Source: a bacterium
GTDB taxonomy: Bacteria; Patescibacteriota; Minisyncoccia; UBA6257; JACOXY01
Assembly: GCA_030680955.1 (NCBI GenBank)
Contig: JAUXUB010000016.1
Coordinates: 1 to 41,035 of the forward strand
Reading direction: 5' to 3'
Length of the DNA: 41,035 bases
Part shown: positions 1 through 41,035 of the stretch, piece by piece
Position numbering within the stretch: position 1 is the first letter of the stretch
Layout of the letters: each line of letters starts with the position of its first letter
Notes under the pieces: model-generated
The model's input: only the letters and a program-made list of their open reading frames with translations
Database searches by the model: none
Told to the model about the DNA's origin: nothing
Translations under genes and position numbers: made by a program

Positions 1-754
1 TGTATGATTTACCAGCGCCCGCCTTTGCAAATACTACTTGATTTGCATTTTCAAGCGAGAAGCGATCAAAAATAACTAAGCTGTTGTTGTGCATGTTTAC
101 GCCATACATTACGCCCCTGTCGGACGTAAGGTCGGGTGAGACAAACGGGAAGAGCGAGGATGCGGGGCCGGAGTTGAGAGGCGTGTGTGTTTCAAGTTTG
201 TCGGTGCAAAGCGGAAGCACAGAATCAAAGCCCTCCATCTGTTTAAAGAGCGCCGGCTTTATATAGACCAACTTACTCTGAAGTATTGATTCTATCTGCG
301 CTTCAAGTTTTGCAAGCGCGTCCAGACTTTGTCCATAGAGGGTTATATACACACCAACCTTGAAAAGTTTTTCTCTCGCCTGCATCAAAGAATCGCGCAA
401 ACTTTCAATATCCTGATATGCCGTTTCAAGCAACGGGTCGCGAACCATTCCTTTTGTTGATTTTTCATCCATTTCTGATTGGACCTGCGCAACCTTCTTC
501 TGCAAGTTGCGAAGCGCGCCCGCAGTTTCCATGGGATGTATGAAAATAGAGATATCCATCATCTCGGAAAGATTGATGATGGGAGAGAACCATCCCGACG
601 CGACAAAACGCGGATACGTAAAAATAAAAACAGTTTTTACGAAATAATCACCGAGTTTCAGATAATTTGGGCTTACCTCAAGACCTGAGGGCGCGACGAT
701 ATTTGGAAGGTCGCCAGGCGAGGGTTTGTAGGTTTGTGGAATCTGTATCTTCAT
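1..754 (-). CDS. VirB4/TrbE-like type IV secretion or conjugation ATPase, N-terminal part (3' end runs off the window)
   Basis: Absent from the ORF track because no stop lies inside the window. Manual minus-strand translation from ATG 754-752 gives MKIQIPQTYKPSPGDLPNIVAPSGLEVSPNYLKLGDYFVKTVFIFTYPRFVASGWFSPIIN...SLVIFDRFSLENANQVVFAKAGAGKSY. It is open for all 251 codons and ends in a Walker A (GAGKS) at the window edge. Visibly more G+C-rich than neighbouring DNA. Confidence 0.7.
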   Translation of the reverse strand, partial: MKIQIPQTYKPSPGDLPNIVAPSGLEVSPNYLKLGDYFVKTVFIFTYPRFVASGWFSPIINLSEMMDISIFIHPMETAGALRNLQKKVAQVQSEMDEKSTKGMVRDPLLETAYQDIESLRDSLMQAREKLFKVGVYITLYGQSLDALAKLEAQIESILQSKLVYIKPALFKQMEGFDSVLPLCTDKLETHTPLNSGPASSLFPFVSPDLTSDRGVMYGVNMHNNSLVIFDRFSLENANQVVFAKAGAGKSY

Positions 755-873
755 CCCGTTAGAGATAGGACGCAGACGCGGTAAGCATCTTGCATACTAT
801 ATTGTTATTTAATAATTCCGACTTTTTTATGTAAATCATATATTTTGTTATGCGTCCGCGATCTCTAACGGGA
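754..873. mobile_element. MITE-like element, CCCGTTAGA-TIR family, copy 1a
   Basis: TIRs are TCCCGTTAGAGATAGGACGCAGACGCG and GCGTCCGCGATCTCTAACGGGA, with an AT-rich core. Direct TTCA lies at 750-753 and 874-877. The first base is the A of the virB4-like ATG. Confidence 0.8.
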
Positions 874-877
874 TTCA

Positions 878-1100
878 TCCCGTTAGAGATAGTTCCCGTT
901 AGAAATTTTACCCACCGACACAATAGGTAAATAAATATACTTAACTTTTTTTAATATCTTAAACATATTTTTATATTTTCAAATTTCTAACGGGATAGAT
1001 CGTGTATGTCACTAACACGATATCTTTATATTTATTAATTATAATTTTTGTAATACTTAACCCGTTAAAAAATCCACAGCGACCGCGATCTCTAACGGGA
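878..1100. mobile_element. MITE-like element, same family, copy 1b, in tandem with 1a and carrying a nested element
   Basis: Starts TCCCGTTAGAGATAG and ends CGCGATCTCTAACGGGA. TTCA lies at 874-877 and 1101-1104. Confidence 0.75.
895..994. mobile_element. 100-bp inner element (short CCCGTTAGAAATTT TIRs) nested in copy 1b
   Basis: Ends are CCCGTTAGAAATTTTACCCACCGACA and CAAATTTCTAACGGG, with ATAG on both sides. It is homologous to 38572-38671. Confidence 0.65.
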
Positions 1101-1190
1101 TTCATGATAATAATTTAATTCATTAATATTTTTCGACTATGTGGTTATTATAACACCATATATAAAATTGTTCCTATAGCGACTTATTGA

Positions 1191-1344
1191 CACCATCCTC
1201 AATTAACCCCTTCCTATAAGACTTTTGTCATTGCGAGGGCGAAGCCCGCGGCAATCCAAGAAATAATGAGATAAATCTGGATTGCTTCGTCGTTCCTCCT
1301 CGCAAAGACGAGATTAAAAGAGTAATGGTTAATTGGGGATGGTA
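1191..1344 (+). mobile_element. 154-bp multi-hairpin MITE, copy 1 (orientation A)
   Basis: CACCATCCTCAATTAACC...GTCATTGCGAGGGCGAAGCCCGCGGCAATCC...CTGGATTGCTTCGTCGTTCCTCCTCGCAAAGACGAG...GGTTAATTGGGGATGGTA. About 90 percent or more identical by eye to the three other copies. Confidence 0.85.
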
Positions 1345-1352
1345 TGATTAGC

Positions 1353-1380
1353 AAAAAAAGAGCTCAGTTTACGAGCTCTT
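1353..1380 (-). terminator. Rho-independent terminator of ORF 1369-1764
   Basis: The minus strand reads AAGAGCTC-GTAAACT-GAGCTCTT followed by TTTTTTT. The stem overlaps the stop codon. Confidence 0.7.
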
Positions 1381-1764
1381 ATCCCAATTTGCTATAAAAA
1401 CAATTTTAAAACGCTCAACGCTATAATTTTTTACTTCTTTGGTAATTCTATGTCCATAATTATGTAGGACACTTAGAATTTCGCTTATTAATCTATATTT
1501 TTTTGCCTTTTCTTCTGAAGTAATACAATTTGAATTAATTTTTAGCGAGTAGATGGGGGTAGAAAGTTGCTTCTTAAAAACTGCTTTCTGAATTTTGATT
1601 CGTATTCTATGAAGTTCTTTTTTAAGATTTCTTTTCAGCCATTCTGCCTTTCTTATTTTCGATTTCTCCTCTGTGGGCATAATAGCGTTAATTTTTGTCT
1701 TTTTTAAATTTGTTGCTGGTCTATCTACTAATTTAGACTTCACTGGTTTGTCTCCTCGCATCAA
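1369..1764 (-). CDS. Hypothetical highly basic protein (131 aa) bracketed by inverted copies of the 154-bp MITE
   Basis: The ORF has its own terminator. It is Lys/Arg-rich and I recognise no family. The start is TTG 1764 or ATG 1761. Confidence 0.5.
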   Translation of the reverse strand: MMRGDKPVKSKLVDRPATNLKKTKINAIMPTEEKSKIRKAEWLKRNLKKELHRIRIKIQKAVFKKQLSTPIYSLKINSNCITSEEKAKKYRLISEILSVLHNYGHRITKEVKNYSVERFKIVFIANWDKSS

Positions 1765-1810
1765 GTTCTTCCCAGTTTATAACATATATTTTATCGTTTA
1801 GCAAATATAA

Positions 1811-1964
1811 TACCATCCCCAATTAACCACTACTCTTTTAACCTCGTCTTTGCGAGGAGGAACGACGAAGCAATCCAGATTTATCCCGTTAATTTCTGGA
1901 TTGCCGCGGGCTTCGCCCTCGCAATGACAGAAGTCTTATAGGAAGTGGTTAATTGAGGATGGTA
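1811..1964 (-). mobile_element. 154-bp multi-hairpin MITE, copy 2 (orientation B)
   Basis: Reverse complement of the copy 1/3 consensus: TACCATCCCCAATTAACC...GGTTAATTGAGGATGGTA. TA is present at both ends. Confidence 0.85.
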
Positions 1965-1968
1965 TAAT
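1960..1968 (+). promoter_or_regulatory. Extended -10 box TGGTATAAT formed at the MITE copy 2 right junction, upstream of valS
   Basis: GGATGG|TA|TAAT matches the TGnTATAAT consensus, 55 nt before the valS GTG start. The same 9-mer occurs at 4366, 5344 and 12023. Confidence 0.5.
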
Positions 1969-2023
1969 TTTAAATATAAATTAAATACTTGATAAAATGC
2001 TCGCGGAATGGAATGATTAGTAA

Positions 2024-4216
2024 GTGCTAAAGGAATTGCCATCGGAGTACAATCCAAAAGAATACGAAGAAAAGATGTACAAACTCTGGGAAGACAGTGG
2101 TTTTTTTAATCCAGACAATTTACCTAAAGTTTCAAAACAAAAAAACTTTAGTATCATAATGCCGCCACCTAATGCAAATGGAGCGCTCCATATGGGGCAT
2201 GCGCTTTTTGTAACTTTACAAGACATAATGATTCGATATAAAAGAATGCAGGGATATAAAACACTATGGCTTCCAGGGGCAGATCATGCCGGTTTTGAAA
2301 CTCAAGTTGTTTACCAAAAGAAACTAGAAAAAGAAGGACGGTCTTTTTGGGAAGTGCCAAAAGATAAACTTTACGAGGAAATTTTAGCTTTTACACTAGA
2401 GAATAAAAAACATATGGAAAGCCAGCTTAGGCAACTTGGTGCTTCCTGTGATTGGGGAAGAGAGAAATTCACGCTAGACGATGATATTAAAAAAATAGTT
2501 TATGAAACATTTAAAAAACTTTATGATGACAATTTAGTATATAAAGCGGAGCGCCCTGTAAATTGGTGTACCAGACACCAAACAACCTTATCTGATTTAG
2601 AAATAAAGCACGAGGAGCGAAAAGATAAATTATTTTATGTTCGTTACAAATTTGAAAATTCTGAAGATTATATAGTTGTTGCTACAACAAGACCAGAAAC
2701 AATTCCGGCAGATATTGCGATCGCTGTAAACCCAAAATCAAAATGGAATAAATATGTTGGTAAGAAAGTTTTAAATCCACTTACTCAAGAGGCAATCTTG
2801 ATTATTAGCGATAAGCGCGTAGAAATTTCATTCGGAACTGGTGCGCTTAAAATAACGCCATATCACGACGCGTTAGACTTTGAAATATATAAGGATCATC
2901 CCGAACTACCAGCTTCAAAAAGTGTTATTAATAAATTTGGAGCAATAGAAAATTCTGGGACTAAACTTGATGGATTAAAAATATTGCCAGCAAGAGAAAA
3001 GTCTATAGAAATTTTAAAATTTTCACTAGACAAAGAACCAGAAGATTATGTTCACCAAGTTAGTATTTGCTACAAGTGCAATACTTTAATTGAACCAAGA
3101 ATAATGAATCAGTGGTTTATTAAGACCACCGAAAAATCAAAAACTGGTAGTAAATCTCTAAGAGACCTCGCGATAGATGCAGTAAAGACAAAAAAAGTAA
3201 AATTTGTAACAAAGAAGTTTGAAAAGATTTTCATGCATTGGATGAAGAATCTACGAGATTGGAATATATCTAGGCAAATTGTATGGGGTATTAAAATTCC
3301 AGCTTGGTATCATGAACCAATATGCATACCAAAAAAAGGCCACGAAGGTGATGTGGTGAAATGTAATGAAATTATAATTTCGATGGATGAACCAATATGC
3401 GAGTTTTGCGATGCAAAATTTATACAAGAGTCTGATGTTTTTGATACTTGGTTTTCTTCAGGTCAATGGCCATTCGCATCACTAATGTCCACTCATAATA
3501 AAAATGATTTTAAAGATTTTTATCCAACTGATGTGATGGAAACTGGATGGGATATTTTATTCTTTTGGATAGCAAGAATGATAATGTTGGGAACATACAA
3601 AACAGGTAAAGTGCCTTTCAAAACTGTTTACCTTCATGGGTTGGTTCGCGACAAAGACCGACAAAAAATGTCTAAATCTAAGGGCAATGTTATTGACCCT
3701 CTTGGTGTAGCAGATATTTATGGTGCAGATGCCATAAGAATGTCGCTTGTTGTTGGAACTGCTCCAGGAAATGACCCCGTTATTTCTGAAGATAAAATAC
3801 GCGGTTATAGGAATTTTGCAACAAAAATTTGGAATGCTACAAGACTAATAACAATGCGTGGGTCAAGCACGATTCCAGAAAAACCTAATTATACGAACGA
3901 AGATAAAAAAACACTAAAAGAATTTGAAAAATTCAAAAAAACAGTTATTAAAGATATGGATGCCTATCGCTTTCACGAAGCTTCAAATAAAATTTATCAT
4001 TATTTCTGGCATACTTTTGCCGACAAAATTCTTGAATCATCAAAAGCGCGCTTGCAAGATGAAAATAAAAAAGTTAAAGAAACCGCAACGGCATTTCTCA
4101 TTAAACTCTTAACAGAGCAATTAAAGCTTCTACATCCATTTATGCCTTTTGTAACAGAAGCTATTTGGCAAGAATTATATGGTGGAAAGAAAATATTAAT
4201 GGTGGAAAAATTGTGA
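2024..4216 (+). CDS. valS: Valine--tRNA ligase
   Basis: Class I motifs are present: PPPNANGALHMGH (HIGH) and KMSKSKGN (KMSKS). A CP1 editing region and an anticodon-binding domain are also present. GTG start, TGA stop. At 730 aa there is no C-terminal coiled-coil extension. Confidence 0.95.
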   Translation: MLKELPSEYNPKEYEEKMYKLWEDSGFFNPDNLPKVSKQKNFSIIMPPPNANGALHMGHALFVTLQDIMIRYKRMQGYKTLWLPGADHAGFETQVVYQKKLEKEGRSFWEVPKDKLYEEILAFTLENKKHMESQLRQLGASCDWGREKFTLDDDIKKIVYETFKKLYDDNLVYKAERPVNWCTRHQTTLSDLEIKHEERKDKLFYVRYKFENSEDYIVVATTRPETIPADIAIAVNPKSKWNKYVGKKVLNPLTQEAILIISDKRVEISFGTGALKITPYHDALDFEIYKDHPELPASKSVINKFGAIENSGTKLDGLKILPAREKSIEILKFSLDKEPEDYVHQVSICYKCNTLIEPRIMNQWFIKTTEKSKTGSKSLRDLAIDAVKTKKVKFVTKKFEKIFMHWMKNLRDWNISRQIVWGIKIPAWYHEPICIPKKGHEGDVVKCNEIIISMDEPICEFCDAKFIQESDVFDTWFSSGQWPFASLMSTHNKNDFKDFYPTDVMETGWDILFFWIARMIMLGTYKTGKVPFKTVYLHGLVRDKDRQKMSKSKGNVIDPLGVADIYGADAIRMSLVVGTAPGNDPVISEDKIRGYRNFATKIWNATRLITMRGSSTIPEKPNYTNEDKKTLKEFEKFKKTVIKDMDAYRFHEASNKIYHYFWHTFADKILESSKARLQDENKKVKETATAFLIKLLTEQLKLLHPFMPFVTEAIWQELYGGKKILMVEKL

Positions 4217-4370
4217 TACCATCCTCAATTAACCACTTCCTATAAGATTTTTGTCATTGCGAGGGCGAAGCCCGCGGCAATCTAGAAAAAAACGGGATAA
4301 ATCTGGATTGCTTCGTCGTTCCTCCTCGCAAAGACGAAGTTAAAAGAATAGTGGTTAATTGGGGATGGTA
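4217..4370 (+). mobile_element. 154-bp multi-hairpin MITE, copy 3 (orientation A)
   Basis: It begins immediately after the valS TGA and has TA at both ends. Confidence 0.85.
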
Positions 4371-4374
4371 TAAT
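4366..4374 (+). promoter_or_regulatory. TGGTATAAT at the MITE copy 3 right junction, facing the prsW-like gene
   Basis: Same junction sequence as at 1960 and 12023. It lies about 210 nt upstream of ATG 4585. Confidence 0.35.
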
Positions 4375-4446
4375 TTTAAGTGAAAATATTATTACAAATA
4401 AAAATAAGGAGAATAGACCTTTTGCACAATTATATTCGTAACGAGA

Positions 4447-4542
4447 TTTTCAAATTTGAGGCGAAGCGAAGTGAAAATTTTGAAGCATATACAAGAGTAT
4501 ATGTTGATAAATTTTCACAAAGTCGTAGCCCAAATTTGGAAA
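4447..4542. repeat. Long imperfect palindrome in the prsW-like leader
   Basis: The inner hairpin is perfect: GTGAAAATTT (4471-4480) / AAATTTTCAC (4509-4518), enclosing CATATAC/GTATATG. The outer arms are TTTTCAAATTTGAGG / CCCAAATTTGGAAA. Confidence 0.45.
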
Positions 4543-4584
4543 TTATAGTAGAATATAATTGTACATAAGGTCTAAAATAAAGAA

Positions 4585-5328
4585 ATGGCATTTATACTTT
4601 TACTCTTTGGTTTGCTTCCCGGTTTTGTTTGGCTAATTTTTTATATTGAAGAAGATACAGACTCCGAACCAAAAAAGGAGATCCTCTTAGCATTTATCGC
4701 AGGATTTGCAATTACTATCGTAGTTCTATTTGTTCAAACTGCTTTTGCTTTTATTGCGTCTTATGTACATATTGCCGATTATTCCTTGTTGTCATTTCTA
4801 GGGCTCGCGGCTATAGAAGAATTCTTTAAATTTGCGGCGGCCTATCTTGTAGTATCAAGAAGTAAGTATTTTGATATACCAATAGACGCTATGATTTATA
4901 TGATAGTTGTGGCACTTGGATTTGCAACACTAGAGAATATTTTTGCAATAAGAGGAGAATTTAATAATACTGCCCTGCTATCGACGGCGGCAGAGACGGC
5001 CACCTTGCGATTCGTTGGTGCAACACTTCTACATACTTTATCTTCTGCCATAGTTGGTTATTACTGGGCAAAAGCAATATTGCATGGCAGATTTTTATAC
5101 AACATTTCAATAGGATTAGTTATTGCCACCATTTTACATACCTCATTTAATTGCCTTATTTCATCCGGGTGCACAAGTTTTTCGCGTGAATCCCCTATTA
5201 CATACACAGTTCTCCTGCTTATTTTTGCTGGTTTCTTTGTGCTAAATGATTTTGAAAAACTCAAACACCCAGAAAAAAATACTGCGCCATTTTTTAAGAA
5301 AAGAGAAAAAGCGGAACAGGTTGCGTAA
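4585..5328 (+). CDS. PrsW-family intramembrane protease (multi-pass membrane protein)
   Basis: Several TM segments plus AAIEEFFKFAA (EExxK-like), GFATLENI and HTLSSAIVG motifs, as in PrsW/CPBP-type proteases. Confidence 0.65.
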   Translation: MAFILLLFGLLPGFVWLIFYIEEDTDSEPKKEILLAFIAGFAITIVVLFVQTAFAFIASYVHIADYSLLSFLGLAAIEEFFKFAAAYLVVSRSKYFDIPIDAMIYMIVVALGFATLENIFAIRGEFNNTALLSTAAETATLRFVGATLLHTLSSAIVGYYWAKAILHGRFLYNISIGLVIATILHTSFNCLISSGCTSFSRESPITYTVLLLIFAGFFVLNDFEKLKHPEKNTAPFFKKREKAEQVA

Positions 5329-5343
5329 TTTATATATGAGTTG

Positions 5344-5352
5344 TGGTATAAT
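5344..5352 (+). promoter_or_regulatory. Extended -10 promoter element TGGTATAAT upstream of hsp20
   Basis: GTTGTGGTATAATAAATG. It implies a leader of about 115 nt before ATG 5474. Confidence 0.5.
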
Positions 5353-5473
5353 AAATGTAATATTAAATACTGCTAATTGAATCTCGAATTACAATCTCGA
5401 ATAATCTCAAATTAGAAATTCATATTTGAGAAAATTAGCGATAACTATTAGAGAATAAATTAGCGATAAAACA

Positions 5474-5941
5474 ATGGATGATGAAACAAAAAAATTCTTT
5501 GGAGAATTATCTCACGAGATGAATAGTGACGAGCCAGAAGTAGAACTTGCGCGTTCCAGCAGTTCGGCTATTTCAAGACGTGCCACTGCTAAAGACATTG
5601 CCGCAGAAGCCGAAGGACAACTAACGATAGATGTTCACCAAACACCAACGCATATTATAGTAGAATCAACAATTGCTGGCGTTAAAGAAGATGATTTAGA
5701 TATTGAGATTACATCCGAATCGGTAACAATTCGCGGATCCCGCGAACACGAAGAAGAAGTTGATGACAGTGATTATATTTATCAAGAATGTTTTTGGGGG
5801 CGTTTCTCTAGGTCAATTATATTGCCACAAGAGATTGATCCAGACAGAACTGAAGCAACTTTAAAAAATGGTGTATTGAAAATTAAACTTCCCAAAGTTA
5901 ATAAGGAACGAAGCAAGAAGGTAAAAGTGAGTTTTGTGTAA
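5474..5941 (+). CDS. Hsp20/alpha-crystallin family small heat shock protein
   Basis: Alpha-crystallin domain: ...VESTIAGVKEDDLDIEITSESVTIRGSRE...FSRSIILPQEIDPDRTEATLKNGVLKIKLPK. Confidence 0.9.
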   Translation: MDDETKKFFGELSHEMNSDEPEVELARSSSSAISRRATAKDIAAEAEGQLTIDVHQTPTHIIVESTIAGVKEDDLDIEITSESVTIRGSREHEEEVDDSDYIYQECFWGRFSRSIILPQEIDPDRTEATLKNGVLKIKLPKVNKERSKKVKVSFV

Positions 5942-5975
5942 TATATTAGGCCTTTTCCATAATTAAAAATGAAAA

Positions 5976-6004
5976 TCCCCGATTAAGTTCGGGGAATTTT
6001 TATT
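5976..6004 (+). terminator. Rho-independent terminator after hsp20
   Basis: TCCCCGA-TTAAGT-TCGGGGA followed by ATTTTTATTT. Confidence 0.75.
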
Positions 6005-6039
6005 TACAAAATAGATAATTATTCTTTTTATAAATACTC

Positions 6040-6327
6040 TTAATCTATTAGGGTTTTATCTTTAACTGCGTCTAAGTTGTAATCGACACATTTATAACAA
6101 ATAGAGCCAGGGTATATTAACTCACTTCTACATTTATTGCAAAAATATATATCATTATAAATCTTTATGTGATCGGTAGAGCAACAAGGGTTAAATTCCT
6201 CCCTTAGGTCTCCATCACCTACCAATATAAAAATTCTACAATTTGGAATTTTGCAGTGATAATGTGGTAGTTTATAGTTGCAATTAGTAGCAATGCAATC
6301 GTATCCAAGCACTTGTTTTACTTTCAA
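6040..6327 (-). CDS. Cys-rich small protein (several CxxC pairs, probable zinc-ribbon protein)
   Basis: 95 aa containing CIATNC, CKIPNC, CNKC and CYKC. No family recognised. Confidence 0.45.
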   Translation of the reverse strand: MKVKQVLGYDCIATNCNYKLPHYHCKIPNCRIFILVGDGDLREEFNPCCSTDHIKIYNDIYFCNKCRSELIYPGSICYKCVDYNLDAVKDKTLID

Positions 6328-6457
6328 AATAACCTCCTTTTTCTTATAAATTACTAGGGCTATTATAACAGATTTTTTAAATATAACAAGTTTCTAAATG
6401 AATAATCGTTAAGCCTTTACTGTCAAGCAGTGAGCAAATATTAGACCTTATGTGATT

Positions 6458-6493
6458 AAAAAAATAAAAATCCCCTACCAATTAAGGTGGGGG
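6458..6493 (-). terminator. Rho-independent terminator of the SGNH hydrolase gene
   Basis: The minus strand reads CCCCCACC-TTAATT-GGTAGGGG followed by ATTTTTATTTTTT. Confidence 0.65.
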
Positions 6494-6524
6494 TATCTAA
6501 AAGTCTATTATTAAGGAGTTTAGA

Positions 6525-8183
6525 TTAGTCTAGTTTTTGTGCTTTGATTGCTTTGGTAACAGCATTCGCTATTGCGGTCTGTCCTTTTAGAGTTGGGTGC
6601 GGCATACAATTTACAAAATATTTAAAACTGTATATATCGTTATCCTTATTTCCTTTTTCAATCATTGGCGTGCTGTCAATCTCATGTGGAAAAGCGCAAT
6701 ATCCTGGCAAAGCATTTTTGTATTCATATTTAATAGTAAGAACTAAAGTTCTTAAAAAAGTAATATCTGCATCTATCGATGGTCCATAAACAAAAGACTT
6801 CGATTTTTGACATAAGTCGTGACCATTGAAATCTAGTGGGACTACGTGGACATTAGGATAAAATTCTGCCGCGTCTTTGATAGTACCATTTAATTTTTGA
6901 ATCACTCTATTTGCAAATGAATAAGTATTAGTCTGGAAGTACGATGACATCAATTTAAGATCTGATTCCAAAGGGATTCGTCCATTTTGAAGAAAAATTG
7001 CATTTGCGGCGATAGGATAATAAAATTCCTTACACAATTTATCCGTATCCCTTGGAAATGGATTGTAATAAAGCGTAACAAATACATCTGCCGGATACAA
7101 AAAGCCAAAAATGATATTTAGATTTTCTTTTAGAAGCGCTAGTCTTTCATTGAGTTTAGGATTATCTGGCCAACAAGGATTAGCTAATGGATTGTCAAGA
7201 AAATCACTATTTAGCCATTTCTCCATGCATTCTCCAAAATTAATATCATTTGCACCAACGGTGAGAGTAACAATTTTGGGAAAACTCTCATATGCGTCTA
7301 AAAGTTGATTTTCTATAACAGAATGACAAGAGTTATCAGTTGAGCTCCAATCACCATGCATACAAGTGTTTTGGCAATCGGGAGTCCAATTTTCTGCACA
7401 GTTTTGCTCACAATGACGCTTACAATTACCAGAGATTGATCCGCTTATTGCAAAATTCATACCAAAATATTTTTTACTTTTACCCCAACCAAGAGCAACT
7501 TGTCTGCCATAGGAACTATTATTGCCATCTGGACCATGCCCATAACCAGCCGCAATAGAATCTCCAACATTAACAATACGAGACTCTCTAATAACGCCAA
7601 TCAACTCAGCAGTTTGATACCGATATTCTAAAACAGTTAATTTATTGATTATTTTTGGTATTCCATAGTCACCAATAACCTGAAATCCAAGAACCTCAAA
7701 AACATAAGTTCTACCATTTAATTTTATTTTACTTTTTGGTGTTTCGCTAGGAAATACAACAGAATCCGCATTGTATTCAGGATTACTATATCTATTTGGT
7801 GTTGTAATAATAGTAAATTTTTCTTTAAAATTTCCAATATATGCTAAAGGTAAAATTAGCTCAACTCCAATATTAAACTGAACACTATCAGCTTGCTTTG
7901 CACCTTCTCCATTATAGTAATACAGGGTCCCCATCGAAAAAGGCACGTTAATATCAGCTTCAATTAATTTATTGTTTGTAAAAGAAAGATAACTTGGAAA
8001 TCCTCCTGGTACCGCATTACCCCATTTGAAAAGACTTGTTCCCACTCCACTAACGACAGCATTGGATGGTGTTGGTTTAGTAAAGCTTACTGATACTTTT
8101 CCTTGAATGGTCGAGGCTTCTAACGGTCTGAAACCTACAAGAACTAGTGAAATCGCAACCAAATAAATTCCAGATTTCTTCAT
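6525..8183 (-). CDS. Secreted SGNH/GDSL-type hydrolase with N-terminal beta-rich domain and a Cys-rich insert
   Basis: Signal peptide MKKSGIYLVAISLVLVGF. Block I is VNVGDSIAAGYG and block III is LTVGANDI. A Cys-rich stretch reads NCKRHCEQNCAENWTPDCQNTCMHG. Confidence 0.6.
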   Translation of the reverse strand: MKKSGIYLVAISLVLVGFRPLEASTIQGKVSVSFTKPTPSNAVVSGVGTSLFKWGNAVPGGFPSYLSFTNNKLIEADINVPFSMGTLYYYNGEGAKQADSVQFNIGVELILPLAYIGNFKEKFTIITTPNRYSNPEYNADSVVFPSETPKSKIKLNGRTYVFEVLGFQVIGDYGIPKIINKLTVLEYRYQTAELIGVIRESRIVNVGDSIAAGYGHGPDGNNSSYGRQVALGWGKSKKYFGMNFAISGSISGNCKRHCEQNCAENWTPDCQNTCMHGDWSSTDNSCHSVIENQLLDAYESFPKIVTLTVGANDINFGECMEKWLNSDFLDNPLANPCWPDNPKLNERLALLKENLNIIFGFLYPADVFVTLYYNPFPRDTDKLCKEFYYPIAANAIFLQNGRIPLESDLKLMSSYFQTNTYSFANRVIQKLNGTIKDAAEFYPNVHVVPLDFNGHDLCQKSKSFVYGPSIDADITFLRTLVLTIKYEYKNALPGYCAFPHEIDSTPMIEKGNKDNDIYSFKYFVNCMPHPTLKGQTAIANAVTKAIKAQKLD

Positions 8184-8273
8184 GACCTCTTACTCCTTTT
8201 TCAAACTCCTGCCCAATGCAGAAGGTACTGCCGCAAACTATAACATTACTCTATCAAATGTCAAATTTTTCAC

Positions 8274-8298
8274 AAAAAAACGCCTTTTGGCGTTTTTT
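8274..8298 (-). terminator. Bidirectional-looking terminator downstream of ORF 8340-8888
   Basis: AAAAAAA-CGCC-TTTT-GGCG-TTTTTT. Confidence 0.65.
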
Positions 8299-8339
8299 GT
8301 TAACCTTTATATGAAGTGCGCTTCAGAATCTATCTAGAA

Positions 8340-8888
8340 TTATTTTCCAATAGCTACAGTTACAGTTACGGGTGCTTTTTCTGCACTTACAATCTGTACG
8401 GTAAGAGTCATTGTTCCTTTTTTGCCTGACATCAATGTCATTTGACCAGCAGTCATAGATTCTTCAACTTTCCAACCATTTTTTGACAACTCGTTTTTAT
8501 AAAAATCCGTAACTTGCTGTACACTATCAGTCGTTGTAAATGTTACTACTGCTCCTTCGTCTCCACTCTCTGGATTAGTTGAACCAGAAAACTGAATTTG
8601 AGCATTGCCATATTTTGGCGCATCTGATGGCCAATTATCCGGATAGGTATTTTTACCAACAGTTACCGAGCCATCTTTGGTAGTATAAGTACCCGAACCA
8701 TCTAAATTCGTATCAACATTCACTCCTCCTGGAAGACCAATAATGCTCCGTCCTGGCATTCCATAACTACCTCCCCTTCCAAACATCCAAGCCAACCCTA
8801 CTATAACGACTATAGCAACAACGATATACGTATTCTTCTTTGAAGAATCCGTCTTTGCGGTTTCTTTTTGTGTTTCTTGATTATCCAT
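8340..8888 (-). CDS. Membrane-anchored hypothetical protein
   Basis: N-terminal TM segment (YIVVAIVVIVGLAWMF) followed by a soluble domain. No family recognised. Confidence 0.5.
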   Translation of the reverse strand: MDNQETQKETAKTDSSKKNTYIVVAIVVIVGLAWMFGRGGSYGMPGRSIIGLPGGVNVDTNLDGSGTYTTKDGSVTVGKNTYPDNWPSDAPKYGNAQIQFSGSTNPESGDEGAVVTFTTTDSVQQVTDFYKNELSKNGWKVEESMTAGQMTLMSGKKGTMTLTVQIVSAEKAPVTVTVAIGK

Positions 8889-8942
8889 GAATATTTTATT
8901 TCAATCAATTTTAGTTACTTAATCAAAAGTATCCATAAAATT

Positions 8943-9308
8943 TTACTTAATTATTCCGTCGAAAAACTTTGAAAATTGCCCAATTATTGGTAACTCCACT
9001 TCCTTTACATTAATTACATTAATTATTGCAATGATTGAAAACGCAATCGCGCCCAATTGGACAATAATTATAAATGGAGCAAGCATCCAAAACATACTCG
9101 CAATAATGAAAACAACTACCTCTAACGCAAATAATACTAAACCTTGCTTTACGTGAAACTTAACAAATTTATTTTCTTTCTCAGTTAAAATTGGAATTAT
9201 TACTAAAATTCCAATGTAAGCAAGAATACCCATCAAAGTTTGATTGTCAGACTTAGGCTGTTGCGCCTGCTGACCACCACTAGAATTATTTTGATTTTGT
9301 TCTTCCAT
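8943..9308 (-). CDS. Small integral membrane protein, DUF4870-like
   Basis: The pattern ...LAYIGILVIIPIL...KFHVKQGLVLF... and three TM segments resemble DUF4870 proteins, recalled from memory. Confidence 0.5.
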   Translation of the reverse strand: MEEQNQNNSSGGQQAQQPKSDNQTLMGILAYIGILVIIPILTEKENKFVKFHVKQGLVLFALEVVVFIIASMFWMLAPFIIIVQLGAIAFSIIAIINVINVKEVELPIIGQFSKFFDGIIK

Positions 9309-9316
9309 ATTTTTTT

Positions 9317-9392
9317 ACCCGCCTATGTTTTTGATCTCGCCCTCCCAAACTTTTTTAAAAGTTTAGGAGGGTAAACAAAAATATTGGTGGGT
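9317..9392. repeat. 76-bp two-tier palindrome immediately upstream of ORF 8943-9308
   Basis: Outer arms ACCCGCCTATGTTTTTG / CAAAAATATTGGTGGGT. Inner arms CCCTCCCAAACTTTT / AAAAGTTTAGGAGGG. The motif TTTACCCGCCTAWGTTT recurs at 36030-36046. Confidence 0.55.
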
Positions 9393-9485
9393 GAATTTAT
9401 TATTTATTAATAATCTTTGACCTTTCTAAGTATATTATATCAAACTTGGTAAATTTATAGCAAGTTACTGTTGCAACAAATTAAG

Positions 9486-9521
9486 CAAAAAAAAATAGAT
9501 ACGGAAAAAATTTCCCGCATC
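9486..9521 (-). terminator. Rho-independent terminator of ORF 9532-10008
   Basis: The minus strand reads AGATGCGGG-AAATTTTTT-CCGTATCT followed by ATTTTTTTT. Confidence 0.6.
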
Positions 9522-9531
9522 TATAAATTAG

Positions 9532-10008
9532 CTAAATATTACGCAAAGTAATCATTAAAAATGTAAATGTAAAAGTATCTTTTACTGCAAATGGGTTTTT
9601 ATCGTCTACGAGCTTTATGAAAATAACGATTACTTTATTATTAGTATCATCGGTATTAATATCAAAGTCGGCGGCAATATGAGCGCCATTATATCGACTA
9701 TATGAATGATCTTTCTGAACAACCCAGGATGTGTTTGTGCCATCTCCCTGCTCTCTGATTTGAAAGTAAATTTTCCCAGCTCTAGAAGAATATACACGAC
9801 ATTTTAAACCAGTCTTTAAATCAAGATATATTGAATATCCAAAATTTCTAGCACTATAAACTCCACTTTTTGTTATAAATCCTTGGGGAGAAAAAGCCTG
9901 AATATTCAATCCTTTTGAACAATCAAACAATGAGCCAATCGCAGGTTTTGGAAAACCAAGAAGAGATAAGGATACTGCCATTGCTATCATCATTTTCAAC
10001 ATGCGCAA
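9532..10008 (-). CDS. Secreted hypothetical protein
   Basis: Signal-peptide-like N-terminus MLKMMIAMAVSLSLLGFP. No family recognised. Confidence 0.45.
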   Translation of the reverse strand: MRMLKMMIAMAVSLSLLGFPKPAIGSLFDCSKGLNIQAFSPQGFITKSGVYSARNFGYSIYLDLKTGLKCRVYSSRAGKIYFQIREQGDGTNTSWVVQKDHSYSRYNGAHIAADFDINTDDTNNKVIVIFIKLVDDKNPFAVKDTFTFTFLMITLRNI

Positions 10009-10106
10009 CTCCTTTCGAAACCTATTTCACAGTACTTCAATTAATTAAATCAGCTAAATTTAGTGTATCCTATAATAGATCGAAATCAAATGTGCAGGCT
10101 CTGGGA

Positions 10107-10655
10107 CTATGTTGGATCCTGTTTACTTAAATAAACTAACGTATCATAACCATTTAAAACTCGATCTTCCTTATCAACCCCTAAACTCATAAGAAAGCTG
10201 AACATTTCGTTTTGAACTTGCTCCGAGTCTTCGTCTGTAATTTTTTCAACTTCGATAAACGATCCGAGGGTTTCAACTTCATCAAGACAAATTTCATAAT
10301 CTTTATACTTTGTCTTTCTTCTCACTTTTATAACTTCAACCGCCTTGTGATATCCCATAAGTATTAAAATATCTTCCATTTCTTGTTCATTATTGATCTC
10401 AAGTTCTTTTTCAATTCCTTCCAACTCATTCACAAGAGATTGTTTCAATGTGAACAAAATTTTATCGCCACTCTTTCTGATACGCAAAAAGTTGACACCA
10501 GGCTTAAAATCAGCAAATTCCTTATCGGGGAAATTAGTATAAATGCCATCCACTTGTCGCGCGGGTTCTGAAAGTGATACTCCAAGCGCCGAGAGTCGAG
10601 AGATGAGCGATTGAATATTTTTTACTTTTGCCTTTACTTCAATTTCTTTTTTCAT
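10107..10655 (-). CDS. CYTH-domain protein (class IV adenylyl cyclase / triphosphate tunnel metalloenzyme family)
   Basis: N-terminal EIEVKAKV signature, about 180 aa, with alternating charged beta strands typical of CyaB/ThTPase. Confidence 0.7.
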   Translation of the reverse strand: MKKEIEVKAKVKNIQSLISRLSALGVSLSEPARQVDGIYTNFPDKEFADFKPGVNFLRIRKSGDKILFTLKQSLVNELEGIEKELEINNEQEMEDILILMGYHKAVEVIKVRRKTKYKDYEICLDEVETLGSFIEVEKITDEDSEQVQNEMFSFLMSLGVDKEDRVLNGYDTLVYLSKQDPT

Positions 10656-10666
10656 AAAGTCATTTG

Positions 10667-10749
10667 TGCGCGGGACAGGAGTTGAACCTGCATGCCCTTT
10701 CGAGCGCTACCACCTCAAGGTAGTGCGTCTGCCGTTTCGCCACCCGCGC
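10667..10749 (-). tRNA. tRNA-Leu (anticodon GAG), type II with long variable arm, no encoded CCA
   Basis: The minus strand reads GCGCGGG TG GCG-AAACGGCAGA-CGC A CTACC-TTGAGGT-GGTAG, then long arm GCTCGAAAGGGC, then GCAGG-TTCAACT-CCTGT CCCGCGC A. Confidence 0.85.
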
Positions 10750-10825
10750 ATATATTTTTACTTATACAATTTTAATATTATAGAGATAACTTCTTTTAAT
10801 TACAAGACATTTATGCCTTATAAAT

Positions 10826-11485
10826 TTACAACCCCCCAAACGCCAATGAAAGGAGATCAAGTCCTGAAGTAATAGAAAATATATAAATAGCAAACGTTAT
10901 GAGATAGCTTATTATATTTGTAAAAAATACTACTGCTATTAAAATTACAAATCCCCAGGTTTCAAAAAATGGAGCTATTCTTCTAAAAGAAAATGGAGCA
11001 ATGCTTTCAAAAATTCTATAACCATCAAGTGGTGCGATAGGAACTAGATTAAAAATAAATAGACCAATATTTATAAATACTATAAACGCTAAAAATCTAA
11101 CTGCGACATTAGTAGGATCAAGTCCTATAACAGAAAGTAGAATATGAAGACCTAAAACAGAACTAATCGCAAAAAGTAAATTCATACCGATACCAGCGAA
11201 AGAAACAATGGCACTACCAAGACGACCCTTTTGAATTAAATATGGATTTATTGGTACTGGTTTTGCCCAACCAAAACCAACCAAAAAAAGCATAATTGTG
11301 CCTAACGGATCAAGATGTGCAAGCGGATTTAATGTTAACCTACCAGACATTTCAGCGGTATTATCTCCAAGCTTAAAAGCCGCAAAACCATGAGCAAATT
11401 CATGAATTGTTATACTTAAAACAAGTGCAGTTATCCAAGGTATTATTAGTATTGGATCGCCACTAAATAAACGATAGAATGCCAT
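10826..11485 (-). CDS. Site-2 protease family (peptidase M50) membrane metalloprotease
   Basis: HEFAHG zinc motif and NLVPIAPLDG motif. Polytopic membrane protein. Confidence 0.75.
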   Translation of the reverse strand: MAFYRLFSGDPILIIPWITALVLSITIHEFAHGFAAFKLGDNTAEMSGRLTLNPLAHLDPLGTIMLFLVGFGWAKPVPINPYLIQKGRLGSAIVSFAGIGMNLLFAISSVLGLHILLSVIGLDPTNVAVRFLAFIVFINIGLFIFNLVPIAPLDGYRIFESIAPFSFRRIAPFFETWGFVILIAVVFFTNIISYLITFAIYIFSITSGLDLLSLAFGGL

Positions 11486-11537
11486 AAAAACTATTGCATT
11501 AATTGTATCCCTGTATTATACTTGAAAAACATTAAAT

Positions 11538-11599
11538 CATAAAATCTCAAGATCATTAAATCAATTGATCTTGTGCTCTAGTGCTCTTGTGATTTCATG
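11538..11599. repeat. About 60-bp palindromic intergenic motif, copy A
   Basis: CATAAAATCTCAAGATCATTAAATCAA...GTGCTCTAGTGCTCTTGTGATTTCATG. Homologous to 38783-38837. Confidence 0.55.
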
Positions 11600-11611
11600 T
11601 TCTAATAATAT

Positions 11612-11800
11612 ATGCGACAATGTCAAAAATGTGGAAAAGGACCTAAAATGGGTGGCACGAGGATACTTCTTCGTGGTCATTATAATCCTACAAATTGGCT
11701 TCAGAAAAAGCCAAATTTACAAAAAACTCGTCTTGCAGACGGTACAAGATCTCTTATCTGCACGCAGTGTCAACGCACACTAGTCAAAAAGCCTCGCTAA
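11612..11800 (+). CDS. rpmB: 50S ribosomal protein L28
   Basis: 62 aa: MRQCQKCGKGPKMGGTRILLRGHYNPTNWLQKKPNLQKTRL...ICTQCQRTL. Size and the R-x-C-x(2)-C-G-K ... PNLQ pattern fit bL28. Confidence 0.7.
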   Translation: MRQCQKCGKGPKMGGTRILLRGHYNPTNWLQKKPNLQKTRLADGTRSLICTQCQRTLVKKPR

Positions 11801-11873
11801 TGGTTCGATGGAGCTACTTCGACAAGCTCAGTATAAATCACCACAGGTGGGCTTTTTTGTTTTTTTAATATAA

Positions 11874-12027
11874 TACCATCCCCAATTAACCACTACTCTT
11901 TTAATCTCGTCTTTGCGAGGAGGAACGACGAAGCAATCCAGATTTATCCCATTATTTCCTGGATTGCCGCGGGCTTCGCCCTCGCAATGACAAAAGTCTT
12001 ATAGGAAGTGGTTAATTGAGGATGGTA
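11874..12027 (-). mobile_element. 154-bp multi-hairpin MITE, copy 4 (orientation B)
   Basis: Near-identical to copy 2, with TA at both ends. It lies between rpmB and tRNA-Pro. Confidence 0.85.
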
Positions 12028-12031
12028 TAAT
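12023..12031 (+). promoter_or_regulatory. TGGTATAAT at the MITE copy 4 right junction, 30 nt upstream of tRNA-Pro(GGG)
   Basis: GGATGG|TA|TAATAAAG. The spacing is compatible with a short tRNA leader. Confidence 0.5.
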
Positions 12032-12060
12032 AAAGTAGACTTAAGATATTATAAAATTAC

Positions 12061-12134
12061 CGGAGTATGGGGTAGTGGTAGCCCGCGTGCATGGGGTGCA
12101 TGCAGCCTCGGTTCAATTCCGGGTACTCCGACCA
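12061..12134 (+). tRNA. tRNA-Pro (anticodon GGG), CCA encoded
   Basis: CGGAGTA TG GGGT-AGTGGTA-GCCC G CGTGC-ATGGGGT-GCATG CAGC CTCGG-TTCAATT-CCGGG TACTCCG A CCA. D and T loops are canonical. Confidence 0.85.
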
Positions 12135-12144
12135 ATAGCGCTTA

Positions 12145-12570
12145 CTAAATATTTTCGTAATGATTTAGAGTGCAATTCTTTAAAAGCTCTGACTCTTTAA
12201 AGTCTGAATAATTTTCTGGTACCGTTATAGCAATTGCGTCCAATCGCCAGCCCATTTTGTTATTTACTAAATCCCCTTTCTCGCCAACATAAAGTTGCGC
12301 GGTGCGTTTAAATTTTTTAATCTTTGAACTTGTCATTTGATCTTCGGCGGTCGGTTTCCAGTTATGATTCGTGCCAATTGCTTGCGGTGAGCTATGTCGA
12401 ACCGTTTTTACCTCAACAAACACTAAAGTTTTATCTTTTGCTTTTGCGATAATATCAATTTCTCCCCACGGCTTTCTATAGTTTCTCTCTAGTATTTTAT
12501 ATTTCTTATTTTCTAAATATTTACAGGCAATATCTTCACCAAGATTACCTAATTCTGATCTTTGCGTCAT
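12145..12570 (-). CDS. yraN: YraN family (UPF0102) endonuclease-like protein
   Basis: GEDIACKYLENKKYKILERNYR..GEIDIIA...VFVEVKT is the typical YraN core. It carries an insert between the core strands. Confidence 0.75.
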   Translation of the reverse strand: MTQRSELGNLGEDIACKYLENKKYKILERNYRKPWGEIDIIAKAKDKTLVFVEVKTVRHSSPQAIGTNHNWKPTAEDQMTSSKIKKFKRTAQLYVGEKGDLVNNKMGWRLDAIAITVPENYSDFKESELLKNCTLNHYENI

Positions 12571-12599
12571 ATACTTTATTTATTAACATATCTACAAAT

Positions 12600-13844
12600 T
12601 TACTCATATCTTAAAGCCTCAATTGGGCTCTTGCGAGATGCTTGACGGGCGGGATAAATTCCAAAGATAAGCCCAACTAAGGCAGAAACCGCGACTGCTA
12701 AGACTGCGGCACCTATCGGAAAAACAAATGCCCAATTTAGATTAGCGTAATTAGTTAAAATAATTGATGCAATATAACCAAATAATGCACCAAGCATAAT
12801 TCCAATAAAACCACCAATTCCAGTTAACATTACGGCTTCTAATAAAAATTGATTTAAAATATCTTTATTTGTGGCACCAAGTGCCTTTCTTAGGCCTATT
12901 TCACGAGTGCGCTCTGTAACCGAAACCAACATTATATTCATAACGCCTATCCCGCCCACAACAAGCGCAATAGCTACAACCGAAGAAAGAAAAGTGGTAA
13001 GCGCTCCAATTATTGTTGTGATTTGTTTGATTGCCGCTTGTTGAGTAACAATAAAAAAATCATCTTTTATTGGATCAGTTATGTTGTGCGATTCTCGCAA
13101 AGTTAATTCTATATCTTGAACTGTTCTTGCGACTGCTTCAGGCGAAGATGCTTTTAAAATAATTTCATGAAAATAATCTGTTCCAAGTAAATAAGTTTGA
13201 GCTGTAGAATAAGGAATCATAATTAATTCATCAAAATTCAAAAATGCTACTTGTCCCTTTGATGGCAATACGCCCTGCACTCTAAATTTTTTACCCTTTA
13301 TTGTTATATTTTCACCCACCGCATCGGAATAGCCAAATAATTTTTCTTTTACCTTATAACCAATTACTGCAACACTTGCTTTTTCTCTAATAGAATTTTC
13401 ATCAAATAGAGTGCCCGTCTCAGGATATATATTAAAAGCCTTCGCAAAAAACTCTATTGAACCGCCAATTATTTGAGGGCTATAAGTCTCACCTTTATAA
13501 GAAACACCACCTGGAACTATAAGAATGGGCATAATATCAACCAACTCTGGTACATTACTTTTCTTTTTTAATGCTTCCAAATCCTTAATCTTGAGAGAAT
13601 CGGCAAAAATAGTAGCACCTATATCGGATAATCCCGATGGCTCTCTTCCTGGACGAATAACTATGGTTTCAGTTCCTAGTCCACTAATCTCTCCTAAAAT
13701 TAGATTCTCCGCTCCCGAACCAATAGAAACCATAAGCATTATTCCTGTAATACCAATTACAATACCTAACACAGTAAGCGCCGAACGTGATTTATGAGAT
13801 GTAACACCGTTTATAGCAATTTTTAAAGTATGTTTTATAGACAT
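12600..13844 (-). CDS. ABC transporter permease, MacB/FtsX type
   Basis: N-terminal TM segment, a large periplasmic domain, and a C-terminal FtsX 4-TM module ending ...YPARQASRKSPIEALRYE. Confidence 0.85.
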   Translation of the reverse strand: MSIKHTLKIAINGVTSHKSRSALTVLGIVIGITGIMLMVSIGSGAENLILGEISGLGTETIVIRPGREPSGLSDIGATIFADSLKIKDLEALKKKSNVPELVDIMPILIVPGGVSYKGETYSPQIIGGSIEFFAKAFNIYPETGTLFDENSIREKASVAVIGYKVKEKLFGYSDAVGENITIKGKKFRVQGVLPSKGQVAFLNFDELIMIPYSTAQTYLLGTDYFHEIILKASSPEAVARTVQDIELTLRESHNITDPIKDDFFIVTQQAAIKQITTIIGALTTFLSSVVAIALVVGGIGVMNIMLVSVTERTREIGLRKALGATNKDILNQFLLEAVMLTGIGGFIGIMLGALFGYIASIILTNYANLNWAFVFPIGAAVLAVAVSALVGLIFGIYPARQASRKSPIEALRYE

Positions 13845-13901
13845 ATTAGAAATTCTTTAATTTTTTGAGTGATAGCGATAAAATATTATTAGAATTTGTT
13901 A

Positions 13902-13937
13902 TACCGAGCACATAATTTCTCTATTATGTGCTCGGTA
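13902..13937. repeat. Perfect 15-bp-stem hairpin inside the ABC operon spacer
   Basis: TACCGAGCACATAAT-TTCTCT-ATTATGTGCTCGGTA, followed by the G+C-rich stretch 13940-13990. Confidence 0.7.
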
Positions 13938-13992
13938 AGGTTTTGCAACCGCTCGAAGTGCGCCTTCTGGCTTCCTCTCGCGGGCAAAGCCC

Positions 13993-14712
13993 TTACTTAT
14001 TAAAATTCTGCTTAGCATTATGTCTGTGGGCCACTTTAGTATCATGTACTATTTCTCCGTCTTTAAATTCAATAATTCTTTCGGCATGCTCTGCTGTATA
14101 AGTTTCATGAGTAATTAAAACCACGGTATGTTCCCTTTTCTCACTAAGTTCCTGCAAGATTTCCATTACGAGTCGCCCAGATTTTGAATCTAAATTTCCC
14201 GTTGGTTCATCCGCAAAGATAACTTCAGGTTGCATGACGAGCGCCCTTGCAATGGCCACTCTTTGTTTTTCTCCACCAGATAATTGTGAAGACTCGTGAT
14301 TTAATCTGTGGCTCAAACCAACAGACTCTATCGCTTCTCTTGCGCGTTTATCCCATGATAACTCAGCGATATTTGAGTACATCAGTGGCAATTTAACATT
14401 TTCTAAAACCGTTGTCCTCGCAAGAAGATTAAAAGCTTGAAAAACAAAACCCATCTTAGTGTTTCTAATTTTTGCAAGCTCATCTTCGGTATAATCATCT
14501 ATAGTTTTCCCATCAAATTTATAAGTACCCGATGTGTGTCTTTCTAAAAAACCTAAAATATGTAGCAACGTAGACTTTCCACATCCCGAAGGTCCTATAA
14601 CCGCTACAAATTCTCCTTTATTAATTGAAAAGGTGGCATCACTAAGCGCCACTGTTTCAGACTCACCTTCATCGTAAACTTTTTTTAATTTTATTGCCTC
14701 AATTATAGGCAT
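13993..14712 (-). CDS. ABC transporter ATP-binding protein (MacB/LolD-like)
   Basis: Walker A GPSGCGKST, signature LSGGEKQR, Walker B VIFADEPT. Confidence 0.9.
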   Translation of the reverse strand: MPIIEAIKLKKVYDEGESETVALSDATFSINKGEFVAVIGPSGCGKSTLLHILGFLERHTSGTYKFDGKTIDDYTEDELAKIRNTKMGFVFQAFNLLARTTVLENVKLPLMYSNIAELSWDKRAREAIESVGLSHRLNHESSQLSGGEKQRVAIARALVMQPEVIFADEPTGNLDSKSGRLVMEILQELSEKREHTVVLITHETYTAEHAERIIEFKDGEIVHDTKVAHRHNAKQNFNK

Positions 14713-14726
14713 AGTAAGGATCTTAA

Positions 14727-16280
14727 TTATGGTTGGACTATCTGGTCTCCTACAAGTATGCCGGAGAGCACTTCAATGTCCCCCTTCGAACCTTTAAGTC
14801 CAGTGGTTACTTGTATTTCTTCCACTAAGCTGTTATTTAAGATTTTTACATACTTTATTCCATCCCTAGTTATAATTGAGCGTTGTGGAATAGTTATAAC
14901 ATTTTCTTTTCTTGCAGTTTCAATGTCTACGTTAGCCGTCATACCAGACCTAATACGATTATCAATTTTCGTAAAACGAAAAATTGTTTTATAAGTTGGC
15001 ACTCCTTCAAGAACTGTTTCTCCGGGATCGATAAAAGCAACTTTAGCTTCAAAGACGACATCACTACCATATGCGTCTAGCGTTACCTTGGCTATATCTC
15101 CAATATTCACTTTGGTAAAATCTGCTTCTGGTAAGAATGCTTCGATTTCAAATTCGTAATCAGATAAAATTGAAACAAGTTTTTGATTCATAGAAGCGCT
15201 TTCACCAATTTTCGCATCTTGTTTAGAAATTACGCCACTAAACGGAGCATAAATAATTGTCTTGGAAACTTCAGCTTGTGCGCTTTGTACCCTCGCCTTT
15301 GAAAACATAACCTGGGCTTCTTGCGCTTTTACTTCCTCGGCTGTAGAACCAGCTAATTTAAGATCAAGCTCATTTTGTATTTTTTGAATAGTTAACTTTT
15401 GACTTCCAATTGATTGACTTAAACCAGTAACATTTTCTGATGCCGTAATAATATTTGTTCGCGCTAAACTAATATTAGTTCTGTAGGTGTTAAGTGATGT
15501 GTCACTTATGGTGCAGCCAGTAACCAAAGTTTCGTTAATTTTTTGAAGAAGAGTTCGTACTACATCTAAATTTGTAGTAGTGTGAACTAAAATGTTTTCT
15601 AGATCAAATCGTGACGTTGCAGACGTGATAGAATCAATTTCATTTTTCCAATTATCTAAAACCGTCTCACTTTTCAATCGTAGATTTCTAGCATCCGACT
15701 CTGCGTTATAGGCACATGTTGTGTAAGTAAATTGATACACGCTTGATTTAAAACCAGAAAATATACCAGCTGTTTTTATTCTTACGGCATCATCTGCTTT
15801 TATATAAGCATTTTCAGAAACATTTTTTACATTATCATAATAATTTTCTAAATCGTGTTTAGACTTATCAAGTTCTGATTGTTTAACTTGAATATCTTCT
15901 TTGCGCGTTCCTTTTAAAATTTCATCTAATTTCGCCTGATCTACCTGAAGCTCTGCGTTCGCTTGGCTAAGTGCCGCACTTACATCTCTATTTTCTAATG
16001 CAACAAGTGGTTCGCCTGTCATAACTTTATCTCCAACTTTTACATAAGTATTTGAAATTTTGCCAGATTTTTCAAAAGATAAATCTGCGGTAAGTGAAGA
16101 TTTTACTTTTCCGGTCACGCTCACCTCTTGAATTACACTTCCACTTGTCGCAGAAATTGTATTTGTTACTGGTTTTGTATTATTTCCAAAGTATAGATAT
16201 AGACCCGTAAGTACAACAATTGCTACTAACGCTATTGCATACGGTCTTCCTTTAATAATCTTTTTAATTTTTGCGGACAT
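14727..16280 (-). CDS. HlyD/MacA-type periplasmic adaptor (membrane fusion protein)
   Basis: N-terminal TM segment, lipoyl-like segments, a long coiled-coil and a C-terminal beta-barrel. First gene of the three-gene efflux operon. Confidence 0.8.
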   Translation of the reverse strand: MSAKIKKIIKGRPYAIALVAIVVLTGLYLYFGNNTKPVTNTISATSGSVIQEVSVTGKVKSSLTADLSFEKSGKISNTYVKVGDKVMTGEPLVALENRDVSAALSQANAELQVDQAKLDEILKGTRKEDIQVKQSELDKSKHDLENYYDNVKNVSENAYIKADDAVRIKTAGIFSGFKSSVYQFTYTTCAYNAESDARNLRLKSETVLDNWKNEIDSITSATSRFDLENILVHTTTNLDVVRTLLQKINETLVTGCTISDTSLNTYRTNISLARTNIITASENVTGLSQSIGSQKLTIQKIQNELDLKLAGSTAEEVKAQEAQVMFSKARVQSAQAEVSKTIIYAPFSGVISKQDAKIGESASMNQKLVSILSDYEFEIEAFLPEADFTKVNIGDIAKVTLDAYGSDVVFEAKVAFIDPGETVLEGVPTYKTIFRFTKIDNRIRSGMTANVDIETARKENVITIPQRSIITRDGIKYVKILNNSLVEEIQVTTGLKGSKGDIEVLSGILVGDQIVQP

Positions 16281-16347
16281 AAAATGTATTTATATTAATA
16301 TTTGGATTATATATTAAATAAATAGGTAATTCAATAACCCAGCACAT

Positions 16348-16493
16348 AACCCAGCACTGAATTTCGGATATGATAATTACTAGTTTATTTATTTATTGCG
16401 CGGCAATCGTCTCAACTCCAAGTAATGAACTGAATAAGTTTCGACTTCATTTATTCTATATCTATTAACTAAACCAAAAATTAGTGCTGGGTT
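16348..16493. repeat. Possible fourth MITE-like unit (about 146 bp)
   Basis: The ends ATAACCCAGCACTGAATTT and AAAATTAGTGCTGGGTTTTAT form an 11-bp perfect, roughly 18-bp imperfect inverted repeat. Single copy in the window. Confidence 0.35.
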
Positions 16494-16547
16494 TTATTAC
16501 TGCTAAAATATTTTCTTCGCTAAAAACTTGAAAATATTAAGCAAGTA

Positions 16548-16576
16548 ATAAAAAAGCGGAGCTCGTGAGAGCTCCG
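16548..16576 (-). terminator. Rho-independent terminator ending the tyrA-trpD transcription unit
   Basis: The minus strand reads CGGAGCTC-TCAC-GAGCTCCG followed by CTTTTTTATT. Confidence 0.7.
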
Positions 16577-16723
16577 TTAAAAATGAGGTGGACGACTATT
16601 TAAAGTCTTATGCGCGAGGGGCGCGGTAGATGGATTTAGAATCCATTAAATTTTAGCGGTATTAAGTTATCAAAGAATCCTTAATAGTATACACCAAAGT
16701 CGCAATATTAAAAATGCAGAACT

Positions 16724-16856
16724 GTGGATAACCGGGTAGTGAAAATACGAGCGTTTTTTAAGGTTTTTGAACGAAAAATTTGGAATATCTAAGTTAAAGA
16801 GAATGTTCTCGAGTTAGTATTTGTTTCAAAACTCGTATTTCTACTACCCGGATAAC
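16724..16856. mobile_element. MITE-like element, GGATAACCGGGTAGT family, copy 1
   Basis: Ends are GTGGATAACCGGGTAGTGAAAATACGAGCG and CAAAACTCGTATTTCTACTACCCGGATAAC. The 20-nt TIR core matches at 18 of 20 positions. It lies 9 bp after the trpD stop. Confidence 0.65.
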
Positions 16857-16864
16857 TTTTCAAC

Positions 16865-17902
16865 CTATAGGTTACTAAAATATATAAGCTCTTCTAGGGT
16901 GCTTCGTGCATTTCCACTATAAACTGACTCTTTGGCAAGATTGAGCCCTTTATTCAAATTAACTGCAAGGCCAGATACAACTATTGCAGCCGCAGCATTT
17001 ATAAGGGCAATATCGCGATGAGTACTTGGCAACCTTGGATCTAAACAAATTTTTATTATTAAAGCATTTTCTTTTGGTGAACCTCCTAATATTTCTGAAA
17101 TATTATTCCGTTTAATTCCAAAACTTTCCGGAACAATTTTGTAATGTGTAACTATTCCAAAATTAAGATCTGCGACTTCAGTTTCACCAAGAGTAGATAT
17201 TTCATCTAGACAGCCAGCGCCGTGAACTACAAACGCTCTCTTTATTCGTAAGTTTTTTAATACTTGGCCAATTGGAAAAACTAATTTTGGATCATAAACT
17301 CCAATTACTTGTCGTGTTACATTGGCAGGATTAATAAGCGGTCCAAGCAAATTAAATACTGTACGAGTGCCTATACGTGCACGATCCGGTGCAACAAATT
17401 TTAGAACTGGATGAAACAATGGGGCAAACAAAAAACCTATCCCAACTTGATCAATGCAATACGCAACTTGAGCGGGTGTTAAGTTTATTTTTACGCCAAG
17501 TTCTTTGAGCACATCGGCGCTACCACATTTCGAAGATATTGCTACAGAACCATGCTTTGCAATTTTTACTCCAGCACCAGCTGCAATAAAAGCAGCAGCT
17601 GTTGAAATATTAAATGTATTTGTGTTGTCACCACCCGTGCCACAGACATCTACTAGTGGATATGAACTTGCATTTACTTTTATACTATTCCTTCGTAGTG
17701 CTCTAGCAAATCCGGTAATCTCATCTACGGTCGCACCTTTTATTTGGAGTGCTGTAAGAAATTCTTTTATTTGACGATGCGTAATATTGCGAGCCGCAAT
17801 TTGATTCATTAATCTTTTAGCTTCTAATTCATTAAGATCTTTTCCTGAAATTACTTTGTTGATTAATATTTTTGGATCAGTTCGGAAATTTAAGTTCCAC
17901 AT
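16865..17902 (-). CDS. trpD: Anthranilate phosphoribosyltransferase
   Basis: The GTGGD motif (VCGTGGDNTNTFNIST), KHGSVAISSKCGSADVLE and overall length are typical of TrpD. Confidence 0.85.
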   Translation of the reverse strand: MWNLNFRTDPKILINKVISGKDLNELEAKRLMNQIAARNITHRQIKEFLTALQIKGATVDEITGFARALRRNSIKVNASSYPLVDVCGTGGDNTNTFNISTAAAFIAAGAGVKIAKHGSVAISSKCGSADVLKELGVKINLTPAQVAYCIDQVGIGFLFAPLFHPVLKFVAPDRARIGTRTVFNLLGPLINPANVTRQVIGVYDPKLVFPIGQVLKNLRIKRAFVVHGAGCLDEISTLGETEVADLNFGIVTHYKIVPESFGIKRNNISEILGGSPKENALIIKICLDPRLPSTHRDIALINAAAAIVVSGLAVNLNKGLNLAKESVYSGNARSTLEELIYFSNL

Positions 17903-18973
17903 TTAAGTCACCGATTCCTTAATTAAGCCACGCTCAGCCATTTGCGCCAAAGCATCTTTAATCATATGCGAATTTTTAGGGCAATCTAGCCCAACTAAAA
18001 AACGAATGCCATCCATAGTTCTAAACGAATGAATACTAGATAGATTAACCCCAGCCCGAGCAAAGATTCCGGTTATAGCGGCAAGAAGCCCAGGTCTGTT
18101 GTCTCTAATATTTAATACAAGCTGATGTTCGCTTCCACGATCGGCAAGCAACTGACTTAATTCCTCAAAAAGTCCATATGCATCATCGAGGACATTTGGA
18201 CCAAAATGATCCCGATCTAAAATGAATTTATCTACAAACTCTGATTTTTTTTGCATTACAACAGTTTCCACCAACTCATTTAGTTCAAGAGCAGCTTGGC
18301 CTAAGACTTTAGGCATATGAGGATTCAACATTTGTATATCGGCGTAAAGTTCAGCATCCTGTTTCAAGATTCGTCCGATTAAACTTAAAGCAATCCGATA
18401 GACAGGGCTAGCGAAACTAAGAGTCTCTTCTACGTTTATGTTTAGTGATCGTATTGTGGATGCCATTGTACGTTGCATCGCATGAATCAACCCTTGCACA
18501 ATTGCCATTATTTGGTCGTGTTTCTCAGGACTACATCTTTTGATCTTAGCCTCAGTCCAAGAAAGAAATTTATCGAGCCATTCGTGCCAACGATAAAGAC
18601 GTTCTGGGCATACAATTAGAGTTTGTCCGCGGAGGGATCTAGTGGTGGGAGCACACATAGGATGCAGCCCTACAACTTCCGCGCGTGATTCTAACATAGC
18701 TAGAACTGGCGCAGTTTTGATAGAAGCTACATCCATCCAGAGCTGAACTGATCTTCCAAATTCAACCAAGCTCTTTATAACCTTAACAATTTCGATTGGC
18801 GGCACAGAAAATATAACCACATCAGATTTCTTTACAACTTCTATATTGCGAGCATTAATTTCAGGACCATCTACAATATCAGAACCAATAACATTGCATC
18901 CAAAATCAATAAATAATTGTTCTAGAAATTTACCCTCTTTACCCTTAATTCCGATAATTCCTACCGTTTCCAT
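17903..18973 (-). CDS. tyrA: Prephenate dehydrogenase with C-terminal ACT domain
   Basis: Rossmann N-terminus, DVASIK...GLHPMCAP...EKHDQIMAIVQGLIH...LYADIQMLNP, and an ACT-like tail. Its stop abuts the trpD ATG (TAAATG). Confidence 0.75.
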   Translation of the reverse strand: METVGIIGIKGKEGKFLEQLFIDFGCNVIGSDIVDGPEINARNIEVVKKSDVVIFSVPPIEIVKVIKSLVEFGRSVQLWMDVASIKTAPVLAMLESRAEVVGLHPMCAPTTRSLRGQTLIVCPERLYRWHEWLDKFLSWTEAKIKRCSPEKHDQIMAIVQGLIHAMQRTMASTIRSLNINVEETLSFASPVYRIALSLIGRILKQDAELYADIQMLNPHMPKVLGQAALELNELVETVVMQKKSEFVDKFILDRDHFGPNVLDDAYGLFEELSQLLADRGSEHQLVLNIRDNRPGLLAAITGIFARAGVNLSSIHSFRTMDGIRFLVGLDCPKNSHMIKDALAQMAERGLIKESVT

Positions 18974-19048
18974 TTGTACGCCTTTCCTTTTTCAATTAGC
19001 AATTCTACTGTTTTGTACAATAACACGTACTTATTTATCTGTAAAATT

Positions 19049-19075
19049 AAAAAACCGATATCAAATTGATATCGG
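19049..19075 (-). terminator. Rho-independent terminator of ORF 19084-19377
   Basis: The minus strand reads CCGATATCA-ATT-TGATATCGG followed by TTTTTAATTTT. Confidence 0.65.
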
Positions 19076-19083
19076 ATAGAGCA

Positions 19084-19377
19084 TTATTCACGCCTTATAC
19101 GAAAGGTACGAATTGGATGCTCTTCAACTATTGCACCTAAAATTTCATAATAGTGATCATCACAGAGATCACCTGCGCTTGTGTGGTTGCGTCCTGTTAT
19201 TGCGGTATGTAATTCTTCGCCGCCATATGCACATTTATCTGCTGGTATAATCAAGTCTCCTCTATCCATGCGCTCAATAAATTCCTTAACTGACATTGCT
19301 GGCATAAATGAAATTCTAGCTTTATTATTTTTCTTTTCTTTTCTTTTTTGAAGAAATTCTTTAGCAGTCATTGCCAT
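19084..19377 (-). CDS. Hypothetical protein (97 aa)
   Basis: The ORF has a downstream terminator. No family recognised. Confidence 0.45.
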   Translation of the reverse strand: MAMTAKEFLQKRKEKKNNKARISFMPAMSVKEFIERMDRGDLIIPADKCAYGGEELHTAITGRNHTSAGDLCDDHYYEILGAIVEEHPIRTFRIRRE

Positions 19378-19482
19378 ACCATTACCTCCAAGCTGATTTA
19401 GGAACTAAAACAATTATAGCAGTAAATGACTAATATTCAAAATAAGTAATATTATTCTACTAATTGGAATACTGGGAATATA

Positions 19483-20361
19483 TTAAATTTTTACAACCAA
19501 GCTCTTTAGTTTATTTTCAATCATTTGAATTGGATAAAGATCTTTGGCATAAATTTCAATTAGTCTTATTCCAGATTTCCTACAGAGCATTCTCTTTCTT
19601 TTAATAGCTCGGTCATAGCGCGGACTATCTTTAGCTAGACCAAAATATTCTATAAAAGTTTTTTCACTAATACTCCAATCTGCACGATGTCCTGTTTTTG
19701 GATATGGAGCTTCTCTTTTGTGAGAAATATTATTTTTAGTCAACCAATCATCAATAATCGCTTCGGAAATAGAATCACAATTATGACCATCACTAGCAAC
19801 TGTATTTGATCGTTTGTACATGCGCTGACTATGTGAACGGTGGGGCATAAGACCAGCTGCAAGGATGGCTTTATTCCAAGAACCAAATTCCCTAATGCAC
19901 GCATCTACAATAAACATAGCCTCACGTTTTGCTGGAGTGCGCCCCAATGCTTTAGACATAAATTGTAATTTATTGATAAGCGCTTGTGGTGTATGAATTT
20001 TTCGCACAGACCATAGACACTTCCTGCTACAATATTTTGTACTGCCTTTTATTTTAACCCCACAATTAGCACAAATCTTAAAACCCGGCCCGCGTTTTGG
20101 GAACTTTTGATCGTTGATATGAGCGGCACAACTTCTTGAACAATAACTATGGTCTACTTTAAGAATTTGATTCGGGCAACGATAAAATCTGTTTTCACAT
20201 TCTGCATTACTGCAATGCAATTCCAAGCTCGTAACTTTTGACTTAGTCATGCATTGTTTGGAACAGTATTGTTTCCATTTAAATTTCTTTGCTTCATTTA
20301 CCCGCCCTTGCGGCCGTAAAAATATTTTTTTACACAAGGCGCATTTTACTTGAATATTCAT
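19483..20361 (-). CDS. Zinc-ribbon repeat protein with homing-endonuclease-associated repeat and C-terminal PD-(D/E)xK-like nuclease-type domain
   Basis: Three YCSxxC/CxxC zinc-ribbon units. LGRTPAKREAMFIVDACIREFGSWNKAILAAGL resembles the HNH-associated repeat. The tail ...SEAIIDDWL...ADWSI..KTFIEYFGL...GIRLIEI resembles Vsr/restriction-endonuclease-like folds. Motif-level call only. Confidence 0.45.
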   Translation of the reverse strand: MNIQVKCALCKKIFLRPQGRVNEAKKFKWKQYCSKQCMTKSKVTSLELHCSNAECENRFYRCPNQILKVDHSYCSRSCAAHINDQKFPKRGPGFKICANCGVKIKGSTKYCSRKCLWSVRKIHTPQALINKLQFMSKALGRTPAKREAMFIVDACIREFGSWNKAILAAGLMPHRSHSQRMYKRSNTVASDGHNCDSISEAIIDDWLTKNNISHKREAPYPKTGHRADWSISEKTFIEYFGLAKDSPRYDRAIKRKRMLCRKSGIRLIEIYAKDLYPIQMIENKLKSLVVKI

Positions 20362-20435
20362 ATTCTGACATTATAACATAAATTCGGATCAATAGGATTC
20401 GAAATATTTTATATGTAATTAATTCTGAATAAATT

Positions 20436-20460
20436 AAAAAACAACGATGCGTTGTTTTTT
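20436..20460 (-). terminator. Terminator downstream of tRNA-Pro(CGG)
   Basis: AAAAAA-CAACG-ATG-CGTTG-TTTTTT. It is symmetric and works on both strands. Confidence 0.6.
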
Positions 20461-20469
20461 AATTATGTG

Positions 20470-20541
20470 TCGGGCCGCCGGGACTTGCACCCGGAATCAC
20501 ACGAACCCGAATCGTGTATGTTTCTGTTACACCACGGCCCG
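20470..20541 (-). tRNA. tRNA-Pro (anticodon CGG) candidate with non-canonical D and T loops, no encoded CCA
   Basis: The minus strand reads CGGGCCG TG GTGT-AACAGAA-ACAT A CACGA-TTCGGGT-TCGTG TGATT CCGGG-TGCAAGT-CCCGG CGGCCCG A. The cloverleaf is good, but the D loop has no GG and the T loop is TGCAAGT. Confidence 0.6.
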
Positions 20542-20553
20542 AATCTTATAAGA

Positions 20554-21318
20554 TCACTGTTTAATATCCGGATCTTTTCCTAGTAATTTTTCCACAAACA
20601 CCTCTTTTTCAATTTCAAGTATTGTCATTAAACGTTCGCGTTCTTCTGGTGTAATATTATCTGCAATATTTTTTCTAGCTTCCGCTACAGACTTACGATA
20701 ATTTTTCTTTATTTGAGACAAGGCTTCTGCGTCTACAAAACTTTCTACTTTACCGTCATCGCCATATTCCCTTATCTCTTTAAGTTTTCCAGTTTCACTG
20801 TCGTAGATTGTTTCGGCCGTCGTAATTCCAAACTCAATCTTAAGGCATCGTTCTATAATTCCTGTTTTTTTATTTATATATTCAGCGACTTCTATGCCTT
20901 CTTCCGTTATGAAACGGTCCACGAAATAATCCCCATCGTCTTCACGCGATAATTTTTCAATATCAAAATTCTCTAAAACTCTTTCTATTCTATCTTCGAT
21001 TTTTGGTTTTGTGTCTTTAACGGCTAAGTATGCTTCGAGTTTTTTTCGCTCAATATCTTTTAGAGCTTTCCAATCTTCAAATCGAGTAAGTTCACCAGTA
21101 GCGTCATCATAATTAAACCCATGATCTGGTTCTTCGGTTTCAGGATTCAAATAGACATCACCTACTTTTATATTACCTTTAAAAAACTCTCTTCGCTCTG
21201 CCTTGTGAGTTAGACCATTCACGTGTCTAAGTTCTCTTAGATTATCTTTACCAAAAAGCTCCATCACAAACCCCTCGCTTCCTTCTTGCTCATTATTATT
21301 ATTTATTTGTTTCTCCAT
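20554..21318 (-). CDS. Hypothetical acidic protein (254 aa)
   Basis: Long ORF, Glu/Asp/Lys-rich, TGA stop. No family recognised. Confidence 0.5.
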   Translation of the reverse strand: MEKQINNNNEQEGSEGFVMELFGKDNLRELRHVNGLTHKAERREFFKGNIKVGDVYLNPETEEPDHGFNYDDATGELTRFEDWKALKDIERKKLEAYLAVKDTKPKIEDRIERVLENFDIEKLSREDDGDYFVDRFITEEGIEVAEYINKKTGIIERCLKIEFGITTAETIYDSETGKLKEIREYGDDGKVESFVDAEALSQIKKNYRKSVAEARKNIADNITPEERERLMTILEIEKEVFVEKLLGKDPDIKQ

Positions 21319-21336
21319 TTTATTTATTATTAAAAA

Positions 21337-22896
21337 TCACTTCACGTAATGCTTTTGTTTCATTTTTTGTTCTTCCCCTGCTTCAAATTCATCTTTAGTG
21401 CTTTTTGCTTTTTTAGCAAGCTGATGCAATTCTTTATCAGATAATTTATTTAATATTTTAATTCTTAATTCTAGATTCTCTATCGTGTTTCTTAAAGGAT
21501 CTTCTATTACTTCTTCTAATAATATAGAAAGTATCGCCCCAATTTTTGGACCTGGTGGAATATCTAGCAATCGCATCAAATCATCTCCTTTAACTAAAAG
21601 CATTTTGGGGCTTATTGGATCTCGCTTTACCTTCTCTATCATAAAAAGAAGATGGCGAAGTTTATATGGTACAGCCTTAGGAACTCCAGAACCAATTCTA
21701 TCCGCTTCACGAACTTTTATCAAATCGTCAATATTTTCTGGTCCAACTCTTGCTATAAAACGGCGTACACCAGATGGTGTTACTTCGCCAACGTTATAAT
21801 AAAATAAATGATACCTTACTAGATGAGCCACCTGCTCGATTAGGTCTTTGTTAAAATGAAGTCGATCCATTATTTTTACAGCCATTTTCCCTCCGATTAT
21901 ATCGTGTCCATAAAATGTAGAATCTGGACCATTGCCACGCTTACTCTTTGGTTTTCCAACATCATGCAAAAGTGATGCTAGACGAATGTGAAGAGGATAA
22001 TTTTTAGAAACTGCGTAATCAAGAGCTCTTAAATTATGTTCCCAAACAGAATATATATGATGTTTATTTTGTCCCACGTCTATACCTTCTCTAAGTTCTG
22101 GCATAATGTGTCGAAGTAATCCATAATCTTCCAGTATTTGAACTCCATCTTTAGCGCGACTAGACAATATTATTTTTTGAAATTCATCTCTAATTCGTTC
22201 TTTAGCAATAGCCTCAAGCAACCCACTGTGATGTAAAATAGCAGCTCCAGTTTCGCCGTCAATTTTAAAGCCGAGTTCGGATGCAAAACGTATCGCACGC
22301 ATCATTCGAAGCGCATCTTCGGTAAATCGTTCCTCGGGCTTACCCACTGTTTTAATGAGTTTAGCTTTTAAATCGCCCTGACCTCCATATGGATCCACCA
22401 ATTGCAGATTTTTTAAATCAATCTTTGTTTCGTTTTCAGTACTTAAGCCATCAACAATAAAATCTTTAGTATCAGATGACCAGCCAAGAGCTAGTGAATT
22501 AATCGTGAAATCGCGACGCGACAAATCTTCTTCAACTGTCTTTGCAAAAGAAATTGAATCTGGATGTCGCTTATCGGTATATTTGCCCTCTTTTCTAAAA
22601 GTAGTAATCTCTACTATTTTAGCTTTCAACTCCGACGCTGCGGTCGGAGTCCGGACCTCTTCGAGCGTCGGGATTTTCACCCCAACAGTTCCAAATTGAT
22701 TCTCATAAACACTATCAGGAAATAATTTTTGAACTTCATCTGGCTTAGCATTTGTCGTTATATCCCAGTCTTTTGGTTCGCGACCAAGTAAAATATCTCG
22801 TACGCAACCACCTACAAGATACGCCTCAAAATTAGCTTTTCTCAAAACCCTTAAAATTTTATTAACTTCAATTGGTATATGAATTTCTTTAGACAT
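21337..22896 (-). CDS. cca: CCA-adding tRNA nucleotidyltransferase with HD domain
   Basis: LVGGCVRDILLGREPKDWDITT, RRDFTINSLA, an HD motif (LLHDVGKP) and a C-terminal extension. Confidence 0.85.
   Translation of the reverse strand: MSKEIHIPIEVNKILRVLRKANFEAYLVGGCVRDILLGREPKDWDITTNAKPDEVQKLFPDSVYENQFGTVGVKIPTLEEVRTPTAASELKAKIVEITTFRKEGKYTDKRHPDSISFAKTVEEDLSRRDFTINSLALGWSSDTKDFIVDGLSTENETKIDLKNLQLVDPYGGQGDLKAKLIKTVGKPEERFTEDALRMMRAIRFASELGFKIDGETGAAILHHSGLLEAIAKERIRDEFQKIILSSRAKDGVQILEDYGLLRHIMPELREGIDVGQNKHHIYSVWEHNLRALDYAVSKNYPLHIRLASLLHDVGKPKSKRGNGPDSTFYGHDIIGGKMAVKIMDRLHFNKDLIEQVAHLVRYHLFYYNVGEVTPSGVRRFIARVGPENIDDLIKVREADRIGSGVPKAVPYKLRHLLFMIEKVKRDPISPKMLLVKGDDLMRLLDIPPGPKIGAILSILLEEVIEDPLRNTIENLELRIKILNKLSDKELHQLAKKAKSTKDEFEAGEEQKMKQKHYVK
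22630..22672 (-). repeat. G+C-rich palindromic module inserted in frame in cca
   Basis: The coding strand reads CCCGACGCTCGAAGAGGTCCGGACTCCGACCGCAGCGTCGGAG, encoding PTLEEVRTPTAASE. The 7-bp-stem hairpin CTCCGAC-CGCAGC-GTCGGAG is the same module as in uvrB. Confidence 0.6.
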
Positions 22897-22925
22897 AGTG
22901 TTAATAATAGCGCAAAATTATTTAG

Positions 22926-22954
22926 TTGACAAATATGGTATTTTATGATATCTT
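22926..22954 (+). promoter_or_regulatory. Candidate promoter of the 22996-23636 two-gene unit
   Basis: TTGACA (22926-22931), a 17-nt spacer, then TATCTT. Confidence 0.4.
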
Positions 22955-23361
22955 GTTACCAGCAAATTAATCCCCAAATGAAAGGAGGATTAAACTTGGT
23001 ACCAGGTCAGAAACGAAGATTTCGAAAGGGTTGGAGTGAGAGGTTCGACCCGAGGCGGTATCGAAAGGTTTTCCTTAACGGGACATATCCTGGGGGTCAA
23101 AGAAAACTTCTCGGAAGTCACGGGGGTAAATCATATTGCGCTGATTGGACAGAATCGCGAAAGAGGAAAATCATTGATACTCTCCTCGAAAAGGAAACTG
23201 AGGAAATGTCGCTCCTTGATTATTACTTCGACGAATTAAGCGACTATTTCGAAAATGAATGGGACGAGGATGAGGAAGGAGACGAAAAACTGGATAATCA
23301 TAATCACGACGACAATGATGATCTAGATTACGATGCTCTTGATTATTCTGATGTTTTTTAA
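22945..23361 (+). CDS. Hypothetical protein, basic N-terminal half and strongly acidic C-terminal tail
   Basis: The likely true start is TTG 22996, preceded by AAAGGAGGA at a 7-nt spacing. The tail reads ...ENEWDEDEEGDEKLDNHNHDDNDDLDYDALDYSDVF. The region is G+C-richer than its surroundings. Confidence 0.45.
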   Translation: MISCYQQINPQMKGGLNLVPGQKRRFRKGWSERFDPRRYRKVFLNGTYPGGQRKLLGSHGGKSYCADWTESRKRKIIDTLLEKETEEMSLLDYYFDELSDYFENEWDEDEEGDEKLDNHNHDDNDDLDYDALDYSDVF

Positions 23362-23384
23362 GAAATCCGAAACGAAGGGGAGGT

Positions 23385-23636
23385 ATGATGCCAATTCCAC
23401 TTCTTGAACTTCTAGAGTTCCACTCATTTTTTCGAGAAGAGCTTGAGGAGCTACTCACCTCGCCTACTCTACGAATAACTGGAATAGCTGCCGAGATGAC
23501 TCTCAATAAGTTAGACGCAGGAGAAAAACTCCCGAAAAGTTTCAGGTTGGCAGATGACCTTCTGTGTCGTCTCGGCCAGGACTTGCGACTAACCCATGAC
23601 CGGGTGGAAGAACTCCGCCTACTATTTCTGGAATAA
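23385..23636 (+). CDS. Hypothetical protein (83 aa)
   Basis: SD GGGGAGG before ATGATG, followed by a strong terminator. Confidence 0.5.
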   Translation: MMPIPLLELLEFHSFFREELEELLTSPTLRITGIAAEMTLNKLDAGEKLPKSFRLADDLLCRLGQDLRLTHDRVEELRLLFLE

Positions 23637-23642
23637 TCCAGC

Positions 23643-23688
23643 GCCCGCATTAACGAATTTTTTTATTGTCGTTATGCGGGCTTTTTTT
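23643..23688 (+). terminator. Rho-independent terminator
   Basis: GCCCGCATTAACGA ... TCGTTATGCGGGC followed by TTTTTTT. Confidence 0.75.
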
Positions 23689-23705
23689 ATTTTAAACCAT
23701 ACTTC

Positions 23706-23734
23706 TTGACTTTAATTTAGTGTTTAAGTAATAT
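23706..23734 (+). promoter_or_regulatory. Candidate promoter of ORF 23768-24079
   Basis: TTGACT, a 17-nt spacer, then TAATAT. Confidence 0.5.
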
Positions 23735-23767
23735 CTTTTTAGCAACTGAAGAAGAGGAGAGCCGACC

Positions 23768-24079
23768 ATGAGAATGAAGAAGGTAATTCCTGCCAACTAT
23801 AAGGGTGGCGCCAAAAAACCATTTAAATATTGTGGAAAGATAGTTTGTCTAGAGGACACAGAAAAAGATCAGCAGTTACTTGCAAGCTTTATTGAAGACT
23901 GTTGGCAAAAACAGGGTGGAGATGATTACTTAGTTTCATTTACGCCAACCAATAAGGAATCTGTACTTTGGGTCAGCGCAAAAACCAAGAAGCGGTTGAA
24001 TGGCGTTATTGATTGGGCGATTGATTTACTAATAAAAGGTTTTAAACAAGAAGGAGAGAAGTGTATTGCAATCTCCTGA
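23768..24079 (+). CDS. Hypothetical protein (103 aa)
   Basis: SD GAGGAGAG upstream of the ATG, with its own promoter and terminator. Confidence 0.5.
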   Translation: MRMKKVIPANYKGGAKKPFKYCGKIVCLEDTEKDQQLLASFIEDCWQKQGGDDYLVSFTPTNKESVLWVSAKTKKRLNGVIDWAIDLLIKGFKQEGEKCIAIS

Positions 24080-24084
24080 CTATT

Positions 24085-24117
24085 AAAAAGCGGCACATAT
24101 TTGCCGCTATTTTTTTA
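24085..24117 (+). terminator. Rho-independent terminator
   Basis: AGCGGCA-CATATT-TGCCGCT followed by ATTTTTTT. Confidence 0.7.
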
Positions 24118-24128
24118 TATATTAATAT

Positions 24129-24554
24129 CTATGTTATCTCTGCAAATCTATGGTTATTATGACGAACCCACATTACATCTGGCAAGTTCATTAAACTTAA
24201 AATCCAAAACTTTTTCTTAATTTGAGGAAAATAGAGCATTTCAAGAATAGGAATCCAGAGCAAATTATCCTTACTTTTCCATCTTGTCTCAATAAACAAT
24301 ATATTGCTCTTGGGAGCATTTGGAATTTTCTGCTGATTAGAAAGCAAGTATCTGGCGTGCCGTTCATTAGAAGCAAAACGACCTTCTTTTGATCGTGAGA
24401 TAAGCTCATTTAAGGTAATCTCACTTTCGCCAGTATTACGGCACGGAACAAGTTCAATTCTAGAAATGCTTATTTCTTTTTCATCGTTTAAATTATGAAT
24501 AAGTTCCATGTTACGAATGGCAGTGTCATAAATACATGTATATGGTTCTTTCAA
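24129..24554 (-). CDS. Hypothetical protein (141 aa)
   Basis: TTG start preceded by AGGAGG at a 6-nt spacing. No family recognised. Confidence 0.5.
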   Translation of the reverse strand: MKEPYTCIYDTAIRNMELIHNLNDEKEISISRIELVPCRNTGESEITLNELISRSKEGRFASNERHARYLLSNQQKIPNAPKSNILFIETRWKSKDNLLWIPILEMLYFPQIKKKFWILSLMNLPDVMWVRHNNHRFAEIT

Positions 24555-24617
24555 GGTAGTCCTCCTTTTTTGCGAATTGCTTATAAAAAATTAACACAAG
24601 TATCAGGAAGACGCAAC

Positions 24618-25850
24618 TTATAATATTTTCCCGCGTAACTTCCTATGATAAGAGATTGCAAATCTATGAGCTTCGTCACGAACACGAATTAGAATATTTT
24701 TATCTGTATCTCTTGGAATTACTCCAATAAACTCGTTTTTCTTTCGCTCTGGTCCTTTTGCAATTCCCACTACTGGAATTTCTATACCAAATTCTGAAAT
24801 AACTTCTCTTACTGCATTTACTTGTGACTTGCCTCCATCAATTAGAAATAAATTTGGAAATGGCCATTCAAAATGCTTTAGGCGCCTATTTAAAACTTCT
24901 TTCAACATACCTACATCGTTTGCTCCCGTAATAGTACGTATTTTAAATTTTTTATATTCATTTTTTGCTGGCTTATTTTTTATAAAAACCACCATACTAC
25001 CCACCGCAGAAGTGCCACTAATATTTGAAATGTCATAACCTTCTATGCGAGTATCTAGTTGATAGTTTATAGTTGATAGTTCGGATTCTCTAATTAGGGC
25101 AATATCGTTTATGTGCTGTAAGGCAAACAATTGTCGTTTCTTCTTTTCTGCTAATTCAAATTCCTGTAGCAGTGCCGCATCGCGCATTTCTTTTTCAAGC
25201 ACTTCTATAAGATGACGTTTTTTGCCATTAAAAATTAATTTAATATTTCTAATTGTTTTTACATATTCGTTAACTGATATTGCAGAAGCGCAAACTCCGG
25301 GACAGAGCCCTATTTGCCAATTGAAGCAGGGCCTAGATTCCTTTCTTAAAAACTTATCAATTTCTTCTTTGGTATGAGTATTAAATGGAAATATTTTTCT
25401 AATTAACCGTAGCGCTTCTTTTAAACTTCCTGCCTCTACAAATGGCCCATATCTTTCTATAGAACCTTTTGCATTTACTATTTCATCTTTTTTAATATCC
25501 TTACCACGAACCAAAAGAACTCTTGGAAATTCATCTTTTGTTATCTCAACAAACAAAAAGCTTTTATCATCTTTTTCGCGAACATTGTAAGGAGGCTTAT
25601 ATTTTTTAATTAATTGAGATTCCAATATTAAAGCTTCAAGAGATGTGTCAGTTTGTTTAACATCTATTTTTTTTATTTCACTAACCATCTTTTGAAGCCT
25701 ATATTCTAATGGGCGCAAAAAATAACTTGAAACGCGTCTCTTTAAATTACCTGCCTTACCAATATAGAGAATCGCGCCTTTAGTTCCACGCATAAAATAA
25801 ACACCAGGAGTTTCAGGTAAATTTTCATAAAGTTTTTTTGGATTTGACAT
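24618..25850 (-). CDS. uvrC: Excinuclease ABC subunit C, short form (410 aa, no C-terminal HhH2 region)
   Basis: GIY-YIG N-terminus (PGVYFMRG...ILYIGKAGNLKRRV), UVR motif (FELAEKKKRQL), nuclease domain ending DEAHRFAISYHRKLR. The start is moved to ATG 25850; the track's 42 extra codons have no homology. Confidence 0.85.
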   Translation of the reverse strand: MSNPKKLYENLPETPGVYFMRGTKGAILYIGKAGNLKRRVSSYFLRPLEYRLQKMVSEIKKIDVKQTDTSLEALILESQLIKKYKPPYNVREKDDKSFLFVEITKDEFPRVLLVRGKDIKKDEIVNAKGSIERYGPFVEAGSLKEALRLIRKIFPFNTHTKEEIDKFLRKESRPCFNWQIGLCPGVCASAISVNEYVKTIRNIKLIFNGKKRHLIEVLEKEMRDAALLQEFELAEKKKRQLFALQHINDIALIRESELSTINYQLDTRIEGYDISNISGTSAVGSMVVFIKNKPAKNEYKKFKIRTITGANDVGMLKEVLNRRLKHFEWPFPNLFLIDGGKSQVNAVREVISEFGIEIPVVGIAKGPERKKNEFIGVIPRDTDKNILIRVRDEAHRFAISYHRKLRGKIL

Positions 25851-25908
25851 AGGTACAATATATAGTAATATATTGCCAGTATCAATATTAAATTGAAATG
25901 GGGGCGAT

Positions 25909-26142
25909 ATGGCACTACCGAGAAAAGGCGACGTTGTTTGGGCTACTAATTTTAATGTTTTGGGTATTGTAGACAATTATAATAAGAAGAGGGAAACTCT
26001 CTTAATGCAGTCCTGCTTCTATAAACCCCACGGAAAATTTCTTTATTATGATGAACTACTTGATCCAGTAAAAGCTGAGGACATTAAAATTCCTACAACA
26101 AAAGAAGTTTTTGAAATGCTGGCTGAGCTAATAAGTAATTAA
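25909..26142 (+). CDS. Hypothetical small protein (77 aa), weak paralog of ORF 30441-30728
   Basis: Divergent from uvrC, with a terminator at 26222-26249. Shares the KGD[IV]V and IK[IV]..[ST].KEVF..L motifs. Confidence 0.45.
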   Translation: MALPRKGDVVWATNFNVLGIVDNYNKKRETLLMQSCFYKPHGKFLYYDELLDPVKAEDIKIPTTKEVFEMLAELISN

Positions 26143-26221
26143 CTAAGAAGTACTCTTGATTCTATCGCAAATGAAATCTCAAGTATAACAAAGAAACATT
26201 ACTTGGATTATACACGCACCG

Positions 26222-26249
26222 AAAGCGACTAACTTGTCGCTTTTTTTAT
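26222..26249 (+). terminator. Rho-independent terminator
   Basis: AAAGCGAC-TAACTT-GTCGCTTT followed by TTTTT. Confidence 0.7.
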
Positions 26250-26267
26250 TTTCCACTATTTCAACAT

Positions 26268-27017
26268 TATTTACGTCATCGCAAGACGTAAATATTATTC
26301 CAACACTAACTTTTTAATACTATCCAAATCTAAATTTTGAAGCCAAGATTTTATACTTTTTTTATATCCATCCGGTCCATCAAAAAATTCAGATAATAAC
26401 TCTCTTTGGGTAACTGAGGGGAAATTTTTCTCCCCAGAGTAATCACGATGACTCGACCAGCGATAGCTATCTAAAAATTCAATTGCTTTCCTATAATTCG
26501 TCAATTTGCGATCTCGCCATTCCTTAAATTTAAAATCTAATGGATTGAAATGAATATAGTATGGAAGGTGAATAAAATGTGCGTCGTTCTTAACCGGAAC
26601 AGATTTAAATCTCCCCTCAAACAAAGTTCCGACTCTTTCGTATTTATTGTTAAAATACTTGGCATATCCCATATTAACTTTTTTCATAAACAATGAGATA
26701 CTACCCTCGTGACGAGGAGAAATAAGAAGGTGATAGTGATTATCCATCAAACAAAAAACGTGTAGATCAACCAATAACTTTCTTGGCTTCTTTTCATTGG
26801 GTTCAAATTTACGTCTTGCGATGACGTTAAATTGATAATAAGTGCTATTCGCTGGTTCTTGATTATTAAATTCAAATAAGTCGTGAATGAAGCGGTAGCG
26901 ATCCTCATCATCCATAAATATTTTTCTTTTATCTACTCCTCTACTTAAAACGTGATATATTTCACTCATAATGTAATATATAATATCCCAATATTTACGT
27001 CATCGCAAGACGTTAAT
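26268..27017 (-). mobile_element. IS200/RAYT-like unit: Y1 (HUH) transposase gene bracketed by two copies of one hairpin
   Basis: The hairpin TATTTACGTC-ATCGCAA-GACGTAAATA at 26268-26294 is repeated in the same orientation at 26993-27017 with one stem mismatch. The surrounding roughly 35 bp are also repeated. Confidence 0.65.
26295..26969 (-). CDS. REP-associated tyrosine transposase (RAYT) / IS200-like Y1 HUH transposase
   Basis: HUH motif MDNHYHLL, then YIHFNP and RWSSH, as in COG1943/RAYT proteins. 224 aa. Confidence 0.75.
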   Translation of the reverse strand: MSEIYHVLSRGVDKRKIFMDDEDRYRFIHDLFEFNNQEPANSTYYQFNVIARRKFEPNEKKPRKLLVDLHVFCLMDNHYHLLISPRHEGSISLFMKKVNMGYAKYFNNKYERVGTLFEGRFKSVPVKNDAHFIHLPYYIHFNPLDFKFKEWRDRKLTNYRKAIEFLDSYRWSSHRDYSGEKNFPSVTQRELLSEFFDGPDGYKKSIKSWLQNLDLDSIKKLVLE

Positions 27018-27018
27018 A

Positions 27019-29556
27019 TTATTTTAATATTTTTCTAAGATATTCACCTGTTGCACTTCCTGCACATCGTGCAACATCTTCTGGAGTTCCTTGCGCAATA
27101 ATCTTTCCGCCCTTAACTCCACCTTCTGGGCCTAAGTCAATTACCCAATCGGCACATTTTATAACATCTAAATTATGCTCAATAACAATTATTGAATTTC
27201 CCTTTTCAACAAGTTTTTGCAAAACATCCATTAAGTTTTGGATGTCGGCAAAGTGAAGGCCTGTAGTTGGCTCGTCTAACAAATATAGTGTCCGTCTTGT
27301 ATCGGGCTTTCCTAATTCAGAAGAAAGTTTAATTCTTTGAGCCTCGCCACCAGATAAGGTCGTCGCAGATTGTCCTAATTGCAAATATTCCAAACCAACA
27401 TCACCCATTATTTTTAAACGCTCATAAAGCCAAGGAATATCCCTAAAAAATACTATAGCTTCTTCTACTGTCATCTTAAGTATGTCGTGTATATTTTTAT
27501 CCTTGTATTCCACCGCTAGCGTTTCACGATCAAAACGTTTGCCTTTGCAAACATCACACTCAACATAAACTGTTGGTAAAAAGTGCATTTCAATTGCTAT
27601 AGTTCCGTGTCCTTCACAGTTCTCACAACGCCCTCCTGGAACATTAAAACTAAATCGCCCAGGTTTATAACCTCGAACTCGCGCATCTTCGGTCGAAGCA
27701 AAAAGTTCCCTGATATAAGTCCATGCACCTACATACGTTGCCGGATTAGATCTTGGAGTTCTTCCTATGGCAGATTGGTCAATATTAATTATTCTATTAA
27801 AATACTCCAAACCCAATATTGAGTTAACTCCATCTACTTTGAAGCTTGATCTATTTAGTTTATTAGAAACATATTTATAAATAACGTCATAAACCAAAGA
27901 ACTTTTACCAGAACCCGAAACTCCAGTAACAGCCACTAACCTACGAAGTGGAATGTCTACATTTATATTTTGAAGATTGTTAGTTGAGGCACCGCGAATT
28001 TTTAGATAATCATGTTGCTTCGTGATACTTCTTCGCTTCTCTGGAATAGGAATAGTAACTTTTCCACGCAAATAATCTAATGTTAGCGATTTATACTTAT
28101 CTTTATCCTTAATTATTTGAGGCATAGGACCTTCTGCTACTATATGTCCGCCGTGGACTCCAGCACCTGGTCCGATATCAACAAGATAATCTGCGGTTCT
28201 AATAGTATCTTCGTCGTGCTCAACAATAATTATAGTATTACCAATATCTCGTAAATTTTTTAGTGTTTCAATAAGTTTTGCATTATCTCTCTGGTGCAAC
28301 CCAATTGTCGGCTCGTCTAATATATATAAAGTTCCTACAAGCCGTGAGCCAATTTGTGAGGCAAGCCGAATACGCTGGGCTTCTCCACCTGACAAGGTTC
28401 CAGCCATTCTGTTTAGTGTTAAATATTCTAATCCTACGTCAAACATAAATTGAAGACGACTTCTAACCTCACGAAGCGGCACTTCGGCAATACTTAATTT
28501 AGTCTCATCAAGTGATTTTTGAACATCGGTTATCCATTGTTTTGATTCACTAATAGACATTGCCACAACTCCTGCAATATTTTTCCCCTCAACTAAAACA
28601 CTTAAAGCTTCGCGTCTTAGACGCTTTCCATCGCATACTGGACAAACTTTCTCAGAAAAAAGAGATTCTGTCCCGAGTCCGTTACAAGCCGTACACGCTC
28701 CATAGGGACTATTGAACGAGAATAATCTTGGCTCTATTTCTAAAAATGCAAAACCATCTCGGGCGCAAGTAAATTTTGCTGAAAATGAATGCTCATCATT
28801 GCCGTCTGCAATTACGGTAACAACATCATTTCCATATTTAAGAGCTGACTCAATTGCCTCTGCAAGACGAAGTCGATTATCTTTTCCATCCTTAATAGAA
28901 AAATCTAGCATTTGAGGGATTCGATCTACTAACAATTCTATTGTATGAGCCTTATAACGAGAAAGTTCGATTCTATTTCTAAGTGATTTAAATTCTCCAT
29001 CTATTCTAATCTCAGAAAAACCTGCATTTAAAAAATTATAAAGCATCTGATAATATTCCCCTTTTCTACCACGTACTACAGGTGCCAAAATTAAAATATT
29101 TTTGTCTGTTTTTGCTTTTTTAAACAATCGTATGACAGCATCCACTATCTCTTCTTTTGTAAGTTTCTTTATCTCGTGACCACAATCTGGACAGTGCGGT
29201 ACACCTGAGCGCGCAAAGAGCACACGAAGATAATCATAGATTTCTGTAATGGTTGCAACTGTTGAACGAGGATTATGTGAATGACTTTTCTGGTCAATTG
29301 AAATGGCTGGCGAAAGACCTTCAATCTCATCCACGTCTGGCTTATCTAATTTACCTAAAAACTGACGCGCATAAGCAGAAAGAGACTCAATGTAACGTCT
29401 TTGCCCTTCCGCAAAAATGGTATCAAACGCTAAGCTAGACTTACCCGAACCGGAAAGCCCAGTAAATACTATCATTTTATTTCGAGGTAATCTCAAAGAT
29501 ATATTTTTAAGATTATGCTCTCTTGCTCCTTTTATTGTAATAAAGTCTTGTGCCAT
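27019..29556 (-). CDS. uvrA: Excinuclease ABC subunit A (845 aa, lacks the insertion domain)
   Basis: Two ABC modules (GLSGSGKSS, GVSGSGKSS, two LSGGEAQR) and zinc modules. Only 9 residues separate CTACNGLG and CPVCDGKRL. Confidence 0.95.
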   Translation of the reverse strand: MAQDFITIKGAREHNLKNISLRLPRNKMIVFTGLSGSGKSSLAFDTIFAEGQRRYIESLSAYARQFLGKLDKPDVDEIEGLSPAISIDQKSHSHNPRSTVATITEIYDYLRVLFARSGVPHCPDCGHEIKKLTKEEIVDAVIRLFKKAKTDKNILILAPVVRGRKGEYYQMLYNFLNAGFSEIRIDGEFKSLRNRIELSRYKAHTIELLVDRIPQMLDFSIKDGKDNRLRLAEAIESALKYGNDVVTVIADGNDEHSFSAKFTCARDGFAFLEIEPRLFSFNSPYGACTACNGLGTESLFSEKVCPVCDGKRLRREALSVLVEGKNIAGVVAMSISESKQWITDVQKSLDETKLSIAEVPLREVRSRLQFMFDVGLEYLTLNRMAGTLSGGEAQRIRLASQIGSRLVGTLYILDEPTIGLHQRDNAKLIETLKNLRDIGNTIIIVEHDEDTIRTADYLVDIGPGAGVHGGHIVAEGPMPQIIKDKDKYKSLTLDYLRGKVTIPIPEKRRSITKQHDYLKIRGASTNNLQNINVDIPLRRLVAVTGVSGSGKSSLVYDVIYKYVSNKLNRSSFKVDGVNSILGLEYFNRIINIDQSAIGRTPRSNPATYVGAWTYIRELFASTEDARVRGYKPGRFSFNVPGGRCENCEGHGTIAIEMHFLPTVYVECDVCKGKRFDRETLAVEYKDKNIHDILKMTVEEAIVFFRDIPWLYERLKIMGDVGLEYLQLGQSATTLSGGEAQRIKLSSELGKPDTRRTLYLLDEPTTGLHFADIQNLMDVLQKLVEKGNSIIVIEHNLDVIKCADWVIDLGPEGGVKGGKIIAQGTPEDVARCAGSATGEYLRKILK

Positions 29557-29641
29557 TTTTCTTTATGAATGAAATGAATAATTAGAAAAATGAGCATCCC
29601 GCCATAGCCTTGGCGAAGGCGGACAACTCATTTATTTTTTA

Positions 29642-30391
29642 TTATTTTATTCCCAGTATTACTATTACTTTTGCTTTTGATTCTATAATGTTATCTACCG
29701 CGTTATTTTTACAATATATGTTAAATTTGGCCAAAACTACTTCTTTTTGATTCTCTGGAACTAAATTGAGTAAACTCATAGTTTGTGCGTATTGATTGGC
29801 ATGATCAACTGTAAAACTTTCAACGGCATCAAATTCTCTGCTTTCGACTTTGCTAAATCCATTTCTTTCTAAAATTGCTTTTGCTTTATAATCATTTCTA
29901 AAATTCGGTAATTCACCAACAAAATTCGTAACAATACTTCGAAATTCAGTTTTTAATCCTTTTTGTTCTCTTTTGTTAGCCACAAAGTATATCGCGTTAG
30001 GTTTAAGAATTCTCTTAATTTCGTTAACAGAGGCATCGTCAACAAACCAATGGAACGCTGAAAATGAAGTTGCCGCATCAAAACTTTCATCTGCAAAAGG
30101 CAGGGCATTAGCGAGGGCAACTGTATATTCAATATCGCTAGAGACTTTTTTGGCTTCTTCTATCATTTTTGGATCTTTATCAATCCCTATAATTTTAGCC
30201 CCATCTCTTAAAATCTGCCTTGTTGGTATACCAGTTCCACAGCCTACATCTAAAATCAAAGGATTATTTACTTTAATATTTTCCCAAAAATATTTAATAA
30301 CTTCATCCGGATATCCAGTTCGATGCTTAGCATACTGCTTACTTAAATTTCCGAAATCGCCGTAGCCTGGTTTTGTTTTAATGTTTGACAT
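29642..30391 (-). CDS. Class I SAM-dependent methyltransferase
   Basis: Motif I LDVGCGTG, post-I IGIDKD, and a Methyltransf_11-like layout. Confidence 0.8.
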   Translation of the reverse strand: MSNIKTKPGYGDFGNLSKQYAKHRTGYPDEVIKYFWENIKVNNPLILDVGCGTGIPTRQILRDGAKIIGIDKDPKMIEEAKKVSSDIEYTVALANALPFADESFDAATSFSAFHWFVDDASVNEIKRILKPNAIYFVANKREQKGLKTEFRSIVTNFVGELPNFRNDYKAKAILERNGFSKVESREFDAVESFTVDHANQYAQTMSLLNLVPENQKEVVLAKFNIYCKNNAVDNIIESKAKVIVILGIK

Positions 30392-30440
30392 ATTCTTGTT
30401 ATGTTATATTATGACGACAGCAACAATCAAGGAGGTCGTT

Positions 30441-30728
30441 ATGAGTCTCAAGAAGGGTGATATTGTTTCCGTTAAATATATGCGAAGAGGAATGAATGAA
30501 GCATGCATAGGAAAATACAATAGATACGATAGGAAAACACATAAATTATATCTTGGATCAGCATTTGATGTTGGGGACAAAATATTTACTTCCCAAAGAG
30601 TATTTGATGAAATAGAGAAAATCGATATTAAAGTCCTGTCCGCTAAAGAGGTATTTCATAAACTTCGTGCAAATCAAAGGCAAGTTGAAAGAGTGACCCA
30701 CATGCAGTTCCGAATGTGGGGTTTATAG
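30441..30728 (+). CDS. Hypothetical small protein (95 aa)
   Basis: The start is set at ATG 30441, preceded by AAGGAGG. A terminator follows. Confidence 0.5.
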   Translation: MSLKKGDIVSVKYMRRGMNEACIGKYNRYDRKTHKLYLGSAFDVGDKIFTSQRVFDEIEKIDIKVLSAKEVFHKLRANQRQVERVTHMQFRMWGL

Positions 30729-30750
30729 TTTAAAATTTAATTAATTTCGT

Positions 30751-30778
30751 GGGGCGAATAACCGCCCTTTTTTATTTT
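30751..30778 (+). terminator. Rho-independent terminator
   Basis: GGGGCG-AATAAC-CGCCC followed by TTTTTTATTTTT. Confidence 0.6.
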
Positions 30779-30803
30779 TAATGATTTAATTTTTTGTTAT
30801 TCT

Positions 30804-30824
30804 CTTATTCGCGCGAATTAGAGA
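30804..30824 (+). repeat. 21-bp direct repeat CTTATTCGCGCGAATTAGAGA, copy 1, 2 bp from the arsR stop
   Basis: Contains the perfect 12-bp palindrome ATTCGCGCGAAT (30807-30818). Identical to 31130-31150. Confidence 0.8.
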
Positions 30825-30825
30825 A

Positions 30826-31086
30826 CTAAAGAAATGAAATAATTTGTTTTGCTACGGCCTTTTGAGTCAGATTTAATCGGTAGAACATTTGTAAGCTTCT
30901 TTGTTCCCTCTCTAAAATGTCTGCTGACAAAAGAATGCTCAAATGTTTTGAGGTTGATTTGAAAGAAAGTTTTATTTCTTTTGCAATATCTCCCACAGGC
31001 GCTTCGTGCTTACGTTTAATATACTTGACCATTTCAAGTCGTCTTTTATTAGCAAACGCTTTTAATGTTTTTTCTAATTCTTTCAT
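30826..31086 (-). CDS. ArsR/SmtB family transcriptional regulator
   Basis: 86 aa with a winged HTH: ...FANKRRLEMVKYI....VGDIAKEIKLSFKSTSKHLSILLSADILEREQRS. Confidence 0.8.
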   Translation of the reverse strand: MKELEKTLKAFANKRRLEMVKYIKRKHEAPVGDIAKEIKLSFKSTSKHLSILLSADILEREQRSLQMFYRLNLTQKAVAKQIISFL

Positions 31087-31129
31087 ATTTAAGTTTTAGG
31101 TATATTATAATTCATTGTTTCTTTATTCG

Positions 31130-31150
31130 CTTATTCGCGCGAATTAGAGA
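31130..31150 (+). promoter_or_regulatory. 21-bp direct repeat, copy 2; likely ArsR operator overlapping the arsR promoter
   Basis: The palindrome ATTCGCGCGAAT (31133-31144) lies about 50 nt upstream of the arsR ATG. A minus-strand TATAAT lies between it and the ATG. Confidence 0.5.
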
Positions 31151-31272
31151 TATAATATTAAATGACCTTTGATTTTGTTTTTTTGCGATTTTATTAATTC
31201 TTTTACCACAGCCCCAATTTTACAAGCCATAACTTATATGTACATCTAAAATATTATTGCGATATGTTAATT

Positions 31273-33387
31273 TCATCTGGTAATACGCGCAGTAAAATTA
31301 GAGCTGGGTTTAGATTTTGTTCCTATAGATTTTCGCTCTTTGTTCAAATCTTTAGACAAAATCTTAATTTCATCTCGCAGAATCGCTGCGAGTTCGAAGT
31401 CTAACTCGCCAGAGGCCTCCTTCATAGATTTTTCTTTCTCTTTAATAATATCTTCAATTTTTTTGCCCTTAATCGCACTTAAATCTAACTTCAAAACTGC
31501 TGCAATATCTTTACGTTTGGACATCAATTCTTCGGTAATATCATGAATGGCACGTTCAATCGTTTTAGGAGTAATTCCATGTTTTTTATTGTAGGCAAGC
31601 TGAATTGTGCGACGTCTTTCGGTTTCTCCGATTGCACGGGTAAGTGATCCAGTCATATGATCCGCATATAATAGCACCAGACCATTCACATTTCTGGCAG
31701 CGCGACCAATAGTCTGGATTAGAGCTGTATCAGAACGCAAAAATCCTTCTTTATCAGCGTCCATAATAGCAACGAGTGATACTTCTGGCAAGTCTAATCC
31801 TTCTCGCAATAAGTTAACACCAACCAATACGTCAAATTTACCACGCCTTAAATTAGAAAGTATTTGAATTCTATCCATTGTCTTTACATCACTATGAAGA
31901 TATTCGGATTTGATTTTCTCTTGCTGTAAGTATGCGCTTAAATCTTCTGCCATTTTCTTAGTAAGAGTTGTTACTAATACTCTCTCTTTTTTTTCTACAC
32001 GTTCTGCAATCCATTTCATTAAATCTTTTACTTGATTCTTGGCAGGCAATATTTTTATTTGAGGATCAACAAGCCCAGTCGGCCTAATGATTTGCTCAAC
32101 TATCCCCGACGCTTCGGTCGGGGCTCCGACCCCACTATTTTTAAAATCAGATTTGGGGCGTCGGAGCTGATTAGCTGCTTCACGACTTATTTGTTTTTCA
32201 TATTCAGCCGGTGTTGCTGAAGTATATATAATTTGATGAACGCGCTCATTAAATTCATTAAATTTTAGAGGACGATTATCTGCCGCGCTTGGCAGTCTAA
32301 ATCCATACTCTATAAGAGTTTTCTTGCGAGATGCATCTCCCGCATACATTCCTGTTATTTGTGGAACGGTAACATGAGATTCGTCTATGATAGTAAGGAA
32401 ATCTCCTCGAAAATAATCTAATAGTGTTTCTGGTGGCTCTCCTGCGGCACGCCCAGATAGTTGCCTTGAGTAATTTTCAATCCCATGACAATAACCAACT
32501 TCTTGAATCATCGCTAAATCAAATTTTGTTCTTTGATCTAGACGCTCGGCTTCTAGAAATTTTTTGTCATTTTCAAAAACTTTTAATTGCTCTTCGAGTT
32601 CCTTCCTGATTGCTTTTACAGCGCGCTGCTTTTGCGGACCTAATGTAATGAAGTGTCTAGCTGGAGAAATAATAATATCAGGAATAATTTTTGACTCACG
32701 TGACACTGGATCTACTAAATATATTTCTTTTATTAAATCGCCTTCTGTTACAAAGTTATAAATGATTTCCTTGTCTGGTGGCATTACCTCCCAGTTATCC
32801 CCCCTCAACCTAAATGACCCCCTGGTTAAATCTGCATTAGTTCTTTTAAACTGCAGCTGAACTAATTTTCTTGCAAATTCTTTTCGAGTTACTCTGTCTA
32901 ACGGTTTTAGTCTTATAATATTTTCTGCGTATGCTTCTGGTGCTCCCAAGCCGTAGATACAAGAAACGGAGGCAACAACAATTACGTCTTTCCTTGTTAG
33001 CAGGTCAGTAGTTGCCGCATGACGTAATTTATCTATCTCGTCATTTATCATTGCTTCTTTTTCGATATAGGTATCAGAACTTGGCATATAAGCTTCCGGC
33101 TGATAATAATCATAATAAGAAACAAAATAATTTACAGAATTATTTGGAAATATTTCTCTAAATTCATTGCAAAGTTGAGCAGCTAAAGTTTTGTTATGAG
33201 CTATTACAAGAGTTGGCTTTTGAATTTTTTCTATGACGTTTGCAACTGTGAATGTTTTACCAGAACCTGTAACACCCAAGAGTGTTTGGTGTTTCATGCC
33301 CGCTTCTAATCCAGCGACTAGTTGTTTAATCGCCTTTGGTTGATCTCCCGCTGGACGATGTTTAGATACAATTTTAAAATTATTCAT
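31273..33387 (-). CDS. uvrB: Excinuclease ABC subunit B
   Basis: GVTGSGKT, DESH, helicase motifs and a C-terminal UVR motif (FELAAILRDEI). The start is moved to ATG 33387 (MNNFKIVSKHRPAGDQPKAI). Confidence 0.95.
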   Translation of the reverse strand: MNNFKIVSKHRPAGDQPKAIKQLVAGLEAGMKHQTLLGVTGSGKTFTVANVIEKIQKPTLVIAHNKTLAAQLCNEFREIFPNNSVNYFVSYYDYYQPEAYMPSSDTYIEKEAMINDEIDKLRHAATTDLLTRKDVIVVASVSCIYGLGAPEAYAENIIRLKPLDRVTRKEFARKLVQLQFKRTNADLTRGSFRLRGDNWEVMPPDKEIIYNFVTEGDLIKEIYLVDPVSRESKIIPDIIISPARHFITLGPQKQRAVKAIRKELEEQLKVFENDKKFLEAERLDQRTKFDLAMIQEVGYCHGIENYSRQLSGRAAGEPPETLLDYFRGDFLTIIDESHVTVPQITGMYAGDASRKKTLIEYGFRLPSAADNRPLKFNEFNERVHQIIYTSATPAEYEKQISREAANQLRRPKSDFKNSGVGAPTEASGIVEQIIRPTGLVDPQIKILPAKNQVKDLMKWIAERVEKKERVLVTTLTKKMAEDLSAYLQQEKIKSEYLHSDVKTMDRIQILSNLRRGKFDVLVGVNLLREGLDLPEVSLVAIMDADKEGFLRSDTALIQTIGRAARNVNGLVLLYADHMTGSLTRAIGETERRRTIQLAYNKKHGITPKTIERAIHDITEELMSKRKDIAAVLKLDLSAIKGKKIEDIIKEKEKSMKEASGELDFELAAILRDEIKILSKDLNKERKSIGTKSKPSSNFTARITR
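32104..32167 (-). repeat. G+C-rich double-hairpin module inserted in frame in uvrB
   Basis: Plus strand: CCCCGAC-GCTTCG-GTCGGGG, then GCTCCGACCCC...GGGGCGTCGGAGC. It encodes ...NQLRRPKSDFKNSGVGAPTEASG..., an extra segment of about 22 aa relative to E. coli UvrB just before RPTGL. Confidence 0.65.
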
Positions 33388-33542
33388 AGGGTTTACTTGC
33401 CCCGTTAAATTGCGCAGCAATTTTTTACGGGGTGTTTTGAAACTATTTTGAACATAAATATCAAAAGTGCCCAAGAGATAAAATCACTAGGGGGTATGTC
33501 TTAAGTTGTGATTACAGTATAACACATAAATCAGAATAAATC

Positions 33543-33566
33543 AAAAAAAGGCACCCACTGGGTGCC
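33543..33566 (-). terminator. Rho-independent terminator of ORF 33626-34009
   Basis: The minus strand reads GGCACCC-AGT-GGGTGCC followed by TTTTTTT. Confidence 0.7.
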
Positions 33567-33625
33567 AATCTCAAACTACTTAACCGAAGTCTTAATTATT
33601 GCCAAAACATGCCGGCCATAGAAAT

Positions 33626-34009
33626 TCATTTCTTGTTTAAGATATAGAAGTTTTTTCTGATTTCATGAACCACACACCTGATATAGTTAGCCAGAATTTC
33701 AATTCTATCAGCCATATTTTCGACTTCTTCCTTATTGTGAGACAAAAATAACTGGCTGAAATCATGATCTAAATCGATCATTTCTCTTGTCAGTACACCC
33801 ATCCTAGTTTTAATTATGGCATGCTGGTTTTCTTTAGAGGAGCAAAGCTTAATTGCCCGTCTTTCGGAAACTCCTTGTTCTAGTATTTCGCAACCATTAC
33901 CAATATATGTCCGCCAGGCCTCAAAAGAATCTTTATTTTCAAAAGAATGCCACATAATAATACCAAAATCTTGACAGGATTCTACAACTTTAAAAACCAC
34001 ATTATACAT
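33626..34009 (-). CDS. Hypothetical protein (127 aa)
   Basis: The ORF has a terminator. No family recognised. Confidence 0.45.
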   Translation of the reverse strand: MYNVVFKVVESCQDFGIIMWHSFENKDSFEAWRTYIGNGCEILEQGVSERRAIKLCSSKENQHAIIKTRMGVLTREMIDLDHDFSQLFLSHNKEEVENMADRIEILANYIRCVVHEIRKNFYILNKK

Positions 34010-34100
34010 CTTTTTCCCCTCCTAATTTGACTTTGAACTTCAAGTGCTAGTCCAAAAATAGCACGTGATATGCATTTTGTCAAAAGCACCCATAAAAAAA

Positions 34101-34511
34101 TTATACTTTGGGAGTTTTATTATCCAGGTTTTGAACTGTAATAACAATTTCTCTTTCTCTTGGCCCTGCCATTTCAACCAAAACAACTCTTTGCCATGCT
34201 CCCAAATAAAGCTTGCTATCTTTTATTGGAACAACAAGTGAAGACCCAATTAGCGCAGTAATAATATGGTCTGGAGTGTGTTCTGGATTATGAGGATGAC
34301 GATATGCAAGCTTTGGAACTATTTCCTTAAAAGCATCCATCATATCCTGGTCTGTGCCTGGGTCAAGATCTGCGGTGGTAATTGCCGCGGTAGTGTGAAG
34401 CGAAAATACGGAAACTAATCCTTCATCTATTCCCTTTACCTCTAAATCTACAATATTTGTAATATCAATTACTTCTTTATCTTTTTTTGTTGAAATTTTA
34501 ATTGTCTTCAT
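34101..34511 (-). CDS. yjbQ: YjbQ/UPF0047 family protein (secondary thiamine-phosphate synthase-like)
   Basis: GLVSVFSLHTTAAITTADLDPGTDQDM...HPHNPEHTPDHI...LGAWQRVVLVE is typical of YjbQ. The start is moved to ATG 34511, because the 9 extra codons in the track lie in the repeat. Confidence 0.8.
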   Translation of the reverse strand: MKTIKISTKKDKEVIDITNIVDLEVKGIDEGLVSVFSLHTTAAITTADLDPGTDQDMMDAFKEIVPKLAYRHPHNPEHTPDHIITALIGSSLVVPIKDSKLYLGAWQRVVLVEMAGPREREIVITVQNLDNKTPKV

Positions 34512-34628
34512 CCCGTTAGAAATAGGACGCGGACGCAAAAAGCGTTATGCATACTATTTAGTTAATTATAAATATTAATTATTCTATGCTTTACATACTC
34601 TATAACTCGTCCGCTATTTCTAACGGGA
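34511..34628. mobile_element. MITE-like element, CCCGTTAGA-TIR family, simple copy
   Basis: TCCCGTTAGAAATAGGACGCGGACGC ... GTCCGCTATTTCTAACGGGA. TTCA lies at 34507-34510 and 34629-34632. Confidence 0.8.
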
Positions 34629-34680
34629 TTCATCCCATCATCAAAAAAACATAACTCACTACTTCTTTCACTACTATTAA

Positions 34681-35274
34681 CTATAATTTAAGTCTAACAC
34701 AACCTTCCCGTAACACAACAACCTTTCCATTTAATACGGAAATGAGGGTTGAGGGCTTGCCCATAATCCTTCCTTTGTCTACATAGAAGTCAACCCTTCG
34801 ATCTAACTCTGGGTAAATCTTGTTACCAAAATACACCTTTGCTTCTTTTATTGTTTTTGCTGGTAATTTGCCCTCAACATTGGCACTTGGCGCAACAAGG
34901 GGGCCAACTTCTTTTAGTAAATTAATTAGTGATTTACTTACAGGCAATCTAAATGCAAGTGTCTTTGTTCCACGATGTAAATAATAATACTTTTTGTTTA
35001 AAGAAGATAATATTATACTAATTTGTCCTGGCCACAATTTTTTTAAAATTCTTTTAGTAACTTTATCAATCTTAATATCAAAAAGTTCCAAATCCTTCAT
35101 AGAACTAATCAAAACAATAAACGGCTTACTTGGATTTCTTTTTTTAGCCTTATAGATTCGCCTTACAGTTTTTTTGTTTAAAGCCGCACCAACAAGTCCA
35201 TATATCGTGTCTGTGGGCAGTACACCAATACCACCACGCTTCAGAATAGAAATAATTTCTTTTGGCGCATTCAA
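34681..35274 (-). CDS. tsaC: L-threonylcarbamoyladenylate synthase (YrdC/TsaC family)
   Basis: VLPTDTIYGL, KKRNPSKPFIVL and SANVEGK motifs. TTG start. Confidence 0.8.
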   Translation of the reverse strand: MNAPKEIISILKRGGIGVLPTDTIYGLVGAALNKKTVRRIYKAKKRNPSKPFIVLISSMKDLELFDIKIDKVTKRILKKLWPGQISIILSSLNKKYYYLHRGTKTLAFRLPVSKSLINLLKEVGPLVAPSANVEGKLPAKTIKEAKVYFGNKIYPELDRRVDFYVDKGRIMGKPSTLISVLNGKVVVLREGCVRLKL

Positions 35275-35340
35275 GAATAAATCGGAAACAATATTTTCTA
35301 GGCCTTTTGCAAAATTAGGATTTAGTCAAAGTTTTATTCC

Positions 35341-35401
35341 CTGAGCTTGTCGAAGGGTAAAATTTTGGCTTAAAATCAAGGTATGCCTTCGACAAGCTCA
35401 G
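35341..35401. repeat. 16-bp-stem hairpin downstream of pdaD
   Basis: CTGAGCTTGTCGAAGG, a 29-nt loop, then CCTTCGACAAGCTCAG. The right arm CTTCGACAAGCTCAG recurs alone at 11817-11831. Confidence 0.7.
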
Positions 35402-35439
35402 ACAATAATCAGTTTCTATTTTATTTTGCGAAGGATCTT

Positions 35440-36021
35440 CTACTCGAATATCAAAACGGCGGCAGAAATAGTGGTTGTCCACAAGCCGTTTTTGTCACCT
35501 TGAGCGGACTGAGTATTATTCATTGTTTTAAAAATCTTTCCAGAAGATTTATAAACCTGTTCGCGCTCATCCCATGCGGCATTAGAATCAAATTCCAAAC
35601 CTAATGTCGTCGCCAGCATTGTTGCCGCTAAATCTTCGGCATACTCTCCTGCTTTCTCGTCAGTCTCGCCAAATGGATGATGTTCAGAAAGATAACCATA
35701 TTGGGCAGGATCTGACGGCAAGGCCAAACCAATTGAGGCAGCAATTAAACGATTTGGTTCATTAGTAGCGTTCCTCGCCATTACACAAAAAACAACTTGA
35801 CCAGGAACCATGAACTTCTTTCCTTCTTCCCTCGTTATACGTTTACAATTCGGTGGGAAAATTGAACTTACATAAACTAAATTAAATTCTGCAATTCCAG
35901 CGTCTCAAAGCGCCAACTCAAATGAAGCTAAATAATCTTTGTGACGACCTACGCCCTTTGTAAGAAACATTCTTTTTGGAACAAAGGTTTCCGTGTGAGA
36001 AGAACTATTTGTGTTTTCCAT
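35440..36021 (-). pseudogene. pdaD: Pyruvoyl-dependent arginine decarboxylase interrupted by one in-frame TGA (codon 39)
   Basis: From ATG 36021: [56 protein letters not shown]..., continuing in frame into track ORF 35440-35811. The TGA at 35905-35907 sits where PdaD proteins have Arg (ELALRDA). Confidence 0.7.
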
Positions 36022-36031
36022 TTTCTATATT

Positions 36032-36067
36032 TACCCGCCTAAGTTTCTTAATAAGAAATTTTGGAGG
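36032..36067. repeat. Imperfect palindrome just upstream of the pdaD ATG, sharing a motif with 9314-9330
   Basis: TACCCGCCTAAGTTTCTTA / TAAGAAATTTTGGAGG. Confidence 0.4.
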
Positions 36068-36124
36068 ATTTATTTTAATATTAATTGAAATTATTATACG
36101 AGTATTTATTTTCTAATACAAGGT

Positions 36125-36256
36125 GTGGATAACCAGGTAGTGAAAATGCGAGCGTATTTATAATTACAGCAATAGAACATTTACGATATTAACGCTTTTG
36201 TCTATCATTTTAAATCAAATGTATTTCAAAACTCGCATTTCTACTACCTGGATAAG
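36125..36256. mobile_element. MITE-like element, GGATAACCGGGTAGT family, copy 2
   Basis: GTGGATAACCAGGTAGTGAAAATGCGAGCG ... CAAAACTCGCATTTCTACTACCTGGATAAG. The ends match copy 1 but the core is unrelated. Confidence 0.65.
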
Positions 36257-36287
36257 TTGTTCGGGTAATAAGAAGATAAAAAAATGG

Positions 36288-36338
36288 CTTATCCGGTAAC
36301 CGAAACACAGGAAAATAATATTTGGGTTACCAGATAAG
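36288..36338. repeat. Hairpin module with 14-bp stem, related to 38700-38749
   Basis: CTTATCCGGTAACC [GAAACACAGGAAAATAATATTTG] GGTTACCAGATAAG. Confidence 0.6.
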
Positions 36339-36422
36339 AAGAAAGACCGATATTTACAGAAAATCAATATTTGGGTAGTCGGATGTCGGGGTTATCCGAC
36401 TTCAGGGGACATCGGACTTCAT

Positions 36423-36467
36423 GGGGTCATCGGGTCAGGGAGATTACACGTCCGCCATCTCTAATGA
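36423..36467. repeat. Decayed right end of a CCCGTTAGA-family element
   Basis: GGGGTCATCGGGTCAGGGAGATTACACGTCCGCCATCTCTAATGA aligns with 38735-38780. Confidence 0.55.
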
Positions 36468-36527
36468 TATAAGTCCTAAAAGCTATGCCAGAGAGCAAAC
36501 CGTAACGAAAAGTATTATGCAAAAGGT

Positions 36528-37370
36528 CTACTGATAAAAAACTTTATTTTCTGACCTAAAGTCCACGTATTTAATTTCATTAAGCTTTGGCTTTAAAGAT
36601 AGAAGTGGATCCTTTATAAAATTTGGATCTAAACGCAAACTAAAATAAAGAATTGCGCCATTAGAAGTTACCGCATGGATCTCCTGATATTTAAGATCTG
36701 GCAAAATATATTTAACTATTCTAACTTCTGATTTATCTAAAACATCGAAAATTGAAAATATGCGGTTTAAAAGTGTCTTAGGCAACAAATAAGATCCTGC
36801 CTCAAGAGCCCGTCCATTTGTTTCGTAAATACTTTTTACTAAAATTCCGGATGATGCTGGCGCTTTGGCAAATAGCAAACCATCTACGTCAAACCAAAAA
36901 CAATTTGCTGTTTGATCTTTTGTATCTAAATCGGTAGATATTTTTGTAAAAGTTCCGGTTGATAAAGTTGATGAAGAACTTTCTTGCGAAGAAGCAGACG
37001 TGCTGACTATAACTGGAGTGGCAGAATCATAAACGCCACACCAAATGCCGAATGGTTTTCTCTCTTCTACATCTAATACAAGAGTTTTCTGTAATATATT
37101 TTTGTGCACTACTATTTTTGCAACAAGGAGATTCGTGACTTCAACCTTTCCAAAAAGATATGGCATTATAGATCCCGGAAACAAATCCTCTTTGGTAATA
37201 ACAGACGCACCGTTTAGAACTATGCTACTAAATCTAAAAACGTTCGTAAAATATATTGTATACAGTAATCCCCCGCCACCACCAACTAAAAGAACAGTAA
37301 AAATTGTAAGAATAATTTTTGCTTTACGTCGTCGCTTCTTCTTTTGAAGTGATTGGTTGTAATCTTGCAA
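36528..37370 (-). CDS. FtsQ/DivIB-like cell division protein (POTRA domain)
   Basis: Basic N-terminus, one TM segment, then ...FRFSSIVLNGASVITKEDL..., which is POTRA-like. The TTG start is uncertain. Confidence 0.5.
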   Translation of the reverse strand: MQDYNQSLQKKKRRRKAKIILTIFTVLLVGGGGGLLYTIYFTNVFRFSSIVLNGASVITKEDLFPGSIMPYLFGKVEVTNLLVAKIVVHKNILQKTLVLDVEERKPFGIWCGVYDSATPVIVSTSASSQESSSSTLSTGTFTKISTDLDTKDQTANCFWFDVDGLLFAKAPASSGILVKSIYETNGRALEAGSYLLPKTLLNRIFSIFDVLDKSEVRIVKYILPDLKYQEIHAVTSNGAILYFSLRLDPNFIKDPLLSLKPKLNEIKYVDFRSENKVFYQ

Positions 37371-37374
37371 ATTA

Positions 37375-37402
37375 GAATCAGGAATCAGGAATCAGGAATC
37401 AG
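37375..37402 (+). repeat. Heptanucleotide tandem repeat (GAATCAG) x4
   Basis: Four perfect units starting 5 bp upstream of the annotated ftsQ-like start. Confidence 0.85.
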
Positions 37403-37441
37403 GTTTTCAGGAATTATCTCTCAAGATATTCCAATCACATA

Positions 37442-37460
37442 ATACTTGATACTTGATACA
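37442..37460 (+). repeat. Heptanucleotide tandem repeat (ATACTTG) x2.7
   Basis: ATACTTGATACTTGATACA, just downstream of the alr stop. Confidence 0.7.
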
Positions 37461-37467
37461 TGTCACA

Positions 37468-38553
37468 TTATACAATTATCCTCTCAATAAGTGGATTTAT
37501 TCTTGTCAAAAACTCATAGTAAGATGTTCTTGCTTTAAAGCTTGCGTCTATTATATCAATTTCAACTTTATCCATTATTTTGCAGGCAATATCGGTTACG
37601 TCCACCATAACTACATCCATAGTTACTCTCCCTAATATCTTTGCTCTCTCATTATTAATTATAACATCGCCAACGCCAGAGAGGGCCCAAGGAAGACCAT
37701 GCCAATAACCAATTGGTAAAATTCCAATTTTGGTTTTTCGATTTAATCTTTCGGTTAAATCATAACTCACATAACTTCCCTTAGGCGCTTCTTTAATTTC
37801 ACTTATGATAGTTTTCCAGCGTAAAACTGGTTTAAGTTTTATTTGTGGAAATTGTATTTTTATTTCTTTTGAAGGAGCGTGCCCATAAAGCCCCATTCCA
37901 ATACGAACCATATCAAAATGATATTTCGGATTAAGTATAGTAGCGGACGATGCCGCGGCATGCTTAATAAGTTTTGTAAAACCTTTTTTTGCAAAAAGTG
38001 CTATAGCTTTCTGAAATTTTTGGAACTGCATTTCGGTATAAGTTGGATAATTAATATCTTTTGCGGAAGAGAAATGCGTATAAATACCTTCCACGCATGT
38101 GACATGTAACATGTTACGTGTTACTAGTTTTATCACTTGTGGTATTTCATTAATAAAGAAGCCCTGTCGATTCATCCCTGTATCTATTTTAATATGAATT
38201 TTTGGTTTATTTTTTGACTTTATCCAATCTTTTAATGCATTAATGTTTGATATTGTAATGGCACAATTATTTTTGATGACGACATCATAATTTGAAGACA
38301 GAGTCATTCCCAAAACTAAAATTGGTTTTTTTATATTATGCTTACGCAACGTTTCTGCTTCAAAGACAGAGTCTACACAAAAATAATCCACACCACTACT
38401 TACTATTACAGCATAATCATATAAACCATGACCATAGGCGTTACTTTTAACAACCGAGGCAAGTTTAACCTTAGGCCCAATGAGACCTCTAAAAACGCCA
38501 ATATTATGGATTGCAGCTTTTTGATTTATTTCAATCCATGTCTTTAATTTCAT
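37468..38553 (-). CDS. alr: Alanine racemase
   Basis: MKLKTWIEINQKAAIHNI...VVKSNAYGHG (PLP lysine motif)...YGHAPS. The start is moved to ATG 38553, because the 54 extra codons in the track are read-through of the repeat. Confidence 0.85.
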   Translation of the reverse strand: MKLKTWIEINQKAAIHNIGVFRGLIGPKVKLASVVKSNAYGHGLYDYAVIVSSGVDYFCVDSVFEAETLRKHNIKKPILVLGMTLSSNYDVVIKNNCAITISNINALKDWIKSKNKPKIHIKIDTGMNRQGFFINEIPQVIKLVTRNMLHVTCVEGIYTHFSSAKDINYPTYTEMQFQKFQKAIALFAKKGFTKLIKHAAASSATILNPKYHFDMVRIGMGLYGHAPSKEIKIQFPQIKLKPVLRWKTIISEIKEAPKGSYVSYDLTERLNRKTKIGILPIGYWHGLPWALSGVGDVIINNERAKILGRVTMDVVMVDVTDIACKIMDKVEIDIIDASFKARTSYYEFLTRINPLIERIIV

Positions 38554-38780
38554 CCCGTTAGAAATAGGACGCGTTAGAAATTTTACCAACCGACAGATTT
38601 GGTAAATATAATGTTTTATTGATTTGAAATATAATTTCCATAAAATATTAGTTTTTAAATTTCTAAACGGGATAGGACGCGGACATAAAACCATATTCGC
38701 TGACCCGATGACCAAGACAGGGGCAATAATATTTGGGTCATCAGGTCAGGTGGATTACGCGTCCGCTATTTCTAACGGGA
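38553..38780. mobile_element. MITE-like element, CCCGTTAGA-TIR family, composite copy
   Basis: TCCCGTTAGAAATAGGACGC ... GCGTCCGCTATTTCTAACGGGA. TTCA lies at 38549-38552 and 38781-38784. Confidence 0.8.
38572..38671. mobile_element. 100-bp inner element nested in the composite copy
   Basis: CGTTAGAAATTTTACCAACCGACA ... AAATTTCTAAACGGG, with ATAGGACGC on both sides. Homolog of 895-994. Confidence 0.6.
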
Positions 38781-38782
38781 TT

Positions 38783-38837
38783 CATAAAATCACTAGATCA
38801 TTAAATCAAAGTGTTCTAGTGTTCTAGTGATTTTATG
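38783..38837. repeat. About 55-bp palindromic motif, copy B, overlapping the serS 3' end
   Basis: CATAAAATCACTAGATCATTAAATCAAAGTGTTCTAGTGTTCTAGTGATTTTATG. The 11-bp arms are AAAATCACTAG / CTAGTGATTTT. It contains an 8-bp tandem duplication. Confidence 0.6.
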
Positions 38838-40129
38838 ACCTTCTTGCCCAAATATTTCTGCAAAACTTTAGGAACAAGAATTTTGCCATTGTTATTTTGA
38901 TAATTTTCAATAATTGCTATCAACATTCTACCTATTGCAAAAACTGTACCATTTAACATATGAACATATTCGGCACCTTGATCTGAATCTGCTCCTTCTT
39001 TTCTATATTTAATATTTAATCTACGCGACTGAAAATCTGTTGTATTAGATGTTGAATGAGTTTCACGATATTCACCTAGTCCATTTTTCTGACCAGGCAT
39101 CCAAGCCTCGATATCAAATTTTGAAGCGGCTGGATCTCCGAGGTCTCCAGTGCAAATATTTAAAACATGATATGGCAATTTTAGTAATTGCATCAAATGT
39201 TCTTCAATCGCAAGTAGAAGTTGATGTTCCACTTCTGATTTATCTGGTGTTGTAATTGAAAACATTTCTACTTTATCAAATTGGTGTACTCGCAGTATTC
39301 CCTTGGTATCTTTTCCATACGAACCAGCCTCACGACGAAAACAAGAAGAGAAAGAAACATAACGCCTAGGTAGTTCAATTTCTGCAAAAGTTTCACCTGC
39401 ATGCATTGGACCAATAGACTGTTCTGAAGTACCAACTAGATAAAGATCATCTTGAATGCTGTAAATTTCTTCTCCGCTACGATCCATATAACCCATAGCT
39501 GCCATCATTTCGCTCTTGATTAATACTGGAGGCACAACTGGAATAAATGGCGTTGAATCTACCATTAGTTTCTTATTACGTATAATATTCTTAATTTTTT
39601 TCTCATCTCCTAAAGTCTGAAATGCAAGTTGAACCAAAGCAAATTCTAGTAATGCGGCATCGCCAATCAAATAGCCGAACCTGCTACCAGATACTTTTGA
39701 AGCTCGTTCGATATTTATTATATTTAATTCCTCTCCTAATGAAAGATAATCCTTTGGGATTGGAAAGGCTACTTTTTTCTTGCCAACTTCACGAAGCACA
39801 ATATTGTCAGTTTCATCTTTTCCAATAGGAACTGAAGAAAGGGGCAAATTTGGTATTTGTCTTAAAATTGCATTTCTTTTTTCATCAAGTTCTTTAAGTG
39901 TTCCTTCAAGTGCTTTTATCTCATCTTTTAAGAGTTTAGCTTTAGTAATATCACGTGCTTCTCCTGCTTTTTTCTGATCTGACCTCAAATCTTCAACATT
40001 TTTTGTAACGGATCGCCAATTAGTATCTATAGCTAAAAACTCATCTACCAGACTAGGATTTATGTTTTTTGATGAAATGCCTTTTTTTATTAAATCCGGA
40101 TTTTCACGGATATATTTAATGTCTAACAT
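38816..40129 (-). CDS. serS: Serine--tRNA ligase
   Basis: N-terminal coiled-coil arm (MLDIKYIRENPD...) and class II motifs (FRREAGSYGKDTKGILRVHQF, GDLG, GTVFAIGRMLIAIIENYQ). Confidence 0.95.
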   Translation of the reverse strand: MLDIKYIRENPDLIKKGISSKNINPSLVDEFLAIDTNWRSVTKNVEDLRSDQKKAGEARDITKAKLLKDEIKALEGTLKELDEKRNAILRQIPNLPLSSVPIGKDETDNIVLREVGKKKVAFPIPKDYLSLGEELNIINIERASKVSGSRFGYLIGDAALLEFALVQLAFQTLGDEKKIKNIIRNKKLMVDSTPFIPVVPPVLIKSEMMAAMGYMDRSGEEIYSIQDDLYLVGTSEQSIGPMHAGETFAEIELPRRYVSFSSCFRREAGSYGKDTKGILRVHQFDKVEMFSITTPDKSEVEHQLLLAIEEHLMQLLKLPYHVLNICTGDLGDPAASKFDIEAWMPGQKNGLGEYRETHSTSNTTDFQSRRLNIKYRKEGADSDQGAEYVHMLNGTVFAIGRMLIAIIENYQNNNGKILVPKVLQKYLGKKVIKSLEH

Positions 40130-40211
40130 AATACCAGTATATAAGATTTAACAAATTTGGTCTAGCAATAGTAATACTATCCACTTATACGGTTTATGTA
40201 GTTATTTCTCT

Positions 40212-40282
40212 GTCTTTGCGAGGGTTATCCCGAAGCAATCTATTTTGATTAGACTAGTTTGCTTCGCTCTGCTCGCAAAGAC
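40212..40282. repeat. Hairpin related to the internal motif of the 154-bp MITE
   Basis: GTCTTTGCGAG ... GAAGCAA ... TTGCTTC ... CTCGCAAAGAC. Confidence 0.55.
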
Positions 40283-40300
40283 GGAAAATACAAATATGAA

Positions 40301-40350
40301 CTAAAAACCAAAAAAACGGCGCATCATTTCGATCTAATAAGATCTACTTT
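40301..40350 (-). terminator. Rho-independent terminator of the two small G+C-rich ORFs
   Basis: The minus strand reads CGGCGCATCA, a 23-nt loop, TGATGCGCCG, then TTTTTTT. Confidence 0.65.
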
Positions 40351-40374
40351 GATGCGCCGGTGCTGCAGGTGAAA

Positions 40375-40596
40375 CTACAGCGCAAAACGGTGATGATTCA
40401 TAGCGGCATCCTGGAGACTATCCAAGCCACCCCATTCATCCACGTCAATCTCCTCGAGTTGAGTGGGTCTGATGTGTTCACCGTAGAAACGGGTCAGAAA
40501 CTTGGCTGTTTCCTCCAAATCCTCACCAGCCACTAAGTTCTGCACAAGGCCCAGGTCAAGCAGAAAAAAACGCTTGTAGTAATCCAAACTTACCAT
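40375..40596 (-). CDS. Hypothetical protein (73 aa) in G+C-rich terminal segment
   Basis: The ORF is followed by a terminator. No family recognised. Confidence 0.35.
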   Translation of the reverse strand: MVSLDYYKRFFLLDLGLVQNLVAGEDLEETAKFLTRFYGEHIRPTQLEEIDVDEWGGLDSLQDAAMNHHRFAL

Positions 40597-40624
40597 CGAG
40601 ACTTCTTGTGCTAGGATTACTTAC

Positions 40625-40852
40625 CTAGCACTTCTTGAGCGCGGCAACGGCGACCGTGTCGTTCACATGGATCTGACGACACCGCTTCATCGTATGGAGG
40701 TGTTTCGTGAGCTTGCGACGCTTGTTGCGTTCACGCTTCCCTGCGAGGAGGTACGACTGACACTTCTGCCTGTGCCTACCTCCGCCCTTTGCCGCCTTCT
40801 TTTCCTCTTTCTTTTTATCGCTTTTCTTGCTTTCGTTGTTATCGTCGAACAT
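40625..40852 (-). CDS. Hypothetical very basic protein (75 aa)
   Basis: SD-like AAAGGTGA lies 4 nt before the ATG. Lys/Arg-rich. No family recognised. Confidence 0.4.
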   Translation of the reverse strand: MFDDNNESKKSDKKKEEKKAAKGGGRHRQKCQSYLLAGKRERNKRRKLTKHLHTMKRCRQIHVNDTVAVAALKKC

Positions 40853-40942
40853 TTTTCACCTTTCGCTTATCCGCCGGAATTGACGGACATCTATGCGAAA
40901 ATTCCCCTTTGAATTGCAATCTTCTTCGGCGAAAATTGTATT

Positions 40943-41035
40943 ATGGAACAAATACAACAACGTCGGAGCTGGCATCAGCTCACGATGGGTCAGAGGGATA
41001 GAATAGAAGCTCTGTTGGATGCGGGAGAAACCCAA
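40943..41035 (+). CDS. IS30-family-like transposase, N-terminal HTH fragment (runs off the window)
   Basis: Manual translation gives MEQIQQRRSWHQLTMGQRDRIEALLDAGETQ. The H-L-T-x-x-x-R-x-x-IEALL-x-x-G pattern is typical of IS30 transposase N-termini. Only 31 codons are visible. Confidence 0.4.
   Translation, partial: MEQIQQRRSWHQLTMGQRDRIEALLDAGETQ

Follow-up and report, generated by a model that had tools for sequence, protein, structure and literature searches.

The hairpin at positions 36288-36338 is probably a copy of a selfish mobile element of the REP/REPIN type, likely mobilised by Y1 HUH (RAYT-like) transposases. It lies in the window, the whole stretch of 41,035 nucleotides that we analysed, which is contig C15 of a 1.07-Mb draft genome (36% G+C, 80 contigs) of a patescibacterium whose relatives have genomes of 0.5-1.3 Mb. 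The ultra-small genomes of the CPR/Patescibacteria are thought to be tightly streamlined, and REP-RAYT systems have so far mainly been described in Proteobacteria; they are reportedly also treated by Nunvar 2010 and Ton-Hoang 2012. We think that the hairpin is most likely of the REP/REPIN type, not a dedicated RNA gene, because its arms match repeats that flank Y1 transposase genes. The features on which the argument rests are collected in Table 1.

Table 1. Hairpin modules, neighbouring repeats and the Y1 locus in the window.
Feature	Position	Strand	Basis or remark
AATATT-boxed palindrome TTTACGTC-ATCGCAA-GACGTAAA, immediately downstream of the Y1 gene	26265-26299	+	repeat D11
Y1 HUH (IS200/RAYT-type) transposase gene, 224 aa	26295-26969	-	Pfam Y1_Tnp, 33.7-34.5 bits against a cut-off of 23
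Inverted palindrome copy, in frame within the Y1 gene, N-terminal to the HUH motif	26797-26830	-	repeat I10
Second AATATT-boxed palindrome, immediately upstream of the Y1 gene	26989-27023	+	repeat D11, 94% identical to 26265-26299
Copy of an unrelated 132-bp inverted-repeat element ("third MITE family"), directly upstream of the hairpin module	36125-36256		second copy at 16723-16858
Hairpin module, CTCATCC/GGTTACC stem family (CTTATC variant)	36288-36338	+	sequence; covariance model, 71.1 bits, E 6.7e-16
5'-truncated module of the commonest stem family, left arm missing	36350-36387	+	word annotation, paralogue alignment
Chain of three partner-less right arms: GGTTATCCGACTTC (36390-36403), GGACATCGGACTTC (36407-36420), GGTCATCGGGTCAG (36425-36438)	36390-36438	+	word annotation
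Decayed right end of the start-codon inverted-repeat element (GGAGATTACACGTCCGCCATCTCTAATGA)	36439-36467	+	after the last right arm, as in intact copies
Hairpin module, CTGACCC/GGTCATC family, within the start-codon element between serS and alr	38700-38749	+	covariance model, 71.3 bits

Two window hairpins belong to a high-copy module family

An earlier note on this DNA had described two hairpins with compensated stems, and both are present in the sequence where it placed them. The first consists of a left arm CTTATCCGGTAACC (36288-36301), a 23-nt loop GAAACACAGGAAAATAATATTTG (36302-36324), and a right arm GGTTACCAGATAAG (36325-36338). The second, at 38700-38749, reads CTGACCCGATGACC / AAGACAGGGGCAATAATATTTG / GGTCATCAGGTCAG and has a loop of 22 nt. 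Both loops end in AATAATATTTG, and the loop motif AATAATATTTGGG occurs within the window in these two hairpins only (shuffled sequence contained 0.2 matches on average, and two matches were reached in 2 of 100 shuffles). The stems differ at four positions and all four differences are compensated: positions 3, 5, 9, and 11 of the left arms correspond to positions 12, 10, 6, and 4 of the right arms. At stem position 7, a C faces an A in both hairpins.

The two hairpins are members of a family of about 60-75 modules in the 1.07-Mb genome. A hairpin scan for ends in ATATTTG found about 60 true modules, and a covariance model built from 44 copies gave 75 matches genome-wide; about 55 of the 63 strong matches are intergenic. 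The modules share a plan. The 5' part is (C)AATATT plus 2 nt, followed by a 14-nt left arm xxxxxCCGAxxxCC. The loop, 22-27 nt long, starts with (A/T)AAGACA and ends with (C)AATATTTG, and the 3' part is a 14-nt right arm GGxxxTCGGxxxxx, often followed by GGGGA. Each 14-nt arm can be divided into two heptads GGANNTC (GANNTCC on the opposite arm), and an AATATT box stands ahead of each arm. At least 14 stem variants occur in this genome, almost all of them fully paired, and the box, the central CCG/CGG, and the apical CC/GG are kept constant across them.

Modules also nest, one lying inside the loop of another, and they are found in frame in eight real genes, where the reading frames stay open and about 22-25 residues are added. 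The genes concerned include those for a histidine kinase, a glycosidase, TsaD, an asparagine synthase, GlyA, and a carbamoyltransferase. The 44 aligned copies have no consistent flanking direct repeat; the box ahead of the left arm is repeated within the loop, not beyond the right arm. No GT[AG]G was found at the 5' foot of the hairpins, the sole occurrences of GTAG being in a single stem family, inside its GGTAGTC word.

The stems covary strongly

The earlier note had taken compensatory change as a sign of selection on a structure, which could be an RNA or a protein-recognised DNA hairpin. We scored covariation on the 44 aligned copies: 95.1% of the cells were paired, 10 of the 14 pairs changed on both sides, and the covariation score was 0.584 versus 0.175 for shuffles (0 of 500 reached the observed value) and at most 0.086 for slid registers. 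Because copies within one stem family are not independent, we repeated the count on 28 distinct stems from eight genomes. Here 98.2% of the cells were paired and 12 pairs changed on both sides, with a score of 0.651 versus 0.160 for shuffles (again 0 of 500) and at most 0.076 for slid registers. The covariation that the earlier note had proposed to look for is thus strong.

Both sets had been picked with pairing in mind, and we therefore added a search that was blind to pairing and used only the box and GGNNNYC. It returned 69 sites genome-wide. For 52 of them a partner lies upstream that makes 11 or more of the 14 Watson-Crick pairs (13 or more in 47 cases), while controls never had more than 10. 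The other sites were partner-less right arms, self-palindromic units, or chance matches. Stems with uncompensated substitutions, which the earlier note had named as evidence against its reading, did not form an intermediate class in this search: sites were either fully paired or partner-less.

Selection on structure is therefore upheld in that the stem is constrained and compensation is the rule in at least 14 variants here and in further ones in relatives; of the two structures proposed, the DNA hairpin is favoured over the RNA. The compensated differences separate amplified subfamilies of a mobile repeat, and so selection would act on the hairpin competence of the element, not on a host RNA gene.

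Known structures were also considered for the gap in which the first hairpin lies. No Rfam family matched the gap at its gathering score. The only family with any match was lysM-TM7 RNA (RF03005), which comes from a CPR lineage; its 20.3 bits (E 0.14-0.29) fall short of the gathering score, 61.5, and the alignment, which has long insertions, runs over two modules and the repeat beside them; the gap is not a member. A hammerhead ribozyme was suggested by CUGAUGA on the minus strand of one stem family and is a coincidence, because the other stem families do not have it. The GTTRRRY/RYYYAAC cores of integron attC or Xer sites are absent. A pseudoknot between the 5' AATATT and the AATATT of the loop was rejected on geometry: a linker of 1-2 nt is too short to span a 14-bp stem.

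The first hairpin is part of a truncated composite

The unusually large non-coding gap that the earlier note had pointed out is real. It extends from 36022 to 36527, about 506 bp, between pdaD and a gene for a 280-aa protein. The flanking genes are all on the minus strand: pdaD (35440-36021), which contains one in-frame TGA, the 280-aa gene (36528-37370), labelled ftsQ-like in the earlier note but with a product that has no Pfam match to back the label, alr (37468-38553), and serS (38816-40129). Upstream of the hairpin, the copy of the 132-bp element had been identified correctly, since 36124-36258 matches 16723-16858 with 88-92% identity over the ends (families D9 and D10). A solo left end of the same element also precedes a paralogous module on contig C58.

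Downstream of the hairpin, the 5'-truncated module retains a remnant box ATATTT, the loop tail CAGAAAATC, an AATATT box (36366-36371), TG, and the right arm GGTAGTCGGATGTC (36374-36387). On contigs C71, C49, and C13, the same right arm has a partner left arm, which lies upstream of a nested CTCATCC hairpin. The chain of three right arms that follows is found in identical order and with identical linkers at C71:6369-6420 and on C54. As for the sequence at the end of the chain, 36423-36467 is indeed a decayed version of the right end of the element at the alr locus (37 of 49 columns are identical to 38735-38782), and the junction between the right arm and this end recurs on C6, C60, and C71.

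Word annotation of all clusters and alignment of five paralogous loci were used to define the composite. In its recurrent form, a module of the commonest family holds a CTCATCC-hairpin unit within its loop, in the order left arm GACATCCGACTAC, nested unit, AAGACAcaaagtaaaCAATATTTG, and right arm GGTAGTCGGATGTC, with a further chain of right arms at some loci. The window copy comprises the nested hairpin, what is left of the host module (loop tail, box, and right arm), three further right arms, and the right end of the start-codon element; the left arm of the host module is lost. The closest paralogue, on C58, has the same junction, AAAAATGG plus the hairpin, after the solo end of the 132-bp element. 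What the earlier note had called a repeat graveyard is therefore a truncated copy of a structured composite: it is not random debris, and its order and linkers are kept at four or five other loci. We thus read 36288-36467, on its sequence, as a nested and later truncated composite.

Y1 transposase genes are bracketed by boxed palindromes

The window carries a Y1 transposase gene whose product has the HUH motif NHYHLL and the catalytic tyrosine region YYIHFNP. It is one of three Y1 genes above the Pfam cut-off in this genome; the other two are at C34:5848-6570 and C45:24499-25212. The three paralogues, 224-240 aa long, are 53-59% identical to one another and share the HUH motif, a YIHxNP tyrosine region, and a conserved C-terminal extension with YRWSS. 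Against the NCBIfam model REP_Tyr_transpos they scored 32.8 (the window protein), 38.5, and 45.5 bits, under its 80-bit cut-off, and no match to PF07282, that is, no TnpB-type partner, was found in the genome.

A search of the PDB with the single sequence of the window Y1 protein found no match and a profile search found only a marginal one, ISDra2 (E 0.14), so a fold search was required. We used an AlphaFold model whose pLDDT averages 61.5 overall and is 75-90 in the core. The top Foldseek match in the PDB was 4ER8, the E. coli TnpA-REP with a REP hairpin, followed by the TnpA proteins of ISDra2, IS608, and IS200; the top 26 matches were all Y1 transposases.

All three Y1 genes are flanked on both sides by a boxed palindrome of their own, which is also dispersed elsewhere, and each gene holds one in-frame copy of its own palindrome. 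The palindrome of the window gene is AATATT-TACGTC-ATCGCAA-GACGT-WAATATT, with seven copies genome-wide (three at the Y1 locus and four dispersed). That of the C45 gene is CAATATT-CGGACTT-GCG-AAGTCCG-AATATTG, also with seven copies, and that of the C34 gene is AATATAT-CGTAACC-N-GGTTACG-ATATATT, with about 18. Y1 palindromes and module arms have the words GGACTTC/GAAGTCC, GGTTACC/GGTAACC, and CGATGAC in common. The abundant module arms are not identical to any of the three flanking repeats of this genome, the words and the box being all that they share, and the module stems, at least 14, cannot be matched one by one to the three Y1 genes, each of which has its own simple palindrome family.

Modules and Y1 genes across the Patescibacteria

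The Y1 family is widespread in the Patescibacteria: a pattern scan of species genomes gave 354 relatives, and the homologues of the window transposase come from genomes of the Patescibacteria/Parcubacteria type. At 67 of 77 usable Y1 loci across the Patescibacteria, the two flanks had in common a word of 12 nt or more that contained G+C; when flanks of different loci were paired as a control, this was so for 4.2 loci on average and 10 at most. At two Giovannonibacteria-type loci (L096 and L099) the bracketing repeat, TGGACATC(C/G)GATGTCCA, is a module arm of this genome (TGGACATCCGATGTCCA). In genomes G020 and G078, the bracketing hairpin GG(A/T)C-TTGCGAT-G(T/A)CC (core GGACTTGCGATGTCC / AACTTGCGATGTCC) supplies the arms of the local modules. 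A REPIN is by definition an inverted doublet of REP units. Since the bracketing repeats at these loci are module arms, the module can be read as an inverted doublet of REP units, i.e., as a REPIN. Modules with long loops were found beside Y1 genes in two weak cases among 80 loci; simple short-loop palindromes adjoin the genes instead.

We then compared the occurrence of modules and Y1 genes. Among 150 other genomes of the order, 13 had both, 7 had modules only (that is, no strong Y1 match), 22 had Y1 only, and 108 had neither. Among 150 genomes of the phylum outside the order, the corresponding counts were 0, 0, 9, and 141. Within the order, modules and Y1 genes co-occur with an odds ratio of 9.1 (Fisher p 2e-5); related genomes are not independent data points, but the positives span about ten families. 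The module-rich genomes all have a Y1 gene: G078 has at least 32 modules, G136 has 13, and G002 has 11-17. G078 also contains two-hairpin elements of about 170 bp.

A genome of the same genus, G001 (about 77% identical in genes), has no modules, and its Y1 match is weak (E 3e-7, 25% identity). The intergenic region of G001 orthologous to the four-module cluster on C58 measures 163 bp versus 453 bp here, a difference of 290 bp, in an alignment so diverged that it fixes neither the precise boundaries nor a target site. At the pdaD locus, synteny with G001 breaks down.

Several observations count against reading the modules as REPINs moved by Y1 proteins: the long-loop modules rarely lie beside Y1 genes, the RAYT scores are below the cut-off, and the GT[AG]G foot is missing. 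The seven genomes with modules and no strong Y1 match, the 22 with Y1 and no modules, and the ratio of at least 14 stems to three Y1 genes belong with them, as do the limited likeness, in words and box, of the three local flanking repeats to the abundant module arms and the strong orientation of intergenic copies described below.

Module orientation and a possible role in mRNA

The module as written is antisense to its neighbours at 17 of the 18 intergenic loci whose flanking genes run in one direction (binomial p 1.4e-4). Copies within genes are unbiased (4-5 versus 4), a significant difference from the intergenic copies (Fisher p 0.008). On the written strand, the cells that depart from Watson-Crick pairing comprise 29 C·A versus 5 G·T. 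Because the modules are antisense to the genes, the C·A mismatches become G·T or G·U wobbles on the gene-sense strand. The C/A mismatch mentioned in the earlier note is thus present, but the strand that matters is the opposite, gene-sense strand, on which it is a wobble pair.

To separate the replication strand from the transcription strand, we took the sign of the local GC skew, which predicts how the module is oriented at about 30 of 40 loci. Gene direction, with 17 of 18, is therefore the better predictor, but not decisively so: only one locus is truly discordant, and the two predictors are confounded on draft contigs. In G078, G030, and G136, modules stand in head-to-head pairs and each site has both orientations; in G002 the orientation bias is weaker, about 6 versus 3. 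The bias of the intergenic copies, absent in genes, hints at an additional constraint at the level of transcripts.

The modules might then be kept mainly for a role in mRNA, with the gene-sense hairpin stabilising the transcript, attenuating or terminating transcription, or marking a site for RNase processing, and with mobility explaining only their origin. Such roles have been reported for E. coli REP sequences. We consider this explanation unlikely, though it survives better than the other two discussed below. Both window hairpins fold far better than shuffled sequences (RNA z-scores of -3.2 to -7.8), and their folds are more stable as gene-sense RNA: the 36288 hairpin reaches -23.9 kcal/mol on the minus, gene-sense strand versus -18.2 on the plus strand, and the 38700 hairpin -24.1 versus -23.2 kcal/mol on the other strand, with gene-sense z-scores of -7.8 and -3.9. 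Folding as DNA favours the same strand. At the 17 of 18 intergenic loci it is likewise the gene-sense strand that folds better, with no such bias in genes, and nearly all mismatches yield G·U on the sense strand. On the minus strand of the 36288 hairpin, moreover, CCAUUUUUUUAU comes after the stem and would give a run of seven U in RNA.

This U run, however, is specific to the 36288 copy: it is shorter at the C58 paralogue and absent from other copies, and a scan for consensus terminators found none here. The head-to-head pairs in three genomes and the weaker bias of G002 do not fit a requirement for one orientation, and the same-genus relative G001 does without modules at the same loci. Finally, Y1 targeting of the lagging-strand template, together with strand-biased C-to-T mutation, would also produce both the orientation bias and the G·T asymmetry.

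Cargo of another element, or sites for a host protein

The start-codon inverted-repeat element offers another route by which the hairpins could have spread: they might be cargo of this element family, known from the alr locus, and be moved by its own nuclease, not by Y1. Hairpins of the CTGACCC/GGTCATC stem family, to which the 38700 hairpin belongs, regularly lie between the two ends of the element, in the window at 38553-38784 and elsewhere at six to eight further loci, and at 36425-36467 a right arm is joined to a right end of the element. The association is nevertheless limited to this one stem family. In a partial census, the majority of modules had no such ends nearby, and modules are also found in genomes and contexts without the start-codon element. 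In G001, the orthologue of the alr-locus element has no hairpin, from which it follows that the hairpin was added to the element. Taken together, these points make the cargo explanation improbable.

It is more improbable still that the GGANNTC heptads are double-stranded sites for a host protein (of the nucleoid or gyrase type, as proposed for BIMEs) and that their inversion reflects binding of a dimer: fixed arm positions (GG...YC.G), a 7-bp periodicity, direct-orientation chains of partner-less right arms, and a BIME-like mosaic order of words would suit such sites, but these would not need arms that covary over 12 positions, would leave the strand-asymmetric mismatches unexplained, and are at odds with all-or-none pairing, with the lack of any candidate binding protein in our searches, and with the absence of the heptads from G001.

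Discussion

Our preferred reading remains that the modules are REP/REPIN-type mobile repeats served by Y1 transposases. The module would be a non-autonomous element made of two inverted REP units, each consisting of a 14-nt arm with an AATATT box ahead of it, and the arms would pair with each other in single-stranded DNA. A Y1 enzyme would read the hairpin and a short adjoining sequence on one DNA strand. If Y1 recognises the hairpin and the sequence next to it, stems should vary by compensation only while the box, CCG/CGG, and CC/GG stay fixed. The strand asymmetry of the mismatches and the better folding of the opposite strand fit such single-strand recognition. New copies would insert between genes, in the loops of resident copies, and occasionally in frame in genes; later deletions would leave right arms without partners. 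The Y1 protein is thus the likely agent that cuts and moves the modules, and the AATATT box may be its guide or cleavage site. By analogy with the known behaviour of IS200/IS605 and TnpA-REP enzymes (PMC6006769), Y1 may cut beside the box, and targeting of the lagging-strand template may be the cause of module orientation.

The system closest to the one described here is formed by the REP, REPIN, and BIME sequences of Proteobacteria and their RAYT (TnpA-REP) proteins (Bertels and Rainey 2011, PMC3116915; Quentin et al. 2018, PMC6006769). As in that system, the modules are short, high-copy, and mostly extragenic, they form inverted doublets that fold into a longer hairpin, and they occur in BIME-like mosaic clusters. 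The arrangement of the Y1 genes also resembles a REP-RAYT unit ("REPtron"): the Y1 gene is bracketed by its own repeat, and there are several paralogues, each with its own repeat. An in-frame repeat copy inside the transposase gene is known for RAYT subclass 2.4 (PMC6006769), and the Y1 genes here likewise carry in-frame copies of their own repeats. The best structural match of the window Y1 model, moreover, is a TnpA-REP.

The differences are equally clear. In place of a GT[AG]G foot, the modules have an AATATT box 2 nt from the arm, their arms are built of two heptads, and their loops have the conserved end AATATTTG. Many stem variants go with three Y1 genes, whereas classical pairing is one-to-one, and the doublet form differs from the form that flanks the Y1 genes. 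The Y1 proteins, 224-240 aa long and with their YRWSS-containing extension, fall under the NCBIfam cut-off for RAYTs, and the host is an ultra-small Patescibacteria genome.

Two other systems invite comparison. Rickettsia palindromic elements (RPEs) are also palindromes in a reduced genome that lie between genes and in frame in housekeeping genes; the likeness drawn here is one of arrangement, and a difference is that the copies here are mostly intergenic and that a candidate transposase is present. To our knowledge, no transposase is associated with RPEs. With IS200/IS605 elements and PATEs, the modules would share a Y1 enzyme acting on single-stranded hairpins, strand-specific elements, and an orientation on one strand that is consistent with the lagging-strand template, and the two-hairpin elements of G078 are similar to elements that carry one hairpin at the left end and another at the right. 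Unlike IS200/IS605, however, the Y1 genes here are not identical insertion sequences in multiple copies, no TnpB-type gene was found, and the repeats far outnumber the genes.

In the literature, we found no paper that joins REP, REPIN, or RAYT with the Patescibacteria or the candidate phyla radiation. What appears to be new is the link of the module repeats to a Y1 transposase, in a form that differs from the described REP-RAYT systems in motif, host phylum, and doublet grammar. A broader view, which we put forward tentatively and hold to be possible but doubtful, is that the Patescibacteria (Paceibacteria-type) have a REP-RAYT system of their own. In it, the AATATT box would replace GTAG, GGANNTC heptads would be interchangeable, a few structure-reading Y1 proteins would mobilise many stems, and the doublets would have been domesticated in part as oriented mRNA hairpins in these streamlined genomes.

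The repeats have practical consequences. They fragment assemblies, many modules lying at contig ends, their covariation makes them easy to mistake for structured RNAs, and they lengthen predicted proteins. About 0.5% of the DNA of this genome belongs to one hairpin repeat family, with copies in housekeeping genes. The link to Y1 gives these repeats a testable mechanism, and it would extend REP-RAYT to a very distant phylum and a different recognition motif.

Module pairs and clusters

We found that the mobile unit of G078, a module-rich genome from another family of the same order, measures ∼170 bp and is built of two different hairpin modules, placed head to head with an A+T-rich centre between them. 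At least 16 such pairs are present in G078, at loci that include L033, L037, L043, L048 and L049. No higher-order palindrome of this head-to-head type was seen in the window's genome. In that genome, a cluster on contig C54 is the only intergenic one whose modules are oriented like the flanking genes. It lies within a 2.5-kb stretch in which no ORF reaches 90 aa, and the same stretch carries a C34-type palindrome (the AATATAT-boxed dispersed repeat that flanks the Y1 HUH transposase gene of contig C34).

Other repeats of the window

A roughly 170-nt repeat is represented in the window by four copies that share 91–94% identity. Its ends read TACCATCCCCAATTAACCACT and AGTGGTTAATTGAGGATGGTA and enclose a G+C-rich palindrome. 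A further copy lies directly downstream of the C34 Y1 gene. Short tandem arrays were also detected near alr, and their heptad periodicity is common to the arms of the hairpin modules.

Positions of the repeats, module loci and pdaD features
Feature	Position	Remark
Roughly 170-nt repeat	window 1182-1358, 1790-1968, 4211-4379, 11853-12036	both orientations
pdaD	window 35440-36021	minus strand
In-frame TGA of pdaD	window 35905-35907	context ELAL*DAGI
Tandem heptamers (GAATCAG)x4, (ATACTTG)x2.5	window 37375-37402 and 37442-37459	between 280-aa gene and alr
27-nt inverted repeat	window about 38782-38838	holds a GTGTTCTA x2 repeat
alr start-codon element	window 38553-38784
alr start-codon element, G001	L027:6100-6215
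Module cluster	C54:17980-20522
C34-type palindrome	C54:19926
Module pair, G078	L037:2019-2178

An in-frame stop in pdaD

The pdaD gene (pyruvoyl-dependent arginine decarboxylase) is interrupted by a single in-frame TGA, at a position where the family presumably carries Arg. Apparently, the gene is a point-mutated pseudogene, or the TGA is a sequencing error or is recoded locally. An alternative genetic code seems unlikely, because other long genes of the window are open, without TGA.

The alr element in two genomes

Both same-genus genomes have the start-codon inverted-repeat element at alr. The copy of the window's genome alone carries the hairpin module together with additional internal sequence, both absent from the copy of G001, the relative without modules. 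The two copies constitute a natural before/after case for the nested insertion of a module.

Follow-up and report, generated by a model that had tools for sequence, protein, structure and literature searches.

The insert at the alanine racemase gene alr, in the 41,035-nt stretch of Patescibacteria DNA analysed here (the window), is read by us, with a probability of about 0.7, as two nested, non-autonomous and internally deleted copies of a family of GIY-YIG elements that target start codons. The element is 228 bp long (38553-38780, from T38553 to A38780) and, as read from the sequence, is inserted exactly at the alr ATG. Tiny mobile elements of this family are apparently common in Patescibacteria and undescribed, no description of them being found in the literature searched, a limited collection. 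The data may also point to a new class of autonomous prokaryotic transposon of about 280 bp, moved by a bare GIY-YIG nuclease and aimed at start codons, which would borrow codons from the host and make host genes dependent on it; this joint reading is tentative, and we give it clearly less than even odds.

The alr gene (37468..38553, minus strand) encodes a protein of 361 aa, identified by comparison with solved alanine racemases. The protein starts MKLKTWIEINQ, and its N-terminus can be regarded as normal since residue 5 pairs with residue 9 of the solved enzymes. A first-pass annotation of this DNA had described a 228-bp element at 38553-38780 with the inverted repeats of a family and TTCA on both sides, had pointed out that T38553 completes an alr ATG with a normal N-terminus, and had taken the insert for a composite in which two members of a single inverted-repeat family are combined; in all of this it is borne out. 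The whole composite (38553..38780, minus strand; sequence and RNA fold) runs from a terminal T to a terminal A, and its inverted ends, TCCCGTTAGAAATAG and the exact complement, are perfect over 15 of 15 bp (38553-38567 / 38766-38780). TTCA flanks it at 38549-38552 and 38781-38784. The gene-proximal copy of this 4-bp target duplication (38549..38552, minus strand; TTCA on the plus strand, TGAA on that of the gene) combines with T38553, the complement of the A in the alr ATG (38553..38551, minus strand), into the ATGAA start that alr now uses. The gene-distal copy with the original A is the original alr ATGAA (38781..38785, minus strand), which now starts a dead-end ORF of 14 codons (MNPVRNSGRVIHLT, followed by a stop codon).

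On the gene strand, the 3' end of the outer element (38553..38572, minus strand; GCGTCC-T-ATTTCTAACGGG-A), delimited by sequence, fold and covariation, carries the 3' strands of helix 2 and helix 1 and adjoins the alr ATG. The 5' end (38758..38780, minus strand; T-CCCGTTAGAAAT-AGC-GGACGC-G), delimited by sequence and fold, carries the 5' strands of helix 1 and helix 2, both helices having been defined on full-length relatives. Within the outer element lies a hairpin with a 14-bp stem (38700..38749, minus strand; sequence and fold), earlier called a cargo and present as described; its arms (38700-38713 / 38736-38749) form 14 pairs, among them one that is a C-A mismatch on the plus strand and pairs as G-U in RNA of the minus strand. 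Folding predicts one closed stem for the whole composite as RNA (z = -6.9). The upstream gene, a putative serS (38816..40129, minus strand), owes its label to the first-pass annotation and was seen here as an ORF, with its stop codon at 38816-38818. From this stop we count 30 nt to the upstream ATG and 262 nt to the present alr ATG, in agreement with the earlier estimates of about 30 and 260 nt; alr has been kept although a junction of 30 nt was turned into 262 nt of structured sequence. Most of the earlier coordinates stand as well, except that the inner element begins 1 nt later (38573-38671, instead of 38572-38671) and the original ATGAA lies at 38785..38781 instead of 38786-38782.

The sequence ATAGGACGC is present twice, at 38564-38572 and 38672-38680, and brackets the nested inner element of 99 bp (38573..38671, minus strand), which was recognised by sequence comparison and has the same orientation as the outer one. 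The inner element has arms of its own (CCCGTTTAGAAATTT ... AAATTTCTAAC) and a hairpin of its own (TTTACCAA/TTGGTAAA) adjoining its 3' arm, and its last four bases are GCGT where GGGA would be expected. The second copy of ATAGGACGC (38672..38680, minus strand) makes a 9-bp direct repeat around the inner element. Taken with the family rule, this repeat may represent a 4-bp CCTA duplication plus two substitutions that recreated the helix-2 strand GCGTCC, and it would give back a continuous helix-2/helix-1 3' strand beside the alr ATG. The inner subfamily is rare in public data and metagenomes, with three matches, one of them a degenerate solo copy upstream of a gene, one truncated and one probably due to chance.

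Five family copies lie within the 41 kb, and the arm motif is matched 10 times in the window where 0.33 matches are expected, that is, above chance. A simple copy of 118 bp (34511..34628, minus strand; from sequence) is found at the ATG of a 136-aa gene labelled YjbQ-like; over the outermost 21 bp on either side, it matches the alr outer element exactly. Another simple copy, of 120 bp, lies at the ATG of the leftmost gene (754..873, minus strand; from sequence) and keeps a read-through mini-ORF of 39 codons whose stop is the TAA 7 nt before the ATG of the gene. A second composite copy (878..1100, minus strand; from sequence), with its inner core at 895-994, stands in tandem upstream of this one. 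Every copy in the window has ATGAA; there are 78 intergenic TGAA sites in the window and 5 genes starting with ATGAA, and 3 of these 5 genes are occupied. A tblastn search of the window gave no GIY-YIG ORF, and no full-length copy of about 280 bp was seen there.

The layout A-TGNN-T[CCCGTTAGARAT...ATYTCTAACGGG]A-TGNN is common to hundreds of Patescibacteria loci and is nearly always found at a start codon. Inverted pairs number 111 in 120 loci, a perfect ATGNN duplication is present in 76 of 88 copies, and an ORF of at least 60 aa follows in 82 of 88. For 107 of 113 copies it could be determined how the element is oriented towards the gene, and the internal asymmetry is the same in every one of these. 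A perfect 4-bp duplication is seen in 134 family copies. A second sample of loci was picked by protein and is unbiased for the flanks, since the selection rested on the protein. Both ends were present in 72 of its loci, 60 of which adjoin ATG or GTG, and the copies ending in T..A adjoin ATG in 59 of 63 cases. The perfect duplications in this sample are mostly TGAA (38/46), followed by TGAG, TGGA and others, and the targets are varied housekeeping genes. To judge from the flanking bases, it is the start codon and not TTCA that defines the target, the duplication being TGNN with NN dependent on the locus. Dozens of unrelated target genes have only ATGNN in common, and duplications vary even inside one genome (TGAG and TGAA in L004, TGGA and TGCG in L036). 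In other phyla, relatives ending in C..G are not placed directly at an ATG. A -10-like hexamer ending 5-10 nt before the ATG occurs at 49 of 116 target sites, compared with 10 of 116 for a control window, and a Shine-Dalgarno core in just 4 of 116.

That the family is mobile is shown, at the level of genome comparison, by an empty site and by near-identical copies at different genes. The site of the copy at 34511-34628 is empty at the orthologous position in the relative L209, in which the orthologous 136-aa protein is 88% identical, and two nearly identical copies of 118 bp occupy different genes, rplI in L098 and another gene in the window. At the alr site, no element is present in the more distant relatives L122 and L123, but one is present in L121, the closest, which thus offers no empty counterpart of this locus. 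No record of the window's own Alr and SerS proteins was found in a database look-up, and a search of viral contigs for carriers of the family gave 0 matches.

The full-length form of the element, about 280 bp long, has a single ORF flanked by inverted ends of 13 bp (T-CCCGTTAGAGAT ... ATCTCTAACGGG-A); this ORF encodes a predicted GIY-YIG nuclease of 95 aa of the UPF0213/SLX1 type. The start codon of this ORF is the duplicated host ATG, and its stop is a TGA overlapping the regenerated host ATG: the last base of the element, A, with the downstream TGA provides both the UGA stop of the nuclease and the host AUG, in an AUGA overlap. Among 26 distinct copies with a 278-bp core, 23 are open from borrowed ATG to borrowed TGA. 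The diversity is 0.26, 0.20 and 0.51 at the first, second and third codon positions, a pattern by which the coding form is under purifying selection. The element is present in at least 579 loci. The protein matches the Pfam family GIY-YIG (PF01541) with 64.4 bits against a cut-off of 22.6 (E = 1.2e-17), and in 35 sequences the motif residues Y12, Y14, Y25, G27, R33, H39, E59, E71 and N85 are invariant or at least 90% conserved; their catalytic roles we take to be those assigned from I-TevI and UvrC. The predicted model has a pLDDT of 88, and its top matches among solved structures, with probability 1.00, are UPF0213 BH0048 and SLX1, which are also the best solved relatives by sequence. By profile, motif residues and predicted fold, the protein is a member of the GIY-YIG nuclease superfamily, consisting of the catalytic core alone, without an added DNA-binding domain. 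The short copies, including all of those in the window, are internal deletions of this full-length form, often with a read-through mini-ORF.

Two covarying helices are common to every form: an end-to-end helix and a second helix adjoining its 3' strand. In the covariation analysis, 97% of cells are paired and 11 pairs changed on both sides, a result reached in 0 of 500 shuffles, and helix 2 is retained in 38 of 87 short copies where 0.5 would be expected. The helices are presumably cis signals for movement, expression or both. A read-through mini-ORF is present in 27 of 72 short copies, compared to an expectation of 9.0 +/- 2.7 and a maximum of 19 in 2000 shuffles, and these mini-ORFs end either at the UGA of the AUGA overlap or at a UAA placed 7 nt upstream of the AUG. 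From this ORF geometry and these statistics, whose significance is inflated because related copies are not independent, we infer termination-reinitiation coupling, by which ribosomes that have read through the element go on to translate the host gene. In the alr copy and the 34511-34628 copy, the mini-ORFs end short of the ATG, by 190 and 53 nt respectively, and because the coupling is broken in these two, it cannot be the sole route of expression. The alr protein appears to start at the regenerated ATG, for which the candidate routes are an internal promoter, reinitiation and a 54-codon in-frame upstream reading frame. A simple scan of the gene strand of the alr composite gave no sigma-70-type promoter. 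By eye, TGGTAAAAT in the inner element resembles an extended -10 motif, which we record as a visual lead only.

Insertion site and 4-bp duplication follow one rule, as the compared flanks show: the target is the stretch of four bases that follows the A of a start codon (A|TGNN, mostly TGAA), and this stretch is duplicated. The upstream copy of the host ATG then serves as the start codon of the nuclease, and the terminal A with TGA as its stop and as the host AUG. In our proposed explanation, a nuclease of the structure-specific type would move full-length and short copies alike, the GIY-YIG protein being the putative mover because it is the only coding form found. The alr copy would be old and decayed, with a mini-ORF that ends after 14 codons, and its 3' arm would have taken up a second family member, at a position that independent insertions have also used. 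In the more tentative reading as a new class of transposon, the bare structure-specific nuclease would recognise the two helices of the element, and in these largely leaderless genomes, where the start codon would be the transcription start, the melted promoter complex might offer a junction of single- and double-stranded DNA at A|TG. The element would have neither a start nor a stop codon of its own, both coming from the duplicated start codon of the host, and essential host genes would come to depend on translation through it.

The family also has terminal inverted repeats, a target duplication, several non-coding copies and a presence/absence difference (at 34511-34628), as is typical of MITEs, and it could be asked whether it is an ordinary MITE moved in trans by a DDE-type transposase, with the GIY-YIG ORF as a passenger or the copies at start sites as survivors. 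Inverted ends with a 4-bp duplication are typical of DDE elements, the coding copy is absent from the window, and selection or retention alone could yield a start-codon bias while other copies decay. However, more than 200 loci contain no longer element bounded by the same ends, the long-range end pairs there being separate elements only, and the loci examined yielded no conventional (DDE) transposase partner with such ends. The sole coding form with these ends is the GIY-YIG element of about 280 bp, present in at least 579 loci and under purifying selection, and a passenger would hardly be expected to have its ORF assembled out of the ends and the duplication. We therefore consider the DDE explanation unlikely. 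A homing-like spread, in which the nuclease cuts ATGA-type starts and repair copies a donor element by way of the short ATGAA repeats at its two sides, would make the "duplication" a microhomology instead of a filled-in staggered cut. GIY-YIG is a classic homing-endonuclease fold, and the predominance of TGAA, both in the window and among the perfect duplications of the protein-picked sample, would suit such a mechanism, but the protein lacks a DNA-binding domain beyond its 95-aa core, the duplications differ within L004 and within L036, and a homology of five bases is very short. Homing would also have no need of conserved, covarying ends, and in place of one long cognate site at a conserved locus there are dozens of unrelated targets, which makes this mechanism distinctly improbable.

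The conserved 19 nt adjoining the ATG, the covarying helices and the stable folding would also be expected of an immobile regulatory leader, fixed before many genes as a conserved RNA motif of the 5'-UTR. This is contradicted as a sole explanation by the empty site in a relative and the flanking duplications, and further by near-identical copies at different genes, tandem and nested copies, a full-length form that codes for protein and the absence of an Rfam family match; we consider it extremely improbable, while a regulatory side effect is possible. As to the composites, the first-pass annotation had suggested that they might move as a unit, and had placed one and the same 100-bp inner element at an identical arm position of the two window loci. 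The equal arm position holds and would fit a single origin with copying as a unit. The inner elements are related, but their 89% identity is limited to the gene-proximal 36-37 nt plus the arms, the remainder being AT-rich and weakly similar, and the outer bodies have nothing in common beyond their ends. Because these bodies are unrelated, the window composites did not, in our reading, move as a unit. A third nested case, in the unrelated genome L069, contains a different inner element of 49 bp whose 3' end likewise lies 8 nt before the outer CTAACGGG, and since this nesting sits at an equal distance, the arm position is a recurrent insertion site. Copying as a unit is consequently very improbable.

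Several other identities were considered and rejected. Rfam 15 gave tRNAs only for the whole window, and for 38400-38900, at E up to 10, chance matches to microRNA-like hairpins outside the element, which rules out a known RNA family or small ribozyme. A group I-like intron, suggested by a flank with a final U and an element with a final G, is excluded by copies of 80-120 nt, which are too small, by the duplications and by the absence of a model match. Cutting of a tRNA-like minihelix (a 12-bp helix, then A) by RNase P or RNase Z would destroy the AUG if made after the A. An integron attC site does not fit either in its core motif or in its targets, which are housekeeping genes. The element 3' end is unlikely to be a leaderless promoter (TATCTC-N7-ATG), the hexamer having no final T and no -35 being present.

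It is worth comparing the family to known systems. Bacterial MITEs such as the Correia elements of Neisseria are likewise short, non-coding and multi-copy, with inverted ends and a short target duplication, and are also co-transcribed with their neighbours and form long folded stems. In contrast, the alr family lies exactly at start codons in one orientation, its duplication rebuilds the start codon, its coding partner is a 280-bp GIY-YIG element and not a DDE insertion sequence, and the sequences are unrelated. Free-standing GIY-YIG homing genes (T4 Seg and the I-TevI relatives) are selfish and intergenic too, and often translationally linked, but they have a DNA-binding domain and one long cognate site without inverted ends or duplication, whereas here a bare 95-aa core is associated with dozens of targets, inverted ends and a 4-bp duplication. 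UPF0213/YhbQ and SLX1 are the closest relatives by sequence and predicted fold, UPF0213 being equal in size, and SLX1 cuts branched DNA, which would fit an element with helix-forming ends; to our knowledge, these proteins have not been described as mobile. Coupled overlapping genes share the AUGA arrangement seen in 23 of 26 full-length copies, but here the insertion itself makes the start and stop of the upstream ORF from the host start codon. Rickettsia palindromic elements are also small, palindromic and mobile and are tolerated in expressed regions by frame retention; they lie in frame inside genes and join the protein, whereas the present elements precede the first codon and form a separate upstream ORF. 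IS200/IS605 palindrome-associated elements are similar in small size, end hairpins and sequence-specific insertion, but insert 3' of a fixed tetra- or pentanucleotide and have neither the inverted ends nor the duplication found here, which rules out an element of this type.

If our reading holds, GIY-YIG would be a new enzyme class for prokaryotic transposons beside DDE, HUH, serine, tyrosine, DEDD and Cas1. The lower size limit for an autonomous mobile element would also fall, as we know of no autonomous prokaryotic transposon smaller than about 280 bp. Duplication of the start codon, with a coupled upstream ORF whose start and stop are borrowed from the host, would be a new route to harmlessness, and the family would offer a natural system for leaderless initiation and reinitiation in an uncultured lineage. 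Thousands of ORFs annotated as "GIY-YIG nuclease family" (more than 3320 protein clusters) would then be mobile elements. For the annotation of Patescibacteria, it would mean that inserts precede many gene starts and that gene callers can extend into them; in the window, a 415-aa alr ORF is a gene call that reaches into the element.

The 228-bp composite element at 38553-38780 between serS and alr reads directly as the first-pass annotation had described it, with some coordinates displaced by 1 nt. On the plus strand the gene-proximal end has TTCA at 38549-38552 followed by T-CCCGTTAGAAATAG, and the far end, CTATTTCTAACGGG-A, finishes at 38780 and is followed by TTCA at 38781-38784, the two ends forming a perfect inverted repeat of 15 bp. 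The alr ATG is at 38553..38551 on the minus strand, and its A is thus the complement of the first base of the element. The Alr protein starts with MKLKTW, and residue 5 aligns with residue 9 of solved alanine racemases, so that the N-terminus is, as had been claimed, a normal one. Two copies of ATAGGACGC (38564-38572 and 38672-38680) bracket a 99-bp inner element (38573-38671), and a 14-bp hairpin lies at 38700-38713/38736-38749. The stop codon of the upstream gene, for which the open reading frame alone was checked and the name serS is that of the first-pass annotation, is at 38816-38818. The distance from it to the upstream ATGAA copy (38785..38781) is 30 nt, and to the alr ATG now in use 262 nt, in line with the proposal that the element has stretched a tight junction.

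A perfect 15-bp inverted repeat, CATAAAATCACTAGA/TCTAGTGATTTTATG (38783-38797 and 38823-38837), pairs the last serS codons with the original alr ATG region and is not kept in the relative's locus L121. Adjoining it, the 8-mer TTCTAGTG stands in tandem at 38814-38829, one copy containing the serS stop codon. In this region the only Rfam matches are chance microRNA-like hairpins.

The window has 10 matches to the arm motif of the family where 0.33 would be expected, and there are five family copies, including simple copies at 754-873 and 34511-34628, the alr composite, and a composite at 878-1100 (inner core 895-994) in tandem with the 754-873 copy. All precede minus-strand genes with TTCA on both sides, and in every copy the gene ATG is rebuilt from the terminal base of the element and the duplication. 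When one genome per species was scanned with CATCCCGTTAGARATMG, at least 120 loci were returned; among those listed nearly all are from Patescibacteria of many lineages, the few matches in other phyla fitting chance, and 111 inverted pairs fall into size classes near 80, 115-120 and 275-278 bp. The layout on the gene strand is invariably A-TGNN-T[CCCGTTAGARAT ... ATYTCTAACGGG]A-TGNN, where NN may be AA, AG, GA, CG, GG, TA or others. TTCA can therefore not be retained as the defining target, the constant feature being the start codon. The ATGNN duplication is perfect in 76/88 copies, an open reading frame of at least 60 aa follows 82/88, and all copies with assignable orientation (107/113) have the same asymmetry, with the hairpin adjoining the gene-proximal arm. 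Some tandem arrays have one ATGAAT common to neighbouring copies (public loci L004, 5898-6278, and L114; window 754-1100), which means that the upstream ATG of an existing copy can be hit again.

The alignment of the 275-278-bp class varies at every third position, and the full-length open reading frame encodes a 95-aa GIY-YIG protein (Pfam PF01541, E = 1.2e-17). By sequence its closest solved relatives are UPF0213 BH0048 and, weakly, SLX1; for the predicted fold (pLDDT 88) UPF0213 and SLX1 rank first, before I-TevI and UvrC. Nucleotide diversity among distinct copies with a 278-bp core is 0.26, 0.20 and 0.51 at codon positions 1, 2 and 3, a pattern that indicates purifying selection on the protein. 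The frame is open from the upstream host ATG to the TGA of the downstream duplication in 23/26 of these copies, so the element has no start or stop codon of its own. The protein begins M-x-P-V-R-D, encoded by duplication and arm, and the nuclease TGA overlaps the regenerated host ATG (A-TGA). Since stop and start codons come from the duplication, A is preferred at the third and fourth positions of ATGNN (82% and 86%). A protein search gave at least 579 loci and more than 3320 GIY-YIG protein clusters, whose annotations go no further than "GIY-YIG nuclease family protein", "putative endonuclease" or "excinuclease ABC subunit C".

Full-length elements have two conserved helices. In helix 1 the two ends of the element pair with each other, and helix 2 (15 bp) lies inside the open reading frame, its 3' strand one base from that of helix 1. 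In both together 97% of cells are paired, 11 pairs have changed on both sides, and 0/500 shuffles are as good; the variant ends GAGAC/GTCTC, TACGAAAT/ATTTCGTA and GAGCC/GGCTC also covary. The short copies are internal deletions keeping both helices, some having lost the helix 2 loop, which leaves a local hairpin, and others the stretch between the two 5' strands; a strict 7-nt test finds helix 2 in 38/87 of them against 0.5 expected. A read-through frame from the upstream ATG is present in 27/72 short copies (9.0 ± 2.7 in shuffles, maximum 19 in 2000; 11, 3 and 7 in reverse-complemented and frame-shifted controls); several family statistics rest on related copies, and since related short copies are not independent this significance is overstated, while the direction is clear. 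Such frames stop either at a TAA placed 7 nt ahead of the host ATG or at the overlapping TGA, or they continue in frame into the gene. A 115-118-bp subfamily (L010, L029, L032, L053, L081, L106, L117) shares a mini-ORF of about 38 aa, MNPVRNRGR...NRIGFGR...ASASYF, that is conserved between genomes with otherwise differing copies; its conservation could be that of a peptide, of an RNA or DNA motif, or the mark of recent spread.

With 21 identical terminal bp at each end, the outer element at alr and the simple copy at 34511-34628 fall into one subfamily. The inner element, also a member of the family, has the orientation of the outer one and possesses arms of its own and, adjoining its 3' arm, a separate hairpin. 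Nesting at the same arm position in both window composites had been reported from the sequence and holds exactly: the 3' end of the inner element precedes the outer CTAACGGG by 8 nt in both, and also in L069 of another lineage, and the recurrence of this distance in three composites implies that the arm position has been hit repeatedly. Nesting at other positions is found in L011 and L141. The alternative that the window composites moved as a unit is contradicted by their unrelated outer bodies and by their inner copies, which match well over only 36-37 nt and are not, as the first reading had it, one and the same sequence throughout. At the first locus (878-1100) the inner flanks TCTA/ACTA fit the 4-bp duplication rule with one mismatch. 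At alr the rule predicts ...CTAACGGG-A-CCTA, whereas the actual sequence is ...CTAAC-GCGT-CCTA; two substitutions give a repeat of 9 bp and at the same time restore the 3' strand of helix 2 (GCGTCC) immediately beside the intact 3' strand of helix 1. These substitutions may represent repair of the helices after insertion, by selection or conversion, and in the predicted RNA fold helices 1 and 2 close the whole composite. A metagenome scan for the inner subfamily gave only three matches: one truncated copy, one degenerate solo copy that ends 8 nt ahead of a pilin-like gene, and one match that is probably due to chance.

Presence and absence differ between related genomes. The closest public relative is contig CAYHMC010000008.1 (Alr 79% identical; public MAG labels such as "Candidatus Saccharibacteria" were taken as given), with an 88% identical ortholog of a 136-aa protein. 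At this gene the window has ATGAAT[116-bp core]ATGAAGACA and the relative ...AAAAAAATT-ATGAAAATAG with no element, which identifies an empty site. A near-identical relative of the 754-873 copy lies at a different gene, rplI, in L098, the mini-ORF peptides differing at 6/39 residues. The alr site of CAYHMC010000008.1 is also occupied, by a simple copy with a TACG arm variant, and its upstream ATGAAT is now ATTCAT; two more distant alr orthologs have no element, and serS and alr overlap in one. The arm variant of the relative's alr-site element (L121 2884-3004), CCCGTACGAAAT/ATTTCGTACGGG, also occurs in full-length L156, L159, L174 and L204, and the ATTCAT change extends its inverted repeat to 17 bp with loss of the upstream ATG.

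A protein-selected sample of 80 loci is unbiased for flanks. Both ends are present in 72, of which 60 directly abut ATG or GTG, and 59/63 copies with T..A termini abut ATG. Perfect duplications are TGAA (38), TGAG (2), TGGA (2) and TTAA, TGTA, TGAC and TTTA (one each). The targets, named by eye from N-terminal sequences, are diverse housekeeping genes: CTP synthase, SecA, DnaJ, topoisomerase I (three times), ribosome recycling factor, SMC, ArgS, MurD, PGK and GreA. At 49/116 sites a -10-like TANNNT hexamer has its end 5-10 nt upstream of the A in the target ATG, against 10/116 in a control window, and a Shine-Dalgarno core is nearly absent (4/116), so that many targets are probably leaderless, with the start codon as transcription start; others lie a short distance downstream of another gene. 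The -10-like geometry is also found in many element-free window genes. At many window genes (e.g. 21337-22896, 19483-20361, 38816-40129) a TATAAT-like box stands 6-9 nt before an ATG lacking a Shine-Dalgarno sequence, an arrangement suggestive of leaderless mRNAs; clear GGAGG sites are found at a minority of genes.

The start-codon preference may be partly mechanistic, and not only the result of selection and retention. The window has 78 intergenic TGAA/TTCA sites against 5 genes starting ATGAA, 3 of which carry an element. In other phyla, relatives whose termini are C..G show 4-bp duplications (e.g. TTTA, GAAA) and lie near, not at, start codons, an argument for selection as the source of part of the bias. 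Full-length C..G relatives are L152, L153, L177, L184, L185 and L189 (labels Clostridia, Ratteibacteria, Desulfobacteraceae, Planctomycetes, Syntrophales); in two of them, L185 and L189, it separates a GGAG site from the ATG. The GIY-YIG protein would be what moves the elements, as suggested by its being the sole coding form and by its likeness to structure-specific nucleases. The alr element behaves like a miniature inverted-repeat element, but without a conventional transposase partner in the loci examined, the partner protein of the family being a GIY-YIG superfamily member. The definition of a homing endonuclease gene does not apply, as the family has many targets, inverted ends, duplications and no DNA-binding domain. 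No description of the family was found in the literature searched, of which coverage was incomplete; among the papers nearest to the subject, PMC12455944 lists GIY-YIG proteins among genes transferred from Patescibacteria.

Host genes behind intact copies would be translated by termination-reinitiation. In the alr copy the frame that begins at the upstream ATG has only 14 codons and ends 190 nt short of the alr ATG, so this coupling cannot apply as such. Possible routes are an internal promoter, scanning or reinitiation downstream of serS or of the short frame, and translation from an in-frame ATG 47 codons upstream. A scan of the composite found no gene-strand internal promoter, and a TGGTAAAAT motif within the inner element is no more than a lead noticed by eye. 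Upstream of its ATG the alr frame has no stop for 54 codons (38554-38715, minus strand), through both nested elements, and an ORF finder therefore reports a 415-aa alr; the extension is not conserved in the relative, and, judged from alignment with homologs and orthologs, the ATG at 38553 is the more likely start. An extra T in the inner 5' arm (CCCGTTTAG) prevents a stop in this frame.

The window also contains a second, unrelated repeat family of about 165 bp with inverted ends of about 20 bp (ATACCATCCYCAATTAACC), in both orientations with 91-94% identity (1188-1349, 4214-4375, 1790-1968, 11853-12031), each copy flanked by TATAAT-like sequence. A third repeat of about 135 bp has two copies (16723-16858 and 36124-36258) with long inverted ends beginning TGTGGATAACC, which contains the complement of the DnaA-box-like TTATCCACA. 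A 35-nt palindromic hairpin (TTTACGTCATCGCAAGACGTAAA) at 26265-26299 and 26989-27023 flanks the gene at 26295-26969.
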